This document shows positions 1-64,000 of a DNA stretch of 64,000 nt, one piece after another. Source of the stretch: Waddliaceae bacterium. Lineage in GTDB: Bacteria > Chlamydiota > Chlamydiia > Chlamydiales > SLFE01. The notes beneath the pieces are model-generated. The model worked only from the letters and a program-made list of their open reading frames with translations. It made no database searches and was not told where the DNA came from. A program made the translations under genes and the position numbers. The stretch is taken from NCBI GenBank assembly GCA_963783885.1, contig CAWAPJ010000028.1, positions 1 through 64,000 of the forward strand. Reading direction: 5' to 3'. How positions within the stretch are numbered: the stretch's first letter is position 1; every line of letters starts with the position of its first letter.

Positions 1-693
1 ATCGTAATCTAGTTGCAGGCAGAGCGAGGGCACCACCATTTGATAGCTGAAAGTCGCCAAAATTATGGAGAAAATGCCCAATCCTTCCCTCCAAGCAGGG
101 CGAAAAGCGAGGTTGGCCATATCTATATGCCCTGATCCGAGTCCGACAAGGAAAAAGTATGTCGTGACAAGCCCGATCATGAACAAAAAGTTCAAATTTC
201 CTACAGTTTTGGCCCCAAGCCATATCAACGAACCGAAAATGAGTGTGAAGATTACACAGCATACATCATAACTGAGGTTCATTCCCAAATGGATTTCGGC
301 CTGGTTTCCGATGAGTTGCGCGCCTCCGGCGGTATAGGCGATCAAAGATGTATAATTCATGAAAAGGTAAACTATCATCGCTAAAATTCTGGTGCCATTT
401 CCTACCAGTATGCGGGATAAAGAAGAAAAGTGCGTCTCGTTTTTAATCCAAAGCGTGGCTTCAACAAGAAGCAGCCCCGTATAAGTCATAAACATCCAGC
501 AAATCAGAAGTCCAAAAAAAGAAAGAACAAAACCGGTTCCTCCAGTTTGAACTGGCATGGCCAACATGCCTCCTCCGATACATGTGCCCGAAACAAGAAG
601 GGTTACGGCCCAAAATGAACTTTTGCCCGATTCATTTACAACGGATTGATTAAGGTCCTGGTTGATAGGTTGAGTTGTTGCTGTAGAGCTCAT
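1..693 (-). CDS. Aromatic amino acid permease (TyrP/Mtr, HAAAP family), 3' part outside window
   Basis: Not in ORF track (runs off the edge). Manual translation from ATG at 693: MSSTATTQPINQDLNQSVVNESGKSSFWAVTLLVSGTCIGGGMLAMPVQTGGTGF, with the GTxIGxGMLAMP signature; starts 7 nt after the arginase stop. Confidence 0.85.
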   Translation of the reverse strand, partial: MSSTATTQPINQDLNQSVVNESGKSSFWAVTLLVSGTCIGGGMLAMPVQTGGTGFVLSFFGLLICWMFMTYTGLLLVEATLWIKNETHFSSLSRILVGNGTRILAMIVYLFMNYTSLIAYTAGGAQLIGNQAEIHLGMNLSYDVCCVIFTLIFGSLIWLGAKTVGNLNFLFMIGLVTTYFFLVGLGSGHIDMANLAFRPAWREGLGIFSIILATFSYQMVVPSLCLQLDYD

Positions 694-699
694 AAGTAT

Positions 700-1599
700 T
701 TATAGAGGGGTTAATTGTTTTGTTAAAGTGCCTTGTTTCTGTAGAGACAAAGTATCAAGAAGAGCCAAAGGTTTGAGAAGATTTTTAATAAAACACAGTG
801 TTTCCCCATCCTTGTCGAGAAGCGGATTGTATTCCACAAGTTCAAACGCAGCCGGGGGATTATCTACGAAAAATTCCATCGCAGCGATGGCCTCCTCGCC
901 GTGAACACCATTAGGCACAGGCGTTCCTGTTCCCTTGCAGAAAGCCGGGTCGACCATATCCAGATCGAAGCTAACCCCATAGGCGGCTGTTCTTTCCGAA
1001 AGGATGTCTACGGCCTCTTTAAGAATGCAGTTCAGCCCCCGTTCGAATACCTCTTGGATAAAATATACCTTGACTCCAAGCTGTTTTGCCAGCTGCAGTT
1101 CCGCATCCTCAAAACTTCTTATGCCGATCAGAACGACATTCTGTGGTTTGACTTTAGGCTTTTCGCTCAAAATGGTTGTGAGGCGGCTGTCGCCATATCC
1201 CATTAGCGCTGCAAGGGGCATACCGTGGATATTGCCTGATTCACTTGTTTTGTGGGTGTGCATGTCCATATGGGCATCCATCCAGATCAGGCCAAGGCCG
1301 CCTGATTTTCTGTATCTCTTTGCAACTCCCGACCAAGTGCCGAGTGCTGTCGAGTGGTCGCCTCCGAAGGAAAAGAAGAATGGTGTTTCATAAGAAAGGT
1401 TCAAAGCTTCTTCAGCGTACTTGCTGTTAATGTTTGCGATATAGTCGAATTTGTCGCTTTCTATTTCATTCGCACTGACAATTTTTCTCCATGTCAGATT
1501 GGGGAAGCCAAGGTTTTTTTTCAAAAACTCTGGAGCTTCTCCGGAACCAAATATTCCTGCGCCTATTCCTGAACTCAATCCAATACAGTAGTGTTTCAT
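700..1599 (-). CDS. Arginase (ureohydrolase family)
   Basis: Motifs GGDHS, DAHMD, SGNIHGMP, SFDLDMVDP, GTGTP; likely start is MKHYC (ATG 1599) rather than TTG 1683. Confidence 0.9.
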   Translation of the reverse strand: MKHYCIGLSSGIGAGIFGSGEAPEFLKKNLGFPNLTWRKIVSANEIESDKFDYIANINSKYAEEALNLSYETPFFFSFGGDHSTALGTWSGVAKRYRKSGGLGLIWMDAHMDMHTHKTSESGNIHGMPLAALMGYGDSRLTTILSEKPKVKPQNVVLIGIRSFEDAELQLAKQLGVKVYFIQEVFERGLNCILKEAVDILSERTAAYGVSFDLDMVDPAFCKGTGTPVPNGVHGEEAIAAMEFFVDNPPAAFELVEYNPLLDKDGETLCFIKNLLKPLALLDTLSLQKQGTLTKQLTPL

Positions 1600-1764
1600 C
1601 GTTTGTCTTTTTTTAATTAAATAAAAATGAAAGCTTACTCCAGTCGTTTTTTTAACACAATTAAAAAAATTTTTTTGACACAAATCAAAATGAAAAACAT
1701 GGACTTAATTGTTTCATGATGACTATAATTTTTCGCATGAACAATTTATAAAAAGGGGTTCATT

Positions 1765-2655
1765 ATGACAATCGCTATTGAAGAAAATACGGAAATATCC
1801 ACTCCTTCTACGTCCAGCTCATCCTATGAGCAGTTTATAAAAAATTGCAGCCTCGAAGCGCATTGCCTACCTTTGAACATTCGCGAGCAGCTTTATAATT
1901 TTAAAACCAACGGCAATCAAGATGGCTATCTTTTATTTGAAGGGCTTCCCGCAAATAAAAGCGAATATTGTCTTACCATATATGGAAGTTTACTTGGAGA
2001 GCCTTACAGTTATGTCCAAGAAGGCGACGGCAAACTTTATCACGACATAACCCCTTTTAAAACCCATGAGAACGATATCTCTTCGAAAAGCTCTTTGGTT
2101 ACGCTTGATTTTCACACCGAGCTGGTCTTCCATCACTTCATTCCAGACTACTTGTTGTTATTCTGCATCCGCGGAGACAGAAACCGCGAGGCAAAAACTT
2201 ATGTCTCTTCAATCCGATCCTGCTACGAAGAGATACCACCTGAAACTAGGCAGATATTGAGGAAGCCTATTTATTTTACCGGGATAGACCATTCTTTCGG
2301 GAACTTAGATACTATCGCTGGAAACGGCAAACCTGTACCTATACTTTATGGAGACCCTATGGATCCTTTTCTTAATTTCGATCCCGATATGATGGAGTGC
2401 GATCTTGAGGAGGGGCATGAGGCGATCTCAACGCTGAAGGAGATTCTTTATCATCATAAGGCGACACTGATACTTGAACCAGGAGAACTTCTCATGATCG
2501 ATAATAAACGCGCCGTACATGGCAGAACATCTTTCAGGCCGTTCTATGACGGCAGGGATCGTTTCCTGAAACGGCTTTTCATCACAAAAGACCTCACGAG
2601 AGCACAGGAAGTGTTTTCTAAAAAAGAAAGAATTATAACCTATAAATTTTCTTAG
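1765..2655 (+). CDS. Fe(II)/2-oxoglutarate dioxygenase, clavaminate synthase-like (TauD/TfdA superfamily)
   Basis: LDFHTE (HxE), PDYLLLFCIRGD, IDNKRAVHGRTSF, DGRDRFLKR motifs. Confidence 0.85.
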   Translation: MTIAIEENTEISTPSTSSSSYEQFIKNCSLEAHCLPLNIREQLYNFKTNGNQDGYLLFEGLPANKSEYCLTIYGSLLGEPYSYVQEGDGKLYHDITPFKTHENDISSKSSLVTLDFHTELVFHHFIPDYLLLFCIRGDRNREAKTYVSSIRSCYEEIPPETRQILRKPIYFTGIDHSFGNLDTIAGNGKPVPILYGDPMDPFLNFDPDMMECDLEEGHEAISTLKEILYHHKATLILEPGELLMIDNKRAVHGRTSFRPFYDGRDRFLKRLFITKDLTRAQEVFSKKERIITYKFS

Positions 2656-2658
2656 AAG

Positions 2659-3531
2659 ATGAGAAATAAACTAGCTGGGCTCTATTTGCTGACCGTCGCC
2701 GCCCTCTGGGGATTGACGTTTCCTCTTATCGAACTCACAGTCGGTAAAATAGACCCCTATTTGTTCGTTTCCTTAAGGTTTACGCTTGCAGCCCTTCCGC
2801 TGATTCCCTATTTTTTAAAAAATTTAAATAAAACCAGCTTTCGTGTCGGCGCCGCATTGGGCGTGATGCATTGCGGAGCCTTTTTATTTCAGACGATCGG
2901 GGTGCAGACCTTGAACGCTTCAAGGGCGGCATTTCTAACAGGAATCTATGTTTTGATGATCCCTTTTATGTCCCCATTTTTAAAAATGGGTTTTCCCAAG
3001 GTCAACGACTTGATCAGCGGCGCGGTTTGCTGTGGCGGCGTGTATATCCTGACTGAATGCAACATTGGTGCTTTTTCATTAGGCGATACGTGGATATTAG
3101 TCGCGGATTTTTTCATCGCGGCATCGATTATCTATATCGGCAAGCATTCTCAAGATGACATGGATCCTAACATGTTGGCCTATGGCCAAATCGTGATGAC
3201 CGGTCTTTTTTCTTGGGTCCCGACGTTTATATTTTCGGAGTTCAATTTTGTCTCGTTGAGATACCCTACGGTTTTGACCTCACTATTTGTCTGCAGTTTT
3301 CTTGCGACGATTCTGGCAATCAAGCTGCAATCCAAATATCAAAGATATGTATCGATTCAAAGTACTGCGCTTATCTTTAGTTTAGAACCTGTCTTTGCGG
3401 CGGTTTTCGATACGCTGATCACTAGGACACCTCCCAAAATTTATACACTGATAGGAGGACTGATAATTTTATCAGGCATCCTCTATCTCGAGTTGTCGAA
3501 AGGCCGTGAAAAAGCAACCGCTGCCAACTAA
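2659..3531 (+). CDS. EamA/DMT family transporter
   Basis: About 10 hydrophobic helices; ALWGLTFP, SLRFTLA, SLEPVFAA motifs; 3 nt after the dioxygenase stop. Confidence 0.9.
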   Translation: MRNKLAGLYLLTVAALWGLTFPLIELTVGKIDPYLFVSLRFTLAALPLIPYFLKNLNKTSFRVGAALGVMHCGAFLFQTIGVQTLNASRAAFLTGIYVLMIPFMSPFLKMGFPKVNDLISGAVCCGGVYILTECNIGAFSLGDTWILVADFFIAASIIYIGKHSQDDMDPNMLAYGQIVMTGLFSWVPTFIFSEFNFVSLRYPTVLTSLFVCSFLATILAIKLQSKYQRYVSIQSTALIFSLEPVFAAVFDTLITRTPPKIYTLIGGLIILSGILYLELSKGREKATAAN

Positions 3532-3764
3532 TATATTTGATTTTAGAGCGAATTGCAAAACTAAGAGATAAAATATAATTATTTTTTGTGCCCCTACATG
3601 TATTTGAAAATATTTCCCATGAGAAATTACCAACAAATATACCCCTGCTTTGCGATGATAGAACGTTATGGCGTTGTTCTCTAAAAGGCCATTCTCGGGA
3701 GTTTCCCATCTCTTCAAAAATCCACAATACCGAGACATCTCGCATACATAAAATATTCTATAGA

Positions 3765-3788
3765 GGCAGCCGGGCTTATCCGGCTGCC
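3765..3788. terminator. GC-rich hairpin between convergent eamA and merR-type genes
   Basis: GGCAGCCGG-gcttat-CCGGCTGCC followed on + by GGTTGTTTTT. Confidence 0.55.
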
Positions 3789-3800
3789 GGTTGTTTTTGG

Positions 3801-4559
3801 TTATAGTTCCGTTTTAGCAAATTCCTGAATTCCTTCAGCTATGAATTCAGGCAGATGGGCATGGTAGGCCTCATAGAATTTCTTAAGGTCGCTCTCAAGG
3901 ATCAGCTGGGCGTGAGCGGCATAGGTCTCCTTATTCGGAGTCCAAAACTGCTTTAGGCATTGAAAGTGCCGCGAGATGACTTGTTTCACCTCGTCCGATC
4001 CTGCCTCGTAGTTTTCCTCTAAAAGAGTGGTCAAATCTCGGCAAACTCGATCGGAATCCTGTTTTATTCTTTCCAGATCGGATTCTGACATTTTTTTGAC
4101 ATTTTGCTTTGATTCAACAATATGCTTTTTTCCCTGCTCTCCAAAGCGTTCTATGATTTGTCTCTCATATTCCGCTTGTTGTTCTTTGCTAAAACCGGAG
4201 AATATATCTTCTTTTTTCATTTTCTTAGTTCCCTTTAAATGTTCTATTGTCTTGTCGATGGTCTTAATCAAAGCCTTTGTTTTTTCCAAGTCTTTGAGCA
4301 GCACCTTCCGATGCGTGCCCAAGGCCGCAATTTTATCAAAATCGCTCCTTCCAAGGATTTTTTGAATGCGCTTCAGCTCCATCCCCAGCTCCCTAAAAAA
4401 GAGAACCTGCTGGAGGGTCAAAAGCTGCTCTTCTTCATAGTACCGGTACCCATTGGACCCATAATAAGCCGGTTTTAAAAGTCCGATCTCATCATACCAA
4501 TGGAGCGTCCGGATACTCACCCCCGAAAGCTTAGATATTTGCTTGACTGTGTAGGCCAT
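3801..4559 (-). CDS. MerR family regulator, TipA/Mta type (TipAS C-terminal domain)
   Basis: YTVKQISKLSGVSIRTLHWYDEIGLLKP..GYRYY HTH plus TipAS-like C-terminus. Confidence 0.9.
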   Translation of the reverse strand: MAYTVKQISKLSGVSIRTLHWYDEIGLLKPAYYGSNGYRYYEEEQLLTLQQVLFFRELGMELKRIQKILGRSDFDKIAALGTHRKVLLKDLEKTKALIKTIDKTIEHLKGTKKMKKEDIFSGFSKEQQAEYERQIIERFGEQGKKHIVESKQNVKKMSESDLERIKQDSDRVCRDLTTLLEENYEAGSDEVKQVISRHFQCLKQFWTPNKETYAAHAQLILESDLKKFYEAYHAHLPEFIAEGIQEFAKTEL

Positions 4560-4602
4560 CGTTTATCTCCTTCATATCCCTTTGATTATAAAGGATGACA
4601 CA

Positions 4603-4633
4603 ATAATAAGGAATGACGTAACGTGAGGGTCAA
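4603..4633 (-). promoter_or_regulatory. MerR-type promoter with 19-bp spacer and operator dyad
   Basis: Minus strand TTGACC-ctcacgttacgtcattcct(19)-TATTAT; dyad TCACGT-t-ACGTCA lies in the spacer. Confidence 0.8.
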
Positions 4634-4655
4634 GAGATAAGAATATTTTTTCTGA

Positions 4656-5729
4656 TTACCAGTAGATATATCCCTGCTTCACGAGCAGCTCGGCATTGAG
4701 GACGGCGCATCCCGCAGCGCCCCTTATGGTATTGTGCGACAGAATGGAGAACTTCCAGTCGAAATTGGAACACTCTCTGAGCCTGCCGATGCTGACAGCC
4801 ATGCCGTTTTCTATGTCGCGCTGCTTCCTAGGCTGGGGAAACTGATCTTCGTGAAAATAATGAATTGGATGTTTGGGAGCAGAAGGGAGGCCCAACCCCT
4901 GCGGCTCCCCTTTAAAGTTTTTCCAAAGGTCGATAATATCTTGCTTGATGGCATTTTCCTTGAATTTCACCGAAATATTCTCCAGATGCCCCTCCGAAAC
5001 AGGCACGCGGTTGCATTGAGCGCTGATTTTAAAATCGGCAAGAACAATCCTTTCACCGGTCAGGTTCCCCAGAATTTTTAGAGGTTCAAGTTCTACCTTT
5101 TGCTCTTCTTCGGCAATGTAGGGAATGACATTGTCCTCAACTTCGAGTTTTGCCAGTTTTTGATTGCCGGCGCCCGATATGGCCTGCATTGTCGAAACCT
5201 GGACGGCCTGAATACCGAATTGGTCATAAATGGGTTTGAGAGCCATCGCAAGGCCGATGACCACGCAGTTGGGATTGGTGACGATAAATCCGCTCTCATG
5301 ATGCTTTTGTTTTTCCAGCAGTTGAAAATGGCGGCTATTCACTTCAGGGATGACTAGCGGCACGAGCGGATCCATGCGGTGGCTTTTTGTGTTGGAAATG
5401 ACAGCATAGCCTGCAGCTGCGTACTGCTCCTCAATAGGTCCCGCCACCGAAGAATCCAGGGCTGAGAAGGCAATGGCTGTCTGATGGACAGGTTCAGTTT
5501 TGCTGATGCGTATTTCGGCAATTTCCTCAGGCAGAGCGACGGGCATTTGCCAATCGACAACCTCACCGTATAATTTGCCTACAGAATTTTCAGAAGCGGT
5601 CAGACATTCGATCGTGAACCACGGATGCTCCGCTAAAAGCTGCACGAAGCGCTGGCCGACAAGTCCTGTGGCTCCTAAAATCGAGACCGGAATTTTCTTA
5701 CGATAATAAAACTCTACGTTCATTGTCAT
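4656..5729 (-). CDS. asd: Aspartate-semialdehyde dehydrogenase
   Basis: ILGATGLVGQ, TNPNC, MQAISGAG, CNRVPV, HNTIRGAAG. Confidence 0.95.
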   Translation of the reverse strand: MTMNVEFYYRKKIPVSILGATGLVGQRFVQLLAEHPWFTIECLTASENSVGKLYGEVVDWQMPVALPEEIAEIRISKTEPVHQTAIAFSALDSSVAGPIEEQYAAAGYAVISNTKSHRMDPLVPLVIPEVNSRHFQLLEKQKHHESGFIVTNPNCVVIGLAMALKPIYDQFGIQAVQVSTMQAISGAGNQKLAKLEVEDNVIPYIAEEEQKVELEPLKILGNLTGERIVLADFKISAQCNRVPVSEGHLENISVKFKENAIKQDIIDLWKNFKGEPQGLGLPSAPKHPIHYFHEDQFPQPRKQRDIENGMAVSIGRLRECSNFDWKFSILSHNTIRGAAGCAVLNAELLVKQGYIYW

Positions 5730-7231
5730 TTGGTAATCCTATTTTCAAAGAATTGCATCAGAAGCCTGACCCCGACTCCGGTTGCATATTTCGGACGGTA
5801 GCCGCTGGCCTCGGAAAGGAAGGCGCTGCCGGCAATGTCGAAATGAGCCCAGGGGATATTGGAGACAAATTCCTGCAGAAAAAGAGCGGCTTTAATGGAC
5901 CCGGCGTCTCGGCCGGAGACGTTCTTGAGATCGGCTATATCCGACTTCATTTTCTCCCTGTATTCCTCGATCAAGGGGAATCTGAGCGCGCGCTCATAAG
6001 TTTGCTCTCCTGCCTGAAGGAGCTGCTGCGCCAGCGCGTCGTTATTCGCCATCATTCCGGTATACTCCGATCCCAATGCAACCACCATGGCCCCTGTCAA
6101 TGTCGCCAAGTCGATCACACGCGACGGCTTGATGTTTTTGCAGACAAAAGAAAGCGCGTCTGCAAGAATTAAGCGCCCTTCGGCGTCGGTATTGCCGATC
6201 TCGACGGATTTTCCCGAATAGCTGATGTACACATCGCCTGGCTTATAACTTTTGGAATCAATGCTATTTTCCGCCGTTGGAATGACGATTGTCAGGTTTT
6301 GCTTCAAACGGGTCGCAGCTGCCGCAAGAAGAAGCCCAAAGCATGCCCCCGCGCCCCCCATATCGCATTTCATCGTCAGCATATCTTTTTTAAGATTCAG
6401 GCCTCCGGAATCGTAAGTTACTCCTTTTCCGACAACTGCCGTCACATCTTTAGACTCGGGATCGCCGCGGTACTCGCAAATGATTAATGCCGGACCGACG
6501 GCAGCTCCTCTGCCGACTGCGAGAAGAAGCCCCATTTTCTCTTTTTCCAGCTCTCTTTTGTCGAAAACAGAAGTATTGATAGTCTGAAACTGATCATCCA
6601 AAGCCCTTGCCACATCGACAAGGTATTGCGGGTTGACCTCGTCGGCGTTCCGGTTGACAAGGTCTTGCGTGAGATAAACGCCTTTTGCAATGCTTCTGTA
6701 GTGTTCGGTCTTTTTCAGATCTTCGGGCTCTATCCCGATCAAGGTAACTTCTTTTAAGAGGCCGGAAGACTCTTTTTTCGATTCGTAGCCCTCGAATTGG
6801 TATTGTGCCAGAAGAAGTCCTTCCGCCACCCCCTGGAGCAGATCCTGTTTTGAAAAACTTTGAATATCCGGAAAAAGGATATTGATATGGGCAGCCTTTA
6901 TTTTCTTTGCCTGAATGGCCGCCTTCCCGTAGGCCTGGCGCAGGGTTTCCACGCTCATTTTTTTGGGATCGCCAAGCCCTAAAAGCAAAAAGCGCGGCTC
7001 TTTCTGCCCCGTAGGGTAAAGTAAAAGAGTTTCTCCGCTTCCTCCCGTAAAATCCTTCGTCCTTATCGGATGCTGCAAAAGTCTCTGCAATTTTCCGGCA
7101 ACCGCAACTAGTTCCGGCTTCTTCTTTCCTTGAGTGAAAGGGATAACCAGAAGATCGCCTTTCGCTCTTGCGGAAAGAGAAGCCGTCCTTTTAAATTTTA
7201 GAGGAGTCATTTCAAACCGGCCTGGCTTCAC
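5726..7231 (-). CDS. pepA: Leucyl aminopeptidase (M17)
   Basis: VGKGVTYDSGG, MKCDMGGA, NTDAEGRLILAD, DLATLTGA. Confidence 0.95.
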   Translation of the reverse strand: MKPGRFEMTPLKFKRTASLSARAKGDLLVIPFTQGKKKPELVAVAGKLQRLLQHPIRTKDFTGGSGETLLLYPTGQKEPRFLLLGLGDPKKMSVETLRQAYGKAAIQAKKIKAAHINILFPDIQSFSKQDLLQGVAEGLLLAQYQFEGYESKKESSGLLKEVTLIGIEPEDLKKTEHYRSIAKGVYLTQDLVNRNADEVNPQYLVDVARALDDQFQTINTSVFDKRELEKEKMGLLLAVGRGAAVGPALIICEYRGDPESKDVTAVVGKGVTYDSGGLNLKKDMLTMKCDMGGAGACFGLLLAAAATRLKQNLTIVIPTAENSIDSKSYKPGDVYISYSGKSVEIGNTDAEGRLILADALSFVCKNIKPSRVIDLATLTGAMVVALGSEYTGMMANNDALAQQLLQAGEQTYERALRFPLIEEYREKMKSDIADLKNVSGRDAGSIKAALFLQEFVSNIPWAHFDIAGSAFLSEASGYRPKYATGVGVRLLMQFFENRITK

Positions 7232-7243
7232 AAAAGCACCTCG

Positions 7244-7702
7244 TTAAAATGGGAGATCATCTTCGGCTGCATGATGAGCCGCCATTTCAGGCGCTGCGCC
7301 TTGTGCTGATGGCCCCGGGAACTCATAAGCTTCCTGCTTTTTCTCCGGCTGGGCCTGCGTCTGAGAGTACGCCTCCCCGTTTTGCTGCCCTTTGCCGATT
7401 CGCGGAAACTGAATGTGATGCGCATCCACTTCGAGCTGAACGTGGTTATTTCCGTTTGCATCGGTCCAAATCGTGGGTTTTCTTAAGCTTCCGTTGACAA
7501 TCACTGCCGATCCCTTTTTTAAATGCGACAGAATTTTGTCATAATTATCTCCCCAAACGGCAACGCGGTACCAAATGGTGACCTCTTCGCCGTTTTGCCA
7601 AACATTGACGGCCATTCTGAAATTAGTGACTTTTCGCCCTTGCGGAGTGACGCGGGTTTCGGGGTCGGCCCCCAGATGCCCTTCAAGGATAATCGTATTC
7701 AT
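7244..7702 (-). CDS. ssb: Single-stranded DNA-binding protein
   Basis: OB-fold N-terminus (LEGHLGADPE) and acidic DDLPF tail. Confidence 0.95.
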   Translation of the reverse strand: MNTIILEGHLGADPETRVTPQGRKVTNFRMAVNVWQNGEEVTIWYRVAVWGDNYDKILSHLKKGSAVIVNGSLRKPTIWTDANGNNHVQLEVDAHHIQFPRIGKGQQNGEAYSQTQAQPEKKQEAYEFPGPSAQGAAPEMAAHHAAEDDLPF

Positions 7703-7760
7703 AATTTGTCCTTTGGTTTATGTTTGTTATTCACACCTATGTTGCTATTGATGAGGTTTT

Positions 7761-8594
7761 ATGGCAAGTAGAGAAGAGACGCTTTTGAGAATTCAACGGC
7801 TCAAGAAGCAACTTTCTCAATCCGAGGAATTTCAAAAGGATTTTAAAGAGCTAATAGAGGCGAGGAATACCCTCGAAACTGAAATTGAAACGCTAAAAGA
7901 AGAAGTTGACAAGCTGGAAATCAACAATTTGCTTCCTCACAGCAAAGAAAATTTGCTTCAGGAGTGCCTGGTTAAGCAGCGCGAGATCGACCATCGTCTG
8001 GACAACCTGGAGGAGTGGAGCGACGATAGGATAGCGCATATCCGGGAAGAGCTGGTTTTTCTCATATTAGAAATACGCCCTGAGCAAAAGCAGGTTTATC
8101 AGGACCTTGCGGCCAGCTATCATCAAATTCACGATCTCAAGGGGATTGTAAGCGAAACAGAACACTACTGCAAACAAATTATCGAATCGATTAGCGAGGC
8201 CTTAAGAATCCGAGGCAAGGTCCGAAAAAGAAGTGTTTTCAGCTATATCTTGGGGCCAAATCCCAACGTACTGATTGCAAAACGGCTGCAGCATATCCAT
8301 GAAATTTCTTCTAAAATGGCCGAGGAATTTCCCGATATTGAGAAAAACCCGGCCGCTTCGAAAAATCTCAAAGCTCTCTACGAAGCCCTAGAAAAGCAGC
8401 TAAATGAACTCGCGGTTCACAGCCGATCGCGGTGGGGCTTCAAGACATTGGATACAACGTTCACCGAAGCTAAAAACAACCTCAAACAAATCTTAGAATC
8501 CCACACTCTTGAACAAACTGCCGTGGACGTTAAACTCTGCGCTTGCGAAGAGGACTTAGACCAATGGATTGAAAAAAATAGCAGTGCCGACTAA
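7761..8594 (+). CDS. Hypothetical coiled-coil protein
   Basis: 277-aa helical/charged ORF with GAGG upstream; no recognised motif. Confidence 0.7.
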   Translation: MASREETLLRIQRLKKQLSQSEEFQKDFKELIEARNTLETEIETLKEEVDKLEINNLLPHSKENLLQECLVKQREIDHRLDNLEEWSDDRIAHIREELVFLILEIRPEQKQVYQDLAASYHQIHDLKGIVSETEHYCKQIIESISEALRIRGKVRKRSVFSYILGPNPNVLIAKRLQHIHEISSKMAEEFPDIEKNPAASKNLKALYEALEKQLNELAVHSRSRWGFKTLDTTFTEAKNNLKQILESHTLEQTAVDVKLCACEEDLDQWIEKNSSAD

Positions 8595-8651
8595 AGAAAA
8601 CACATGCGCACCCTAATCATAAAGCAGCCCTTTTACTAATTTTTATCGACT

Positions 8652-9974
8652 TTAAAGACCAAAAGTTCTTTTGAAGAGGCCAAACAATCCGTTCTTTTCG
8701 ATTCGGCTCATTCTTCGAATGGTGTCCGAAAGCCCCCAAAAATAATCTTCTTTTTCAAATGTATCATCCGGTAATTTGCATATTTCCAGGGTTTTATTAT
8801 AAGTGGGAAGCCAATAATTTCTCGCTAAATGGGAGATCATTTTATAATCATCTGAAATTTTTGCAGACACCTCAATCTTATGCTTAACCAGTTCGATGTT
8901 ATTGTTTGTATCGACTCTAGCGTTAAAGGATGAATATAAAGGTATCATGCACTTATCCATATAATGATCCAGGTTATCTCGCAGATCATGTTGGAAATCT
9001 GCTAGTCCATCCTTATATTGAACAAGTTTAGGATCGACTTCTTTCCATACCGCATTTAATCTGCTGATCGATGAACTGAATAAAGCTCCCATAACTGCAC
9101 AAAAAGACTGTAAATTTCCCTGCCTCTTACTCAAAATATGCGTTGAATGCGGTTGAATCGTCTCCAGTTTCTTCATGACTCGAATCCAAAACTCGATGCG
9201 TTTTTTTGCAATTTTTGTCGTCGATGAACTGAGGATGGAAAGCTTGACAAAATCAGAAAGATTGGTTTGATCTCCAGCTATTCTCATGCCCCCTTCTGTT
9301 TTTTTTGTTGGAAATACTTGATGGGCTTCGCGAAGATGCTGAAAAACAGTCAAATCATAAGAAGTGATTATTCTAGCCATATCTCTTGCAGCACTCGCTG
9401 AGTTTTTATCAATGATTTTGCTGACCTGCCCATTAAATGCTTCAAGATCTAAATCCTCATTTTGATTGACAAGAGGCTTAAAATTTCTAAGTTCAGTATT
9501 ATAATGGTCCAATCCTTGAAGCTGTTTTTTTTTAACGCCGGATGAGCTACTTTCTCCATTATCTGAAATGCCGTAAAAACCATAACCATTTTCCAATCTA
9601 TTTTTTAACCAGGCTGCTTGGGGGCGGTCTTTGCCTTGATCGATCGCATTCGTGATCACTTTTTTCTCATCTTTAGAAAGAAATGGATATCCTTTTATCA
9701 AAAGAAAACCTTCTTCCAGACATGAATTTGGCCGATTGTATTGCTGCAAGGCTTTCCCGACAAGCCCTTGTAGGAATTCGGTATTTGTATCAATTTTTTC
9801 GACCGGATTCATTTGTACATTTGCGCTGATGCGAATATGTTCATGGGATTTTTGAGCCGCCGATCCTTCCAGGTTTTTCCAAAAAGAGAGAAGATCATGA
9901 TAGTTCTTTTTCGGAGCATCTACTTTCATGGGTTGCTCATTTTTATTTTGATTATAAATACGTATTGAGCTCAT
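8652..9974 (-). CDS. RasGEF (CDC25)-like domain protein, candidate effector
   Basis: AKKRIEFWIRVMKKL...GNLQSFCAVMGALFSSSISRLNAVWKEV...CMIPLY matches the RasGEF core pattern. Confidence 0.65.
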   Translation of the reverse strand: MSSIRIYNQNKNEQPMKVDAPKKNYHDLLSFWKNLEGSAAQKSHEHIRISANVQMNPVEKIDTNTEFLQGLVGKALQQYNRPNSCLEEGFLLIKGYPFLSKDEKKVITNAIDQGKDRPQAAWLKNRLENGYGFYGISDNGESSSSGVKKKQLQGLDHYNTELRNFKPLVNQNEDLDLEAFNGQVSKIIDKNSASAARDMARIITSYDLTVFQHLREAHQVFPTKKTEGGMRIAGDQTNLSDFVKLSILSSSTTKIAKKRIEFWIRVMKKLETIQPHSTHILSKRQGNLQSFCAVMGALFSSSISRLNAVWKEVDPKLVQYKDGLADFQHDLRDNLDHYMDKCMIPLYSSFNARVDTNNNIELVKHKIEVSAKISDDYKMISHLARNYWLPTYNKTLEICKLPDDTFEKEDYFWGLSDTIRRMSRIEKNGLFGLFKRTFGL

Positions 9975-10040
9975 AGGACTATCTCCTCTTTTGATAAGCT
10001 AATTTCAATAGTAATTTTAGGAAATTAAGAAACGATTAAG

Positions 10041-10779
10041 AATCCCTTGCCAAGTCGCTCCAGGCAGTAGATAGTGTGCTCGTGTAAGCTCTAGCTGAGC
10101 TCACTATTGCATAAAAATGAAACGCTATAGGCTAGAATTGTATTGTACAGAATACTTTTATCAAAAAGCCTTGTTCAGTGCAGACCTTAAAAGTTCTAGG
10201 AAAAAGATTTGTTATACAGCTAAACGTCGTTTCGACAATTTGTCGCTTGCTACTGATTTCCCTCTCTTCAATAGGTGTTCGGACCCGTTTTTTCGCTCTG
10301 CATCCCCGTTTTGCAAGCAATGTAATTTGTTCTTCATGCAAGATGTCCTCTAGATCAAAACAATTATAGGCGCCATCTGCTTAAGAGTTTAGAATCTGGC
10401 GGTATGTCCAACTCCATCTCCCAGAGTACCTTTACATCACTTACTGCTCCTGGCATGAAAAGAACTTCAACCGGCTCGCCTTCACTCGTCACAATCATAT
10501 GAACTTTTATGCCACAAAAGTAACGCTTTTTAGAAGCTGCGTAACCTAAATACCTTCGCTCTAGAAAGATCTTCCGTTTATCGATTCTATTTTTCTGGCA
10601 GCAAGAAACTGGAAAGCTATCTATAGCAAAACCTTGATCTTTATTTATTTGTTTAAAAAATAGAGCTAAAAAACGGAAAATAGCGTTCCAACAAGTCCAG
10701 GGAATTTTATGGACCAGAAGTTGCGTGAAGATCGAAGTAAACATAGTGATGTTAGTGAGATCGAACGCCTAGTCAGGGT
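10041..10779 (-). mobile_element. Degraded IS982-family element (frameshifted transposase fragments 10132-10341, 10364-10744)
   Basis: AIDSFPV, GYAASKKRYFCGIKVHM, KRQIVETTFS motifs; ACCCTGA-type end at 10779; near-identical to 22660-22995 on the opposite strand. Confidence 0.8.
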
Positions 10780-10815
10780 AGAATAGATCACTTAATTTTT
10801 CTTATAGACTAGACA

Positions 10816-11868
10816 CTAGTGTCTTGTCGCAAAAGCTTTTTCCCTATCCCATTTGCGCCAGTTTTTGAAAATTATTTCCACTTTTTTCCAAGTTGCTTTG
10901 ACACTGCGCCCTTCTGAATACAAGAGTAAAAACAAATCTGCGCGGAAAGCCAGCTTGGCCGCAGAAGACCAGGCGCAATGCCCCCCTTTTTGCCGTTTAG
11001 TTTTTAAACTCATAGAACGTTGATAAATCAACTGAAGTTTTCTGTTGATACCTCTTTTGAAAAAATCTTTACTCTGATATTGGTCGCGCAATTTTTGTTC
11101 ATTTTTTGTACAAGGAGCGCGATAAACTGAGAGCAGTCCCTGAAACATTTTTTTTGTCAGTTTTTTCGGTTTGCCGATCTTATAAACCTGCAAAGACTTC
11201 TTTTCCCGGCCGGCTCCTTTATTTCCTTTAATCAGAAAGCTTCTTTTCTTCAAAACAATTGCCGTCGCGTGATCCGACCAGCCGGTAGGTATATTGACCA
11301 GCTCTCCCCGGTTGTAGCGCCGGTATAATTCTTCTGCAGAGACATTAACATCGCATATTTTGAATGCCTCGATAATTGCTTGGCGCTTGGGGCGATCCAG
11401 GTCCACTTTGTAGAGGGAAAAAAATTGTTCAATCGACTCCCCAATCTCGGGGAACGTAACGTCTGTAAGCAAACCGGAGTATTGATACACGCGGCTCTTT
11501 ACAACAAACACTCCTTCAAGGGATAAACGGTGTCCATATAGTTTTTCCCTTAATATTTCATCCGCGACATTATCAAAGGCCTTGTTAATATATTCCGCAT
11601 AGCCATATTCTTTTCGCTGTTTGAATCCATGATACAAATAGATAAGCCATGGCGACCCGGCCGCATCCCCTTTGCAAGGGACTTTTTCATCGATAAGCCA
11701 TTTTGCAATGGTATAATCGGCCTCGCCATTGGCGACATGCCAAAGCAAAGACCTCCCCTTGGCATCGCAAACCTTGGGATCCAATCCCTGCTTGATCAAT
11801 TTTTTGACACGATCCCAATTGCCTTTAGAGGCAGCTAGATAAAGATGCTTTATATTTTGATCCATCAT
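10816..11868 (-). CDS. Ankyrin-repeat protein with C-terminal His/Cys peptidase-like domain
   Basis: N-terminal ankyrin motifs (LYLAASKGNWDRVKKLIKQG; DAKGRSLLWHVA) followed by TGWSDHATA and QKGGHCAWSS. Confidence 0.7.
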   Translation of the reverse strand: MMDQNIKHLYLAASKGNWDRVKKLIKQGLDPKVCDAKGRSLLWHVANGEADYTIAKWLIDEKVPCKGDAAGSPWLIYLYHGFKQRKEYGYAEYINKAFDNVADEILREKLYGHRLSLEGVFVVKSRVYQYSGLLTDVTFPEIGESIEQFFSLYKVDLDRPKRQAIIEAFKICDVNVSAEELYRRYNRGELVNIPTGWSDHATAIVLKKRSFLIKGNKGAGREKKSLQVYKIGKPKKLTKKMFQGLLSVYRAPCTKNEQKLRDQYQSKDFFKRGINRKLQLIYQRSMSLKTKRQKGGHCAWSSAAKLAFRADLFLLLYSEGRSVKATWKKVEIIFKNWRKWDREKAFATRH

Positions 11869-11923
11869 TTATAATCTAATGTATATTATTGAGATTAATC
11901 TTGAAATATTGAAAATGATAATT

Positions 11924-14581
11924 ATGAAATTAGTTTATTTTTTTGATGAAGGCGATGGAAAGAACAAGAAATTGTTCGGCGGCAAGGGGGCAGGACTTGC
12001 CGAAATGACCCAATTAGACCTTCCCGTGCCTCCCGGATTCATTATTACCACGGAAGTGTGCAACGACTATTATGCAAAGGATAGGCAGCTTCCCAGAAAT
12101 CTCATGCCGGAAGTAAAAAGAAATCTCGCAAAAATCGAAACCAATACTGGGAAGGCATTCGGCTGCGAGAACAATCCACTACTCGTATCAGTCAGGTCCG
12201 GGGCCGCAGTCTCCATGCCGGGGATGATGGACACAATCCTTAATTTGGGGCTGAATGACAAAACTGTGCTTGGTTTAGCAAATACCAGCAAAAACCCCAG
12301 GTTCGCCTGGGATTCCTATCGCAGATTTATCCACATGTTCGGAAAAATTGTTTTCGGAATTGAAGACAGCCGGTTTGACGATGTCTTGGAAAAGGCGAAA
12401 CAAATGCATCGCGTACAGCAGGATATTGAGCTTGGCGAAGGTGCCCTGCAAAAGCTGGTCAAAAAGTACAAAGAAATCTGCATGCAGCTAAGCGGCAGGG
12501 AGTTCCCGAACGACCCTTATGAACAGCTCGAACTTGCCATAGAGGCCGTTTTTAAAAGCTGGATGGGAGAAAGAGCTGTTGTCTATAGAGACAGGTACAA
12601 GATTACCAAAGATATTGCGGATGGAACTGCAGTCTCAGTCGTTGCCATGGTTTTTGGAAACATGGGAAACGACAGCGCGACAGGAGTTGTCTTTACGCGC
12701 GATCCAGCCGATGGGTCAAAAAAACTTTTTGGCGAGTATCTTCTTAATGCCCAAGGAGAAGATGTCGTTGCAGGCATTAGAACTCCCCGCCCTATCGATC
12801 AATTGGCAAACGATATGCCCGCAGTTCACAAACAGCTTGAATCTGTCTGTGAAAAACTGGAAAAGCATTACAAAGAGCCTCAGGATATAGAATTTACGGT
12901 AGAAAGGGGGAAATTCTATCTGCTGCAAACCCGCGGGGCCAAAATGAACGCCGCGAGCATGGTCAGGACCTCGGTGGATATGGTCCGGGAAAAACTCATC
13001 ACAAAAGAAAATGCCATTTTGCGTCTAAGACCAAAAGATTTAGATCAACTTCTCCACAAAACAATTGACAAAGAGGCGGAAAGCCAATTTGAACCCATCG
13101 CTCAAGGGATACCGGCCTCGCCGGGAGCCGCAACGGGAATCGTTGTCTTTGATGTAAAAAAAGCCCTCGAAATTGGTGAAAAAGGAACTAAGGTCATTCT
13201 TGTAAGAGAAGAGACAAGGCCCGAAGATGTCCCCGCCTTTTTTACCTCGGTCGGAATCCTGACAAGCAGAGGGGGAAAGACATCTCATGCGGCCGTTGTC
13301 GCAAGGGGGATGGGCAAAGCGTGCGTTGTTGGCTGCGGCAATATTAAAATAGATCACAAAACAAAACAGTTTTTTGTGGGCGACAACGCAGTGCATGAGG
13401 GAGAATTTATCACGATTGAAGGAAGCACGGGTAAAGTTTATCAAGGCGAGCTGCCCACAGTGGAGCCACAAATAACAGACAATTTTAGAACAATACTGAA
13501 ATGGGCTGAGGACTTCAAAAAACTCGGTATTCGAGCCAATGCCGATGATCCGGAATCGGCGAGCCTTGCCAGGTCCTATGGAGCCAAAGGGATTGGACTT
13601 TGCAGAACTGAAAGAATGTTCAATGCGGCAGACAGACTTCCCGTCTTTGTCAGAATGATTCTTGCTGAAACGGACGATGAAAGGCAAGAAGCTCTTGAAA
13701 AATTGCTTCCGCTGCAAAAACAGGATTTCAAGGATATCCTTATGGTCATGGAAGGATACGATGTCACGATAAGGCTGCTCGACCCCCCTCTTCATGAATT
13801 TCTCCCGAATTGGGAACAACTCTTATACAAGATCCATAATTTGGAAAAAAAGCCCTCTTCATCCGAAGAACTTGCCAAGGCAAAACAACTATTTGATAGA
13901 GTCAGAGATCTTAGCGAGGTGAATCCCATGATGGGCCTTCGCGGAGTAAGAGTCGGTATTACACTGCCTGAGATCTATGAGATGCAAATTAAAGCTGTTT
14001 GCGAAGCGGCAGCGGAACTGATTCAAGAAAATATCAATATTCATCCGCAAATCATGATTCCCCAAGTCGGAAGCTTGAGCGAACTCAATTACGTCAAAAG
14101 GATCTATGATAAAGTCAAAGCCGAAGTAGAGTCTGCCCATGACGTGAAACTCAAGATAAATTTTGGAACGATGATGGAAGTCGTCCGGGCTTGTTTGACA
14201 GCAGGCGAGCTGGCTGAAACGGCTGAGTTCTTCAGCTTTGGAACAAATGACCTGACTCAGGCAGTCTTTAGCTTCAGCCGGGAAGACGCAGAGGGGAAAT
14301 TCATTCCCGAATATCTCGAAAAAGAAATCATGTCGGAAAATCCTTTTCAATCTCTTGATATTAACGGAGTTGGGAGACTCATGGAGTTTGCCGTTGAAAA
14401 AGGGCGAAGAGTCAGCCCAAAACTGGAGATTGGCATATGCGGCGAGCATGGAGGCGATCCCGCCTCCGTCAGATTCTGCCACAAGAGAGGATTGACCTAT
14501 GTCAGCACATCCCCTCACAGGATTCCCTTGGCTATTCTCGCAGCAGCGCAAGCGTCGCTTGAAAAAGATCTTAGATCTTAA
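11924..14581 (+). CDS. ppdK: Pyruvate, phosphate dikinase
   Basis: GGKGAGLAEM, LLVSVRSGA, GGKTSHAAVVAR, GIGLCRTE, FSFGTNDLTQ, GICGEHGGDP; likely start MKLVYFF. Confidence 0.95.
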   Translation: MKLVYFFDEGDGKNKKLFGGKGAGLAEMTQLDLPVPPGFIITTEVCNDYYAKDRQLPRNLMPEVKRNLAKIETNTGKAFGCENNPLLVSVRSGAAVSMPGMMDTILNLGLNDKTVLGLANTSKNPRFAWDSYRRFIHMFGKIVFGIEDSRFDDVLEKAKQMHRVQQDIELGEGALQKLVKKYKEICMQLSGREFPNDPYEQLELAIEAVFKSWMGERAVVYRDRYKITKDIADGTAVSVVAMVFGNMGNDSATGVVFTRDPADGSKKLFGEYLLNAQGEDVVAGIRTPRPIDQLANDMPAVHKQLESVCEKLEKHYKEPQDIEFTVERGKFYLLQTRGAKMNAASMVRTSVDMVREKLITKENAILRLRPKDLDQLLHKTIDKEAESQFEPIAQGIPASPGAATGIVVFDVKKALEIGEKGTKVILVREETRPEDVPAFFTSVGILTSRGGKTSHAAVVARGMGKACVVGCGNIKIDHKTKQFFVGDNAVHEGEFITIEGSTGKVYQGELPTVEPQITDNFRTILKWAEDFKKLGIRANADDPESASLARSYGAKGIGLCRTERMFNAADRLPVFVRMILAETDDERQEALEKLLPLQKQDFKDILMVMEGYDVTIRLLDPPLHEFLPNWEQLLYKIHNLEKKPSSSEELAKAKQLFDRVRDLSEVNPMMGLRGVRVGITLPEIYEMQIKAVCEAAAELIQENINIHPQIMIPQVGSLSELNYVKRIYDKVKAEVESAHDVKLKINFGTMMEVVRACLTAGELAETAEFFSFGTNDLTQAVFSFSREDAEGKFIPEYLEKEIMSENPFQSLDINGVGRLMEFAVEKGRRVSPKLEIGICGEHGGDPASVRFCHKRGLTYVSTSPHRIPLAILAAAQASLEKDLRS

Positions 14582-15092
14582 TCATGCCTGGCTCTTTACC
14601 CCCGCCTTCTTCTTTCGGGCGCTGAGCAGCTTTTCGCTTCTCTTCTTCAGATTCCTCTCTTGATCTGTCATAGCGGCCTTCAGTGATGTCGCCGCAAATT
14701 TTTCGCCACTTTTCGACAGTTTCTACATATAGGGGGGCAAATGCGCGAAGCGCTGAGGGCAAAGCGTGTTCCATGTCAAGCGTGCAGTGGATCAAAATCA
14801 ACTCTTCGTTGACAGCCACTCCACAGCCGCCTCCAGCCATCTGACCGCCAAGCATTGACCCTTCAAGCAATCTCTCATAGAGCTGCAATCTTGTTTTGTC
14901 ATCACTCGGGAGTCCATCGAGAAGAGGGGAGTAGAGATACATGCGCTTGGAATTCGGCTCGTAGGTAATGTGTAGAGAAAACTCATCATCAATTCCTAGA
15001 ATACAAGTATTATTTTCATCAAATTCCAAACCTTCGAGTCCTAATTCCTTTCCAAACTCTTTCAGGTTTTCCTTAGCATTTTCTAAAGACAT
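14571..15092 (-). CDS. slc1: Type III secretion chaperone, CesT/SycE class (Slc1/CT043-like)
   Basis: FDENNTCIL..EFSLHITYE..LYSPLLDGLP..LLEGSMLGGQMAGGG; adjacent to glgX as in Chlamydia. Confidence 0.85.
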   Translation of the reverse strand: MSLENAKENLKEFGKELGLEGLEFDENNTCILGIDDEFSLHITYEPNSKRMYLYSPLLDGLPSDDKTRLQLYERLLEGSMLGGQMAGGGCGVAVNEELILIHCTLDMEHALPSALRAFAPLYVETVEKWRKICGDITEGRYDRSREESEEEKRKAAQRPKEEGGGKEPGMIKI

Positions 15093-15257
15093 TCAAGCCT
15101 CCTGAATCTATCCATAAAATATTTACTCACATAGCTTAAAGTTTGCGCCTATCAGGAATAAATGGCAAGCTTAAAACCAATAATAAAAGCAAACTCCTTA
15201 TTTTCTCTTCATTATATTGGTTTTGCATATTATGTCGCAATTGATTATGGAAAAGAT

Positions 15258-17291
15258 ATGCCTGTATCGCAAGCCCTTAACGTCAAAAGGGGACGCCCCG
15301 CGCCTCTGGGGCCCATTATCTTGGATGGAGGAGTCAATTTTTCCCTCTATACCAAAGAAGCTGCTTCTATCTCCTTAAACCTCTTTGAATTCAATTCAAA
15401 CGATAATTTGGTGCAGCCCATGGCCTCGATAGCCCTGGATCCCCAAAAAAACAGAACAGGAAACGCCTGGCATGTCTTTGTCGAAAATCTTCCCGACAAA
15501 GTTTTGTACGGATATGTCATTGACAATAGCGATTTGCTTTTAGATCCTTATGCTCCGGAGATCTGGAGTGGGGCCGATTGGGGCCGGCCGAACACCCTTT
15601 TTCAGGAACAAAAGCGTTTTTACTCGCCGCTTGGACTCATAAACCTCTCATCTTCATTCGACTGGGAAGATGATGTCAATCCGGAGATCCCGCTGAGGGA
15701 TCTTGTTATCTATGAACTCCATGTCAGAGGTTTTACCGCCCACAGCGGGTCGGCTACCCGCTATCCGGGAACTTATTCGGCCCTTGTTGAAAAAATCCCC
15801 TATCTCAAGAACCTGGGAATTAATGCCGTAGAACTTATGCCCATCTTTGAGTTCAATGAGCTGTCCTATTGCCGTTCATGGATCCAATCAAGGAACACCC
15901 TGCTCAACTATTGGGGCTACTCTCCGGTCTCTTTTTTCGCGCCTATGAACCGATTTTCCGCCTCGCGCGAGCCCGGAGGGGCAAGCGAAGAATTGAAAAC
16001 ACTGGTAAAAGAGCTGCATAAAAACGGCATAGAAGTCCTGCTGGATGTCGTCTACAACCATACAGGAGAAAGCAAAGAATCTGCTTATTCCTACAGAGGC
16101 TTGGGCCGTCAATCCTATTACATGATCAACGGAGAAAACCACGATCAAAATTTTACTGGATGCGGCCACACCTTTAACAGCAATCATCCCATCGCACGGG
16201 AGTTGATTATTTCTTCCCTGAGGCAATGGGTCTCGGAATACCATGTAGACGGATTCCGATTCGATCTGGCATCGGCTTTGACACGCAATACCAATGGAGA
16301 GCCGATGGATCAGCCTCCCCTCATTCAGTCGGCCAATGCCGATCCTATTTTAAGCAAAGTAAAACTGATAGCCGAGCCGTGGGATGCAGCGGGGCTATAC
16401 CATGTGGGAAATTTCCCGTTTCATGAAGGAAGATGGGCCGAATGGAATGGGAAATATCGAGATGATATCAGGGACTTCATCAAAGGAACCGAAAGAAAAA
16501 AAGAAGCATTTGCCTCGAGAATTTGCGGTTCGGAAGATCTCTATCACTTTCAAAGGTTTCCTGCAAGCAGCATCAATTTCGTGACCTGCCACGATGGATT
16601 CACCCTCTGCGATCTTGTCAGTTATAACAATAAGCACAATGAAGCCAACGGGGAGGATAATCGAGATGGGTCGGACGACAATCGCAGCTGGAACTGCGGC
16701 CATGAAGGGAAAACAAAAATTTCTTCAGTGTTGAAATTGCGGGAAAGGCAGATGAAAAATTTTATAGCCGCCCTGATGCTTTCCCAGGGAGTCCCTATGA
16801 TCAGAATGGGCGACGAATATGGCCACACTCAAGAGGGCAACAATAATACTTGGTGCCAGGACAATCACTTGAGCTGGTTCAACTGGCACCATGCGGATAT
16901 GACTAAGCCTTTTACTTGCTTTTTTAAGTCCTTAATCAATTTTAGGCGCCAGAACAAACTCCTTAGGCAATCGCATTTTTTGAGTCCCAAAGATATTAGA
17001 TGGCACGGAACTAAACCCCTCTCTCCGATCTGGAACAATGACGACCGCTTTGTCGCCTGGACTTTAATCGACCCGGACAATGAAGAAAATCTTTATATCG
17101 CTTTCAACGCCTCTTACAGAAGAAAAAAGTTAATCATCCCTAAGCCCCCAGAAAACAAACTCTGGTACAAAATCATCGATACCTTTCAAAGCTCTCCGGA
17201 TGATTTTATCCCTGAAGAAGCGGCTGAACCTTTTAAGGAGTGGGAACATCCGATCATGCCCTACTCGATGCTTCTTTTTAAAGCAAAATAA
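15258..17291 (+). CDS. glgX: Glycogen debranching enzyme / isoamylase (GH13)
   Basis: YELHVRGFT, NYWGYS, DVVYNHT, DGFRFDLAS, IAEPWD, FVTCHDGFTL; start uncertain (15162 or 15258). Confidence 0.95.
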   Translation: MPVSQALNVKRGRPAPLGPIILDGGVNFSLYTKEAASISLNLFEFNSNDNLVQPMASIALDPQKNRTGNAWHVFVENLPDKVLYGYVIDNSDLLLDPYAPEIWSGADWGRPNTLFQEQKRFYSPLGLINLSSSFDWEDDVNPEIPLRDLVIYELHVRGFTAHSGSATRYPGTYSALVEKIPYLKNLGINAVELMPIFEFNELSYCRSWIQSRNTLLNYWGYSPVSFFAPMNRFSASREPGGASEELKTLVKELHKNGIEVLLDVVYNHTGESKESAYSYRGLGRQSYYMINGENHDQNFTGCGHTFNSNHPIARELIISSLRQWVSEYHVDGFRFDLASALTRNTNGEPMDQPPLIQSANADPILSKVKLIAEPWDAAGLYHVGNFPFHEGRWAEWNGKYRDDIRDFIKGTERKKEAFASRICGSEDLYHFQRFPASSINFVTCHDGFTLCDLVSYNNKHNEANGEDNRDGSDDNRSWNCGHEGKTKISSVLKLRERQMKNFIAALMLSQGVPMIRMGDEYGHTQEGNNNTWCQDNHLSWFNWHHADMTKPFTCFFKSLINFRRQNKLLRQSHFLSPKDIRWHGTKPLSPIWNNDDRFVAWTLIDPDNEENLYIAFNASYRRKKLIIPKPPENKLWYKIIDTFQSSPDDFIPEEAAEPFKEWEHPIMPYSMLLFKAK

Positions 17292-17346
17292 AAAATGCTG
17301 AGTTCCAGATTTGAACCCAGCACTTAAGAATACACAAGAATCCGCT

Positions 17347-17670
17347 CTATTTGTAGGATTGTATAGGCTTCTCTATACAGTCTTTCATTTTCTTGCCGGA
17401 TGTGAACTTAACAGCATTACGCGGAGGAATCTTGATTGGTACTTCAGGATTCTTCGGATTTCTGCCGATTTTTTCCTTTCTTTCTACGACTTCAAAAACT
17501 CCAAAATCGCGAAACTCCAGACGATCGCCTTCTGCTAAGCACTCGGTGATCTTGTCAAGAAATGCTTGAATGACAGCCCGAACTTCGTTCGGGTGCATCT
17601 TCTTTTCCTGCGATATCATGTTAACGAGTTTTTTCTTGGTCATTGTTTTTTTCTTAGTCAAAGTTGTCAT
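17347..17670 (-). CDS. ihfA: Integration host factor / HU family DNA-binding protein
   Basis: LEFRDFGVFEV..KIGRNPKN..IPPRNAVKFTSGK. Confidence 0.85.
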   Translation of the reverse strand: MTTLTKKKTMTKKKLVNMISQEKKMHPNEVRAVIQAFLDKITECLAEGDRLEFRDFGVFEVVERKEKIGRNPKNPEVPIKIPPRNAVKFTSGKKMKDCIEKPIQSYK

Positions 17671-17954
17671 GATCCAGAAACTCCTAGGTTAAAGATAATT
17701 CTTTTTAATACCTTGCACCCTTCCTCTTAAGGAATTCTTCGAAGGTATTGTTGTTTTATAAACTGACATTGTCATATCTTACTCATTTTCAAGCAAGTAT
17801 TTCTTTATAAAGGCCCGTTCACTCAAACTCGACTGTCTTGCTTGAAGTGAGAGTGAGTCAACTCTCTAATTTGCACATAATAATGAATTTAGTTTTCGAT
17901 TCAAGAATATTTTTTAAAATGTAACAACTTCTTTGGCCCTGCCCCTGAAAACCC

Positions 17955-19226
17955 TTAGCTAGCCCGAATCAACATTTTGTTTTTCTTACCCAAAGCCAGC
18001 AGTATTAATTGCCCCTCGATCAAGTCCTCGGCTCCTATAACCCTCTGTTCGCTCTCAACCCTGCGGTTATTGAGATAGACCCCGCCATTTCGAATTAAAC
18101 GACGCACCTCGCCCTTGCTGGGTCGGATTTGGAGGTCGAAGACCAGGTCCACAAGAGCCTTTCCAACGATAAAGTCTTTATCGGCCGTGTAGCTCGGCAT
18201 ATCCCGTGCTATGGCTTCAAGAACTTCTCGGTCAAGAACCGTATCAGAGCCCGGAGCCGCGCCGGCGGTGACTTTTTGGGCAATCAGCAGACCCTCGCTG
18301 CCATGAACAATGCTTGTCACTTCTTCGGCAAGCCTTTTTTGAGCGGCATTGGCAGAATAATTTGGCAGCGTCATGGAAGTTTCATACTCACCGATTTCTT
18401 CAAGATCCATAAATGTGAGCATTTTCATCAATTTAATAACATCGGCATCGGGAATTCGGAAGAGATACTGATAAAATTCAAATGGCGACAATTTTTCCGC
18501 CGAAAGCCAGATAGCCCCTTTTTCGCTCTTTCCGAATTTTTTACCGTCGCTTCTCGTTAGAAGCGGGAAAGTGGCGCCGAAGGCCGTTTCTCCTGCGAGG
18601 CGTCTGATCAAATCAATGCCTGCAGTAATATTTCCCCACTGATCGGAACCTCCCAGCTGAATAGAAACATCGTAGTTTTCAAATAGATGGTAGAAGTCAT
18701 AGGCCTGCAACAGCTGATAGGTAAATTCTGTAAAACTCATCCCTTCTTCGGATTCAAGACGGTTTTTTACAGATTCTTTCGAAAGCATAGGCCCCATGCG
18801 GAACTGCTTCCCTATATCCCTTAAAAAAGGCAAAACATTAAATTTTTTAAACCAGTCGTAATTATTAATGACTAAGGGAAGGGGCTTCGATCCGTCAAAA
18901 CAAAGGATCGACTTGAGATTTCTTTTAATCCCCTCTAGGTTCTTTTCGATTGTTTTTTCATCGAGAAGCGGGCGTTCATGGCTCTTTCCCGAAGGATCGC
19001 CGATAAGCCCTGTCGCGCCGCCGATAATCGCAACCGGAGTATGGCCGTATCTCTGAAACCAGGCAAGCCCCATAATCGCCACCAAATTTCCGACATGCAG
19101 CGAATCCGAGGTCGGGTCAAAACCACAGTAGACTTTTTGAGGGGTTTCAAGGAAATTTTCCAGTTCGTCATGAGTTGTCGCCTCAATAAATCCCCGTTTT
19201 TTTAATTCACTAATGACATTAGCCAT
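17955..19226 (-). CDS. tyrS: Tyrosine--tRNA ligase
   Basis: YCGFDPTSDSLHVGN, QLGGSDQWGNI, KFGKS, C-terminal S4 domain. Confidence 0.95.
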   Translation of the reverse strand: MANVISELKKRGFIEATTHDELENFLETPQKVYCGFDPTSDSLHVGNLVAIMGLAWFQRYGHTPVAIIGGATGLIGDPSGKSHERPLLDEKTIEKNLEGIKRNLKSILCFDGSKPLPLVINNYDWFKKFNVLPFLRDIGKQFRMGPMLSKESVKNRLESEEGMSFTEFTYQLLQAYDFYHLFENYDVSIQLGGSDQWGNITAGIDLIRRLAGETAFGATFPLLTRSDGKKFGKSEKGAIWLSAEKLSPFEFYQYLFRIPDADVIKLMKMLTFMDLEEIGEYETSMTLPNYSANAAQKRLAEEVTSIVHGSEGLLIAQKVTAGAAPGSDTVLDREVLEAIARDMPSYTADKDFIVGKALVDLVFDLQIRPSKGEVRRLIRNGGVYLNNRRVESEQRVIGAEDLIEGQLILLALGKKNKMLIRAS

Positions 19227-19232
19227 GTTTTT

Positions 19233-21059
19233 TCATTCCTCTAAAAAAAAATCTTTGATTACCGCGGCATCTTTTTTGGTAATTTTGGGAACTTCCTCAA
19301 GATCCTTCAGGGATGCCTCTTTGACTCTTTGCAGGCTTCCAAGGTGTTTAAGAAGCAATTTCCTTTTAACCTCTCCGATTCCGGGAATTTTTTCCAATAT
19401 GCTCGACAGCCTTTCTTTGCTTCGCTTTTTTCGGTGAAATGCGATAGCAAAGCGATGGGCTTCGTCGCGAATTTGCTGCAACAGAAATAGAACCGATGAA
19501 GTCCTTGGCAAGGTGATCGAATCTTTTAAATTCGGCAAAAATATTTTTTCCCCTGTCTGCCCTTTATCGTGCCTTCCCTTTTCTTTCACTAAAGCGATAA
19601 TATCCAGTGATATAATATTCAAATCTTTAAATACGCGCAAGGCTACATTTAGCTGCCCCTTTCCCCCGTCGACGATCAATAAATCCGGAAGGTCGTTCCC
19701 TTCTTTCAATTTTGAATAGCGGCGCATCAGCACTTCATACATAGCGCCATAATCATCTCCGGGTTTTGCCGCTTTAATTTTGTATTTGCGGTAACTCTGT
19801 TTATCCTGCCTCCCCTCGTTATAAACAATAACAGCCGAGACCGGATTTGAAGCCGAAAGGCTGGAATTATCGATACATTCGATTCTTCGAGGATAATGAT
19901 TCAATCGCAGCTTTTCTTTCATCTCAAGAAGCGTCCTCTCAATAAGAGCGTCCTGATCTTTCTCCTGTGTGAACGCAGCTTTAGCATTCTTTGCTGCGAT
20001 TGCGACAAGGGATTTTTTATGCCCTTTTTCGGGATGGTGAAGAGAAACCTTCCTTTCTCTTCCTGTAGTCAATATTTCGGCTAGCTCCTGAGTGTTCGAT
20101 ACTTTTATCGGAAGAAGTATTTCGTGCGGCAGCTGAGGCTCGGTCCCGTAGTGCTGTAAGAGAAAACTCGTTAAAAGTTCTTCATCGTTTTCTGCAATGC
20201 CCGAAAAGTTAAACTGCCTGATACCTGTGACTTTTCCGCTTCTGATGATCAATTTCACTAAAAGCACCTCGCTCCCCCGGCGGTAAATCCCCAGCGCGTC
20301 GGTATCGATACTGACAGGCTTGTCGACAAATTGCTTTTCCAGGGTCTTTTCGATGCTTTTAATTTTTTTTTGGACTTCAGCGGCTTTTTCAAACTCCAAT
20401 TCATCCGAATATCGCTGCATCTCTTTTTCAAGCTGCTTGATTACATCTTTGCTCTGCCCTCTTAAAAATTCGAGAAGCCTTTTCAGCTGCTCGTCATACT
20501 CTTTCCGAGTGCATTTTCCTACGCAAGGAGCGATGCACCGCTTCATATCATAGAGTATGCATGGCCTCGTTCTTCTTTTCAGTTCCTGATTCGAGCATTG
20601 CCTTAAGGGAAAAACCCTTTGGATCAGGTCGAGCGTCTCTCTGGCCGCGTAGGCGCTGGTATAAGGTCCAAAATAAAGACCGTCGTCTTTCGGCTTACCT
20701 CGATAACGGACAAGAGACACCATGGGCCATTCATGCTTGGTGTTGACTTTGAGCGCAATATAGGTCTTGTCATCCTTGAGAAAAGCGTTGTATTTGGGTC
20801 TGTATTTTTTTATCAGGTTGTTCTCGAGGAGAAGGGCTTCTTTTTCGGAGGAAACAATAATGGTTTCGATCGCCTCCACCTTGGCAACCAAATAAGGAAT
20901 CATTGCCCTTGTATCGCCGCTGGAATAAAAGTACTGCTTGACCCTGCTTTGCAAGTTTTTGGCTTTGCCGACATAGAGGACATGCCCCTTGCGGTCCCGC
21001 ATAATGTAAACGCCGGGTTTGGAAGGAAAATCTTTAATTTTACTAATTTCAAAAGGCAT
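19233..21059 (-). CDS. uvrC: Excinuclease ABC subunit C
   Basis: GIY-YIG (PGVYIM..YVGKAKNL), PDLLIVDGGKGQL, IRDEAHRFA, HhH tail. Confidence 0.95.
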   Translation of the reverse strand: MPFEISKIKDFPSKPGVYIMRDRKGHVLYVGKAKNLQSRVKQYFYSSGDTRAMIPYLVAKVEAIETIIVSSEKEALLLENNLIKKYRPKYNAFLKDDKTYIALKVNTKHEWPMVSLVRYRGKPKDDGLYFGPYTSAYAARETLDLIQRVFPLRQCSNQELKRRTRPCILYDMKRCIAPCVGKCTRKEYDEQLKRLLEFLRGQSKDVIKQLEKEMQRYSDELEFEKAAEVQKKIKSIEKTLEKQFVDKPVSIDTDALGIYRRGSEVLLVKLIIRSGKVTGIRQFNFSGIAENDEELLTSFLLQHYGTEPQLPHEILLPIKVSNTQELAEILTTGRERKVSLHHPEKGHKKSLVAIAAKNAKAAFTQEKDQDALIERTLLEMKEKLRLNHYPRRIECIDNSSLSASNPVSAVIVYNEGRQDKQSYRKYKIKAAKPGDDYGAMYEVLMRRYSKLKEGNDLPDLLIVDGGKGQLNVALRVFKDLNIISLDIIALVKEKGRHDKGQTGEKIFLPNLKDSITLPRTSSVLFLLQQIRDEAHRFAIAFHRKKRSKERLSSILEKIPGIGEVKRKLLLKHLGSLQRVKEASLKDLEEVPKITKKDAAVIKDFFLEE

Positions 21060-21161
21060 ATTTACTTATGAAGTATAATTACTGGTACAATAATTAACAA
21101 TTAGGTAACATGAGTTTTTCTTTCCCGGTCCTGCCGGGAAAAAAAAGGTGGTCTACGAAAC

Positions 21162-21311
21162 GTAAGCGTTCGGTGAGATACGCCTCCGGAGAACGCAGCT
21201 AAGGGCAAAAGTCTGTAAGGCGCTTAGATAAAATAAAACCCCTTCAGAGGGTTTCCGAAGCAGACCAAAGCCCCCGCAAGTTATCCAGGGGGTCGATTGC
21301 CGAATGCTTAC
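21162..21311 (+). mobile_element. Palindromic MITE-like element, copy A
   Basis: Ends GTAAGCGTTCGG...CCGAATGCTTAC; flanked by 8-bp direct repeat TACGAAAC (21154-21161, 21312-21319); homologous to 29871-30030. Confidence 0.8.
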
Positions 21312-21337
21312 TACGAAACAAAAATAAGGAGAAGATC

Positions 21338-21928
21338 ATGTCTAAACGAATTTTCAGCCTGGTAGCTTTGTCAACACTGCTGGTGGGCTCGTCGGCTTTC
21401 GCCTGTCATGCAAAAGAGAAAGAAAATGAGGACAATCAATTGCTTTCCTGCAAGCAGACGGATGAAAACGGCTCTTCGCTTGCCTATTTTGAGGAAGAGG
21501 AGTACGACACTGATGATGAATACTTTTATATAGCAGGTGCTGATAGAGAAGAAAAAGAAGATATCCTCGCTTTCTCCGAAAAAGAAGAAGATGATGAATA
21601 TCTTGCCTTAGACGAAAAAGACGAAGATGATGAATATCTTGCCTCAGACGAAAAGGATGAAGATGATGAATATCTTGCCTCAGACGAAAAGGACGAAGAT
21701 GATGAATATCTTGCCTCAGACGAAAAAGAAGAAGGCGATTTCCTCGCTTGCTATCTTGAAGAAGAACAAGAAAAGTTATTCGCTTCCTGCGCCGGTGGCA
21801 AGTGCCCTCGGGAAATGGTCGAAAGGCTTCGCCGGGAAAAACAAGAACAAAGGGCAAAAAGGAAATATCGATACGAATCCGAATACGATGATGACCTAAG
21901 CGACGAACCTCCTAAAGAGGTTTGTTAA
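21338..21928 (+). CDS. Exported highly acidic repeat protein
   Basis: Signal peptide MSKRIFSLVALSTLLVGSSAFA, strong SD AAGGAG, 12-aa acidic repeats. Confidence 0.8.
   Translation: MSKRIFSLVALSTLLVGSSAFACHAKEKENEDNQLLSCKQTDENGSSLAYFEEEEYDTDDEYFYIAGADREEKEDILAFSEKEEDDEYLALDEKDEDDEYLASDEKDEDDEYLASDEKDEDDEYLASDEKEEGDFLACYLEEEQEKLFASCAGGKCPREMVERLRREKQEQRAKRKYRYESEYDDDLSDEPPKEVC
21578..21732 (+). repeat. 36-bp tandem repeat, about 4 copies (DEKDEDDEYLAS)
   Basis: gatgatgaatatcttgcc recurs at 21590, 21626, 21662, 21698. Confidence 0.95.
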
Positions 21929-21951
21929 AGGCTGTCTCGAATAAGAAAACC

Positions 21952-21995
21952 TCGTGCCGGTGCCCGAATACAAACAAATTCGGGCAAGGGCACGA
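21952..21995. terminator. Hairpin downstream of acidic protein gene; IS903-like insertion site
   Basis: TCGTGCC-gg-TGCCCGAAT-acaaacaa-ATTCGGGCA-ag-GGCACGA. Confidence 0.5.
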
Positions 21996-22408
21996 ATGGC
22001 TTTGTTGCACAATTCACCACAGAGAGAATATGAGAGATTTGCTTTAAGCTGCTATTAATTCACTTTCAGGCATTCCCAGCCTTGTCATTATGTTTAGTGC
22101 TTCGCATTTTGCGCTTGATTCAGCCCTTTGAGTTTCCAAGGTTCTGCTTCTTAAATCAGTTAAATCTGAACATTGCTGTTTCAGCAAGCGATCGACGATG
22201 GTATCCTTTCAATTTCTTCCATAACTTTCTCGCATCATCATCTCCACCTAAACCCGAAATTTCTAGCAAACTGATATTACGTATCTCCCAAGAAGGAGAT
22301 ACATTTTCTCGAAAGACAGCATTCTGATTGGGTGGGATAATCGGAATTGAGCCGTGTTTTACATTGGCTGCGTAGCATCGCTTAGTATCATAAGCTCCAT
22401 CTCCATAG

Positions 22409-23036
22409 ACCCTGATTGCTACCTAAACTTGTTGTTAAAGTCTTTCGTTGGATTCAGATGCGTAGACTCGATTTGAAGGCAAGGGTAATCCCTTGCCGAT
22501 AATCGAGGCTTAGCAGATGAATTCAATGAAAGATTTTAACGACAATAATCTCTATGATACTTCCTTAGCCAAAAAAAGGGGGCATCATGGAAACTTACGC
22601 AACAACAGTTATTCAGAGCTATTTTAAGCAATAGCCGGCTAAATCGCCAAATTCATAAAATTCCTTGGATTTGTTGGAACGCCATTTTCCGTTTTTTAGC
22701 TCTATTTTTTAAGCAAATAAATAAAGATCAGGGTTTTGCTATAGACAGCTTTCCAGTTTCATGTTGTCAGAAAAATAGAATCGATAAACGGAAGGTTTTT
22801 CTAGAACGAAGGTATTTAGGTTTCGCAGCTTCTAAAAAGCGTTACTTTTGCGGCATAAAAGTTCATAGGATTGTGACGAGCGAAGGCAAGCCGGTTGAAG
22901 TTCTTTTCAAGCCAGGAGCAGTAAGCGATATAAAGGTGCTCTGGGAAATGAAACTGGACATTCCACCAGATTCTAAACTTTATGCAGATGGTGCGCTCGT
23001 GTAAGCTCTAGCTAAGGTTTAGGTAGCAATCAGGGT
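22409..23036 (+). mobile_element. Internally deleted IS982-family element nested in the IS903-like transposase
   Basis: TIRs ACCCTGATTGCTACCTAAAC / GTTTAGGTAGCAATCAGGGT; 5-bp TSD CATAG (22404-22408, 23037-23041); removing it restores KHTYGDGAYD. Confidence 0.9.
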
Positions 23037-23356
23037 CATAGGTGTGCTTAACAGATTTCGGCATTGCTTCGAGAAGCTTTGGGTATACTTCACAATCAGC
23101 AATTTTATTTTCAGTAAGAATCTCGAAAATGATTTCACTAGAGTCAGGACAAACTGCTAAGTGGAGTTTTCTCCATGTTCGCCTTTTACTATAACCATGC
23201 TGCCTAACCTTCCACTCACCTTCTCCATATACTTTCAAACCGGTTGAATCGATTACAATATCGGTTACATTTTTTTCAGAAAGTTTTTTCAATTCTTGTC
23301 CAAGCAATCTTGCTCTTCGACAAATTTGGGTATAAGAAGGAATGGGTAAACCCACA

Positions 23357-23498
23357 GATAAAATCTGTGGCTAATCTCTTGCCTGTGCATGAAGCCCAAC
23401 TTCTATCATATCTTAAGCATAATGGTGGTGGCAGGGGTTTGCTTATTAATTTCAATGTAAAACTTCTTAAAAATGGGATTAGGCGACTAATCATTTAA
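23357..23498 (+). pseudogene. C-terminal fragment of a GxxExxY (PD-(D/E)XK) protein
   Basis: IKSVANLLPVHEAQLLSYLK..GLLINFNVKLLKNGIRRLII matches the GxxExxY family C-terminus. Confidence 0.75.
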
Positions 23499-23600
23499 TT
23501 CCTCTTTCATAATCTCTCAGTGAGCTCGGTGATCTCAGTGGTGATTTATGCAACAACACCGGCACGAATTGTTTCTGACCAAATCTTTTCAGAAGCTATT

Positions 23601-24401
23601 TTATGATCGTCCGAGAAAAGCCATTTTTAGATTCCGGAGCCATATCTTAATCATTCTCTTGATATCCTTTTGATAAAACAGCCATCTAAGCGTTGCCATC
23701 AAACCAAAATAATGAAAAATAATCTCAAAACTTTCTTTAAAATGAAGCCAAATATCCTTCCTGTAAATCGGCTTTAAATCAGAGTCGATCAGAACATTTT
23801 TTGTTGAGATATACTGCAATCCCGGCGAGAGGACAAAACGGCAAAAAAGATCGAATTCCCCCCTCAATTTAAAGTGCGTGCGAAATTTTCCGATAATTTT
23901 AAAAAGCTCTTTATGAAACAGGCAGGACTGAATGGTTGTTGGCTGCATCCCCTTTTTCAGAAAAGAAAGCGACAGCTCTCTAAAAAGAATTCTAGGCTCT
24001 GACTTTCCGTCCCGAAGCAGGCAGCCTGAGAACAAAAGATGAGGCGTTTTTTGGTCAATCGACAAATCAATTAGGGATTTTAGGGATTTGTCGCTGATAT
24101 AATAGTCGCCGGGGGCTAAAAAGTTGATAAATTCGCCTGCAGAAAGAGAAATGCCCTTGTTGAGCATCTCAAAAATCTGATAGTCAGTCACTGAGCATAC
24201 ACGTATCCGCGAATCAACATAACTATTGACGATTTCGAGCGTGCGATCCGAAGACGCAGCGTCGATAATAATAACCTCTAGATCGGGATAGGCTTGCTTG
24301 AGAATGTTGTCCAGAGTATATCCGATGTTCTGCGAGTTGTTATAAGTTGGAACCACTATCGTGATCTTAGGGTACAAATACCCCATGAATTCTTCTGCCA
24401 T
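23601..24401 (-). CDS. Glycosyltransferase family 2
   Basis: ITIVVPTYN, EVIIIDAASSDRT, NKGISLSAGEFINFL. Confidence 0.85.
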   Translation of the reverse strand: MAEEFMGYLYPKITIVVPTYNNSQNIGYTLDNILKQAYPDLEVIIIDAASSDRTLEIVNSYVDSRIRVCSVTDYQIFEMLNKGISLSAGEFINFLAPGDYYISDKSLKSLIDLSIDQKTPHLLFSGCLLRDGKSEPRILFRELSLSFLKKGMQPTTIQSCLFHKELFKIIGKFRTHFKLRGEFDLFCRFVLSPGLQYISTKNVLIDSDLKPIYRKDIWLHFKESFEIIFHYFGLMATLRWLFYQKDIKRMIKIWLRNLKMAFLGRS

Positions 24402-24500
24402 TTAACCAACCGCCTCCTTTTAGGATAAATATTCCTATTCTCGACACAGAAGTCAAGTAAGCTTGTAACAAAAGCTCGGGCAAGGTAAAATTTCTTTCAT

Positions 24501-27500
24501 ATGGATACTTTTCAAGAACTCATCAACCAATTGAACAAATTCTGGCAGGATCAAGGATGTATCATCCACCAGGGGTATGACCTGGAGAAAGGGGCCGGAA
24601 CGCTGAACCCGGCAACTTTCCTTCGCTGTCTGGGCCCCGAACCCTACAAAGCCGGCTATGTCGAGCCCTGCCGCCGCCCCACCGACGGCCGCTATGGTGA
24701 AAATCCCAACCGTGTCCAGCACTATTTCCAATACCAGGTGATATTGAAACCTTCGCCGCCGGATATACAAACGGTTTATTTGCAATCTCTTAAAGCAATA
24801 GGACTCAATTTGTCCGATCACGATATCCGGTTTGTCCACGACGATTGGGAGAATCCGACAATCGGCGCAGCCGGCCTCGGATGGGAAGCGTGGATCGACG
24901 GAATGGAAGTCACGCAAATCACCTACTTCCAGGTCTGCGGAGGACTTCCTGTCGATGTGGTCACCGGAGAGCTGACATACGGACTTGAGCGCCTTGCCAT
25001 GTACCTGCAGAATGTCGACAATATCTTCGACCTGCAATGGAATGAAGACACAACTTATGGCGAGATCTATCATCGCAATGAAATCGAATGGAGCCGGTAC
25101 AACTTCGAGATCGGTTCGGTGCCGATGTGGCGCCGCTCCTTTGAAGATTATGAAAAGGAAGCGGCTGTATTGATCGCAAAAAAACTCCCACTGCCCGCTT
25201 ATGACTTTGTCATGAAGGCTTCACACGCCTTTAATATTCTTGACGCGCGGGGAGCCATATCAGTCACTGAGAGGACAGGCTACATTACGCGCATAAGAAA
25301 TTTGGCCCGGGATGTCGCCAAAGCCTATATTGAAAGCCGCGGTGCCATGGGCTACCCGCTTCTTAAAGAAGAATCCGCCCCACCTAATCTTCCCCCGCTT
25401 CCTTCAAAAATCGACAAGCTAACAACGCTCGAAAAATCTGACAAAGAAGACTTTTTGCTCGAGATTGGATCGGAAGAGCTCCCGGCGACATTCGTCCCAA
25501 TTGGACTGGGCAATCTGCAACAATCTATCAAAAAATGGCTGGATAAACAGAACCTCTCGTATAAAAACCTATCGGTTTACGGCACGCCCAGGCGGCTGGC
25601 GATCATCATACACGACCTGGCGACGAAAAAAGCCTCGCAACTCACAGAAAAAAAAGGGCCGAAAGTTTCTCAAGCCTATAATGAATCGGGAAAAATCCTA
25701 CCTCCAGGCCTGGGATTTTTTAAATCACTGAAAATAGAGCCCCCCGTTAAAGAAACGCTTATTCAAGGCGGCGTTGAAGGGGTATCGATCCGCCAGATTA
25801 ATGGAATAGACTATCTGTTTGCCGAAATTCAATCCGAGGAAAAATCGACTGCAGAACTTCTTCAAGCGGAAATTCCGAGTATCATTCTCAATCTGTCATT
25901 TCCTAAAAAAATGCGTTGGGCAAATTTCGATATCACTTATGCCCGCCCTATCTTATGGATGACTGCCCTTTTTGGCAAAACTGTGATCCCATTTCAAATC
26001 GCAAATATCATTTCAGGAAGAACAACTTACGGCCATAGACAGCTCTCACCCGCCCCTATTGAATTGAACCATCCCCAGGAATACCTTTCTAAGCTGAGAG
26101 AGCGGGAAGTTCTTGCCGATATCAAGGAGAGAAAACAAGCCATTTTAGACCAACTGGACCATGTGGAAAAGGAAACCAATGAATCTGTCCTTGAAAAAGA
26201 ACGGGTCTTGAATGAAGTTCTCTATCTTGTCGAAAAACCTTTTGTCTCTCATACAACCTTTGACCCCGCGTTCTTAAAAGCCCCGAAAGAACTTCTCATC
26301 TCCGAGATGGTTCAGCACCAAAAATATTTCCCCTTAGGCAATAAAGACGGCGGCCTAATCAACTCGTTTGTCATAACAGCGAACAATACCCCCAGCGAAA
26401 AAATCAGAGCGGGCAACCAAAAAGTGCTGTCGGCAAGACTCAGCGACGGCGTCTTCCTTTATCATCAGGACCTGAAAATTTCCATGGACGATATGAATGA
26501 CAAATTGCGAAATGTCACCTTCCAGAAAGATTTAGGCACAGTCTGGGATAAAGTCGAAAGGATCCTCGATAATGTGAAATCCGTTCACCGCCGCCTCCCT
26601 ATTTGCGAGCTCAATGATGCCTTAAGGGCCGCGCAGCTTTGCAAGGCCGACCTCGCATCCTCTGTCGTCTTTGAGTTTCCGGAACTTCAGGGTATCATAG
26701 GCCGCAGCTTCGCCCTGGAACAGGGAGAGACACCGGCTGTCGCTGCGGCCATCGAAGAGCATTGGATGCCGCTTGGCGAAAAAGCCCCTCTTCCCGAAAC
26801 AACCACCGGCATAATCGTCGGAATTGCCGACAAGGTGGACAATCTTGTCGGTTGTTTTGCCATCGGCTTGATACCTTCTTCATCAAGCGACCCCTATGCC
26901 CTAAGAAGACAGATTCTCGGAATCATTAAAATACTGATTCGAGGAAAGTATCATCTCCCCTTATCCCAAATTCTTGGAGAATGCTACGACCACATCAAGT
27001 CAAAAAATAAAGGCGATAAGACGCAAACTTTGAGAGACTTGTCAAAATTTATTACCCAACGTGTGAAAACCGTTTTTCAAGATTACGGTTTTAGTTCGGA
27101 TATTATTGAAGCCAGTTTATCCACCGCAGTTGACGATATTTATGACACCTTTTGCCGCGTTAGCGCCTTGCAAAAGTTCAGGAAGGATGAAAGCCGTTTT
27201 CTGCAGCTCTATGAAGTGTACAAACGTGCCAAAGGTCAACTCGAGCAATTCGAACGTATGGACTTTTCAGAATCGCTTCTCAAAGAAGATGCCGAAAAAG
27301 CTCTCTATCAAAAGCTCCAGCAGATTCAGGGAAAATTATCGAAAACGCTGGATATGAAACAATATGACGAAGCCTACAACCTCGTCGCCACGCTGCAGCC
27401 ACCTCTTGCTAAACTTTTTGACGAAGTCCGCATTTTAGCGGACGACGAAGCTCTCAAACAGAACCGGCTGGCTCTTCTGCAGAAAGTATTCGACAGATTC

Positions 27501-27542
27501 GGCCTCCTTCTCGACTTCAGCAAAATCAAAGAGAAAACTTAA
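24501..27542 (+). CDS. glyQS: Glycine--tRNA ligase, fused alpha/beta
   Basis: [25 protein letters not shown] (alpha) then [25 protein letters not shown] (beta). Confidence 0.95.
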
Positions 27543-27543
27543 A

Positions 27544-27957
27544 TCAAGGCAAAAACCTGTCGTGGTCGGCTTTGGAGGGAACATCGCAGGCTTTCGGAGC
27601 TAAAATTAGGTGCCTATTTCGGGCGAAGAAGCGATAAACAGGATCAGTGACAAAAGCAGGTAGGATAAAATACTTCAAGCCGATAAGGGTCCACCAACCA
27701 CCCATAAGCCAAGCCGTTCGAAGCGCTGCCTGGCCGTAGATATAAATTTTCTGTTCCGGCCCCCTGTAATTTTCGATAAGGATCATAGTATCGGCCTGCT
27801 TTTGTTCTTCACTCAAGTCTTTCAGCGCAAGTTTGGCAGTCTCCCCTTCTAAAGGAGCAAAGCCGAAAATCTTATTTTTGTCGGCTTTGTAAAGATAGGA
27901 AACTATACGGTCGCATATGCCGCAAGCTCCGTCATAAAACACAAGATGTTTGATCAT
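27544..27957 (-). CDS. DCC1-like thiol-disulfide oxidoreductase (DUF393)
   Basis: VFYDGACGIC and YRFFARNRH. Confidence 0.85.
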   Translation of the reverse strand: MIKHLVFYDGACGICDRIVSYLYKADKNKIFGFAPLEGETAKLALKDLSEEQKQADTMILIENYRGPEQKIYIYGQAALRTAWLMGGWWTLIGLKYFILPAFVTDPVYRFFARNRHLILAPKACDVPSKADHDRFLP

Positions 27958-29729
27958 GTGATGACCTCGGGAGAGTTTTGTTTACATTCATCAAATTGCT
28001 TCAGAAGCTTCATAATCTCATCATCCCCTTCCTGGCAATTTTGAATTTTTTGCCTTAAGAGCTCACGTTTGGCCAGCCAGTTTCGCTCGAGTATTTTTCT
28101 GAGGGTTTCCATAAAATGCTCTTCGGCTTTGTCCTTATTCACCCTTTTTTGGTGAAGGTCCTGAAGGAGCTGCTGAGCCCCGGAGGACATATTCATGGCC
28201 AAAGACATCCAGTCGCAGTGTTTCTCTTTTGCATGGGCTTCGAGAAAAAGGTGGTAAATCTGCCTGCAATGAGAGTGATTCAGTTCATTCGGGACTAGGT
28301 TCTTTTTCGCAATGGCAATGATTTGAGGCAGTTTGCCGCCCATCATAAGGAGCCATCTCAAAAAATCAGATTCCAGAATAAGATCAGGATCAACTTGTTG
28401 GGGATCAAGCCTTCCGGAAGATTTAATATAGACATTCGGGGACACATGCCCCCCGCTCAAAACCATCGATTCGGGGACTTTTGTCAACCTTGCCAGCTTG
28501 CAAAGGCTTTCATGAATCATGACGGAATCGTTCCATGCCCGAATTTGAGAAGCCAAAGTGTTGATCAGCTCATTCTTGCCCGCAGGTGATGAAACATCGA
28601 GTTTTTGAGACATCAGCTCGACAATGAAGGTCAGATAATCGGTGGCCTGGCTCATGAGATTCAAAAAAGCATCAATGCCTTTGGTCCGAACAAAGGTATC
28701 GGGATCAGAATCTGTCGGCAGGGAAAGGACCGCCACCTCCACGCCTCCTTTTTGAAACAAATTCCCTAATTTCATCATAGCCTCAAGTCCGGCCAAATCG
28801 GAATCGAATGCCAGATACACTTTTTGCACTCCAAGCCTGAGCAGCTCGCCTGCCTGTCCTTCCCCAAAAGCCGTTCCCTGCCCGGCCACGGTGCAATCAA
28901 GCCCTTCGTGAATCAGCCTGAGGCAGTCGAGCTGCCCTTCGACAATCACCGCCTTTCTTTCTTTGGCAATCCGTCTCCGGCAATGGTTGAGGCCAAATAA
29001 AATTTGTGATTTTTTAAACACGGGGGTTTCAGGCGAGTTGACGTACTTTCCTCCAAAAGTATCGTCTTGAAACTTTCTCGCTGAAAAACCGATAACGCGC
29101 CCTTGAGGATTATGTATGGGAAACGTGATGCGGGCAGAAAAAAAATCGCGGATTTTGTTATCGGAACCCTCTTTCAAGAGCCCCGCTCCCAAAAGGATCT
29201 CCGTCGAAAATCCCCCCGCTTTCATATAGGGGCCCAGCGATCCGGTTTTGGGAGGAGCAAAACCGAGACGGAACCTCTGAATAAACTCCAGGGTCAATCC
29301 CCTCCTGTAAAGATATTGCAAAGCGTCATGTCCTTCAGAGGTATGAAGCAAAAGCGCATGAAAAAATAAAGACGCTTCCTCTAAAGCTTCATACAAAAGA
29401 TTTTTAGGAGGGCCTTTGACTTCCGTCTCCTCTTCATAGTCGATATGAACCTGATACTTCCCGGCGAGCAACTCGACAGAATCGACAAATCCCAAACTTT
29501 GGTGCTGCATCAAAAATTGTATAGCATCTCCATGAGCCCCGCAGCCGAAACAGTGATAGTGAGAATCGCCCTTTTGAATGACAAACGACGGTGTCTTTTC
29601 ATCATGGAAAGGGCACAGCCCCTTATATGTCGCTCCCGAGCGCTTCATTTCAACGTAAGGTTCGATTACATCGACGAGATCGACCCGCTTCTTGATGTTT
29701 TCCAGACTCTCTTTTGAAATGATCGGCAT
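27954..29729 (-). CDS. dnaG: DNA primase
   Basis: CPFHDEKTPSF..HCFGC zinc finger, KYVNSPETPVF, TOPRIM VEGQLD/FDSDLAG. Confidence 0.95.
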   Translation of the reverse strand: MPIISKESLENIKKRVDLVDVIEPYVEMKRSGATYKGLCPFHDEKTPSFVIQKGDSHYHCFGCGAHGDAIQFLMQHQSLGFVDSVELLAGKYQVHIDYEEETEVKGPPKNLLYEALEEASLFFHALLLHTSEGHDALQYLYRRGLTLEFIQRFRLGFAPPKTGSLGPYMKAGGFSTEILLGAGLLKEGSDNKIRDFFSARITFPIHNPQGRVIGFSARKFQDDTFGGKYVNSPETPVFKKSQILFGLNHCRRRIAKERKAVIVEGQLDCLRLIHEGLDCTVAGQGTAFGEGQAGELLRLGVQKVYLAFDSDLAGLEAMMKLGNLFQKGGVEVAVLSLPTDSDPDTFVRTKGIDAFLNLMSQATDYLTFIVELMSQKLDVSSPAGKNELINTLASQIRAWNDSVMIHESLCKLARLTKVPESMVLSGGHVSPNVYIKSSGRLDPQQVDPDLILESDFLRWLLMMGGKLPQIIAIAKKNLVPNELNHSHCRQIYHLFLEAHAKEKHCDWMSLAMNMSSGAQQLLQDLHQKRVNKDKAEEHFMETLRKILERNWLAKRELLRQKIQNCQEGDDEIMKLLKQFDECKQNSPEVIT

Positions 29730-29870
29730 AGAGATCTATTCTATAGGAAGGCAGGATTTTTCATCGATTGAATATTTATCCATTTCTTATAAATCTGACT
29801 ATTAATAAGTTAACACTTCTTGAACAAAATCATAATTCCATTACAATGAAATTAATTACCAAAAACACCT

Positions 29871-30030
29871 GTAAGTGTTCGGTGATCTACGTTTCCGGAG
29901 AACGCAGCGCGGGCGAAGGGCTGCAAGGCGCCCGATGCAGACAACCCCTTGAGGGGTTGTCGAAGCAGGCGGGCGAAGCAGATCAAAGCCCCCGCAAGTT
30001 ATCCGGAAACATAGATCGCCAAATGCTTAC
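29871..30030 (+). mobile_element. Palindromic MITE-like element, copy B
   Basis: GTAAGTGTTCGGTGATCTA...TAGATCGCCAAATGCTTAC; flanks AAACACCT / AAACACAA (6 of 8 match); homologous to 21162-21311. Confidence 0.8.
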
Positions 30031-30049
30031 AAACACAAGGATTAAATCT

Positions 30050-31012
30050 ATGGAATACCGTACTTTAGGAAAAAGAGGACTCCTTCTTAGCGAGCTTTCT
30101 CTGGGGTCGTGGCTCAGCTTCGGCGATAAAACCGGGCTGGATGCTGTCAAAGAGATGTGCCATTTTGCGTTTGACCACGGCATTATCTTTTTTGACAACG
30201 CGGAAGTCTATGCCAACGGAGCTTCCGAGCTGTTAATGGGCGAAGCTTTAAGGGATTTCCGCAGGGACGAGATTGTCGTTTCAACGAAAATCTTTTTTGG
30301 CGGAGAAGGGCCGAATAAAATGGGCCACTCCTGGAAACGTTTAATCGAAGGAACGAAAAATTCTTTAAGACGCCTGCAGATGGATCATGTGGATCTGCTC
30401 TATTGCCACAGAAAAGACGACAACACATCCGTTGAAGAAGCGGTGCGGGCTATGGACATCCTCATCAAGCAGGGACACGCCCTCTATTGGGGCACTTCGG
30501 AATGGGAGGCCAGCGATATTGACGAAGCTTTTAAGATCGCCAAGGACATCGGCGCGACTCCCCCATCAGTTGAGCAGCCGGAGTACAATATGTTCCATAG
30601 GAGAAAAGTTGAGAAGGACTTCGTCCCCCTCTATAAAAAATACGGTCTCGGTTTAACGACTTACAGCCCGACAGCCTCGGGAGTGCTGACAGGAAAATAT
30701 AAAAATGGAATCCCCAAAGGGAGCCGTCTGGAACAAAATCCGGAATTTATCCCTGCCGACTTCGATGAAAGAGTGGAGAAAGCCAAGCTCCTTGAGCAGG
30801 TAGCCAATAAACTCGGCTGCACCCTCGCGCAGCTCTCGATTGCCTGGGTGTTAAAAAACCCGGATGTCAGCACCGTTTTGGTCGGAGCGTCAAAGCCTGA
30901 GCAGCTGACAGAAAATATCAAGGCGATTCAATTCAAAGATAAGTTGACAAAAGAGGTGCAAAAGGAAATCGAATCCATCTTATCAAAAACCCTAGTTGCG
31001 TCAAAATCATGA
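30050..31012 (+). CDS. Aldo/keto reductase (Kv beta-subunit-like)
   Basis: MEYRTLGKRGL..LSLGSW, FDNAEVY, STKIF, YWGTSEW, EQPEYNM; SD AAGGA before ATG 30050. Confidence 0.9.
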   Translation: MEYRTLGKRGLLLSELSLGSWLSFGDKTGLDAVKEMCHFAFDHGIIFFDNAEVYANGASELLMGEALRDFRRDEIVVSTKIFFGGEGPNKMGHSWKRLIEGTKNSLRRLQMDHVDLLYCHRKDDNTSVEEAVRAMDILIKQGHALYWGTSEWEASDIDEAFKIAKDIGATPPSVEQPEYNMFHRRKVEKDFVPLYKKYGLGLTTYSPTASGVLTGKYKNGIPKGSRLEQNPEFIPADFDERVEKAKLLEQVANKLGCTLAQLSIAWVLKNPDVSTVLVGASKPEQLTENIKAIQFKDKLTKEVQKEIESILSKTLVASKS

Positions 31013-31521
31013 CAACAGAACGCGTCAATGCAGTCCATATGCAAGGCGAGCCGCTAACTCTGCTCGGCGAAGAAATTGAGGTGGGCAGTAAAGCTCCGAC
31101 TGTACTGCTCACCGATCAGAAACTTAAGCCGGTAGAATTTAGCTATATTCCCGGGAAGACTTGCATTGTCTCTTCTGTCCCTTCTCTGGACACCTCAGTC
31201 TGCGATAAGCAAACGCGCTACTTTAACAGAGCTGCCAGCAAGCTGGACAATACCGAAGTTGTCACTATCAGCATGGACCTGCCGTTTGCGCAAAAACGGT
31301 GGTGCGAGTCCTCGGGAGTAGACAGCATCACTACTTATTCAGACTATAGGGAAAAAAGTTTCGGCAAAGCCTACGGCCTTCTCATAAAAGAACTTTGCCT
31401 GCTGAGCCGGGCTGTCATTATCATCGATAAAGAAGGAATCATCCGATACAAACAATATGTTCCCGAGATTACCGAGCAGCCCGATTACGACGATGTCATG
31501 AAAGCCATTAAGAAGGCTTAA
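31009..31521 (+). CDS. tpx: Thiol peroxidase (atypical 2-Cys peroxiredoxin)
   Basis: VPSLDTSVC, ISMDLPFAQKRWC, EITEQPDYD. Confidence 0.95.
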   Translation: MTTERVNAVHMQGEPLTLLGEEIEVGSKAPTVLLTDQKLKPVEFSYIPGKTCIVSSVPSLDTSVCDKQTRYFNRAASKLDNTEVVTISMDLPFAQKRWCESSGVDSITTYSDYREKSFGKAYGLLIKELCLLSRAVIIIDKEGIIRYKQYVPEITEQPDYDDVMKAIKKA

Positions 31522-32179
31522 AGCCCATCTGGCTCCAGTATTGTTTTCCGTAGTTGATAAGAAGCTGCTGCCCCTTTCTGATTTTTTTCTTGGAGTAGTA
31601 GACCACCATGGGCAAATGGAAAGCTTTTTCTTCCCTAAGATAAATAATCGCTTCTAGGTTGCATTTTTTCGAGTAGGCATGATTGATATAGCGGGTGAAA
31701 TTTCCGCAGGTTTTCGCGTCGATAAAAATGCCTGAGTCGTCAAGCGCCTCAAAAAGATACGAGGAGCCGCTTCCTTCATCGAGCCGCCACTGGCCGGTAT
31801 AAAAACCGATAAACTCCCCTTTTTCGATATCCCGCTCCGCATAAACTCCATACCCGACAAAATCATCGATGAAACGTATAGATATATAAGGGGGAATGCC
31901 CGAGCCGAATAAGGGGTCAAGAGCCCTCAAGTACTCAAAATAATTTTGAATATTCCGGATATCCTCTTCTAATTCCATGCTTCCGTCGAACCATGAAGGG
32001 TCGTTAGGATTGAAAAACTCAACGGGATCTTGAGCGCAAAGTTTCTTGGTTTTTTTGCTAATACTCGCCAACAAATCCGAGTTTTCAGCGGCAGGCTCCG
32101 CCAGGCACATTTGCTGCGGGAGGGAGGTTAAGCCATTGCACGAAATTTTAGTTAAGATATGCTCCATAAGAATATCCAT
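31508..32179 (-). CDS. SET-domain protein lysine methyltransferase
   Basis: VGYGVYA..FIGFYTG, GNFTRYINH, QLLINYG..YW; the ORF-track N-terminal extension overlaps the divergent gene and is probably not real. Confidence 0.85.
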   Translation of the reverse strand: MDILMEHILTKISCNGLTSLPQQMCLAEPAAENSDLLASISKKTKKLCAQDPVEFFNPNDPSWFDGSMELEEDIRNIQNYFEYLRALDPLFGSGIPPYISIRFIDDFVGYGVYAERDIEKGEFIGFYTGQWRLDEGSGSSYLFEALDDSGIFIDAKTCGNFTRYINHAYSKKCNLEAIIYLREEKAFHLPMVVYYSKKKIRKGQQLLINYGKQYWSQMGFKPS

Positions 32180-32273
32180 TTTACACTTTTTAAACTTATT
32201 TTTCAACTTTAAACTAAAGTTCTTCTTTTCTATAATTTGACGTTCCTGCATTAAACTTATGAATGGGTGAAAA

Positions 32274-34442
32274 ATGATGCTTTCGAATATGAAAAAAAAT
32301 ATTTTACTGATTTTGATACTTCTAACAGGGTATGCAGAAGCATTAGAAGTTTCGGCAATTACCCCGCAGGAAATGCGCGTGTCCACTGCAAAAGAAATAC
32401 GGGAACTCGAAGATGTTCCCGAAGAGCTGCTCGCCTCCCTCAAAAAGTATCATAAAACTCGAAAATACAAATTTAACCTCAATGATTTTTTTGAGACTCC
32501 CAACCTCTTTATTGAGAGAAGAATCGAAGCCCTGGAAAACCTGCAAAGCGCCATTCCGCAAGAAAGCCGCTATGAGTTTTTACGAAAGCAAATCACCTGC
32601 AAGCTTGCCTATCTGAAAGCGCTGCCCGATATGCTCGACAGCCGCACGACCCGCTTGGAAATGAAGTTCAGAAAAATGGCCGACCGCGGCGTCGAGCTGT
32701 GCGAAGCGTATAGCTTCGAGCTGCTCGATCCCCTTCACAGAATTGGCCCGGAGGTGAAAGTTTATGTCGATACGTGGCTTTCAACAGATATTCCCAATTA
32801 CTTTGTTTTTCTGGAAACTGTCGAATATGAGCCGCTTCTCAGCCGATTCTGCCCCTTTAAAAATCAAGTCAAATATTATCTTACCGACGAAGAAAGAAGC
32901 TGCCATCGCTTGCAATTCCAAGACGGAATTGCCTATCTGAATGGACTCCCTTTCGACACCGGCCGCAGCCTCTCCCTCTATTCGGATGAAGAGGGATTCG
33001 CCATTTTTACCGTCGGACTGGATAAAGAAATCTACGTCAACAGCCACATCAAATTCCGAATTCACCATTCAAGCGAATTTGCCGGCGGCGAGGTTCTTGG
33101 CGCGGGAGAAGTGAAGGCCATAGACGGAAAAATTTTGCACATTTCCAACAAAAGCGGGCACTACTCTCCCAAGCACAAAGAAATGATGGATATTCTCGCC
33201 GTTTTTCAGGAAAAGCTCGGCGATCTGACAGGTATTGAGCTGGAAATGCTCCAATATACAAAAACCAACCAAAAGTATTTCAAGCAGCTGGCGACATTCG
33301 ACGCTCAGCAATACTTCGACAGTAACGGAATTTGCCCCTCAACCGGCGCTACCGGCGGCTGGACGCCGCTGCATGTCGCAGTTTGGAACGATCATACTGC
33401 GATAGCCGAACAGGTTGTCAAAGAGTGCGACTTGAATACAAAAGATTTTCAAGGCAACACTCCCTTGCACCTGGCAATCATCCAGGGCCATGTGGAATGG
33501 GCTCGAATTCTTTTGGAACGGGGAGCTCAGCCCGATGAAAAAAATGACAATGGCAACACCACGCTTCATTTGGCCGCGTTTTTCGCGAGGGAAGAAATCA
33601 CTGCCATGCTGCTGGAAAAAGCCGACACCATCGACGAGCTCAATCAAAACTTGCAAACCCCTCTTCACTATGCCGCTGTCGGCGGATCTCAAACGATTTT
33701 TGAAAATCTTCTAAAGAAGGGAGCCAATCCCGATTTAACAGACCGCTGGGAGAACAATCTTTTTCATTTCGCCGTCGCAAAAGGAAATACCGGATTCCTC
33801 CTCTATCTTTTGCAAAGCAGTTTCAGCGATAAAATTCATGAAAAAAACAGCCGAGATGCCACGCCCCTGCATTTCGCCGCGGGATTTGGAGATCTGATGA
33901 CTGTCCAGCTGATTTTGAGCCTGGGATTCGATCCCCTGGCAACCGACATGAAAGGAAGAACGGCGCTGCACTACAGCGTCAAATTCGGAAATGAACAAAC
34001 AACAAGACTCTTTCTAAATATGAATAATGAAGAGCTGATCCACACAAAAAATAACAAACAAATGACAGCCCTACACTATGCGGCGAAAACGCTCCCGTAT
34101 ACCAGTCTGCAGCAATTGATTGCCCACGGACTTAGAGTCAATTCAATCGACAAAGCGGGGAAAACCCCGCTTTTCTACGCGATCGACGGCCGCAATGCCA
34201 TGTCGCTTCGCAACCTCAAATATCTCTTGATGCATGGCGGCCACTCCGACATCTACGACTACCATGGACAAGCGCTCATCCATTACGCCGCTTCCAAGGG
34301 AGCCATCAGCGCGGTCAGGCGTATCCTCACCTCGTCAAACGACCTAAGCTTAAAAGATAGAAATGGGCGCACTGCTCTCGAAATTGCCCGTTCGAAAAAT
34401 TATCATCGACTGGAACAGTACCTTCTTGATCATTCCGATTAA
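32274..34442 (+). CDS. Secreted protein with HHSS/SGHY domain and C-terminal ankyrin repeats
   Basis: Signal peptide (MKKNILLILILLTGYAEA); HHSSEFAGGEVLGAGE..ISNKSGHYSP; about 10 TPLH/TALH ankyrin repeats. Confidence 0.85.
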   Translation: MMLSNMKKNILLILILLTGYAEALEVSAITPQEMRVSTAKEIRELEDVPEELLASLKKYHKTRKYKFNLNDFFETPNLFIERRIEALENLQSAIPQESRYEFLRKQITCKLAYLKALPDMLDSRTTRLEMKFRKMADRGVELCEAYSFELLDPLHRIGPEVKVYVDTWLSTDIPNYFVFLETVEYEPLLSRFCPFKNQVKYYLTDEERSCHRLQFQDGIAYLNGLPFDTGRSLSLYSDEEGFAIFTVGLDKEIYVNSHIKFRIHHSSEFAGGEVLGAGEVKAIDGKILHISNKSGHYSPKHKEMMDILAVFQEKLGDLTGIELEMLQYTKTNQKYFKQLATFDAQQYFDSNGICPSTGATGGWTPLHVAVWNDHTAIAEQVVKECDLNTKDFQGNTPLHLAIIQGHVEWARILLERGAQPDEKNDNGNTTLHLAAFFAREEITAMLLEKADTIDELNQNLQTPLHYAAVGGSQTIFENLLKKGANPDLTDRWENNLFHFAVAKGNTGFLLYLLQSSFSDKIHEKNSRDATPLHFAAGFGDLMTVQLILSLGFDPLATDMKGRTALHYSVKFGNEQTTRLFLNMNNEELIHTKNNKQMTALHYAAKTLPYTSLQQLIAHGLRVNSIDKAGKTPLFYAIDGRNAMSLRNLKYLLMHGGHSDIYDYHGQALIHYAASKGAISAVRRILTSSNDLSLKDRNGRTALEIARSKNYHRLEQYLLDHSD

Positions 34443-34506
34443 TCATTTTTCTGTGCAATAAAAATTTTGATTTGATAGACTCCAGAAAATTTGACAGGAG
34501 GTTATC

Positions 34507-35967
34507 ATGAACCCGGTTAGTTGGTTATTTAGATCAAAATATGAAGGATCGCAGCAAGAGACGGACACAATCAATCTGTTTGGAAAACGGGAACCCATCG
34601 AACAGAAGCAGCCCAAAGACATCAAAAACAAAAAGATAAAGCGATATCAACCTGAAGAGGTTCATCTTGACCTGCCTGAGAAATGGAAAGAAAAGAGAGC
34701 TAATTTTACGATCTATTTGGACAAATTGCAATACATCCGGTGCCATGAGGAAATTATTGACAAAATTCCTGTACTTGGCAGGGGCGGCCTTTTGGACAAT
34801 GCGGTGACTCTCAATCAGCCGGCCGCAGGGGCAAAGCCGATTATCGAGTATTTATATACCGGCAAGATTGAACTGACAGACCAAAACGTTGAGGAGATTG
34901 CCCGCGTCGCTCATATGTGGGATGTCAAAGATGTTCTCTGTAAATACGACTCCTTTATCAAATCACAAGGCCATATCGATATTTGTTTAAAATTATGGAA
35001 GCTCGATATTCCAATGCTCAATGAGTGTTTGATGTACTTTTTATTAGATAATGCCCAAAGCCTTAAGAAATCACCGGAATTCCCCTTCATCTCACTCGAC
35101 CATCTCTTTGAGCTTCTGGGAGATCGTACTATCTGTATTAAATCGCAATATGAGCTGCTTGTTCTGATGATGAAATGGGGAAAAGCCAATTGCCCCGATG
35201 ATCAATCAGTAGCAGAATTTCTCCGTTCGCAGACTTCAGCGAATGGGCAGCGGCTGATCGACACGATCGATTTCACTTCAATACATCCAACACATATGCT
35301 GGATGTCATGGAGAATAAGCTTTTGACCGAGGATGAATATCAAATCTATGCTAAGATTGTCACACAAAGAATTGAGAACAGTCCTTCTTATAAAAACAGA
35401 TGCGGCCGCTATGAAAAGGACTACTGCAACAGAGATTTTCTCGAATCTCTGTATTATAAAACCGATTGGAAACCCGAAGATTACAATGAGCATACAAAAT
35501 TTGAAAGCAATATAGTTAGAACTTTTTGGAAGATTGACGATGTGAAACAATCGATTGAAAAAATGAGAGCCGGGGAAGTCGAGGTAACATCGGCTTTTGA
35601 TTTTGTCGGTGAATATGATCATCAATACTATTTAACATGCAGCATCACTGACGACAACTATCTCCATTTTTGCCTTGAGAGCGATGATCTTTTAACCACT
35701 GAAGACGAAGAACAAGAAGACTTGTCTCTTTTTCTTGAATTGAGATTGATCAATCAAAATGATCGGTCAAGACATATCACCAAGAGGGTAAGAACCACAA
35801 TTAGCGATGGAGACTGTCCGAAAAACTTGGCTGAAGGGAATTTAGATTTTGACCTTAAAATCGGCGAAAAGTTAATCCCTATTGACGATCTGCTCAATCC
35901 TAAGAAGGGTTGGGTGGTCAATAATGAGATGATTCTCTCTGCCAAAATCAAGATCAAAAAGATCTAA
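34507..35967 (+). CDS. BTB/POZ-BACK domain protein with C-terminal MATH-like domain
   Basis: IIEYLYTGKIELTDQNVEEI (BTB), SQYELLVLMMKW..IDF (BACK), FWKIDD..ELRLINQ..LIPIDDLLNPKKGWVVNNEMILSAKI (MATH). Confidence 0.75.
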   Translation: MNPVSWLFRSKYEGSQQETDTINLFGKREPIEQKQPKDIKNKKIKRYQPEEVHLDLPEKWKEKRANFTIYLDKLQYIRCHEEIIDKIPVLGRGGLLDNAVTLNQPAAGAKPIIEYLYTGKIELTDQNVEEIARVAHMWDVKDVLCKYDSFIKSQGHIDICLKLWKLDIPMLNECLMYFLLDNAQSLKKSPEFPFISLDHLFELLGDRTICIKSQYELLVLMMKWGKANCPDDQSVAEFLRSQTSANGQRLIDTIDFTSIHPTHMLDVMENKLLTEDEYQIYAKIVTQRIENSPSYKNRCGRYEKDYCNRDFLESLYYKTDWKPEDYNEHTKFESNIVRTFWKIDDVKQSIEKMRAGEVEVTSAFDFVGEYDHQYYLTCSITDDNYLHFCLESDDLLTTEDEEQEDLSLFLELRLINQNDRSRHITKRVRTTISDGDCPKNLAEGNLDFDLKIGEKLIPIDDLLNPKKGWVVNNEMILSAKIKIKKI

Positions 35968-36016
35968 TTCTCTGGTATCAGTTGAAGAAAATGAGAGAAA
36001 TGCCTAAATTGCCGAT

Positions 36017-36673
36017 ATGATGGTGTTACTGTGCTTTTCTGCCGAGGCGAGCTTTACAGCCGCGATCTTATTGGCAGTTTTGGGCTACGCGGCTATATTG
36101 GAGACGACAAACAAACGAGCGTTGTTTTTGGCGTCGGTACCGATTCTTTTTGCCGTACAGCAGTTTTCCGAAGGCGTTTTGTGGATCTGCTTAAACACTG
36201 GATATTATCCCTCGGTCCTTGCTTCGTTGGCAGAATGGATCTTCCTTTTCTTTGCTTTTGTCAACTGGCCTATCTGGCTTCCCTTGTCTCTTTTCTTAAT
36301 TGAACGCCGTTATGTCCAAAAATCGATTATTTTTATTGCACTCATCATTGGCCTTACGTTTGTTATCTGGAATCTTATTCTGGCATTCGACTCTCCGGTT
36401 ACTGTCGAAATCGTTCAAAACAGCATCCAATACAGCGCATATGAAACAGCGTCCTCCGCAGTTTTTCTGACACTGCGCATCCTCTATATTTTAGCGGTCC
36501 TCATCCCATGCTTTGCTTCGAGCTGGCGCTATATGTGGGTCTTTGGCCTCATCGTCGCTGCCACCTTCGTTGCCGCGGAATACTTCTACCATGCCGTCTT
36601 CACTTCTGTCTGGTGCTTCTTTGCCGCTGTCACCAGCGCCTCCCTTTTTGTCGTTCTGCGTCAAAACAGATAG
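36017..36673 (+). CDS. Integral membrane protein (CFSAxASF...FTSVWCFFAA family)
   Basis: Seven hydrophobic segments with CFSAEASF, QQFSEG, FTSVWCFFAA. Confidence 0.75.
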   Translation: MMVLLCFSAEASFTAAILLAVLGYAAILETTNKRALFLASVPILFAVQQFSEGVLWICLNTGYYPSVLASLAEWIFLFFAFVNWPIWLPLSLFLIERRYVQKSIIFIALIIGLTFVIWNLILAFDSPVTVEIVQNSIQYSAYETASSAVFLTLRILYILAVLIPCFASSWRYMWVFGLIVAATFVAAEYFYHAVFTSVWCFFAAVTSASLFVVLRQNR

Positions 36674-36725
36674 CACTTTACAAAAATTCATTTTCATATG
36701 AGAATATTTATACGGTTGCGAGTTT

Positions 36726-36914
36726 ATGTTAAAATGGGTTCAGACATTAAAAAATGCCGATAACAAGGCCAGGTGGTTCTATTTTCAGTATATTATTTAC
36801 TTGATAGCCATCATACTCTCTACTATTTGGGCCTATGCGCGGCTGGACTTTGTCCGCAGCTATGACGAAAAACAAGAAGAACAAATCCAAAAACTAGAAA
36901 AAAGACAATCATGA
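36726..36914 (+). CDS. Small single-TM hypothetical protein
   Basis: 62 aa with one TM helix; ATGA overlap with lysS. Confidence 0.6.
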   Translation: MLKWVQTLKNADNKARWFYFQYIIYLIAIILSTIWAYARLDFVRSYDEKQEEQIQKLEKRQS

Positions 36915-38527
36915 CCCCGCAAGACAAAATCAAACAGCAAATACCGAAGCCCGAGTACCATACGCACGAAGAGTTCCAAAACCGATCGAGAAAGCTTGCC
37001 GAAATCAGAGAGCTGGGGCTTAACCCTTATCCCCATAAATTTCCTAGGACTGATCCTATCCGCGACCTGCTGAAAGACTACGAAAGCAACGAGGTCGGCC
37101 ATAGCGAAGATGCCGCGGCAGGCAAGACCCCCCACGTTTCCGTAGCCGGCAGGCTTGTCCTTTTCCGCCCTATGGGAAAAAACACCTTCGGACAGATTCA
37201 GGGGCAGACAGGCAGGATTCAAGTGATGTTCAACCGCGATTTGACCGCGCTTGACGGCTATACCTCATCCGACTCGGAAGGACCGACTCCCTGGAAGCTT
37301 ATCGAAAAGAAACTGGACCTCGGCGATATCATCGGCATTGAAGGACATATATTCAGGACAAATAAAGGCGAACTGACGGTATTTGCCAAAAAAATCACAA
37401 TCCTCGGAAAGACCCTCCTCCCTCTTGCCGACAAGCACAGCGGGCTGCATGACAAAGAAATCAGGTACCGCAAGAGATGGCTTGACCTGATTTCCAATCC
37501 CGAATCCCACCGCATATTCGGCATGAGAAGCCGCATCCTGCATCTCATCAGGCAATTCATGCACAAAGAAAAATTCATAGAAGTTGAGACCCCGGTCCTG
37601 CAAAGCATCTACGGCGGCGCTGAAGCCCGCCCATTCGAGACCCATCTCAACGCTTTAGAGCAGGATATGTTCATGCGGATCTCGCTCGAGATTCCCTTGA
37701 AAAAGCTGATTATCGGCGGAATCCCCCGTGTTTTTGAGATTGGGCGGGTCTTCCGCAACGAAGGCATCGACCGCAACCACAATCCTGAGTTCACCATGCT
37801 CGAGGCTTATGCCGCCTATTGGGATTACTACGACATGATGACACTCATTGAAAATATGTTTGAGTTCATCGCCCTCGACTTGTATGGCACCACAAAGATT
37901 CCGGCAAAAATGCCGCATAATGAGGAAGAAATTACCCTCGATATGAAATCTCCCTGGCCCCGTCTGACCATGAAAGAGGCGATCAAAAAATTCGGCCATC
38001 TCGACGTCGACACTCTCAGCGATGAGGAGATGGGAAAGAGGCTTTTGCAAAGTGAACATGTCGCCCCGGAAAAGCTGCAAACAATGAATAGGGGACTTCT
38101 CATTGCCGCCATGTTCGAAGTTTTTGCCGAGCCCTACCTCATTCAGCCCCACCACATCATTGACCACCCGATTGAAACCACCCCCCTTTGCAAGCCTCAC
38201 CGAAACCCTAAAGACCGTGAGGAAGGCATTGTCGAGCGGTTTGAAAGCTTTATTCTCGGAAATGAAATCTCGAATGCCTATACGGAGCTCAACGACCCCG
38301 AGCTGCAAAGAGACCTTCTCGAACACCAGGCCGAGAGGCGCGAGCGGGGCGATCTAGAAGCCAGTCCCCTTGATGAGGAATTTATAGAAGCCATCTGCCA
38401 GGGCATGCCCCCGACAGGAGGCATCGGCATCGGCATCGACCGCATGGTGATGATTCTTACAAATTCCCACTCCATCAGGGATGTTTTGCTTTTCCCTTGG
38501 ATGAAACCTTTGGAAGACATAACATGA
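36911..38527 (+). CDS. lysS: Lysine--tRNA ligase
   Basis: RYRKRWLDL, YGGAEARPF, FRNEGID..HNPEFTMLE, GMPPTGGIGIGIDR. Confidence 0.97.
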   Translation: MTPQDKIKQQIPKPEYHTHEEFQNRSRKLAEIRELGLNPYPHKFPRTDPIRDLLKDYESNEVGHSEDAAAGKTPHVSVAGRLVLFRPMGKNTFGQIQGQTGRIQVMFNRDLTALDGYTSSDSEGPTPWKLIEKKLDLGDIIGIEGHIFRTNKGELTVFAKKITILGKTLLPLADKHSGLHDKEIRYRKRWLDLISNPESHRIFGMRSRILHLIRQFMHKEKFIEVETPVLQSIYGGAEARPFETHLNALEQDMFMRISLEIPLKKLIIGGIPRVFEIGRVFRNEGIDRNHNPEFTMLEAYAAYWDYYDMMTLIENMFEFIALDLYGTTKIPAKMPHNEEEITLDMKSPWPRLTMKEAIKKFGHLDVDTLSDEEMGKRLLQSEHVAPEKLQTMNRGLLIAAMFEVFAEPYLIQPHHIIDHPIETTPLCKPHRNPKDREEGIVERFESFILGNEISNAYTELNDPELQRDLLEHQAERRERGDLEASPLDEEFIEAICQGMPPTGGIGIGIDRMVMILTNSHSIRDVLLFPWMKPLEDIT

Positions 38528-39975
38528 TGACAGAGGAAAAAAAATCCGAGATGAAGACCGCAAAGCCGCAGCTGATGCTGTTCAATACAGAATCAAGAGA
38601 AAAAGAACCCCTTGTCCCTCTGGAAAACAACCATATCCGGATGTATACCTGCGGCCCCACCGTCTATGACTTTGCCCATATCGGAAACTTCAGAACCTAC
38701 ATGTTCGAAGATCTGCTCAGAAGAACCATAAAGTTTTTCGGCATGGATATCACTCATGTGATGAACATCACCGATGTCGATGATAAAACCATACGGGGAG
38801 CCACCCAAAAAAACATCTCCTTAAAAGACTATACCGAGCCTTTCCAGGAAGCTTTCTTTGCCGACCTCGATGCCCTCGGTATCGAACGGGCCGAGCACTA
38901 TCCGGCAGCTACCGATTATATCCCTAAAATGATCGAAATGATCGAAGTTTTGATTGAAAAAGGGTACGCTTATCCAGGCAAAGACGGCAGCGTGTACTAC
39001 AACATCCAAAAATTTAAACGATACGGATGTCTTTCGCACCTCAATTTAAAAGATTTGAAAACAGGCGGCTCCGACCGCGTCTCTTCCGATGAGTACGACA
39101 AAGACCATGTCGCAGACTTCGTCCTTTGGAAAGCCTACGACCCGGAAAGAGACGGCAGCATCTATTGGGACAGCCCTTTCGGCAAAGGGCGGCCCGGCTG
39201 GCATCTGGAATGCTCGACAATGGCCACCCGGCTTCTCGGTGAAACGCTCGATATCCACGTCGGCGGCGTGGACAACATGTTCCCCCACCACGAAAACGAG
39301 ATCGCCCAGTCCGAGGCCTGCTCGGGAAAACGGTTCGCTAAAATCTGGCTGCACTCTGAACATCTTCTCGTCGACGGTAAGAAGATGTCGAAAAGCCTGG
39401 GGAACTTTTATACCCTTCGCGACCTCTTATCCAAGGGGTATGAAGGCAGTCAAATACGCTACATGCTGCTGCAAACTCATTATAAAACGCAGCTAAATTT
39501 TACCCTTCCCGGACTCGAAGGGGCTAAGCACGCTCTTTGCCGCATGAACAATTTCATCGAACGGCTTCAAAGCGTTTCCGAAGAAAAAGCAACAACAGAA
39601 TGCAATCAATACATGGAGCAAGCTAAAAGTCGCTTCATACATGCCCTTGCCGATGACCTGAATATTTCAGTCGCCCTTTCCGCTGTTTTCGATATGATCC
39701 GAGACATTAACTCTCTTTGCGATGAGAATCGAATCGGCTTTGACGAGGCCCGGCAAGTCTTAAAGCTCATGCAATCGTTCAATCAAGTACTCGGTGTCAT
39801 GTCATTTGAAAAAACGCATGACATCCCTCAAGAAGCCCTCGACCTGCTCAAACAGCGGGACGATGCCCGAAAAAACAAAGACTGGGCACTTGCCGATGAT
39901 CTTCGTGATAAAATACATGCCTTGGGATTCGAAATCGAAGATACCCAGGGCGGTTCCAAATTGCATAAAAAATAA
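38524..39975 (+). CDS. cysS: Cysteine--tRNA ligase
   Basis: CGPTVY..HIGN, GRPGWHLEC, FPHHENE, KMSKS. Confidence 0.97.
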   Translation: MMTEEKKSEMKTAKPQLMLFNTESREKEPLVPLENNHIRMYTCGPTVYDFAHIGNFRTYMFEDLLRRTIKFFGMDITHVMNITDVDDKTIRGATQKNISLKDYTEPFQEAFFADLDALGIERAEHYPAATDYIPKMIEMIEVLIEKGYAYPGKDGSVYYNIQKFKRYGCLSHLNLKDLKTGGSDRVSSDEYDKDHVADFVLWKAYDPERDGSIYWDSPFGKGRPGWHLECSTMATRLLGETLDIHVGGVDNMFPHHENEIAQSEACSGKRFAKIWLHSEHLLVDGKKMSKSLGNFYTLRDLLSKGYEGSQIRYMLLQTHYKTQLNFTLPGLEGAKHALCRMNNFIERLQSVSEEKATTECNQYMEQAKSRFIHALADDLNISVALSAVFDMIRDINSLCDENRIGFDEARQVLKLMQSFNQVLGVMSFEKTHDIPQEALDLLKQRDDARKNKDWALADDLRDKIHALGFEIEDTQGGSKLHKK

Positions 39976-39977
39976 TT

Positions 39978-40223
39978 ATGGGCAAAACCAAGGACGAACG
40001 ATTTTTGCTCCGCCTTTATGAAATGGCCCGCGAATGCGACGACCCCAAGACCCCATTAAACCGAGACGCTGTCGGAAAAACTATCGGACTCTCTCCGAAA
40101 GCCTCCAAAACGATCTGCAATCTCTTAGCGCAGGCAAATTTTATCCGTAAATACAATCATGATGAAATTTATCTTACCGATCAGGGAATCCAACTCGCAA
40201 AACAGTTGCAGAAAGAGGCATGA
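39978..40223 (+). CDS. Small hypothetical protein, winged-helix-like
   Basis: 81 aa, operonic with cysS; LLAQANFIRK..IYLTDQG wing pattern. Confidence 0.65.
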   Translation: MGKTKDERFLLRLYEMARECDDPKTPLNRDAVGKTIGLSPKASKTICNLLAQANFIRKYNHDEIYLTDQGIQLAKQLQKEA

Positions 40224-40522
40224 AACGTAAAGAATTCTTTAGCAGACTCCTATTAGAAGTTCTCGACAATCCCCTCTCTTTCGCCTTGGAAGAGCTTGCC
40301 GAAACGAAAGAGAGGCCACCCGGCGCCCTAGACGAAACTCAATTTAAAAAAACCTGCACCGGATGCGACCAGTGCATGATCGCCTGCCCTGTCAACGTCA
40401 TCATGATCGAGGACCAAGAAACCCGCCTCCCGGTCATCTATCCCGAAAAAGATCCCTGTATCCACTGTGAAGATACCCCATGCATCGACGCCTGTCCTAC
40501 TGGGGCACTTAAGAAAGCGTAG
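40220..40522 (+). CDS. 4Fe-4S ferredoxin (NapF/MauM-like)
   Basis: RPPGA..CTGCDQCMIACP and CIHCEDTPCIDACPTGAL. Confidence 0.85.
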   Translation: MKRKEFFSRLLLEVLDNPLSFALEELAETKERPPGALDETQFKKTCTGCDQCMIACPVNVIMIEDQETRLPVIYPEKDPCIHCEDTPCIDACPTGALKKA

Positions 40523-40533
40523 TGATAATATTG

Positions 40534-41367
40534 TTATAATCCCAGTAAAGATAAGGCATGATAAATAAGCATTCCATCAATATTCGGAATCACTTCAAAA
40601 ATCTCAAGATTCTCGTTATTCTTTTTTAATTGTGCCAATATTTTTTGAGAACTTTTGCAAAGATTGCGATGAGAAACATACAATTTTTTCAACCTCAAGT
40701 TTTGAAATTCAGTAGGGAGAGTTTTAAGCTGGGTATTTATCAGGTATAAGGATTTCAACTTTTTGAGTTTGCCTATTTCAGGAGGCAAGGATTTGAGAGG
40801 ATAATGTATTTTGAGAGTTTGTAATTCTGTGAAGTCTCCTATTTCAGGAGGAAGGTGCTCAGGCAGTTCAGAAGCGGAAAGTAACATGGGGAGATGAATC
40901 AAAGGCACTAGATTATGGTGTAAGTATCTCCTCCATCTCCCAGCCTCAACAAAATCGTTAGTACATTGAACAAAACCTCCGCCAATGAATTTTCTGGCAA
41001 ACTTGCAAAGGGCGACATCTTTTTTTTGTCTTATCTGATCTCAAACAACGGCAATGTTTGATTGAAGGGAAGCAGGAATTTCATAATCAATACATAGCCG
41101 GCTGAATTCACGATAATAATCCGAAAAAGGGATGTTAATCTCTTTAAAATTAAGTTCCGTAATATATTTTTTATAGAGTTTCACTATGTCACTTAAACGA
41201 GTGTCGACGATCTTTTTTACTTCATGGTTTACACATCTAAGAGAAAGTAAATCGGGCACATGTAGATACGAAAGTATCTCCAAAGAAATTTCAGGCGGCA
41301 GCGCGGAAGAAAAGTCAACACGCTTTTTTTCCGTTGTCATTATGTTATAAAATGTATTGGGTCCCAT
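40534..41367 (-). pseudogene. F-box + leucine-rich-repeat protein interrupted by one in-frame TGA
   Basis: F-box LPPEISLEILSYL..LRCVN (41041-41367) and LRR LPPEIG (40534-40908) are in the same frame with 44 open codons between; the only stop is TGA at 41041-41043. Confidence 0.8.
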
Positions 41368-41472
41368 ATAATAATTTAAATTTTCATAATTATATAATAA
41401 TTATGATTAAATTGTAATAAATAAATTATTTTAGTTTGTCAATTGCTCCTAATTTTGTATAATAGTTAAATT

Positions 41473-42747
41473 ATGTTAAAAAAATATTTAACGCTTTCAA
41501 TTATTGCTTTATTAACAGCCTCTTGCTCTCAGGCTATCGATCGGCGCGATGCCTACATCAGGCCATACCATGCGGGACAGTTCGAAGAAGCCAATCGGCG
41601 TGTGACAAACTTAATTGACAATCCGGCTAATTCTCAAGATGCTGTCTGGCTGCTTTTGGATCGCGCTACGATCAATTTTACCTCGGGAAACAGCGATCAG
41701 GCCCTATCCGATTATCAGCTCGCCATCGAGGCCATCGATTTTTATTCCCAAAACTGCACCGCCGAAAACCTGGAAAAAGTGATTCTGCAAGAGGGAATCG
41801 GGGCCTATGCGGGCGAAGATTTTGAACAAATCCTGGCCAGAATTTACTTTGCCCTCGCCCTCCACTACTGCGGCGATGACGGAAACGCTATGGCCCTGCT
41901 TAGACAAGCGGAAAATATTCAGCAAAAGAAAAGGGAAATCTACAGGAAATGCAAACTGACTCAAGAATACAGTCTCATTGACAATGCTTTTGGCAAATAT
42001 TTACTAGCGGCAATGTCGGAAAAAAAGGGTGACTTAAGCAATGCCCGCATCCTCTATAACCAGTTCGGACAATTAACCGGCTGCCAGGCTGCTCCATCAG
42101 ATCCATCGCTAGCGACAGTCTTGCTAATTTGCCACAATGGCAATGCCCCGTTTAAGATTCCTATTCGCTTGCCGCCGAGCGTGGCGTCAACTGCCGCGTT
42201 AAACGCGCTTGCCATAGGCAATCCCAAACCGCGCCTTTCCAGCCTAAGCGGCATATCTACACCCGCTTTGTCATACTGGATTCAAAACAGTCACCAGCAA
42301 GCGCTTGTTTATTTTGAAGGAAGGACCACTCCCCTTCTTCCCTGCTTCGATATCGGCAAAACTGCCCGCAAGCAGCTTAAGGCACAAATTCCCAATATTG
42401 TCGCTCGAGGCCTCGCTAGACAAATGATCCGTTTTGCGACAGTCGAAGCCGCGGCGCGCTTAGATCCACTGGCCGGCTGCATTGCTGACATTGCTCTGCT
42501 TGCGGCTAACTGCCAAACAAAAGCGGATGTAAGATCCTGGACCACTCTTCCCCGAACACTGGATCTGGCTCGAATAGATACTGAACCCGGAAGGCAGGAG
42601 CTGACGATTCTGATCGGTTCGCAATCTTATCCTCTGACTCTTGATCTGAAGCCCCGTGATCTTTGCCTCATCCATATTTTTAACATTCATCCCGGAATCA
42701 CCACTCTGCTGGTTCCCGATAGATTTCTAAAAGGAGACAAAATATGA
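41473..42747 (+). CDS. TPR-like lipoprotein (COG3014-like)
   Basis: Lipobox LTASC; YAGEDFE, ADVRSWTTLP motifs. Confidence 0.75.
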   Translation: MLKKYLTLSIIALLTASCSQAIDRRDAYIRPYHAGQFEEANRRVTNLIDNPANSQDAVWLLLDRATINFTSGNSDQALSDYQLAIEAIDFYSQNCTAENLEKVILQEGIGAYAGEDFEQILARIYFALALHYCGDDGNAMALLRQAENIQQKKREIYRKCKLTQEYSLIDNAFGKYLLAAMSEKKGDLSNARILYNQFGQLTGCQAAPSDPSLATVLLICHNGNAPFKIPIRLPPSVASTAALNALAIGNPKPRLSSLSGISTPALSYWIQNSHQQALVYFEGRTTPLLPCFDIGKTARKQLKAQIPNIVARGLARQMIRFATVEAAARLDPLAGCIADIALLAANCQTKADVRSWTTLPRTLDLARIDTEPGRQELTILIGSQSYPLTLDLKPRDLCLIHIFNIHPGITTLLVPDRFLKGDKI

Positions 42748-43349
42748 AAACAAAACTTCCAATTCTCTTGATGATTCTTGCTCTGATGACTGCCTCCTGC
42801 GGAGGGAGAAGACTGCGCATAGCTGAAGACATCACCCCCGGCAATTACTTTTATACAAAACTCGACTGGCGCTACGGTTCCGGAGACATCCGCATTCAAC
42901 TGTATAAGCTCTGTTCTGTGCTCATGAACAACTGGCAGACAAAAATCGGATACGACGCCTTCTACAAACCCCGCATTGTCATTACCGATATCGACAACTG
43001 CACAGACGAGTACATTTCAACCGAAATGATACGGGACATTCTCGAGGAAATCGCTGTCAACGACGGACGTTTTACAGTCGTTGCCGGAGATAGATGCGAC
43101 CGCGCCGAACTCGATGCGTGGATGGACCGCATCTTAAACGACTCGAAATTTGATAACAGCTCCCGAATCAAACCAAGCGGAGCTATAGCCCCGCAATTTC
43201 TTGCGAAAGTCAGGATTACAAAAGCCATCGCCTCCGACCGATGTTATGATTATCAAGACTATCGGATGACCGTCAATCTTTATGACATCGAAACAGGATG
43301 CGCGATTGACTCGGCAAGCGACCTGCTTCGTAAGCGAATAAGATCTTGA
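42744..43349 (+). CDS. Lipoprotein, LpoB/CsgG-like fold
   Basis: Lipobox MTASC; KPRIVITDIDNCTDEYI, DYRMTVNLYDIETG; typical partner of COG3014. Confidence 0.65.
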   Translation: MKTKLPILLMILALMTASCGGRRLRIAEDITPGNYFYTKLDWRYGSGDIRIQLYKLCSVLMNNWQTKIGYDAFYKPRIVITDIDNCTDEYISTEMIRDILEEIAVNDGRFTVVAGDRCDRAELDAWMDRILNDSKFDNSSRIKPSGAIAPQFLAKVRITKAIASDRCYDYQDYRMTVNLYDIETGCAIDSASDLLRKRIRS

Positions 43350-43352
43350 TTC
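43322..43352 (+). repeat. 31-bp direct repeat, left copy (island boundary)
   Basis: CCTGCTTCGTAAGCGAATAAGATCTTGATTC, identical to 59531-59561. Confidence 0.95.
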
Positions 43353-44026
43353 CTATGCGCCCAAGAAACATCTCCGAGAGGAAATTGCAGGGGCTATGCG
43401 CGACATCTTCAACAGTCCCACGCTGACCGCAGCGGAGCAAACCGTTCGGGAAGTCTCGTGCCACTTCGCCAAGTCAGCACCCGAGTTCGTGTCGTGGCTC
43501 GACGAAAACATCCAGGAGGGATTGACGTGTTACCGGTTTCCTCAAAAGCACCGGAAGCGCATCCGAACCACTAACGGCCTTGAACGAGTCAACCGAGAGG
43601 TAAAACGCCGCACGCGCGTGGCCGTGTTGTTCCCCAATGCGCCGTCAGCACTGCGACTGGTTACAGCAGTGCTGATGGAAGTCCATGAAGAGTGGGTGAC
43701 TGGCAAGATGTACTTGGATATGACGATTGAAGATGAGATAAAGCGTCACGAATCGGTGGCTGCTATGTAAGTGTAAATGGAGCCTGAAAGATTTTTCGCG
43801 CAGCCAACCCTCACTAGCAAAGAGGCCAGCCGCAGACGTGCTGTCAAGGCCGAGCGAAGCAAGCCGAAGGGGAGCCTTGACAACACGTCAAGGCTGGCCT
43901 ATGCAGTTGGAGAGGGATGGATGCAGCAAAAATCTTGAAAGGCGATATCTGGCGTAATATTACGACCAGACAGGGACCGAAAACAACAAAGGATGATGGA
44001 ATTTACAGAAAAACAGTTGCTTTATC
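43353..44026 (+). mobile_element. IS256-family remnant (transposase C-terminus and right end)
   Basis: RIRTTNGLERVNREVKRRTRV..FPN; frame open back to the repeat junction; end AATTTACAGAAAAACAGTTGCTTTATC. Confidence 0.85.
43782..43943 (+). repeat. Long imperfect hairpin in IS256 3' end
   Basis: Arms GCCT..AAGATTTTT..AGGCCAGCC..GACGTG.TGTCAAGGC / GCCTTGACA.CACGTC..GGCTGGCCT..AAAAATCTT..AGGC. Confidence 0.85.
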
Positions 44027-46426
44027 GTGGCAATCGGCCACTCTCTTGAAATTCAACAAGCTCTAAAAGATACCCATTACTGCTTAAACCATGGTCAAAA
44101 TCTGGATCTTATGATTTTAAATATCGCGATAAGATGCTTGGTTACATTTTTACCGTTGAAATAAAAATTTCAATTATCTAGCTTTCAGATATTTGTATAA
44201 TCTTTTTTATGAATCGAAATGTCTTCTATCCGCTGCCCTAAAAAATCAGAAGTTATCTATCGACCTCGTAAACCTGAGAAAACGGTTCTTTTTGACGTCA
44301 TAAAAAGACACTACAAGACATGGTACAAAAACTCTGAAAACCCCATTCCCAAATACGTAGACAGGGAATTCCATAAGTATTTGGAATGCGGTATATTAGC
44401 TAATGGATTCGCTTGTGCTCATTGTGCTGACTGCAACAAAGACATTTTCATTGCTTTTTCCTGTAAAGGCCGGGGTATCTGCCCATCTTGCAACACACGA
44501 ACAATGGTTGAAACAGCTGCCCATCTTGTTGAAAATGTCATTCCCTCCATTCCCATCAGACAATTTGTAATCAGTTTCCCTATGCGGATTAGGCATTACC
44601 TTCAAACGTACAAAATCCTCCAGACCGTTTTAAATATTGTCGTCGATGAAATTCGAAAGAGACTTATCATCTGTAGTCCGGATATCGTATACCCGCAAAT
44701 CGGCATCATAAGCTTCATCCAGTATTTCGGAAAGACACTAAATTTCCATCCTCATTTCCATCTTATTGTGGCCGATGGCCTCTTTAGCAAAGATGGCAGC
44801 GATCTTCTCTTTCACGAGGCCTCTTTGACTCCCGATGATATTGCGGATACCCAGGATTGCATAAGAAAAAGAGTGCTCAGGTATTTCAAGACATGGTACA
44901 AAAACTCTGAAAACCCCATTCCCAAATACGTAGACAGGGAATTCCATAAGTATTTGGAATGCGGTATATTAGCTAATGGATTCGCTTGTGCTCATTGTGC
45001 TGACTGCAACAAAGACATTTTCATTGCTTTTTCCTGTAAAGGCCGGGGTATCTGCCCATCTTGCAACACACGAACAATGGTTGAAACAGCTGCCCATCTT
45101 GTTGAAAATGTCATTCCCTCCATTCCCATCAGACAATTTGTAATCAGTTTCCCTATGCGGATTAGGCATTACCTTCAAACGTACAAAATCCTCCAGACCG
45201 TTTTAAATATTGTCGTCGATGAAATTCGAAAGAGACTTATCATCTGTAGTCCGGATATCGTCATACCCGCAAATCGGCATCATAAGCTTCATCCAGTATT
45301 TCGGAAAGACACTAAATTTCCATCCTCATTTCCATCTTATTGTGGCCGATGGTCTCTTTAGCAAAGATGGCAGCGATCTTCTCTTTCACGAGGCCTCTTT
45401 GACTCCCGATGATATTGCGGATACCCAGGATTGCATAAGAAAAAGAGTGCTCAGGTATTTTGGGAGGAAGGGCTGGTTTGATAAGCAGACGATAAAACGA
45501 ATGCTCTCTAATGAAAACAGCGGCTTTTCACTCGATGCTAAAGTAAGAGTCCCCTCTTGGGATCGAGAAGGATTAGAGCGCCTGATAAGATACTGTGCCC
45601 GCCCTAGCTTTGCGAGCGAGAATTTGCGGTGGAATGGCCCTTGGATTCATTATCGCCTTCCAAAGCCTACTCACACAGGCAAAAGCTTTGTCCAGATAGA
45701 ACCCCTGGAATTTATCGAGAGGATTTCCCGATTCATTCCTCCTACCCGCCGACATCTCCGCCATTATCATGGAGTTTTTGCTCCTAATTCCCCTTTAAGG
45801 AAGAAGGTGGCTGCCAGCGCTCAAAAACGGCCAGAATCCAGCATCCAGAAAAATTTACAAGAGTCTTCAAAGAAGGTTATAAAGGTCTCATTCGACTGGG
45901 CTAAGCTCATCGCACGTATTTACAAAACTGATCCGTTGCTCTGTCAATGCGGAAAAAAGATTAAAATTACCTCATTTGTCATCCATACAGCTGAAATCAG
46001 ACGCATATTAAAACGAATAGGCTGGTCGAGCGAGATCCAGATGTTCGATCCGCCCTACCCTCCCCCTGAAATGAACATCTGCCAGCTGCTGCCCTGGACA
46101 GAGGATGGGTTTTCCCAGGTAGAAGATCGCACTCTAGGAGAATGGGGCCCAGATCCTCCAGCCATAGATCCGCCCCATTGGACAGACAACATCGACCCAC
46201 CTTTTTGGGAAGATTGAACCAAATACGATAATCTCTTCAGAAGGGGCTCGATACCTTTTGCTCTCATTCTCCCCCAAATCAGACATGTCTCTGCCAAAAT
46301 CTGGAAGTAAACCTAAAATTAACAATTTGAGGCTAATTATCGCTCAAAAATAAAGGAATTTAAGCCCACCCGTCCGACCATCCAAAGGGGGATAAGGGCT
46401 TAGACATGCTTAATTTTCCTATCCTT
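44027..46426 (+). mobile_element. IS91-family (rolling-circle, HUH/Y2) element, copy 1; left boundary approximate
   Basis: Zn-binding FSCKGRGICPSC, HUH motif FHPHFH, RLIRYCARP, RHYHGVFAPNS; right end TTAATTTTCCTATC resembles oriIS. Confidence 0.85.
44219..46217 (+). pseudogene. IS91-family transposase with internal duplication and +1 frameshift
   Basis: 44314-44886 repeated at 44887-45460; extra C near 45262 shifts the frame. Confidence 0.85.
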
Positions 46427-46433
46427 CAAAGCA

Positions 46434-47006
46434 GTGATGATCAGGGAATCTAGCGCTCATAGAATAGCAGAATTGTCTAGAAGTGCTTATAATGCTCTAT
46501 CTATAGGAAGCTATGTAACTGCTTATATATTATGTAGAGCCATTATGGAAACCGAAAGCCTTTTCTTTTCAATGTTTATAGAAGTCGAAAAAGCTTTAGA
46601 AACAAATAGCATTCAAAATCTTGAGAAATTTCTTGACAAATGTGTTTTTGGTGCAAAGTCTCGAATTTCTAAGGAGCACGGCAGAGAGTATGATCCAATT
46701 CATGTACTTAATACCGTCAGAGATAAGATGGATAAAAATTTCCCTGGATATTTTGATCATTATGAGTTCCTTTCAGAATTTTCACACCCAAATTCAAGTG
46801 GTTTAATAAATGCTTATGTTAAGATAAACTACGATGAAGGGATAATTAAATTTGGAAAAGAACTAGGAATTCTAAAGATGGAGTATGTCTTAAAACCTTT
46901 AATTACATCATTATCAATGTTTATAGATGGGTACAATGAATTTGCAAATTTGTTAAAAAAGCTCATATCGTTTTGCGAGACATTACAAAATACAGAGAAT
47001 CAGTGA
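46434..47006 (+). CDS. 5'-truncated hypothetical protein (RxxxE...LSExxHP helical family, DUF5677-like)
   Basis: ILCRAIMET and YEFLSEFSHPN; begins right at the IS91 end with no SD. Confidence 0.55.
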   Translation: MMIRESSAHRIAELSRSAYNALSIGSYVTAYILCRAIMETESLFFSMFIEVEKALETNSIQNLEKFLDKCVFGAKSRISKEHGREYDPIHVLNTVRDKMDKNFPGYFDHYEFLSEFSHPNSSGLINAYVKINYDEGIIKFGKELGILKMEYVLKPLITSLSMFIDGYNEFANLLKKLISFCETLQNTENQ

Positions 47007-47009
47007 GTT

Positions 47010-47037
47010 ATGCAACATAAGCTATGTTATCAGACGT
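47010..47037 (-). other. Candidate dif-like (Xer) recombination site
   Basis: Minus strand ACGTCTGATAA-CATAGC-TTATGTTGCAT: 11-6-11 layout, right arm 9/11 to TTATGTTAAAT. Confidence 0.45.
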
Positions 47038-47178
47038 TGTTTGATATCCTTACCCATCTAAACCTTTAAAGATTTAAATAACTTTTTCCCTTTTGGATTC
47101 CACTTCAATCATCTAAAACAGTATTGGACAGTGGAAACAAAAATGTGATAAAATTTTGGTCTATTTTATAATTATCGA

Positions 47179-48072
47179 GTGATAAGCATGCTTCGAATCC
47201 TTAGCCTATTCTTTTCCATTCATGTCATTATTTTTCCCCTGAACCTTTTTGGTTGGACGAGTATGACCCAAGTAATTGCTTCAGAAATTGTTAAATCCAA
47301 AGTAAGTGATAAAACGATCGAAAATATGGAGTGCCTTTACAATCGCGAGGTACAGAATCCGATGCCAAATGATTGGGTCTCATCTTTCTATTGGTTTAGA
47401 GGTGTTGTCAACGATAGTCTTTTTCATTTGTATAGTTGGCAGATTTATCCTCGACCCTTTGACCCTTATGGGTTACTCTCTCCTGAAGATGAGCGTTGTA
47501 TTCTGGCCTCCTATAAAAACAATTCTTTAGTATCTGCGCTGAAAGAATCTAAAAGGGCATTTAAACATTGGAAGGCAAGTTCTTGGGAACGTAATTTTAT
47601 GATTCGGATTTTCATAAATGGAGTTTTGGATGTTCATCAACCCTGTCGTTGTGCGAATTTCTACAGCCCTGATTTTAAAGAAGGAAATTTGGCCGGACTT
47701 TATCATATTGTGATATATGAAGGTCGTACTTATAGCTTAGTAGAGCTATGGGACAGTTTGTTTGGAGAAGCTTTGGCTGATTGTGAGCGGGATTTAACAT
47801 GTGAAAATCGCGAAAAAACGAAAGAGATAGCTATGAGACTCATGGAACGTTACCCGGAAGAATCATTTGATGAGATTATGAGTGGTGAATTTCAAGATTG
47901 GGCGGATGAAAGCTATCAAATCGCTATAGACCATATCTATCAGGAAATTCAAGATCATGGTGTTATTACATCAGAATATGTTGAAAGGTGTAGACCAATT
48001 GCTGAAAGACAACTCGTTTTAGCTTCTTATCGGTTGGCCTATTTGTTGGAGGGTATGACAAGTGGATATTGA
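47179..48072 (+). CDS. S1/P1 nuclease-family protein, degenerate active site
   Basis: Signal peptide then W; DVHQP, EGN, LWDS, WADES, QLVLASYRLAYLL motifs. Confidence 0.75.
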   Translation: MISMLRILSLFFSIHVIIFPLNLFGWTSMTQVIASEIVKSKVSDKTIENMECLYNREVQNPMPNDWVSSFYWFRGVVNDSLFHLYSWQIYPRPFDPYGLLSPEDERCILASYKNNSLVSALKESKRAFKHWKASSWERNFMIRIFINGVLDVHQPCRCANFYSPDFKEGNLAGLYHIVIYEGRTYSLVELWDSLFGEALADCERDLTCENREKTKEIAMRLMERYPEESFDEIMSGEFQDWADESYQIAIDHIYQEIQDHGVITSEYVERCRPIAERQLVLASYRLAYLLEGMTSGY

Positions 48073-49651
48073 CCGAAAAGAAAAAGGGAAGCCATTTCCT
48101 GTAGGTATTCAGGATTTTAAGCGAATACAACAGGATGACTATCTTTATATTGACAAAACCGAAATTATCTACCAAATGATAAAAAATAATGTCGGAGTAT
48201 TTCTTTCAAGGCCAAGAAGATTTGGAAAATCGCTTCTTGTATCTACCTTAAAAGCTATTTTCTTAGGGAATAAAGAATTGTTTAATGGTCTGTGGATAGC
48301 GACAAGTGATTACGAATGGAAGAAATATCATCTGATTGATATGGATTTTTCCAGATTGGTTTCATCGAGCACAGTTGCCCTATCAAGTTCTCTTCAATCT
48401 ATGCTAGAAGGAATTGCCAAAAGTTTTGGTTTGGACAATGTCATGGCAGATTATCCGTCGGTATCTTTGATTAATATTGTGAAGAAGTTATCTGAGACAG
48501 AAAAAGTTGTTATTTTGATAGATGAGTATGATAAGCCATTAGTTCATCATTTTGGCAATGTTGATTTACTTTCATCTAATAGAAATCTTTTACGTGATTT
48601 TTTTATGGCGATCAAGTCCCTTTCAAGCCATATACAGTTTACTTTCGTAACAGGCGTAAGTAAGTTTACTAAGGTGTCGCTTTTTTCCGGAATGAATAAT
48701 TTGGAAGATATTTCATTAGAGGCTGAATATAGTTCACTTGTCGGTCTAACAGAGCCTGAAATTACTAGAGATTTCAAGATTCAACTTCATGATACGGCAA
48801 CAATGCGAAAAGAAGATCTCGCTGCTACCCTAAACGCAATGAAAACATGGTATAATGGCTATCGATTTTTTAAAGAAGGAAAAGGAAGTCTCGTTTATAA
48901 CCCGCTTTCTGTCATGCAATTTTTACGTAAACATCGACTGGATAATTTTTGGTTCTCGACGGCAACTCCAACATTTGCCATTGAACTGATCAAGAAAAGA
49001 GAATTTCCCGTTACACGTTTTGAGGAGGGGCCAATCGCGGGAATGGAAATAGAAGAAAGTCATGAGGTAGACGATATTGACCTTACAACTCTTCTGTATC
49101 AAACTGGATATTTGACGATCCGAGAATACGATGAAAAATCCCAATTTTATCGATTGGGATTTCCAAATGAAGAGGTCCGTCGATCTTTCTTAGAACATCT
49201 TCTGCATGGATTTTCCGAGATTGAGTCGTCAGATATCAATAGTGGAATATTTTCTATCTCAAAAGCAATCAAAGATGGAGACTTGGATTCATTTGTTAAG
49301 TCTTTCAATGCATTATTGTCCGGAACACCATATCAGCTTCATATCAAGAAGGAGGCCTATTATCACTCCTTGATATATTTGGTTTTGCGTGCGCTTGGGT
49401 ACAAAGTGGATGCTGAGATATGTACAAGTAAAGGGCGCATTGATATGGTCCTTGAAACATCCAAAAATATATACATTTTTGAATTTAAAATTGATAAGAG
49501 CGCAAAAGAGGGCTTTGATCAAATTTTGGAGCAGGGATACCACGAAAGATTTCTAAATGACAAGCGAGGCATCATACTGGTAAGTATGAATTTTAGTAGC
49601 GAATCACGTACAATCAATGATTGGAGAAAGATTGATTATAAGGAAATATAA
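48062..49651 (+). CDS. AAA-ATPase-like + PD-(D/E)XK nuclease protein
   Basis: PVGIQDF, LSRPRRFGKSL, ILIDEYDKP, WYNGY, GRIDMVL..IFEFK. Confidence 0.9.
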   Translation: MDIDRKEKGKPFPVGIQDFKRIQQDDYLYIDKTEIIYQMIKNNVGVFLSRPRRFGKSLLVSTLKAIFLGNKELFNGLWIATSDYEWKKYHLIDMDFSRLVSSSTVALSSSLQSMLEGIAKSFGLDNVMADYPSVSLINIVKKLSETEKVVILIDEYDKPLVHHFGNVDLLSSNRNLLRDFFMAIKSLSSHIQFTFVTGVSKFTKVSLFSGMNNLEDISLEAEYSSLVGLTEPEITRDFKIQLHDTATMRKEDLAATLNAMKTWYNGYRFFKEGKGSLVYNPLSVMQFLRKHRLDNFWFSTATPTFAIELIKKREFPVTRFEEGPIAGMEIEESHEVDDIDLTTLLYQTGYLTIREYDEKSQFYRLGFPNEEVRRSFLEHLLHGFSEIESSDINSGIFSISKAIKDGDLDSFVKSFNALLSGTPYQLHIKKEAYYHSLIYLVLRALGYKVDAEICTSKGRIDMVLETSKNIYIFEFKIDKSAKEGFDQILEQGYHERFLNDKRGIILVSMNFSSESRTINDWRKIDYKEI

Positions 49652-49656
49652 CCCTC

Positions 49657-50433
49657 ATGGAAGAAGACCGTGAAAAATTAGAAATTCGCAAAGGTGGAAA
49701 ATTAGTTGAGACGAAATGGGTCTATGATGAGGATAAGGATGAGGGTTTTTACAGAGAATTTGACAGGACAGAGAGTGCAACTCGGTATTTATTCGAACCA
49801 TGCGAATTGGCTGCAGATGTAACTTTAGAGGATATCTTCTTATTGTTAAATTCTGAATTGACGATTTTCAACTTGATATTCGGAAATTGGTGTGAGGAAT
49901 TTGTCAAGGAAGGTCTCACAAAGTCCCCAAAACCCTACGAACCAGAAAGGTATGATCCGGAACAGATCGAATATCTCGAAATATACTACACGCCTGAGTA
50001 TGATAAATCGGAGCATGTGAATCATTTCTATGGATTTTTAATTCCCAATTTTCACGGAGTTGGTGTCAAATTGAGAGAGGACACGGAACATTATAAAAAG
50101 GGAGATCGAATTAAATGGGGAATAAATCTCTCCCCTGTCAACACGCTGATAAAGATTCCTGTAAAGTTGAATAAGACATTCATCATTTATGAGGATAACT
50201 TGCAATCTAAACCAGATGAAAAACCAAAAGTTCTTGGTGAATTTGAAAACCCTCAGTATACCTTAGGCAACTTATTGCATGGTATTATTTGGGAATTGAG
50301 TTTTTATGGACCGCCGGAAGAAAGAGATAAGGTTAAGTGTGGATTGAAAGAGCAAATCGGAAAAATTGAGACTGGAACAGCGAAAACCAAACCTGCGAGT
50401 GAATTATTTAACATTGAGGATGAAAATTCTTGA
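49657..50433 (+). CDS. Hypothetical protein
   Basis: 258-aa acidic ORF, 5 nt after the ATPase-nuclease stop; IIWELSFYGPPEERD. Confidence 0.7.
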   Translation: MEEDREKLEIRKGGKLVETKWVYDEDKDEGFYREFDRTESATRYLFEPCELAADVTLEDIFLLLNSELTIFNLIFGNWCEEFVKEGLTKSPKPYEPERYDPEQIEYLEIYYTPEYDKSEHVNHFYGFLIPNFHGVGVKLREDTEHYKKGDRIKWGINLSPVNTLIKIPVKLNKTFIIYEDNLQSKPDEKPKVLGEFENPQYTLGNLLHGIIWELSFYGPPEERDKVKCGLKEQIGKIETGTAKTKPASELFNIEDENS

Positions 50434-50528
50434 TCTAACATATCTTCTACTATAACACTGAAATTATCTTTCCATATTCCCCTATTTCTGAATTTCTGTT
50501 AAAATTTCCTCAATTTGTTCAAAATGAG

Positions 50529-51119
50529 GTGTGTATGATTAAATCATTTTCAATATTTTCCACTTACTTATTAGCATTATTTGCCAGCACATCTTTGATA
50601 GCATACCCAGGACAGGAGTACGACGAAAAATTTGTTACTTCAATTTCCAAGGAGGAAGAAAGGGAGTGGAAAGTTTGGTCTCAAGATGTTGATTCAGATA
50701 CCAATGGATATATAATTTTTTCACCAGACCGAAAATATCCAAATCAAGACTATAATATCTATAGTGAGGGACTCAGAATTGATTTTATGGAGTATTTGTT
50801 TGACGGCGTGTCTCATTTGGAAGGTTCTCTGATGTTTCGACTTTTCTGTAAAGATTTAATTGATAAACGATTTGAATCTGTTCCCGGTTACCATTTTGAT
50901 ATTTTTGAGTCGACTTATAAAGATGAGCAGGAAGGAGATTACATTATCTTCACCATACAAGTTCCTGTGCCTGTAGATGGGGATCCCCCATTCTGGTCCA
51001 TTGTAAAAATTACCTTCCATGACTCGTTAGCTAAAATTTACACCTATGAAATAAATCAAGAAAACATTGACCAAGATCAGTTTGATACATGGATAGCCAG
51101 AATTAAGGCGATTCGTTAA
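50529..51119 (+). CDS. Hypothetical exported protein
   Basis: Signal-peptide-like N-terminus; 196 aa. Confidence 0.7.
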   Translation: MCMIKSFSIFSTYLLALFASTSLIAYPGQEYDEKFVTSISKEEEREWKVWSQDVDSDTNGYIIFSPDRKYPNQDYNIYSEGLRIDFMEYLFDGVSHLEGSLMFRLFCKDLIDKRFESVPGYHFDIFESTYKDEQEGDYIIFTIQVPVPVDGDPPFWSIVKITFHDSLAKIYTYEINQENIDQDQFDTWIARIKAIR

Positions 51120-51148
51120 AACTATAAATATCAGGAGATAAACGATTT

Positions 51149-52228
51149 ATGAAATATAAATACGCATTAATGACAATATTAATATTAATACTAAGTGGAA
51201 AAAGTTTAGCGCATGGAATAGAAAATGGAAAATCTAATGTTGAGCAAGAACCAAATTATGAATATTTTTCATTAAATTACAATATTCCAGAGAAACTGAT
51301 GTTTCCTCTTAATGCTAAAGAGTCAGATCGATTTTATCTTGTCCATCAAGATATGGGTCAAGATAAAAAATCATTTGTCCAAGAATGGATTCCAAAAGGT
51401 CAAAACCTTGAAAATTGGAAGGAGATGATAAGTATTTTATTTAGCAAAACTTTTCCTAAAACCACAGCTAATCTTGAGAGAAATCTGAAGTCTGTTAAAA
51501 GGTATCCCGGTTCTATATCTACATTTAAGACGATTTATAAAGGACGGAATAATCTTCTGGTCCTATTAGAATTGCCAAACGGTCATAAAAATATCGCTCC
51601 ATTCACGTCTATTGTGCATTATACTCTTACTCCTCAAGGAGTTCATTGCGTTCTTTATGAAACAAGGTTTCATACCCTTGATGCAGCCATTCGTAAGACT
51701 TGGGTTGAACGGCTCGGAAAAGCATTTATTTGCAAAGATTCAGAAAATGAAAACTTTATTCGTTTGCAAAAGTGTTTTGAACGAATGCTTGGTAATGAAA
51801 TATCGGAATGGAGCGATCATATCGATTACGACCCTTTAGAAAATGGACAAGATAGAGAAATGGCACATATGGCAAATAGTCAAGATGTTCTGGAAAAATT
51901 AAAAGTTTCATTTTATAAGCTTCCTCCAAAAACTAATCCACCATCGGATCTAGAATTCCTTGGAGATGCCTATCGCAATGCGAAAATAAATTTGTCTGAA
52001 GATTTCGATTTTCACGTCTTATCAAACGAAAAAAATGATATTATTTATGAGGTTAATTATAAAGATATAGAAGATGAGAATACTAATTACCCATATAAAT
52101 TCATTTGTCGAAAGTTTTTAAAAGACAATCATGTCTATAGGATTATTTACATGCGATACTCGAAAATTCAAAAGATGAGCGATAAGGATAAAAATTCCTG
52201 GGTAGAAAGGCTAAACAATGCAGTTTAA
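51149..52228 (+). CDS. Hypothetical exported two-domain protein
   Basis: SD AGGAG, signal peptide, QEWIPKGQNLENWKEMI; both halves end in WVERL. Confidence 0.75.
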   Translation: MKYKYALMTILILILSGKSLAHGIENGKSNVEQEPNYEYFSLNYNIPEKLMFPLNAKESDRFYLVHQDMGQDKKSFVQEWIPKGQNLENWKEMISILFSKTFPKTTANLERNLKSVKRYPGSISTFKTIYKGRNNLLVLLELPNGHKNIAPFTSIVHYTLTPQGVHCVLYETRFHTLDAAIRKTWVERLGKAFICKDSENENFIRLQKCFERMLGNEISEWSDHIDYDPLENGQDREMAHMANSQDVLEKLKVSFYKLPPKTNPPSDLEFLGDAYRNAKINLSEDFDFHVLSNEKNDIIYEVNYKDIEDENTNYPYKFICRKFLKDNHVYRIIYMRYSKIQKMSDKDKNSWVERLNNAV

Positions 52229-52245
52229 GTTCTGAGAAATATCCT

Positions 52246-53694
52246 TTAATCAGAAATTGGTTCCTTGAGCAAAACTCCGAAATCGATAATTCGGGCAAAT
52301 CGTCCTGAGTCGTCGACTGCATCCGCAACTCCTCCAACATGAATAAGTACCGGAAAAAAAGAAACATTTCGCGGGGTTTTTAGACGGTTTAACTTCTCTT
52401 CCATTTCGAGGATAGCCTCTGCACCAACAGGACTTCTAGAAAACTTAATTTCACAGATATACAGTGTTCCAAATGCTGTTTGGACCATGTAATCTATCTG
52501 GCAGCCTCTGCGATTTTTAGTGGCTGTCTGAAAGAAAGGACCCGATGATACAATATCATTTGGATCAATCTTCAAGCATTTATGAAGTTGTCGTTTGTTG
52601 TTTATGACCAAGTTTTCAAATTGCAGTCCCATAATCGTATCCCATCCTGGAATACGGCTTAATGATCTTTCTTGAAATTGGCCCGAGAGGATTTTGCTGC
52701 GATTCGGTTCAATACATTTCAAATAAAACCTGAGATAATTATCGCTGAGCCTATATTGGCTCAGCTTTGAAACTTTCCCGGTCTTGACATCCCAAGTATA
52801 GTCCCGGGTTATAAATCCAGTTTTCTCTAAATCCTCAAGATATGCGCTTGCTGTTCCCCCTTTTTCAAAACCGGTCTTAGTGAATAATGATTCTTGGTCT
52901 AAGTGTCCACCAATTAATCCAGACACCAGTTTTTTATAAGCAGATCCCCTCCTAGAGAATAAATCATGGAAAATACGATCAAATTCATGAACCAAAATAC
53001 CTTCAGGAGAAAAGCATAGTCGATAAATATTTTGATCAGAGGTTAATGCAGGGTCAATTTCTTCTAAATATCTAGGAACACCACCTGTTACGGCAAGAAG
53101 TTTAAATTTTTCATAGGAAGAAAGCTGACTCTTCCTTGATCCCCAGAACTCGTCGCATCGATAGAGCGGCAATTCATCTAATCGAAGGTAGAGTGAAAAG
53201 CGGCCAAAGAAACCAGTGCTATTGATTAAGTTCTCTTCAATCCATGTTGATACCGATCCGCAAAGGATCATAATGAGTCTTGAGTTATTCTTAAAATATA
53301 GATCCCAAGCATTTTTCAACTTTCCAAGAAACGTCGGATCTTTTGAACCCATCCATGAGATCTCGTCCAATAGAATGATCGTATCCCCTGATGCAACATT
53401 CTGACCAAGATGCCAAAATAGATCTCCCCAGTCATCTCCGCTAACCCCGGGTATGCCTTGAGTTGCCATTTGCCTTGCAAATTCTTCTCTCTGATCCTGA
53501 GCTGTGACAGTTTGTTCAGGAGGAAGACCTGTGAATGTGAGGCCTTTTACCCCTTCTTGTCTCATAAATTCCTCTATGAGGCGGCTTTTCCCTATTCGCC
53601 GCCGGCCCCAAACGACAATAAGGCTTGAAGTTGACTTATTTCTAAGTCCGTGAAGTAGCTCTATTTCTCTCTGCCTTCCTATAAATCTGCTCAT
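52246..53694 (-). CDS. Archaeal-type AAA ATPase with C-terminal PD-(D/E)XK (DUF234-like) domain
   Basis: FIGRQRE, GRRRIGKS, LLDEISW, TGGVPRYL, QIDY..CEIKFS. Confidence 0.9.
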   Translation of the reverse strand: MSRFIGRQREIELLHGLRNKSTSSLIVVWGRRRIGKSRLIEEFMRQEGVKGLTFTGLPPEQTVTAQDQREEFARQMATQGIPGVSGDDWGDLFWHLGQNVASGDTIILLDEISWMGSKDPTFLGKLKNAWDLYFKNNSRLIMILCGSVSTWIEENLINSTGFFGRFSLYLRLDELPLYRCDEFWGSRKSQLSSYEKFKLLAVTGGVPRYLEEIDPALTSDQNIYRLCFSPEGILVHEFDRIFHDLFSRRGSAYKKLVSGLIGGHLDQESLFTKTGFEKGGTASAYLEDLEKTGFITRDYTWDVKTGKVSKLSQYRLSDNYLRFYLKCIEPNRSKILSGQFQERSLSRIPGWDTIMGLQFENLVINNKRQLHKCLKIDPNDIVSSGPFFQTATKNRRGCQIDYMVQTAFGTLYICEIKFSRSPVGAEAILEMEEKLNRLKTPRNVSFFPVLIHVGGVADAVDDSGRFARIIDFGVLLKEPISD

Positions 53695-53700
53695 GTCTTA

Positions 53701-53739
53701 ATTATACCACCAAATCAACAAAACGTCAATTTGGTGGTA
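53701..53739 (-). promoter_or_regulatory. Sigma70/66-type promoter overlapped by an 11-bp inverted repeat
   Basis: Minus TTGACG-17-TATAAT, 6 nt before ATG 53694; IR TACCACCAAAT-13-ATTTGGTGGTA. Confidence 0.7.
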
Positions 53740-53881
53740 GAAAACATAGACCTATTTTCTGTCACAAAATCGACATTTTAACGATTTGGTGCCTATATCC
53801 ATTCGTATTCAAGGGGTAACCTAAACTTGCGAGTTATACGCAGGACAGCTATACTCTTTGCTAAACAAAACAGGCAAGTCA

Positions 53882-54505
53882 ATGAATAAGAATAAGTTAA
53901 AAAATGTAGTTTACCAATTTCGCATCGAGCTGGAGGATATCGAACCGTTGATATGGCGGCGGATTCAGATTCGAGGGAATGAGACGTTCTGGGCTTTGCA
54001 CGTTGCAATTCAGGATTCTATGGGATGGTACGATTGCCACTTGCATGAATTTCAGGTGAAATGCCCTATGACCGGCCTTACAATTCCAATCGGTATTCCC
54101 GACCCGGAATGGGAGTCTCTCCAATTTCCTCAGATTCAAGCCGGATGGGAGAAATATATCGCCGATTTTTTCATGGAGAACAATCGAACAGCCACATATG
54201 AATATGATTTCGGTGATGGCTGGACGCATCGAATAGAGCTTGAGCAGGTTACCGATGCAATACCCAGAAAAAAATACCCCAAGTGCATTGCCGGAGAACG
54301 CGCTTGCCCTCCTGAAAATGTTGGTGGAACTTCGGGATATGAGCAATTCGTGAAAGTAATGATGGACCCAAACCATGTGGAGCATGAAGAAACTAAGATA
54401 TGGTACGGCCGCTCTTTCAATCCTGAAAGTTTTATTCCAAAGCTCGTTCAGTTTGGAAACCCTAAGGAACGGCTCAAGATGTGCTTGGATTTTCAATCAG
54501 GCTAG
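53882..54505 (+). CDS. Plasmid pRiA4b ORF-3 family protein
   Basis: PLIWRRIQI, LHVAIQDSMGW..HLHEF, YEYDFGDGW.H, ACPPENVGG. Confidence 0.9.
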   Translation: MNKNKLKNVVYQFRIELEDIEPLIWRRIQIRGNETFWALHVAIQDSMGWYDCHLHEFQVKCPMTGLTIPIGIPDPEWESLQFPQIQAGWEKYIADFFMENNRTATYEYDFGDGWTHRIELEQVTDAIPRKKYPKCIAGERACPPENVGGTSGYEQFVKVMMDPNHVEHEETKIWYGRSFNPESFIPKLVQFGNPKERLKMCLDFQSG

Positions 54506-54531
54506 GAAGATCCCTTAAGATCGGAATAAAA

Positions 54532-54888
54532 TTATTCGAGGAACAAGATTTTCTTGCCAATAAACTTCATTTTTTCAACGATGCTATGAATTTTATACCA
54601 TGCCCATGTGTATGGAATCCCCCCTATAAATCCTATGCCGCATATTACATAGGCCATAGGTGCCGATATTGTTGCCGATATGAATGTTAAAGGATATAGA
54701 GCCAATTCCGCATAGCACATAAGTCGAGCCAATTTCATCGATTTAATCTTTTCATCAACTATCTTGTTGATTCCATTATTCGTTCTTTCTAAGGATTCAA
54801 TATTTCCAGGTATGAGAAAATGAGCAGTAATTACACGATTTTGCGAAATCATAACTCCCTCCAAGTTATTTGAGTATTTATGTGACAA
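54532..54888 (-). CDS. Hypothetical membrane protein
   Basis: Two adjacent hydrophobic segments; GGAGGG SD before ATG 54852 suggests that start. Confidence 0.5.
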   Translation of the reverse strand: MSHKYSNNLEGVMISQNRVITAHFLIPGNIESLERTNNGINKIVDEKIKSMKLARLMCYAELALYPLTFISATISAPMAYVICGIGFIGGIPYTWAWYKIHSIVEKMKFIGKKILFLE

Positions 54889-54986
54889 TTTTGTTTACGA
54901 CGATGGCTCTAAAATCTATAATGCCACCAGTTTACTTGGACACTGATTTGGGGTAAAATACCCAATCGTTTTCAAGGAGAAACACA

Positions 54987-55307
54987 ATGAGAACAACAGA
55001 TTGTACGGATAAGACAGTAAAGAGATGGAGCGCCAAACGAAAAGCAGAGGTTGTACTACGGCTTTTCCGAGGTGAGGCAATAGATGATGTCAGCCGCGCC
55101 GTAGGCGTGGCTGTTCATATCGTCAATGAGTGGCGAGAGGAAGCTTTGGTCCACCTTGAGGAAGGCTTTAAGCAGAGGGTAAACGATCCAAAGGACGCTT
55201 TGCTAGCCAGAGCTAAAGAGCAGATAGGTGAGCTGTCCATGGAAAATGAGCTACTAAAACGGCAGGTAAAAAAGAAAGGCCCTTTAGTATTGAGGAGGTC
55301 GAAGTAA
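54987..55307 (+). CDS. IS3-family transposase OrfA (HTH)
   Basis: RWSAKRKAEVVLRL..IGELSMENELLK; in-phase A-AAA-AAG slippery site at 55268-55274 gives a -1 fusion to OrfB. Confidence 0.85.
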   Translation: MRTTDCTDKTVKRWSAKRKAEVVLRLFRGEAIDDVSRAVGVAVHIVNEWREEALVHLEEGFKQRVNDPKDALLARAKEQIGELSMENELLKRQVKKKGPLVLRRSK

Positions 55308-56197
55308 TGAGCACCTCCAGCTCTTCATCAACTGGACGCGTATACGGATTACAGCGAGTCTGCCGGGTTTGGGGTATAACTCGCTCAACCGTCTACAACG
55401 CAAGAGCAAGAAAGCAAAAAGACACCGTTACAAGAAAGCCGGGACCCACTCCTTGGATGGCTGATGAAGACCTCCTTGAGTGGATTCGTAGTGATATTGA
55501 AGAGAGTAAGTTTACGGGCGAAGGACACCGGAAAGTATGGGCTCGATTGAGGCGGAATCATGGGATCAGCGTAGGGAGAAACAGGATTTTGAAACTTATG
55601 AGAGAGGCTAATATTCTATCTCCACATCGCAGTTTCCAAGGAAAGGCAAAAAAACATGATGGCAGAATCGTGACAGATGTTCCCAACGATATGTGGGCAA
55701 CAGATGCAGTAAAGATCTGGACCGAGGATGATGGATGGATTTGGTACTTCGGTGTCACTGACCACTGGAATTCCGAGTGTCTTGGGTGGCACGTCACCAA
55801 ACGTGGCGATCGACACGCTGCGATGGAGGTGTTACGAAATGCTGTAAGGTCTGGTTGCGGAGAGCTAATGCCAGGTATCGCTAGAGGGATCAGTCTAAGA
55901 CCAGATCATGGATCGGTCTTCACAGCCAATGAGTATCGGAATGAGGCTAAATACTGGGGCTTTAACTTTAGCTATGCCTTAGTAGGCGAGCCTGAAACCA
56001 ACGGGGTGGAAGAGCGATTTCATCGAACGATGAAGGAGCAATGTGTGCATGGTCGAGTTTTTAAAAATCTTGATGAGGTCAGACGAGCCATTCAGTCATT
56101 TGTAGAGGATTATAACAATGAATGGTTACTTGAGAAGCTAGGCTACTGCAGCCCTAGAGAAGCTCGCCAAAACTGGGAGTTTAAATATGCAGCATAA
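55307..56197 (+). CDS. IS3-family transposase OrfB (DDE integrase core)
   Basis: MWATD, RPDHGSVF, PETNGVEERFHRTMKE, LGYCSP. Confidence 0.9.
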   Translation: MSTSSSSSTGRVYGLQRVCRVWGITRSTVYNARARKQKDTVTRKPGPTPWMADEDLLEWIRSDIEESKFTGEGHRKVWARLRRNHGISVGRNRILKLMREANILSPHRSFQGKAKKHDGRIVTDVPNDMWATDAVKIWTEDDGWIWYFGVTDHWNSECLGWHVTKRGDRHAAMEVLRNAVRSGCGELMPGIARGISLRPDHGSVFTANEYRNEAKYWGFNFSYALVGEPETNGVEERFHRTMKEQCVHGRVFKNLDEVRRAIQSFVEDYNNEWLLEKLGYCSPREARQNWEFKYAA

Positions 56198-56362
56198 GAG
56201 ATTTAACAAAACTCTTAAGACGCAACCGATGGAAGGCAAAATTGCTAAGGGCAGCGATGAAGTCCAGGACGAGCGAAGCGAGCCGAAGGGAATCCTTGAC
56301 GAATCGCTGAACTTAGCTAGAGTCCGACATGGGAGGCGGCTTGAGAGGTTTGGAAAAATCTC
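56198..56362 (+). repeat. Long imperfect hairpin in IS3 3' end
   Basis: GAGATTT..GCTAAG..CAGCGAT..GTCCAGGA / TCCTTGAC..ATCGCTG..CTTAGC..AAATCTC; apex shared with 43843-43881. Confidence 0.8.
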
Positions 56363-56405
56363 ACCCTTAAGCCAAATTTGTGTCCAAATAAATGGTGGCG
56401 ATACA

Positions 56406-56620
56406 GTTAGCAATGAGGGAATTACTACTAAATCAGAGAGTCTTATTGCAATAGAAGAGCATAAATTCAATGTGCTTGGACAGTCTATTAGGATATAGTC
56501 GAACCTCGAAGATACCTGTTCTATCGACTGGATGAATCGATCTTCTGCTCTTTCACGGTCTTTGCACTCATAATCAAAAAGCGCTAAATTCACATTTGCT
56601 GGTGCGAGGCTTGTCGACAA
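56406..56620 (-). pseudogene. ParA/Soj ATPase internal fragment
   Basis: LAPANVNLA..FDYILIDCPSTL..SDLVVIP, cut by IS91 and IS3 sequences. Confidence 0.75.
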
Positions 56621-57340
56621 GAATTTATCGAGAGGATTTCCCGATTCATTCCTCCTACCCGCCGACATCTCCGCCATTATCATGGAGTTTTTGCTCCTAA
56701 TTCCCCTTTAAGGAAGAAGGTGGCTGCCAGCGCTCAAAAACGGCCAGAATCCAGCATCCAGAAAAATTTACAAGAGTCTTCAAAGAAGGTTATAAAGGTC
56801 TCATTCGACTGGGCTAAGCTCATCGCACGTATTTACAAAACTGATCCGTTGCTCTGTCAATGCGGAAAAAAGATTAAAATTACCTCATTTGTCATCCATA
56901 CAGCTGAAATCAGACGCATATTAAAACGAATAGGCTGGTCGAGCGAGATCCAGATGTTCGATCCGCCCTACCCTCCCCCTGAAATGAACATCTGCCAGCT
57001 GCTGCCCTGGACAGAGGATGGGTTTTCCCAGGTAGAAGATCGCACTCTAGGAGAATGGGGCCCAGATCCTCCAGCCATAGATCCGCCCCATTGGACAGAC
57101 AACATCGACCCACCTTTTTGGGAAGATTGAACCAAATACGATAATCTCTTCAGAAGGGGCTCGATACCTTTTGCTCTAATTCTCCCCCAAATCAGACATG
57201 TCTCTGCCAAAATCTGGAAGTAAACCTAAAATTGACAATTTGAGGCTAATTATCGCTCAAAAATAAAGGAATTTAAGCCCACCCGTACGACCATCCAAAT
57301 GGGGATAAGGGTCTTAGACATGCTTAATTTTCCTATCCTT
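56621..57340 (+). mobile_element. IS91-family 5'-truncated copy 2
   Basis: Near-identical to 45708-46426 with a few differences in the non-coding end. Confidence 0.9.
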
Positions 57341-58033
57341 TTGAGTGTCGGATATGCTTTAGATCATGCTATTTACCTGATTAATGGCGGTTATCTCCCC
57401 GGAACTTTCGTTGGCGGGGTTGAGTCTCCTCTCTCATCGCTTGTCTATAACGCATGCTCGCGATCTGATGAAATGTCATATTCCGGTCGTTACGTCCCTT
57501 TTTGCAAAGAGTCAGACGGCTATCTACTCGGGGAAGGGTCGGCAATGTTTGCTATTGAGACATATGCTGCTGCATCTAAACGAAGCCACCCTGCTTTATC
57601 CAAAATCAATGGATTAGGGATTGCGCATTCTCTTTCAGTTTCTATTCAGAATTGTTTGAATGACGCAGAGGTTAAGCCTGAAGACGTGGATTGCATTTTT
57701 CTTGCCGCCTACGGCTCGCCCCGTCTGGATGCTCAAGAAATGTGCGAGCTTGAAAAAGTATTCTCATCTTGCAATAATCTCTATTTAACAACAACAAAAC
57801 CCCTTTATGGCCATCTACTGGGAACCGAATTTTCCATTGAAATGCTTGTGGCTATCGAAGCTTTGAAACATCAAAAAATACCTTGCGCCCTTTTTTCAGA
57901 ACATGAGCTCCTGACCCCAAATTTTGGCAAACTTGTTGTCGACCATGCCATCGAGGCTCGGCTGAATCTTGTTCTTGTCTATGCATTCAACCCGCAAGGC
58001 GGAAGCATTAGCGTCTTGCTTGGCAAGGTATAA
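57338..58033 (+). pseudogene. 5'-truncated beta-ketoacyl synthase / chain-length-factor-like gene
   Basis: VGGVES, PFCKESDGYLLGEGSAMF, DAQE, KPLYGHLLG; N-terminal half missing at the IS91 junction. Confidence 0.75.
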
Positions 58034-58059
58034 AAACATATATAATAAGGAGATTCATT

Positions 58060-58482
58060 ATGTTTAATTGGGAAATCAATGTGGAAATGACAGCAAATGC
58101 CACACCCGATGACGTTTGGAATATTTGGAAAGATGTCCCAAACTGGCCTAAGTGGGATAAAGACCTTGAGTGGAGTCGTCTCAATGGAGATTTTGCAAAA
58201 GGAACGACTGGCCGTCTGAAACCAAAGGGGTGGTTTGCTTCAGATTTTATCATTTCTGATTTAACTCCCAACCAATCTCATGTCAACACCACAAAAATGC
58301 CGCAAACAAAGCTTGTCTTCAAACATGAGCTTGAAAAAATCAGTGATTCGCAGGTTCGGATTCAACACAATTTAAGGGTCAAAGGCCTTCTTGCTCCTCT
58401 TCTCTTTTTTACTATGAGGGTTAAACTAAGAAAAGCAATTCCTGAAGCTCTTGAAAATCTGGTTGCTATGGTCAGCCGTTAG
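58060..58482 (+). CDS. SRPBCC / polyketide cyclase-like protein
   Basis: ATPDDVWNIWKDVPNWPKWD..LNGDFAKGT; SD AAGGAG. Confidence 0.85.
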   Translation: MFNWEINVEMTANATPDDVWNIWKDVPNWPKWDKDLEWSRLNGDFAKGTTGRLKPKGWFASDFIISDLTPNQSHVNTTKMPQTKLVFKHELEKISDSQVRIQHNLRVKGLLAPLLFFTMRVKLRKAIPEALENLVAMVSR

Positions 58483-59070
58483 TATTTGGACACCCTTTTG
58501 CGGGTTGGTTGAGTCTAGATGAATGTGCTTAATATCCAAGTTCGGAAATCAATCGGCCATAATAGTCTTCTATGATGGTTTTATCGAGATCATCAAACTC
58601 CTCTTACCATCTGCCTGGTATAGCTGGTGAGAAATGCGGGCTAGTGCCTTGTCGTAAAAGTTTCATTGTAATTTGTCTTCAAAAATTTTATATTTTTGTT
58701 GTTATGCTTTTTCAAAACACCAAAAGGAGGAGTTGAATGCGTAAACTATTGCATTATTTATTTATTCTTGCATTTGCCGGCGTTTTTTCACTCAACGCCT
58801 GCGACTGTGAGGACGATGACAGCAATTCCCTCCAACCGCTCCTAAAAACCTATACAAATCTATACATTGCATAGGTACGCTAGCCGAACAGTGCTGCTAA
58901 CGGTTCACGTGCTGAAATCTCATCAGCAACTTCCGGGAATATGTCGCACAAACCGTCCGATAAAGGCGGGTCCGAGGATCGATGTTTCATCGCCCGAAAG
59001 TGCGCTGCAAGCGCCGCCTGAATTTTCCGACCTACCGCACTCCAGAATGACCAGACATGTTTATCTCCAT

Positions 59071-59530
59071 TTACCTCATTTGTCATCCATACAGCTGAAA
59101 TCAGACGCATATTAAAACGAATAGGCTGGTCGAGCGAGATCCAGATGTTCGATCCGCCCTACCCTCCCCCTGAAATGAACATCTGCCAGCTGCTGCCCTG
59201 GACAGAGGATGGGTTTTCCCAGGTAGAAGATCGCACTCTAGGAGAATGGGGCCCAGATCCTCCAGCCATAGATCCGCCCCATTGGACAGACAACATCGAC
59301 CCACCTTTTTGGGAAGATTGAACCAAATACGATAATCTCTTCAGAAGGGGCTCGATACCTTTTGCTCTCATTCTCCCCCAAATCAGACATGTCTCTGCCA
59401 AAATCTGGAAGTAAACCTAAAATTAACAATTTGAGGCTAATTATCGCTCAAAAATAAAGGAATTTAAGCCCACCCGTCCGACCATCCAAAGGGGGATAAG
59501 GGCTTAGACATGCTTAATTTTCCTATCCTT
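59071..59530 (+). mobile_element. IS91-family 5'-truncated copy 3
   Basis: Matches 45967-46426; abuts the right 31-bp repeat. Confidence 0.9.
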
Positions 59531-59561
59531 CCTGCTTCGTAAGCGAATAAGATCTTGATTC
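59531..59561 (+). repeat. 31-bp direct repeat, right copy
   Basis: Identical to 43322-43352. Confidence 0.95.
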
Positions 59562-59590
59562 TTTTGACTGTGTTCTGTATAAGTGCTGTT

Positions 59591-60718
59591 ATGATTAACA
59601 ACATTAGAGCAGAACACAATCAACGCCAAGAAGAAATCAAAACATTGATCCAAGAGGGCGCCAATCTGCTACCAAAACCCGCAGAAGAAAGGAAAAAATT
59701 TAGAAAGATTGTCAAGAGATTGATCCTCAAAAAAGAAGCAGATGAATGCGCCAGAAAACTGATCAAAGATAAAATCACACATCTTGAAAATCGTCATTGG
59801 GGATTGACAGGCACTAAATATGCTAATGGTTTCGGCACTTTACTCCAACTATTTGGAGTCATTTTGTATGCCACCGATCAAGGACAAACGATAACCAGCA
59901 TCTCCTTTCAGGACGACGATGATTATGGTCAAACAGGGCTCAATATAGGTTTAACAGTAACCAGCCTTGCTGCAGGAGCGTTGTTTGGTACCGGTCAAAT
60001 CATTCGCTATATCGCCGTCAAAGTTTTAAAAGACACTTTTGAATACAAAGAACTCAATTTTGAGGAACAAAAAGACTTAAGGAAAATCATTAAGCTCTAT
60101 GAGGATATCCGCTCGATAACTGTCGAAGCCAAAAATGGTAAGTCAAAAGATGAAGTCATAAAAGAAAAACTTCAGTTGCTGCTGAATGCCATACCTGATA
60201 TTCCCGATAAGTATGAAGATTTTCCAATATTTGAAAATAAAAATGACCTTATCTCCTATATTTTGCTAAGCCTTCCTGAAGATCATTTTATTCGCAAACA
60301 ACTTAAAGATTTTGAAAGTTCCACGGAAAGCGGCACTTCTTCGGAATCATCTTCTGACTCGGACACCTCTCTTAGCTATATGCAGGAACCGCCGATTACG
60401 ACATATCCTAGAAGCAGCTATAAAAATTTTGTCAAAATGACAATGGATAAAAAAAATTTGGAAGGATATGCGCAGCCGCCCTCCATTGAATATCTACAGA
60501 GAAAGTTCCAACTATGCAACGAATGGCTGGATATAGAATCCTACACTAACTGCTCCATTCCTTATCTCCTCATCGGCGGAACAAAGATCAAAAGGAACTT
60601 AGTATTCTGCGAAGTTGATTATCAAACCTTTAAGAAAAATCTGCATAGCGATCTTTCAATTACTGACACGGATACGTCTGACGATTCGGACTTTGTTGAC
60701 CTTGAAGCCCAAGTTTAA
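59591..60718 (+). CDS. Hypothetical protein with two adjacent hydrophobic segments (Inc-like)
   Basis: GFGTLLQLFGVILYA and IGLTVTSLAAGALFGTGQII flanked by coiled-coil and Ser/Asp-rich regions; start uncertain. Confidence 0.65.
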   Translation: MINNIRAEHNQRQEEIKTLIQEGANLLPKPAEERKKFRKIVKRLILKKEADECARKLIKDKITHLENRHWGLTGTKYANGFGTLLQLFGVILYATDQGQTITSISFQDDDDYGQTGLNIGLTVTSLAAGALFGTGQIIRYIAVKVLKDTFEYKELNFEEQKDLRKIIKLYEDIRSITVEAKNGKSKDEVIKEKLQLLLNAIPDIPDKYEDFPIFENKNDLISYILLSLPEDHFIRKQLKDFESSTESGTSSESSSDSDTSLSYMQEPPITTYPRSSYKNFVKMTMDKKNLEGYAQPPSIEYLQRKFQLCNEWLDIESYTNCSIPYLLIGGTKIKRNLVFCEVDYQTFKKNLHSDLSITDTDTSDDSDFVDLEAQV

Positions 60719-60760
60719 AAATATAGCTTTTATCATCCATTTTTCCTATAGTGCCAATTG

Positions 60761-61129
60761 ATGGATGAAGAAAGACTGCAGCAAATTAAAGTGGATCATC
60801 AGGTCCACAAAGAGCTGACTTCAGTACTTGCCAATGAAAGGACTTATGCTGCCTGGGTCAGGACAGGATTGACAACATTGGCGACGGGACTAGTCGTAGC
60901 GAAATTTTTAAACGGAGTCCTTCCCGAAAAGCTCATACCGGTTATCGCGTTTCTCCTTTTCTTCTGTTCGTTTTCATTTTTTACGATCGCCACATGGCGC
61001 TATTCCCATGTAGGAACTCGCCTTCCTGCGGTTCGCATTGCCGGAGCTTCCACAAGAATTCTGTTTATTCTCACGCTCATCCTGGGCATTGTCACCATAG
61101 CGATCGTTATTGGAATGTTAATCATTTGA
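60761..61129 (+). CDS. DUF202 (YidH-like) membrane protein
   Basis: LANERTYAAWVRTGL. Confidence 0.9.
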   Translation: MDEERLQQIKVDHQVHKELTSVLANERTYAAWVRTGLTTLATGLVVAKFLNGVLPEKLIPVIAFLLFFCSFSFFTIATWRYSHVGTRLPAVRIAGASTRILFILTLILGIVTIAIVIGMLII

Positions 61130-61139
61130 GGCTTAAAGG

Positions 61140-61859
61140 ATGAAGCTGCATAAACGAACTCTCAAACTTTTAAGAATCTATACTCACGGCAATTGGTTTT
61201 ATCTCTTTCACGCCCTCATTGTTTTGCTTGTCATCTATCCCTATGTGGAACAATCGAATATGCGCCATGGGCCCTGGATCCTCTATTTGCTGAACACCTT
61301 TGTGATTGTCGCTATTGTCTATGAGACCAGCTTTACCAGGTTGCAGCTTATTTTAGCCTTCATCTTCGGTTTTGTGATATTGGCTCTCTATTGGACCCCT
61401 ACCTACATCCCTACGGCATTGGCCCAGTTCATCTTGCACTCGATACTCTATATATACGCAATTATTATGGTTCTACGCTCTCTTACTAAAGTCCAAAAAG
61501 CCGATACCGAAACGGTTTACGGAACGATTTCCCTCTATATTTTGCTCGGACTTTTCTGGACCAATATTTACCAAATAATTGCTCTTACTATTCCCGGAGC
61601 TTTTACTTTTACCGATCCGAGCCTCGAAAAAACATTGAACTGGTCGGATTATCTTTATTACTCATTCATCACCCTCACAACCGTCGGTTATGGAGATATT
61701 GTCCCCCTGGCCCCACAGGCGAGGTCTACGGCAATTCTCGAGGCCACAACAGGGGTTTTATTCATTGCCGTTATGGTCTCGAAAACCATCGGCCTTTATG
61801 TAGTTGAACTCAGAAATCGTTCTAAAGAAGAAGAAAACAAGCTCAAGGAAACAAAATGA
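61140..61859 (+). CDS. Potassium channel family protein
   Basis: YYSFITLTTVGYGDIVP selectivity filter. Confidence 0.9.
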   Translation: MKLHKRTLKLLRIYTHGNWFYLFHALIVLLVIYPYVEQSNMRHGPWILYLLNTFVIVAIVYETSFTRLQLILAFIFGFVILALYWTPTYIPTALAQFILHSILYIYAIIMVLRSLTKVQKADTETVYGTISLYILLGLFWTNIYQIIALTIPGAFTFTDPSLEKTLNWSDYLYYSFITLTTVGYGDIVPLAPQARSTAILEATTGVLFIAVMVSKTIGLYVVELRNRSKEEENKLKETK

Positions 61860-62299
61860 CATACAAAAAAATACTTGTCTCAGCGGACTTGGTTCATATA
61901 GAAAAAAGCTTTGTCGCCAACAAAGCAGTCGAACTCAACAGTTTTTACCAGGCAGAGATGCACTTAATCCACGTTGTCGAGAGATTTTACGCCTACGGTT
62001 CCCCTCCTTTTCCAGCAGATATTACCGAATGGCAAAGTGAGTTTGTCAAGGCCGCGGAAAAAAAACTCAATAAATTGGGAAATTTTATGGGGGTTCCTCC
62101 AGCCAATCAACATGTGGTTATCGGCAGCCCAAGAGAAGAGATTATTGATACAGCAGAACAAATCGGGGCCGATCTGATCATTATCGGGAGCCACAGCCGC
62201 AAGGGATTAAGTTATATGATACTAGGATCGACTGCCGACGGAGTTGTCCACGCCGCCGAATGCGACGTCTGGGTTGTCCGCGTCAAGCCAAAATCTTAA
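61856..62299 (+). CDS. Universal stress protein
   Basis: YKKILV, ADLIIIGSH, ILGSTADGVVH..CDVWVV. Confidence 0.9.
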   Translation: MTYKKILVSADLVHIEKSFVANKAVELNSFYQAEMHLIHVVERFYAYGSPPFPADITEWQSEFVKAAEKKLNKLGNFMGVPPANQHVVIGSPREEIIDTAEQIGADLIIIGSHSRKGLSYMILGSTADGVVHAAECDVWVVRVKPKS

Positions 62300-62312
62300 T
62301 CAATGAGGTAAC

Positions 62313-62891
62313 ATGAAACCAAAAATTTTAGCCTTTGCTGGCAGCGCCCGAAAGGATTCTGTAAACAAAAAGCTGATAAAAATCGCAAGCCGCGGCGTCG
62401 AAGAGGCCGGCGGAGAGCTAACCCTAATCGATATCGCCGACTACCCCATCCCGCTTTACAACGGCGACCTGGAAGCTGCTGAAGGCCTCCCCGAAAACGC
62501 CAAAAAACTGAAAAAACTCTTTATCGAGCATGACGGCTTTCTTTTTTCATCGCCAGAATACAATAGCGCCATATCCGGCGTCTTCAAAAATTTGATCGAC
62601 TGGGTCTCCCGTCCTGAAGACACCGACCCCTATTACCTCGTCGCTTATAAGGATAAAGTCGCCGGCCTGATGAGCGCATCACCCGGAAACCTGGGAGGCC
62701 TCAGGGGTCTTTTCGTCCTTCGCAATATCCTTCAGAATGTCGGAACTCATGTCATTCCGGATTTGGTGACAGTCAGAGGCGCCTATGAGGCGTTTGATGA
62801 AAACGGAGAGCTCAAAGACAAGAAAAAGGCCGAAAGTGCGAAAAATTTAGCAAAAACCCTTGTGAAAACAACCGCAAAACTGAAAGGTTAA
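62313..62891 (+). CDS. NADPH-dependent FMN reductase
   Basis: FAGSARKDSVN, SPEYNSAISGVFKNLIDWVSR, SASPGNLGGLR. Confidence 0.9.
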   Translation: MKPKILAFAGSARKDSVNKKLIKIASRGVEEAGGELTLIDIADYPIPLYNGDLEAAEGLPENAKKLKKLFIEHDGFLFSSPEYNSAISGVFKNLIDWVSRPEDTDPYYLVAYKDKVAGLMSASPGNLGGLRGLFVLRNILQNVGTHVIPDLVTVRGAYEAFDENGELKDKKKAESAKNLAKTLVKTTAKLKG

Positions 62892-63817
62892 TCATTTTCC
62901 AAATCCCTTTCTTCAGCAACAGGTTCTTCATTCTCTTCTTCAACAACCGCTTCTTCCGATTTGAATTCAATGATATTGGCTTTTTCAACAAATTTTTTCC
63001 AAGTATCCTGGCGCCGTTTAACATGTGATTTAAAACTGCTCAGCTCTCCATGAAATATATCATCACTAATAGAATCAAGGGAAGTTTCCATACTTCCTTT
63101 ATGTGAGTATAAATATCTCAAGGAATTCACCATGTTCACCAGAGGATCCTCATCAGGTGATTTTATGAGACGGTCATCCCAAAAAGGCCTGGAATCAATG
63201 ATTTTTAATTGCTGTTTTTTTACTTGTTGTTTTACCTGTTCAATTTTTCTAGTCAATTCTTCAGTAATTTGTTGACGCTTCTCGTCATCTTTAATTTTTC
63301 CCAATGCGCATTGTAGAAAATTCATAGCCTTAACAATGTATCCTTGCGCTTTGTCTGATTCTTCTTTGGATTTGTAGGTTCGCAAATAAATGATCAAACC
63401 TTCGATTGCTTTTTCAAACACAAACTTGATAGCATCGATCCGCTCATTTTTTTGAGTGAGGTCATAAAGACATATAGCTCTGACGACAATACCTATCCAG
63501 GCTTTTGATTGTAAACGGGTGTGTTGTTCTGAAGTAAATTGCGACCAGGTTCTGACAACCTGATTCATAGTGGTATCCGGACATAATTTGACCACTTTTT
63601 CGTAGTAGTAAAATCTCATATTCAACTGCTCGGTCTGACTTAAAAGAGGAACAATTGCCGCTACGCAAAGACTTGTGATAGGTTCATAGGGTCGTTTGTC
63701 AACGCTAACTACCTCACTCCGATTGTTATTCCTATAATTATTGACCCCTGTTGCTACAGTTTGACCTATACTATAAAATCCAACCCCCAGACTTGCTGCC
63801 AATGTGAACGGTTCCAT
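62888..63817 (-). CDS. Hypothetical protein
   Basis: 309-aa ORF with SD AGGAG and acidic tail; no recognised motif. Confidence 0.7.
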   Translation of the reverse strand: MEPFTLAASLGVGFYSIGQTVATGVNNYRNNNRSEVVSVDKRPYEPITSLCVAAIVPLLSQTEQLNMRFYYYEKVVKLCPDTTMNQVVRTWSQFTSEQHTRLQSKAWIGIVVRAICLYDLTQKNERIDAIKFVFEKAIEGLIIYLRTYKSKEESDKAQGYIVKAMNFLQCALGKIKDDEKRQQITEELTRKIEQVKQQVKKQQLKIIDSRPFWDDRLIKSPDEDPLVNMVNSLRYLYSHKGSMETSLDSISDDIFHGELSSFKSHVKRRQDTWKKFVEKANIIEFKSEEAVVEEENEEPVAEERDLEND

Positions 63818-64000
63818 AGCTATCTCCTATGTGCCAAAAATACTTTTATTCAATCATATGATTGGCATATTTGGCAATAAGTGTCTACAGCTAAATTAAA
63901 TTAATCTCTTAATTTCTGCAGAAGAACCGGGTGTCCGACGTATGGGGTCCACCTCAGTATGTATTTTAGAACCAGGTGCTCCCGCTGAGTATTAACTACT

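Follow-up and report, generated by a model that had tools for sequence, protein, structure and literature searches.

Among the closest described counterparts of the element reported here are the Frpo/ssi promoters of conjugative plasmids, which are described as long, bulged hairpins of one DNA strand that rebuild a −35/−10 promoter, drive genes lying 5' on the folded strand and prime DNA synthesis (PMC9849209, PMC11541004). Mini-hairpins of the types GCGAAGC, GCGTTAGC and CCGAAGG have been reported at the primase origins of G4, St-1 and alpha3 and at ssiA of RSF1010, and according to the same review such DNA mini-hairpins are bound poorly by SSB (PMC13037366). For the copy-out/paste-in route of IS elements, the account of ISCth4 (IS256 family) gives R-TIR as the donor end, L-TIR as the recipient and replication as the step from figure-eight to circle (PMC7780238).

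Here we describe two hairpins in the window, i.e. the whole 64,000-nucleotide stretch of a Waddliaceae genome that was analysed. Both belong to a cassette of about 150–165 nt that is widespread and selected for its structure. Our main reading, to which we assign a probability of roughly 0.4, is that the hairpin acts as a single-stranded DNA (ssDNA) promoter or priming site of the Frpo/sso kind, reused by copy-out/paste-in IS.

Two hairpins in IS elements of the window

Copy 1 (43782–43943, + strand, 162 nt) lies at the 3' end of an IS256 remnant and copy 2 (56198–56362, + strand, 165 nt) within an IS3 element; both were recognised by their fold and by matches to our model R1 (43823–43901, E 2.3e-14, and 56242–56319, E 6.1e-12). 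An earlier reading of the sequence alone had placed hairpins of ~160 nt here, on the transposase sense strand in the gap between stop codon and right TIR, and the sequences are as it quoted them. It also described the 39-nt tips accurately: those of copy 1 (43843–43881, + strand) and copy 2 (56262–56300, + strand) are identical at 34 of 39 positions and differ at five, with positions 8 and 32 changing jointly from C-G to A-T as a compensatory pair. At tip position 4, A is replaced by C and the pair is lost in copy 2. In copy 1 the tip consists of an 8-bp closing stem (GTCAAGGC/GCCTTGAC) that encloses the mini-hairpins GCGAAGC and CCGAAGG. With the tip excluded, the arms of the two copies show no detectable sequence similarity (z 0.87 and 0.99), in line with what had been stated, and we rejected homology between them. 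As RNA, copy 1 folds at −88.3 kcal/mol (z −8.5) and copy 2 at −69.3 (z −7.6), values equalled by none of 200 shuffles in either case. As DNA, the top strand reaches −49.3 (z −9.2) in copy 1 and −33.1 (z −5.8) in copy 2, and the bottom strand −47.2 and −22.8, respectively. The window contains two matches to a 20-nt core, where chance predicts 0.00, and the 2.16-Mb genome contains six; the reversed control pattern has no match in the genome. Model R1 returned six copies across this genome and no further divergent ones. All six are inside IS, and five of them represent one IS3 element with 99.5–100% identity.

The sequence-only reading assigned copy 1 to an IS256 element. The family holds, but the element is preserved only as a 3' remnant: an ORF of 124 aa (43396–43770, + strand) encodes the C-terminal part of the transposase and covers positions 277–378 of 379 of the Transposase_mut profile (Pfam PF00872, E 3.9e-25). 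Its stop codon (43768–43770) is followed by the hairpin and then by a 29-nt right terminal repeat (GGAATTTACAG...GCTTTATC; 43998–44026, + strand), an end that recurs in chlamydial and metagenomic IS256 relatives. A full-length IS256 transposase from a metagenome, encoded by an element with the same hairpin, shares 73% identity with the remnant protein. Five IS256 elements carry the hairpin between stop codon and conserved terminal repeat, at least two lineages of the family have it, and IS256 lineages with transposases of 47–55% identity differ at one of 39 tip positions. Variants lacking the hairpin, for which the earlier reading had suggested a search, also exist. Five chlamydial IS256 relatives lack the ~200-nt segment, as does an IS3 element (G255); of these five, four have no hairpin there and one (L148) retains a shorter one in that position, with a similar GGCCAGCC stem and no tip. 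We also considered whether the IS256 transposase had lost its original C-terminal codons to the hairpin and rejected this, since alignment with the relatives does not bear it out.

The host of copy 2 is a complete IS3-family element (54917–56405, + strand; orfA 54987–55307, orfB 55307–56197), one of five near-identical genomic copies. The hairpin starts 1 nt past the orfB stop codon (56195–56197) and ends about 10 nt before IRR (about 56372–56405), and together with a further 43 nt ending in IRR it belongs to the 1,489-bp repeat unit, whose IRL begins with TATAAT. The same element with its hairpin is found in contigs of four metagenome DNA runs, and none of those contigs contains a joint that skips the hairpin. 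One foreign metagenome contig matches the tip span of copy 2 alone, with different flanks. A second IS3 lineage (G047), in which seven copies remain identical to about 75 nt past the hairpin, is only 30% identical to the first. Other hairpins can fill the same gap between stop codon and IRR, and one of them is common, arms included, to an IS3 (G268) and an IS256 (G201) element. The hairpin is a component of these IS256 and IS3 elements, lies inside their terminal repeats and is inherited with them. Conservation of the outer arm boxes within IS256 and within IS481 suggests vertical inheritance of the hairpin in these two families.

About 280 nt downstream of copy 1 lies an IS91-family (Y2 HUH) transposase gene (44219–46217, + strand; PF04986) in two overlapping frames, which we judged to be outside the hairpin module. 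Such a gene had been said to stand beside both copies; copy 1 alone has it within 1 kb, copy 2 lies ~10 kb away, and none of the remaining four IS3 copies has one nearby.

Structure, strand and distribution of the cassette

That the module is selected for its structure, as proposed from the two copies, is borne out by 31 sequences with diverse arms. Pairing is retained in 87.7% of cells compared to 76.4% after shuffling, and 79 cells have changed on both sides compared to 27, a result reached by 0 of 500 shuffles. Among 35 Acidobacterial-type copies, compensatory changes occur in 6 of 26 pairs; between lineages the arms differ yet covary. Both ears of the tip behave as real helices, again as claimed, since other chlamydial copies change ear 2 from CC/GG to CT/AG and alter loop and stem of ear 1, where GCGTTAGC replaces GCGAAGC. 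Across long-hairpin copies the tip is almost invariant. The inner closing stem and the arms covary and the outer closing stem GTCA/TGAC never does, while TTGAC has become TTTAC or TTTAA in four lineages without compensation on the other side. Uncompensated changes of TTGAC and an outer stem that never covaries would be expected if a −35 box is recognised by its sequence.

With a neutral loop in place of the tip, the GCGAAGC strand gives the better arm fold at 24 of 31 loci with RNA parameters and at 25 of 31 with DNA parameters, including all five IS256/IS3 copies. G.T oppositions number 94 on this strand and 56 on the other, in loci that are not independent. One strand is thus selected, namely the one bearing GCGAAGC, as the better DNA fold of the top strand in the IS3 hairpin also indicates.

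On the GCGAAGC strand, and on that strand only, the 3' arm follows a common plan: TTGAC leads into about 17 bp of helix and then into an internal loop whose first letters are TA. In copy 1 (43877–43905, + strand) this reads TTGACA, a 17-nt spacer and TATGCA in an internal loop; in copy 2 (56296–56323, + strand) it reads TTGACG, a 16-nt spacer and TAGAGT, which is unpaired in the fold. A simple sigma-70 promoter scan lists the stretch of copy 2 with 9 of 12 matches and fails that of copy 1, where TATGCA is without T at position 6; promoter-like sites near the IS3 copy (five found, 2.8 ± 1.5 expected) occur at background frequency. A hexamer with A2 and T6 at a spacer of 16–18 after TTGAC is present in 26 of 45 distinct 3' arms; the opposite strand shows it in 2 of 34 cases, and with a control spacer the figure is 6 of 45. 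Of 15 arm families, which we defined ourselves and which are partly related, 10 have TA at the −10-like place, where the background is 0.047. The fraction of unpaired bases is 6–16% at positions 6–18 after TTGAC and 39–55% at positions 20–24. The IS481 copies read TTGACA-16-TAAAAT, and in many copies the −10-like hexamer is weak.

A 19-nt tip core occurs in more than 117 genome stretches from many phyla. The long-hairpin form was found in 72 metagenome contigs, a set gathered with TTGAC in the search pattern so that the constancy of TTGAC there is forced. Its hosts are Chlamydiota, Acidobacteriota and other uncultured lineages, with 1–2 copies of the long form per Acidobacterial genome, and a search of 72,556 plasmid records gave one chance-level match (E 0.4) and nothing better. 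The short core form is multi-copy in some genomes (Halotalea, Terricaulis). The occurrence of one hairpin in unrelated IS families, first noticed for the two elements of the window, extends to IS481: in IS256, IS3 and IS481 it stands directly past the transposase stop codon, at a distance of 1–30 nt and on the sense strand in IS256 and IS3 and antisense to the transposase gene in both IS481 copies.

Stand-alone copies, a further object of search named in the earlier reading, are found beside ArdC, methylase, integrase and excisionase-like genes. Upstream and on the opposite strand lie genes for ArdC (L241/L196, L191, L203; in L241 the ATG is about 133 nt from the core), D12 methylase (L194), integrase (L065 cluster), HTH_17 (L197, L236) and a T4SS pilin (L029), and six of the ~14 distinct Pfam-typed genes in this position have functions that are not those of MGEs (MarR, PilZ, CHASE3, TPR, others). 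Linkage to a Rep gene amounts to one weak Rep_trans match (L012). IS110 was rejected as a carrier. Several copies have its transposase genes nearby, in L182/L245 on the same strand and 211 nt away, in L192 convergent and 57 nt away, and in L194/L241 at a distance of about 390 nt, but both orientations occur, and we take this for adjacency, perhaps targeting, and not for cargo.

A proposed ssDNA promoter or priming site and its alternatives

Under our main reading, the GCGAAGC strand would fold back on itself once it is single-stranded DNA, and the tip of two ultra-stable DNA mini-hairpins would nucleate and cap the fold. Closing stem and 3' arm would then rebuild a duplex promoter, with TTGAC as its −35-like box, ~17 bp of helix behind it and, at the −10 place, a TA loop that is already open. 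The 5' arm would serve as template, and RNA polymerase could start within the hairpin and exit over the 5' flank. In integrative/conjugative elements (ICE) this might produce early transcripts of the upstream opposite-strand genes (ArdC, methylase, integrase, excisionase-like), in the manner of Frpo in plasmid F; the establishment-type genes upstream and on the opposite strand of stand-alone copies are in the arrangement that an ssDNA promoter needs. In copy-out/paste-in IS (IS256, IS3, IS481), RNA made from the hairpin might prime the complementary strand on the circularised strand of the figure-eight and so help to turn it into a double-stranded circle. From the ISCth4 account it would follow that the strand ending 3' at IRR is the sense one, on which the IS256 hairpin lies. 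We know of no work that has established a free single-stranded IS circle as an intermediate in IS3 or IS256 transposition. As to the acting level, the evidence leans towards ssDNA rather than RNA, and a rule based on the DNA strand fits better than one based on mRNA, since IS481 has the hairpin antisense to the transposase gene and the other two families have it sense. A broader claim is rather unlikely in our estimate, namely that rabbit-ear-nucleated hairpins form a hitherto unrecognised cross-phylum class of ssDNA promoters or origins from which ICE-like elements fire anti-restriction, methylase and integrase genes on the incoming strand.

The alternative that survives best, though we hold it to be rather unlikely, combines an RNA-level 3' hairpin with an ordinary double-stranded outward promoter in a portable terminator/insulator-promoter cassette. 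In the transposase mRNA the hairpin would act as a stop or as protection for the 3' end and keep read-through away from IRR, and TTGAC...TA would fire outwards, in an IS circle across the IRR–IRL junction into the transposase gene. The sense-strand position just past the stop codon in IS256 and IS3 agrees with this, RNA would show the same top-strand bias in the form of G.U pairs, and the −10 mismatch would also stop the palindrome from making a second, inward promoter. Copy-out/paste-in IS have known junction promoters (PMC7780238), and the TATAAT at the IRL of the window IS3 would suit one. In jumbo-phage contigs the same core tips a GGCC...GGCC hairpin that is followed by a T-run and then by a separate promoter, TTGACT-17-TATACT; here the core caps an ordinary terminator and therefore serves at the RNA level too. 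At a Saccharibacteria locus (L062) a core hairpin stands directly before TTGACA-16-TACAAT. However, the IS copies have no T-run after the hairpin, and neither window hairpin was called as a terminator-like site; only the short form of the jumbo phages qualifies as an intrinsic terminator. In both IS481 copies the antisense orientation would place the weaker strand in the mRNA and point the promoter into the gene, and where stand-alone copies sit between divergent genes, as many do, nothing upstream is there to be terminated. The loops are of types noted for stability in DNA and are neither GNRA nor UUCG, and two separate functions would be needed where one ssDNA function suffices.

It is improbable, in our estimate, that the 39-nt tip (7–8-bp inverted ends around a 23-nt core) is a selfish nano-element that moves, or is gene-converted, into existing hairpin loops, with the gap between stop codon and IRR as a tolerated landing place and no function of the tip for the host element. 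Near-identical tips on unrelated arms, the single tip difference between distant IS256 transposases, the hairpin-less relatives in chlamydial IS256 and in the G255 IS3, the tipless L148 hairpin with its similar stem, the other hairpins of this gap and the foreign contig that matches the tip alone could all be explained in this way. On the other hand, neither a target-site duplication nor an identical site in empty and filled form was found, and the four metagenome runs gave no hairpin-less joint. Copy numbers are low (1–2 per Acidobacterial genome and six here, all in IS), no candidate mobilising enzyme travels with the tip, and the conserved distance from tip to TA loop as well as the outer boxes in IS256 imply that the whole hairpin is one selected unit. 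A hitch-hiker processed by an HUH enzyme (IS91 Y2 or IS200-like Y1), as REP/REPIN are by RAYTs and as the sequence-only reading had considered, is very improbable: the IS91 gene downstream of copy 1 and the REPIN-like look of short-core inverted doublets in Planctomycetota (L016, L060, L097, L115) speak for it, but IS91 is near one of six copies, the sole Y1 transposase gene of the genome is on another contig (C10) far from every copy, the scanned neighbour genes in other genomes contain no Y1/Y2 domain and are DDE/DEDD transposases or ICE-type genes, and copy numbers are far below those of REPs.

If the ssDNA promoter or priming site is real, promoters of the Frpo type would be known far beyond enterobacterial plasmids, and model R1 would provide a sequence/structure marker for ICE leading regions in uncultured phyla. 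On the broader claim, the hairpin would also be the first such replication element described in IS and a handle on which strand is copied out. The ssDNA reading makes the circularised IS strand and its priming directly testable. Even if the RNA-level alternative were true, the hairpin would represent a portable structure-selected regulatory cassette, absent from Rfam, that IS256, IS3, IS481 and genomic islands have in common across phyla.

Comparison with known systems

No Rfam 15 family matched anywhere in the window at the gathering score, and a search at E ≤ 1 of seven hairpin loci totalling 26,771 bases brought up, besides a tRNA, only two sub-threshold matches, both unrelated. Literature searches with core sequence strings returned no paper, further strings matched unrelated primers only, and keyword searches gave nothing on IS-borne hairpins. 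We rejected a MITE: no clear direct repeat flanks either hairpin, the hairpin bases are alike over ~8 nt, and Acidobacterial genomes hold one or two copies. REP/REPIN, ERIC and Correia elements resemble the cassette as imperfect non-coding palindromes that fold as hairpins, sometimes within transcripts. However, the long form is low-copy and has no linked RAYT, no terminal repeats of a parent IS and no target duplication. Its conserved part is the tip and not the ends, and this tip is common across phyla, whereas REP families are known as lineage-specific. With six copies in this genome, all in IS, and none near the lone Y1 gene, membership in REP/REPIN was ruled out.

The single-strand origins (sso) of rolling-circle plasmids, the minus-strand origins of ssDNA phages and the RSF1010 ssi are likewise strand- and orientation-specific hairpins, at which RNA polymerase or primase primes the complementary strand. 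A further likeness is that the mini-hairpins GCGAAAGC, GCGTTAGC and CCGAAGG occur at the G4, St-1, alpha3 and ssiA sites (PMC13037366). Sso and ssi serve replicons with an obligatory ssDNA stage, in contrast to the hosts of the cassette, which are DDE IS and ICE-like regions. Like Pjunc and the outward promoters of copy-out/paste-in IS, the cassette places an outward-pointing promoter-like element at the right end of IS3/IS256-type elements (PMC7780238). Known Pjunc are split between the two terminal repeats, whereas that of the cassette lies in a 160-nt hairpin 10–80 nt inside IRR.

A blastn comparison of the two window hairpins and an Acidobacterial copy with positions 52,000–67,000 of the F plasmid (NC_002483) found no sequence similarity, the lowest E being 0.13, while the published criterion for Frpo/ssi is E 1e-6. 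The cassette is about half as long as Frpo and its −10 is weak, either partial or limited to the TA start. It holds its −35 in the closing stem under a GC-rich double mini-hairpin where the Frpo apex is A/T-rich, and it resides inside IS of uncultured lineages, with no plasmid record beyond chance level. The position of Frpo in the leading region near oriT is not one that the IS-borne copies fit. Still, the cassette shares with the Frpo described for F (Frpo1, Frpo2) and ColIb-P9 the form of a long bulged hairpin of one strand, and in our folds the Frpo2 region of F also forms a hairpin, of ~310 nt (z −7.35). As in Frpo neighbourhoods, anti-restriction and methylase genes adjoin the stand-alone copies.

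The hairpins and their insertion-sequence carriers

Both hairpins of the sequence-only reading are present in the window, copy 1 at 43782-43943 in an IS256 remnant and copy 2 at 56198-56362 in an IS3-family element. Their 39-nt tips (43843-43881 and 56262-56300), each with two mini-hairpins (GCGAAGC and CCGAAGG), differ at 5 of 39 positions. Positions 8 and 32 covary from C-G to A-T, as had been noted, and the change at position 4 in the tip of copy 2 is a lost base pair. As RNA, copy 1 folds with -88.3 kcal/mol (z -8.5) and copy 2 with -69.3 kcal/mol (z -7.6), and none of 200 shuffles was as good in either case. As DNA, the top strand, on which the tip reads GCGAAGC, reaches -49.3 (z -9.2) versus -47.2 for the bottom strand in copy 1, and -33.1 (z -5.8) versus -22.8 in copy 2.

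The 20-nt core of the tip has two matches in the window, where 0.00 are expected, and six in the whole genome (2.16 Mb, 46 contigs); a reversed control pattern has none. Five of the six belong to one 1,489-bp IS3-family element with 99.5-100% identity among copies. In the window this element spans 54917-56405: the orfB stop ends at 56197, copy 2 follows from 56198, and the IRR, which ends at 56405, matches the IRL over about 34 nt. The IRL opens with TATAAT (54917-54922), which together with the flanking TTTACG scores as a promoter (10/12) and could supply the -10 half of a junction promoter once the element is circular. The sixth core, that of copy 1, sits behind a 124-aa ORF. Since this ORF matches only the final quarter of an IS256-type transposase profile, the element is a remnant. 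Comparison with relatives places the right terminal repeat of the remnant at 43998-44026.

Several neighboring features of the window deserve mention. An IS91-family transposase at 44219-46217 consists of two overlapping ORFs (380 and 335 aa) that divide the Y2_Tnp domain between them and is probably frameshifted. Adjoining ORFs with leucine-rich-repeat and F-box domains on the minus strand at 40534-41367 are eukaryote-like and typical of intracellular symbionts, in line with the chlamydial origin. Just downstream of the IS3 copy, a 244-aa ORF (57299-58033) is a truncated beta-ketoacyl synthase gene whose matches are confined to the last part of the N-terminal domain and most of the C-terminal one.

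That the hairpin is common to unrelated IS families was confirmed and now extends to IS481. In four metagenome contigs (L178, L185, L190 and L246) a long hairpin lies 80-94 nt downstream of a full-length IS256 transposase gene on the same strand. The L178 transposase is 73% and the L246 transposase 47% identical to the window remnant, and 55% to each other. All five IS256 hairpins have in common the tip and the outer boxes (a T-run, and GCCAACCYT pairing with RGGGTTGGAT...) and differ in their mid-arms; between the L185 and L246 hairpins a T-A pair changes to C-G and one mismatch to a pair. A segment of about 200 nt is absent from five aligned chlamydial IS256 relatives (63-71% identity to the remnant); four of them have just about 60 nt from stop to repeat, and L148 retains a shorter hairpin there.

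The covariance model R1, built on 31 diverse hairpin copies, found the six copies of the genome itself and nothing further there. It matched 6 of 151 genomes, G000 included, of a phylum sample that contains one genus with about 25 species and 1.0-1.2-Mb genomes in one or two contigs. A second IS3-family element, with an OrfB 30% identical to that of the window's element, is present seven times in genome G047; its hairpin, with a variant tip, begins 30 nt past the orfB stop inside the element. In G107 the hairpin and an IS481-type gene are on opposite strands, the hairpin about 107 nt past the gene's 3' end, and metagenome contig L210 has the same layout; the two transposases are 63% identical and the hairpin arms visibly related. 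Three more chlamydial matches have IS256-like flanks, with no transposase ORF confirmed on their contigs. IS110 was rejected as a carrier: its genes lie near several copies, yet in both orientations.

Relatives of the window IS3 in G255 (54% identity, same IRR) are without such a hairpin. In one of seven hairpin-less IS3 copies (L137, region of G255 C1:1441543), about 80 additional nt separate orfB from the IRR, bordered by a direct duplication of 26 nt, so this gap is also an insertion site. Other hairpins with GCGAAGC-type tips occupy the stop-to-IRR gap of other chlamydial IS. A second hairpin family, its tip including CCTCAC...GTGAGCGAAGCC...GGGG, is found in this gap in L126 (G268), L164 (G201) and L156 (G254). 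Over about 95 nt, arms included, the L126 (IS3) hairpin resembles that of L164 (IS256), with compensatory changes, which repeats the IS256/IS3 observation with another module.

Selection on structure and promoter-like geometry

Pairing and covariation exceed those of shuffled alignments, which supports the earlier proposal of selection for structure. In the 31-sequence alignment 87.7% of cells pair (76.4% shuffled), both-side changes occur in 79 cells (27.1 shuffled), and the covariation score of 0.321 (0.116 shuffled) is reached by none of 500 shuffles; in slid controls pairing drops to 21-44%. Among 35 Acidobacterial-type copies, compensatory changes affect 6 of 26 consensus pairs, and G-U is the form of several pairs in almost every copy. 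Both mini-hairpins are invariant in the exact-match sets, and their variation comes from the chlamydial copies found by R1. There GCGAAGC is replaced by GCGTTAGC, GCTTTGC or GCCTTTAGGC, and CCGAAGG by CTGAAAG or CCCGAAGGG. Because these variants keep the hairpin form, the proposed "rabbit ears" are real helices.

For a test of strand preference the tip was swapped for a neutral loop and the arms alone were counted. The GCGAAGC strand gives the better arm fold at 24 of 31 loci when RNA parameters are applied and at 25 of 31 under DNA parameters. G.T oppositions outnumber A.C oppositions by 94 to 56, although the loci are related and the p-value overstates this difference. The clearest exception is L087, a long hairpin in reverse orientation just past a tRNA gene. 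In the closing stem the inner half covaries (C-G, U-A, A-U, G-C/C-G), whereas the outer half (GTCA/TGAC) shows no covariation. Changes on its 5' side (an extra base in many Acidobacterial copies, GTCC in copy 2) are uncompensated, as are those on the 3' side, which are limited to TTGAC becoming TTTAC or TTTAA in four lineages. TTGAC is fixed by the search pattern in the metagenome set, so that its constancy is informative in the other sets only.

Beyond TTGAC, positions 6-18 are unpaired in 6-16% and positions 20-24 in 39-55% of the 31 representatives. A hexamer with A2 and T6 occurs at a spacer of 16-18 in 26 of 45 distinct 3' arms, compared with 2 of 34 for the other strand and, at a spacer of 22-24, with 6 of 45. 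It begins with TA in 10 of 15 arm families, as we defined them, against a background of 0.047. Copy 2 reads TTGACG-16-TAGAGT with TAGAGT unpaired and appears in the promoter scan list; copy 1 reads TTGACA-17-TATGCA with TATGC in an internal loop and is absent from it.

Occurrence of the tip outside insertion sequences

A scan with one genome per species gave at least 117 stretches with the 19-nt core. The matches listed come from Acidobacteriota, Planctomycetota, Saccharibacteria and other candidate phyla, Actinomycetota, Bacillota, Pseudomonadota and one Thermoplasmatota archaeon. Most are short hairpins with closing stems of other kinds; about 12 are long hairpins with the closing stem GTCAAGGNC...CCTTGAC as in the window. 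The core plus TTGAC occurs in 72 metagenome contigs, nearly all of which fold as long hairpins. The core was also present in 11 viral contigs. In six jumbo-phage contigs (L251-L253 and L257-L259, 147-235 kb) it tops a GGCC...GGCC hairpin, after which come a T-run and a near-consensus promoter (TTGACT-17-TATACT), an arrangement that is a compact terminator-promoter junction. The hairpin had no match to any Rfam family and none in a plasmid collection. An open full-text search by sequence strings found no description; strings and keywords were limited, so it may be described elsewhere.

The short form is multi-copy in Halotalea (L046, L051, L058, L059, L114) and Terricaulis (L023, L044, L066 and others), with different closing stems often preceded by ...CCTGAGC, and forms REPIN-like inverted doublets about 50 nt apart in Planctomycetota (L016, L060, L097, L115). 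The core thus has the appearance of a general-purpose cap for hairpins, one that several lineage-specific repeat families reuse. On the minus strand of L007 at about 1500-1660 (G003, from the family of the window's genome), a hairpin resembling the core with two mismatches is reversed against a tRNA gene 3' end and preceded by three tandem 28-nt repeats. Two near-identical metagenome contigs, L200 and L220, differ in that L220 is without about 16 nt of the 3' arm, a tip with a single arm that amounts to a natural "arm deletion" allele.

The commonest stand-alone type is about 170-260 nt long and is found in five Acidobacterial genomes, at one or two copies each, in varied neighborhoods. The first Pfam-typed upstream gene on the opposite strand encodes ArdC (three distinct versions), a D12 methyltransferase, a tyrosine integrase or HTH_17 (twice), and elsewhere MarR, PilZ, CHASE3, TPR or others. 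The ArdC gene of L241 reads away from the core, with its start codon about 133 nt distant and preceded by GGAGGG. The upstream-opposite gene of a Yanofskybacteria copy encodes a T4SS pilin, and downstream of a Deltaproteobacteria copy there is a weak match to Rep_trans. Downstream same-strand genes are mostly cargo-like (subtilase, Fic, ECF sigma, PBP1).

Possible function and comparison with known systems

Our tentative reading, with a probability of roughly 0.4, is that the cassette, when its DNA is single-stranded, folds to restore a promoter, with a priming role in IS. The 3' arm would be the non-template strand, and RNA polymerase would exit over the 5' flank, where ArdC and other genes sit. 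This one function could explain the fold, strand bias, ultra-stable tip, TTGAC constraint and fixed helix length, and likewise the TA loop with the duplex that follows and the establishment genes lying upstream in opposite orientation. The hairpin of IS256 and IS3 is borne by the transposase sense strand, whose 3' end is the one at the IRR; for IS481, with the opposite orientation, an opposite donor end would be predicted.

An RNA hairpin combined with an ordinary outward promoter would agree with the sense orientation of the IS256 and IS3 hairpins close to the transposase stop, the jumbo-phage terminator and the junction promoters described in parts of one report (PMC7780238). We consider it the main rival and somewhat less probable; against it, a T-run is absent from the IS copies, both IS481 copies are antisense and many copies lie in divergent intergenic regions. 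A selfish 39-nt tip entering hairpin loops would account for identical tips on unrelated arms; still, we found no filled/empty pair, duplication or enzyme, and the fixed tip-to-loop distance argues for one selected unit, which makes this explanation improbable. A hitch-hiker recognized by an HUH enzyme is essentially excluded, and the claim of IS91 beside both copies was wrong, because just one of the four genomic sites with IS91 transposase genes adjoins a hairpin.

The promoter and priming functions proposed for the cassette have known counterparts. Frpo of F is described, in the sections concerned, as a single-strand promoter that transcribes leading genes and primes DNA synthesis (PMC9849209, PMC11541004). 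Mini-hairpins of the types in the tip are reported, in passages of PMC13037366, at primase or priming sites of phages G4, St-1 and alpha3 and at RSF1010 ssiA, and to be poorly bound by SSB. For ISCth4 of the IS256 family, parts of PMC7780238 describe the R-TIR as donor and the L-TIR as recipient of the first strand transfer, and conversion of the figure-eight into a circle by replication. When tested for membership, the cassette did not qualify as a REP/REPIN, a MITE or a canonical terminator. In conclusion, it has no membership by sequence in Frpo, ssi or sso but would be closest to them in its working, and would link the early expression of ICEs and the copy-out replication of IS through a single portable DNA structure.
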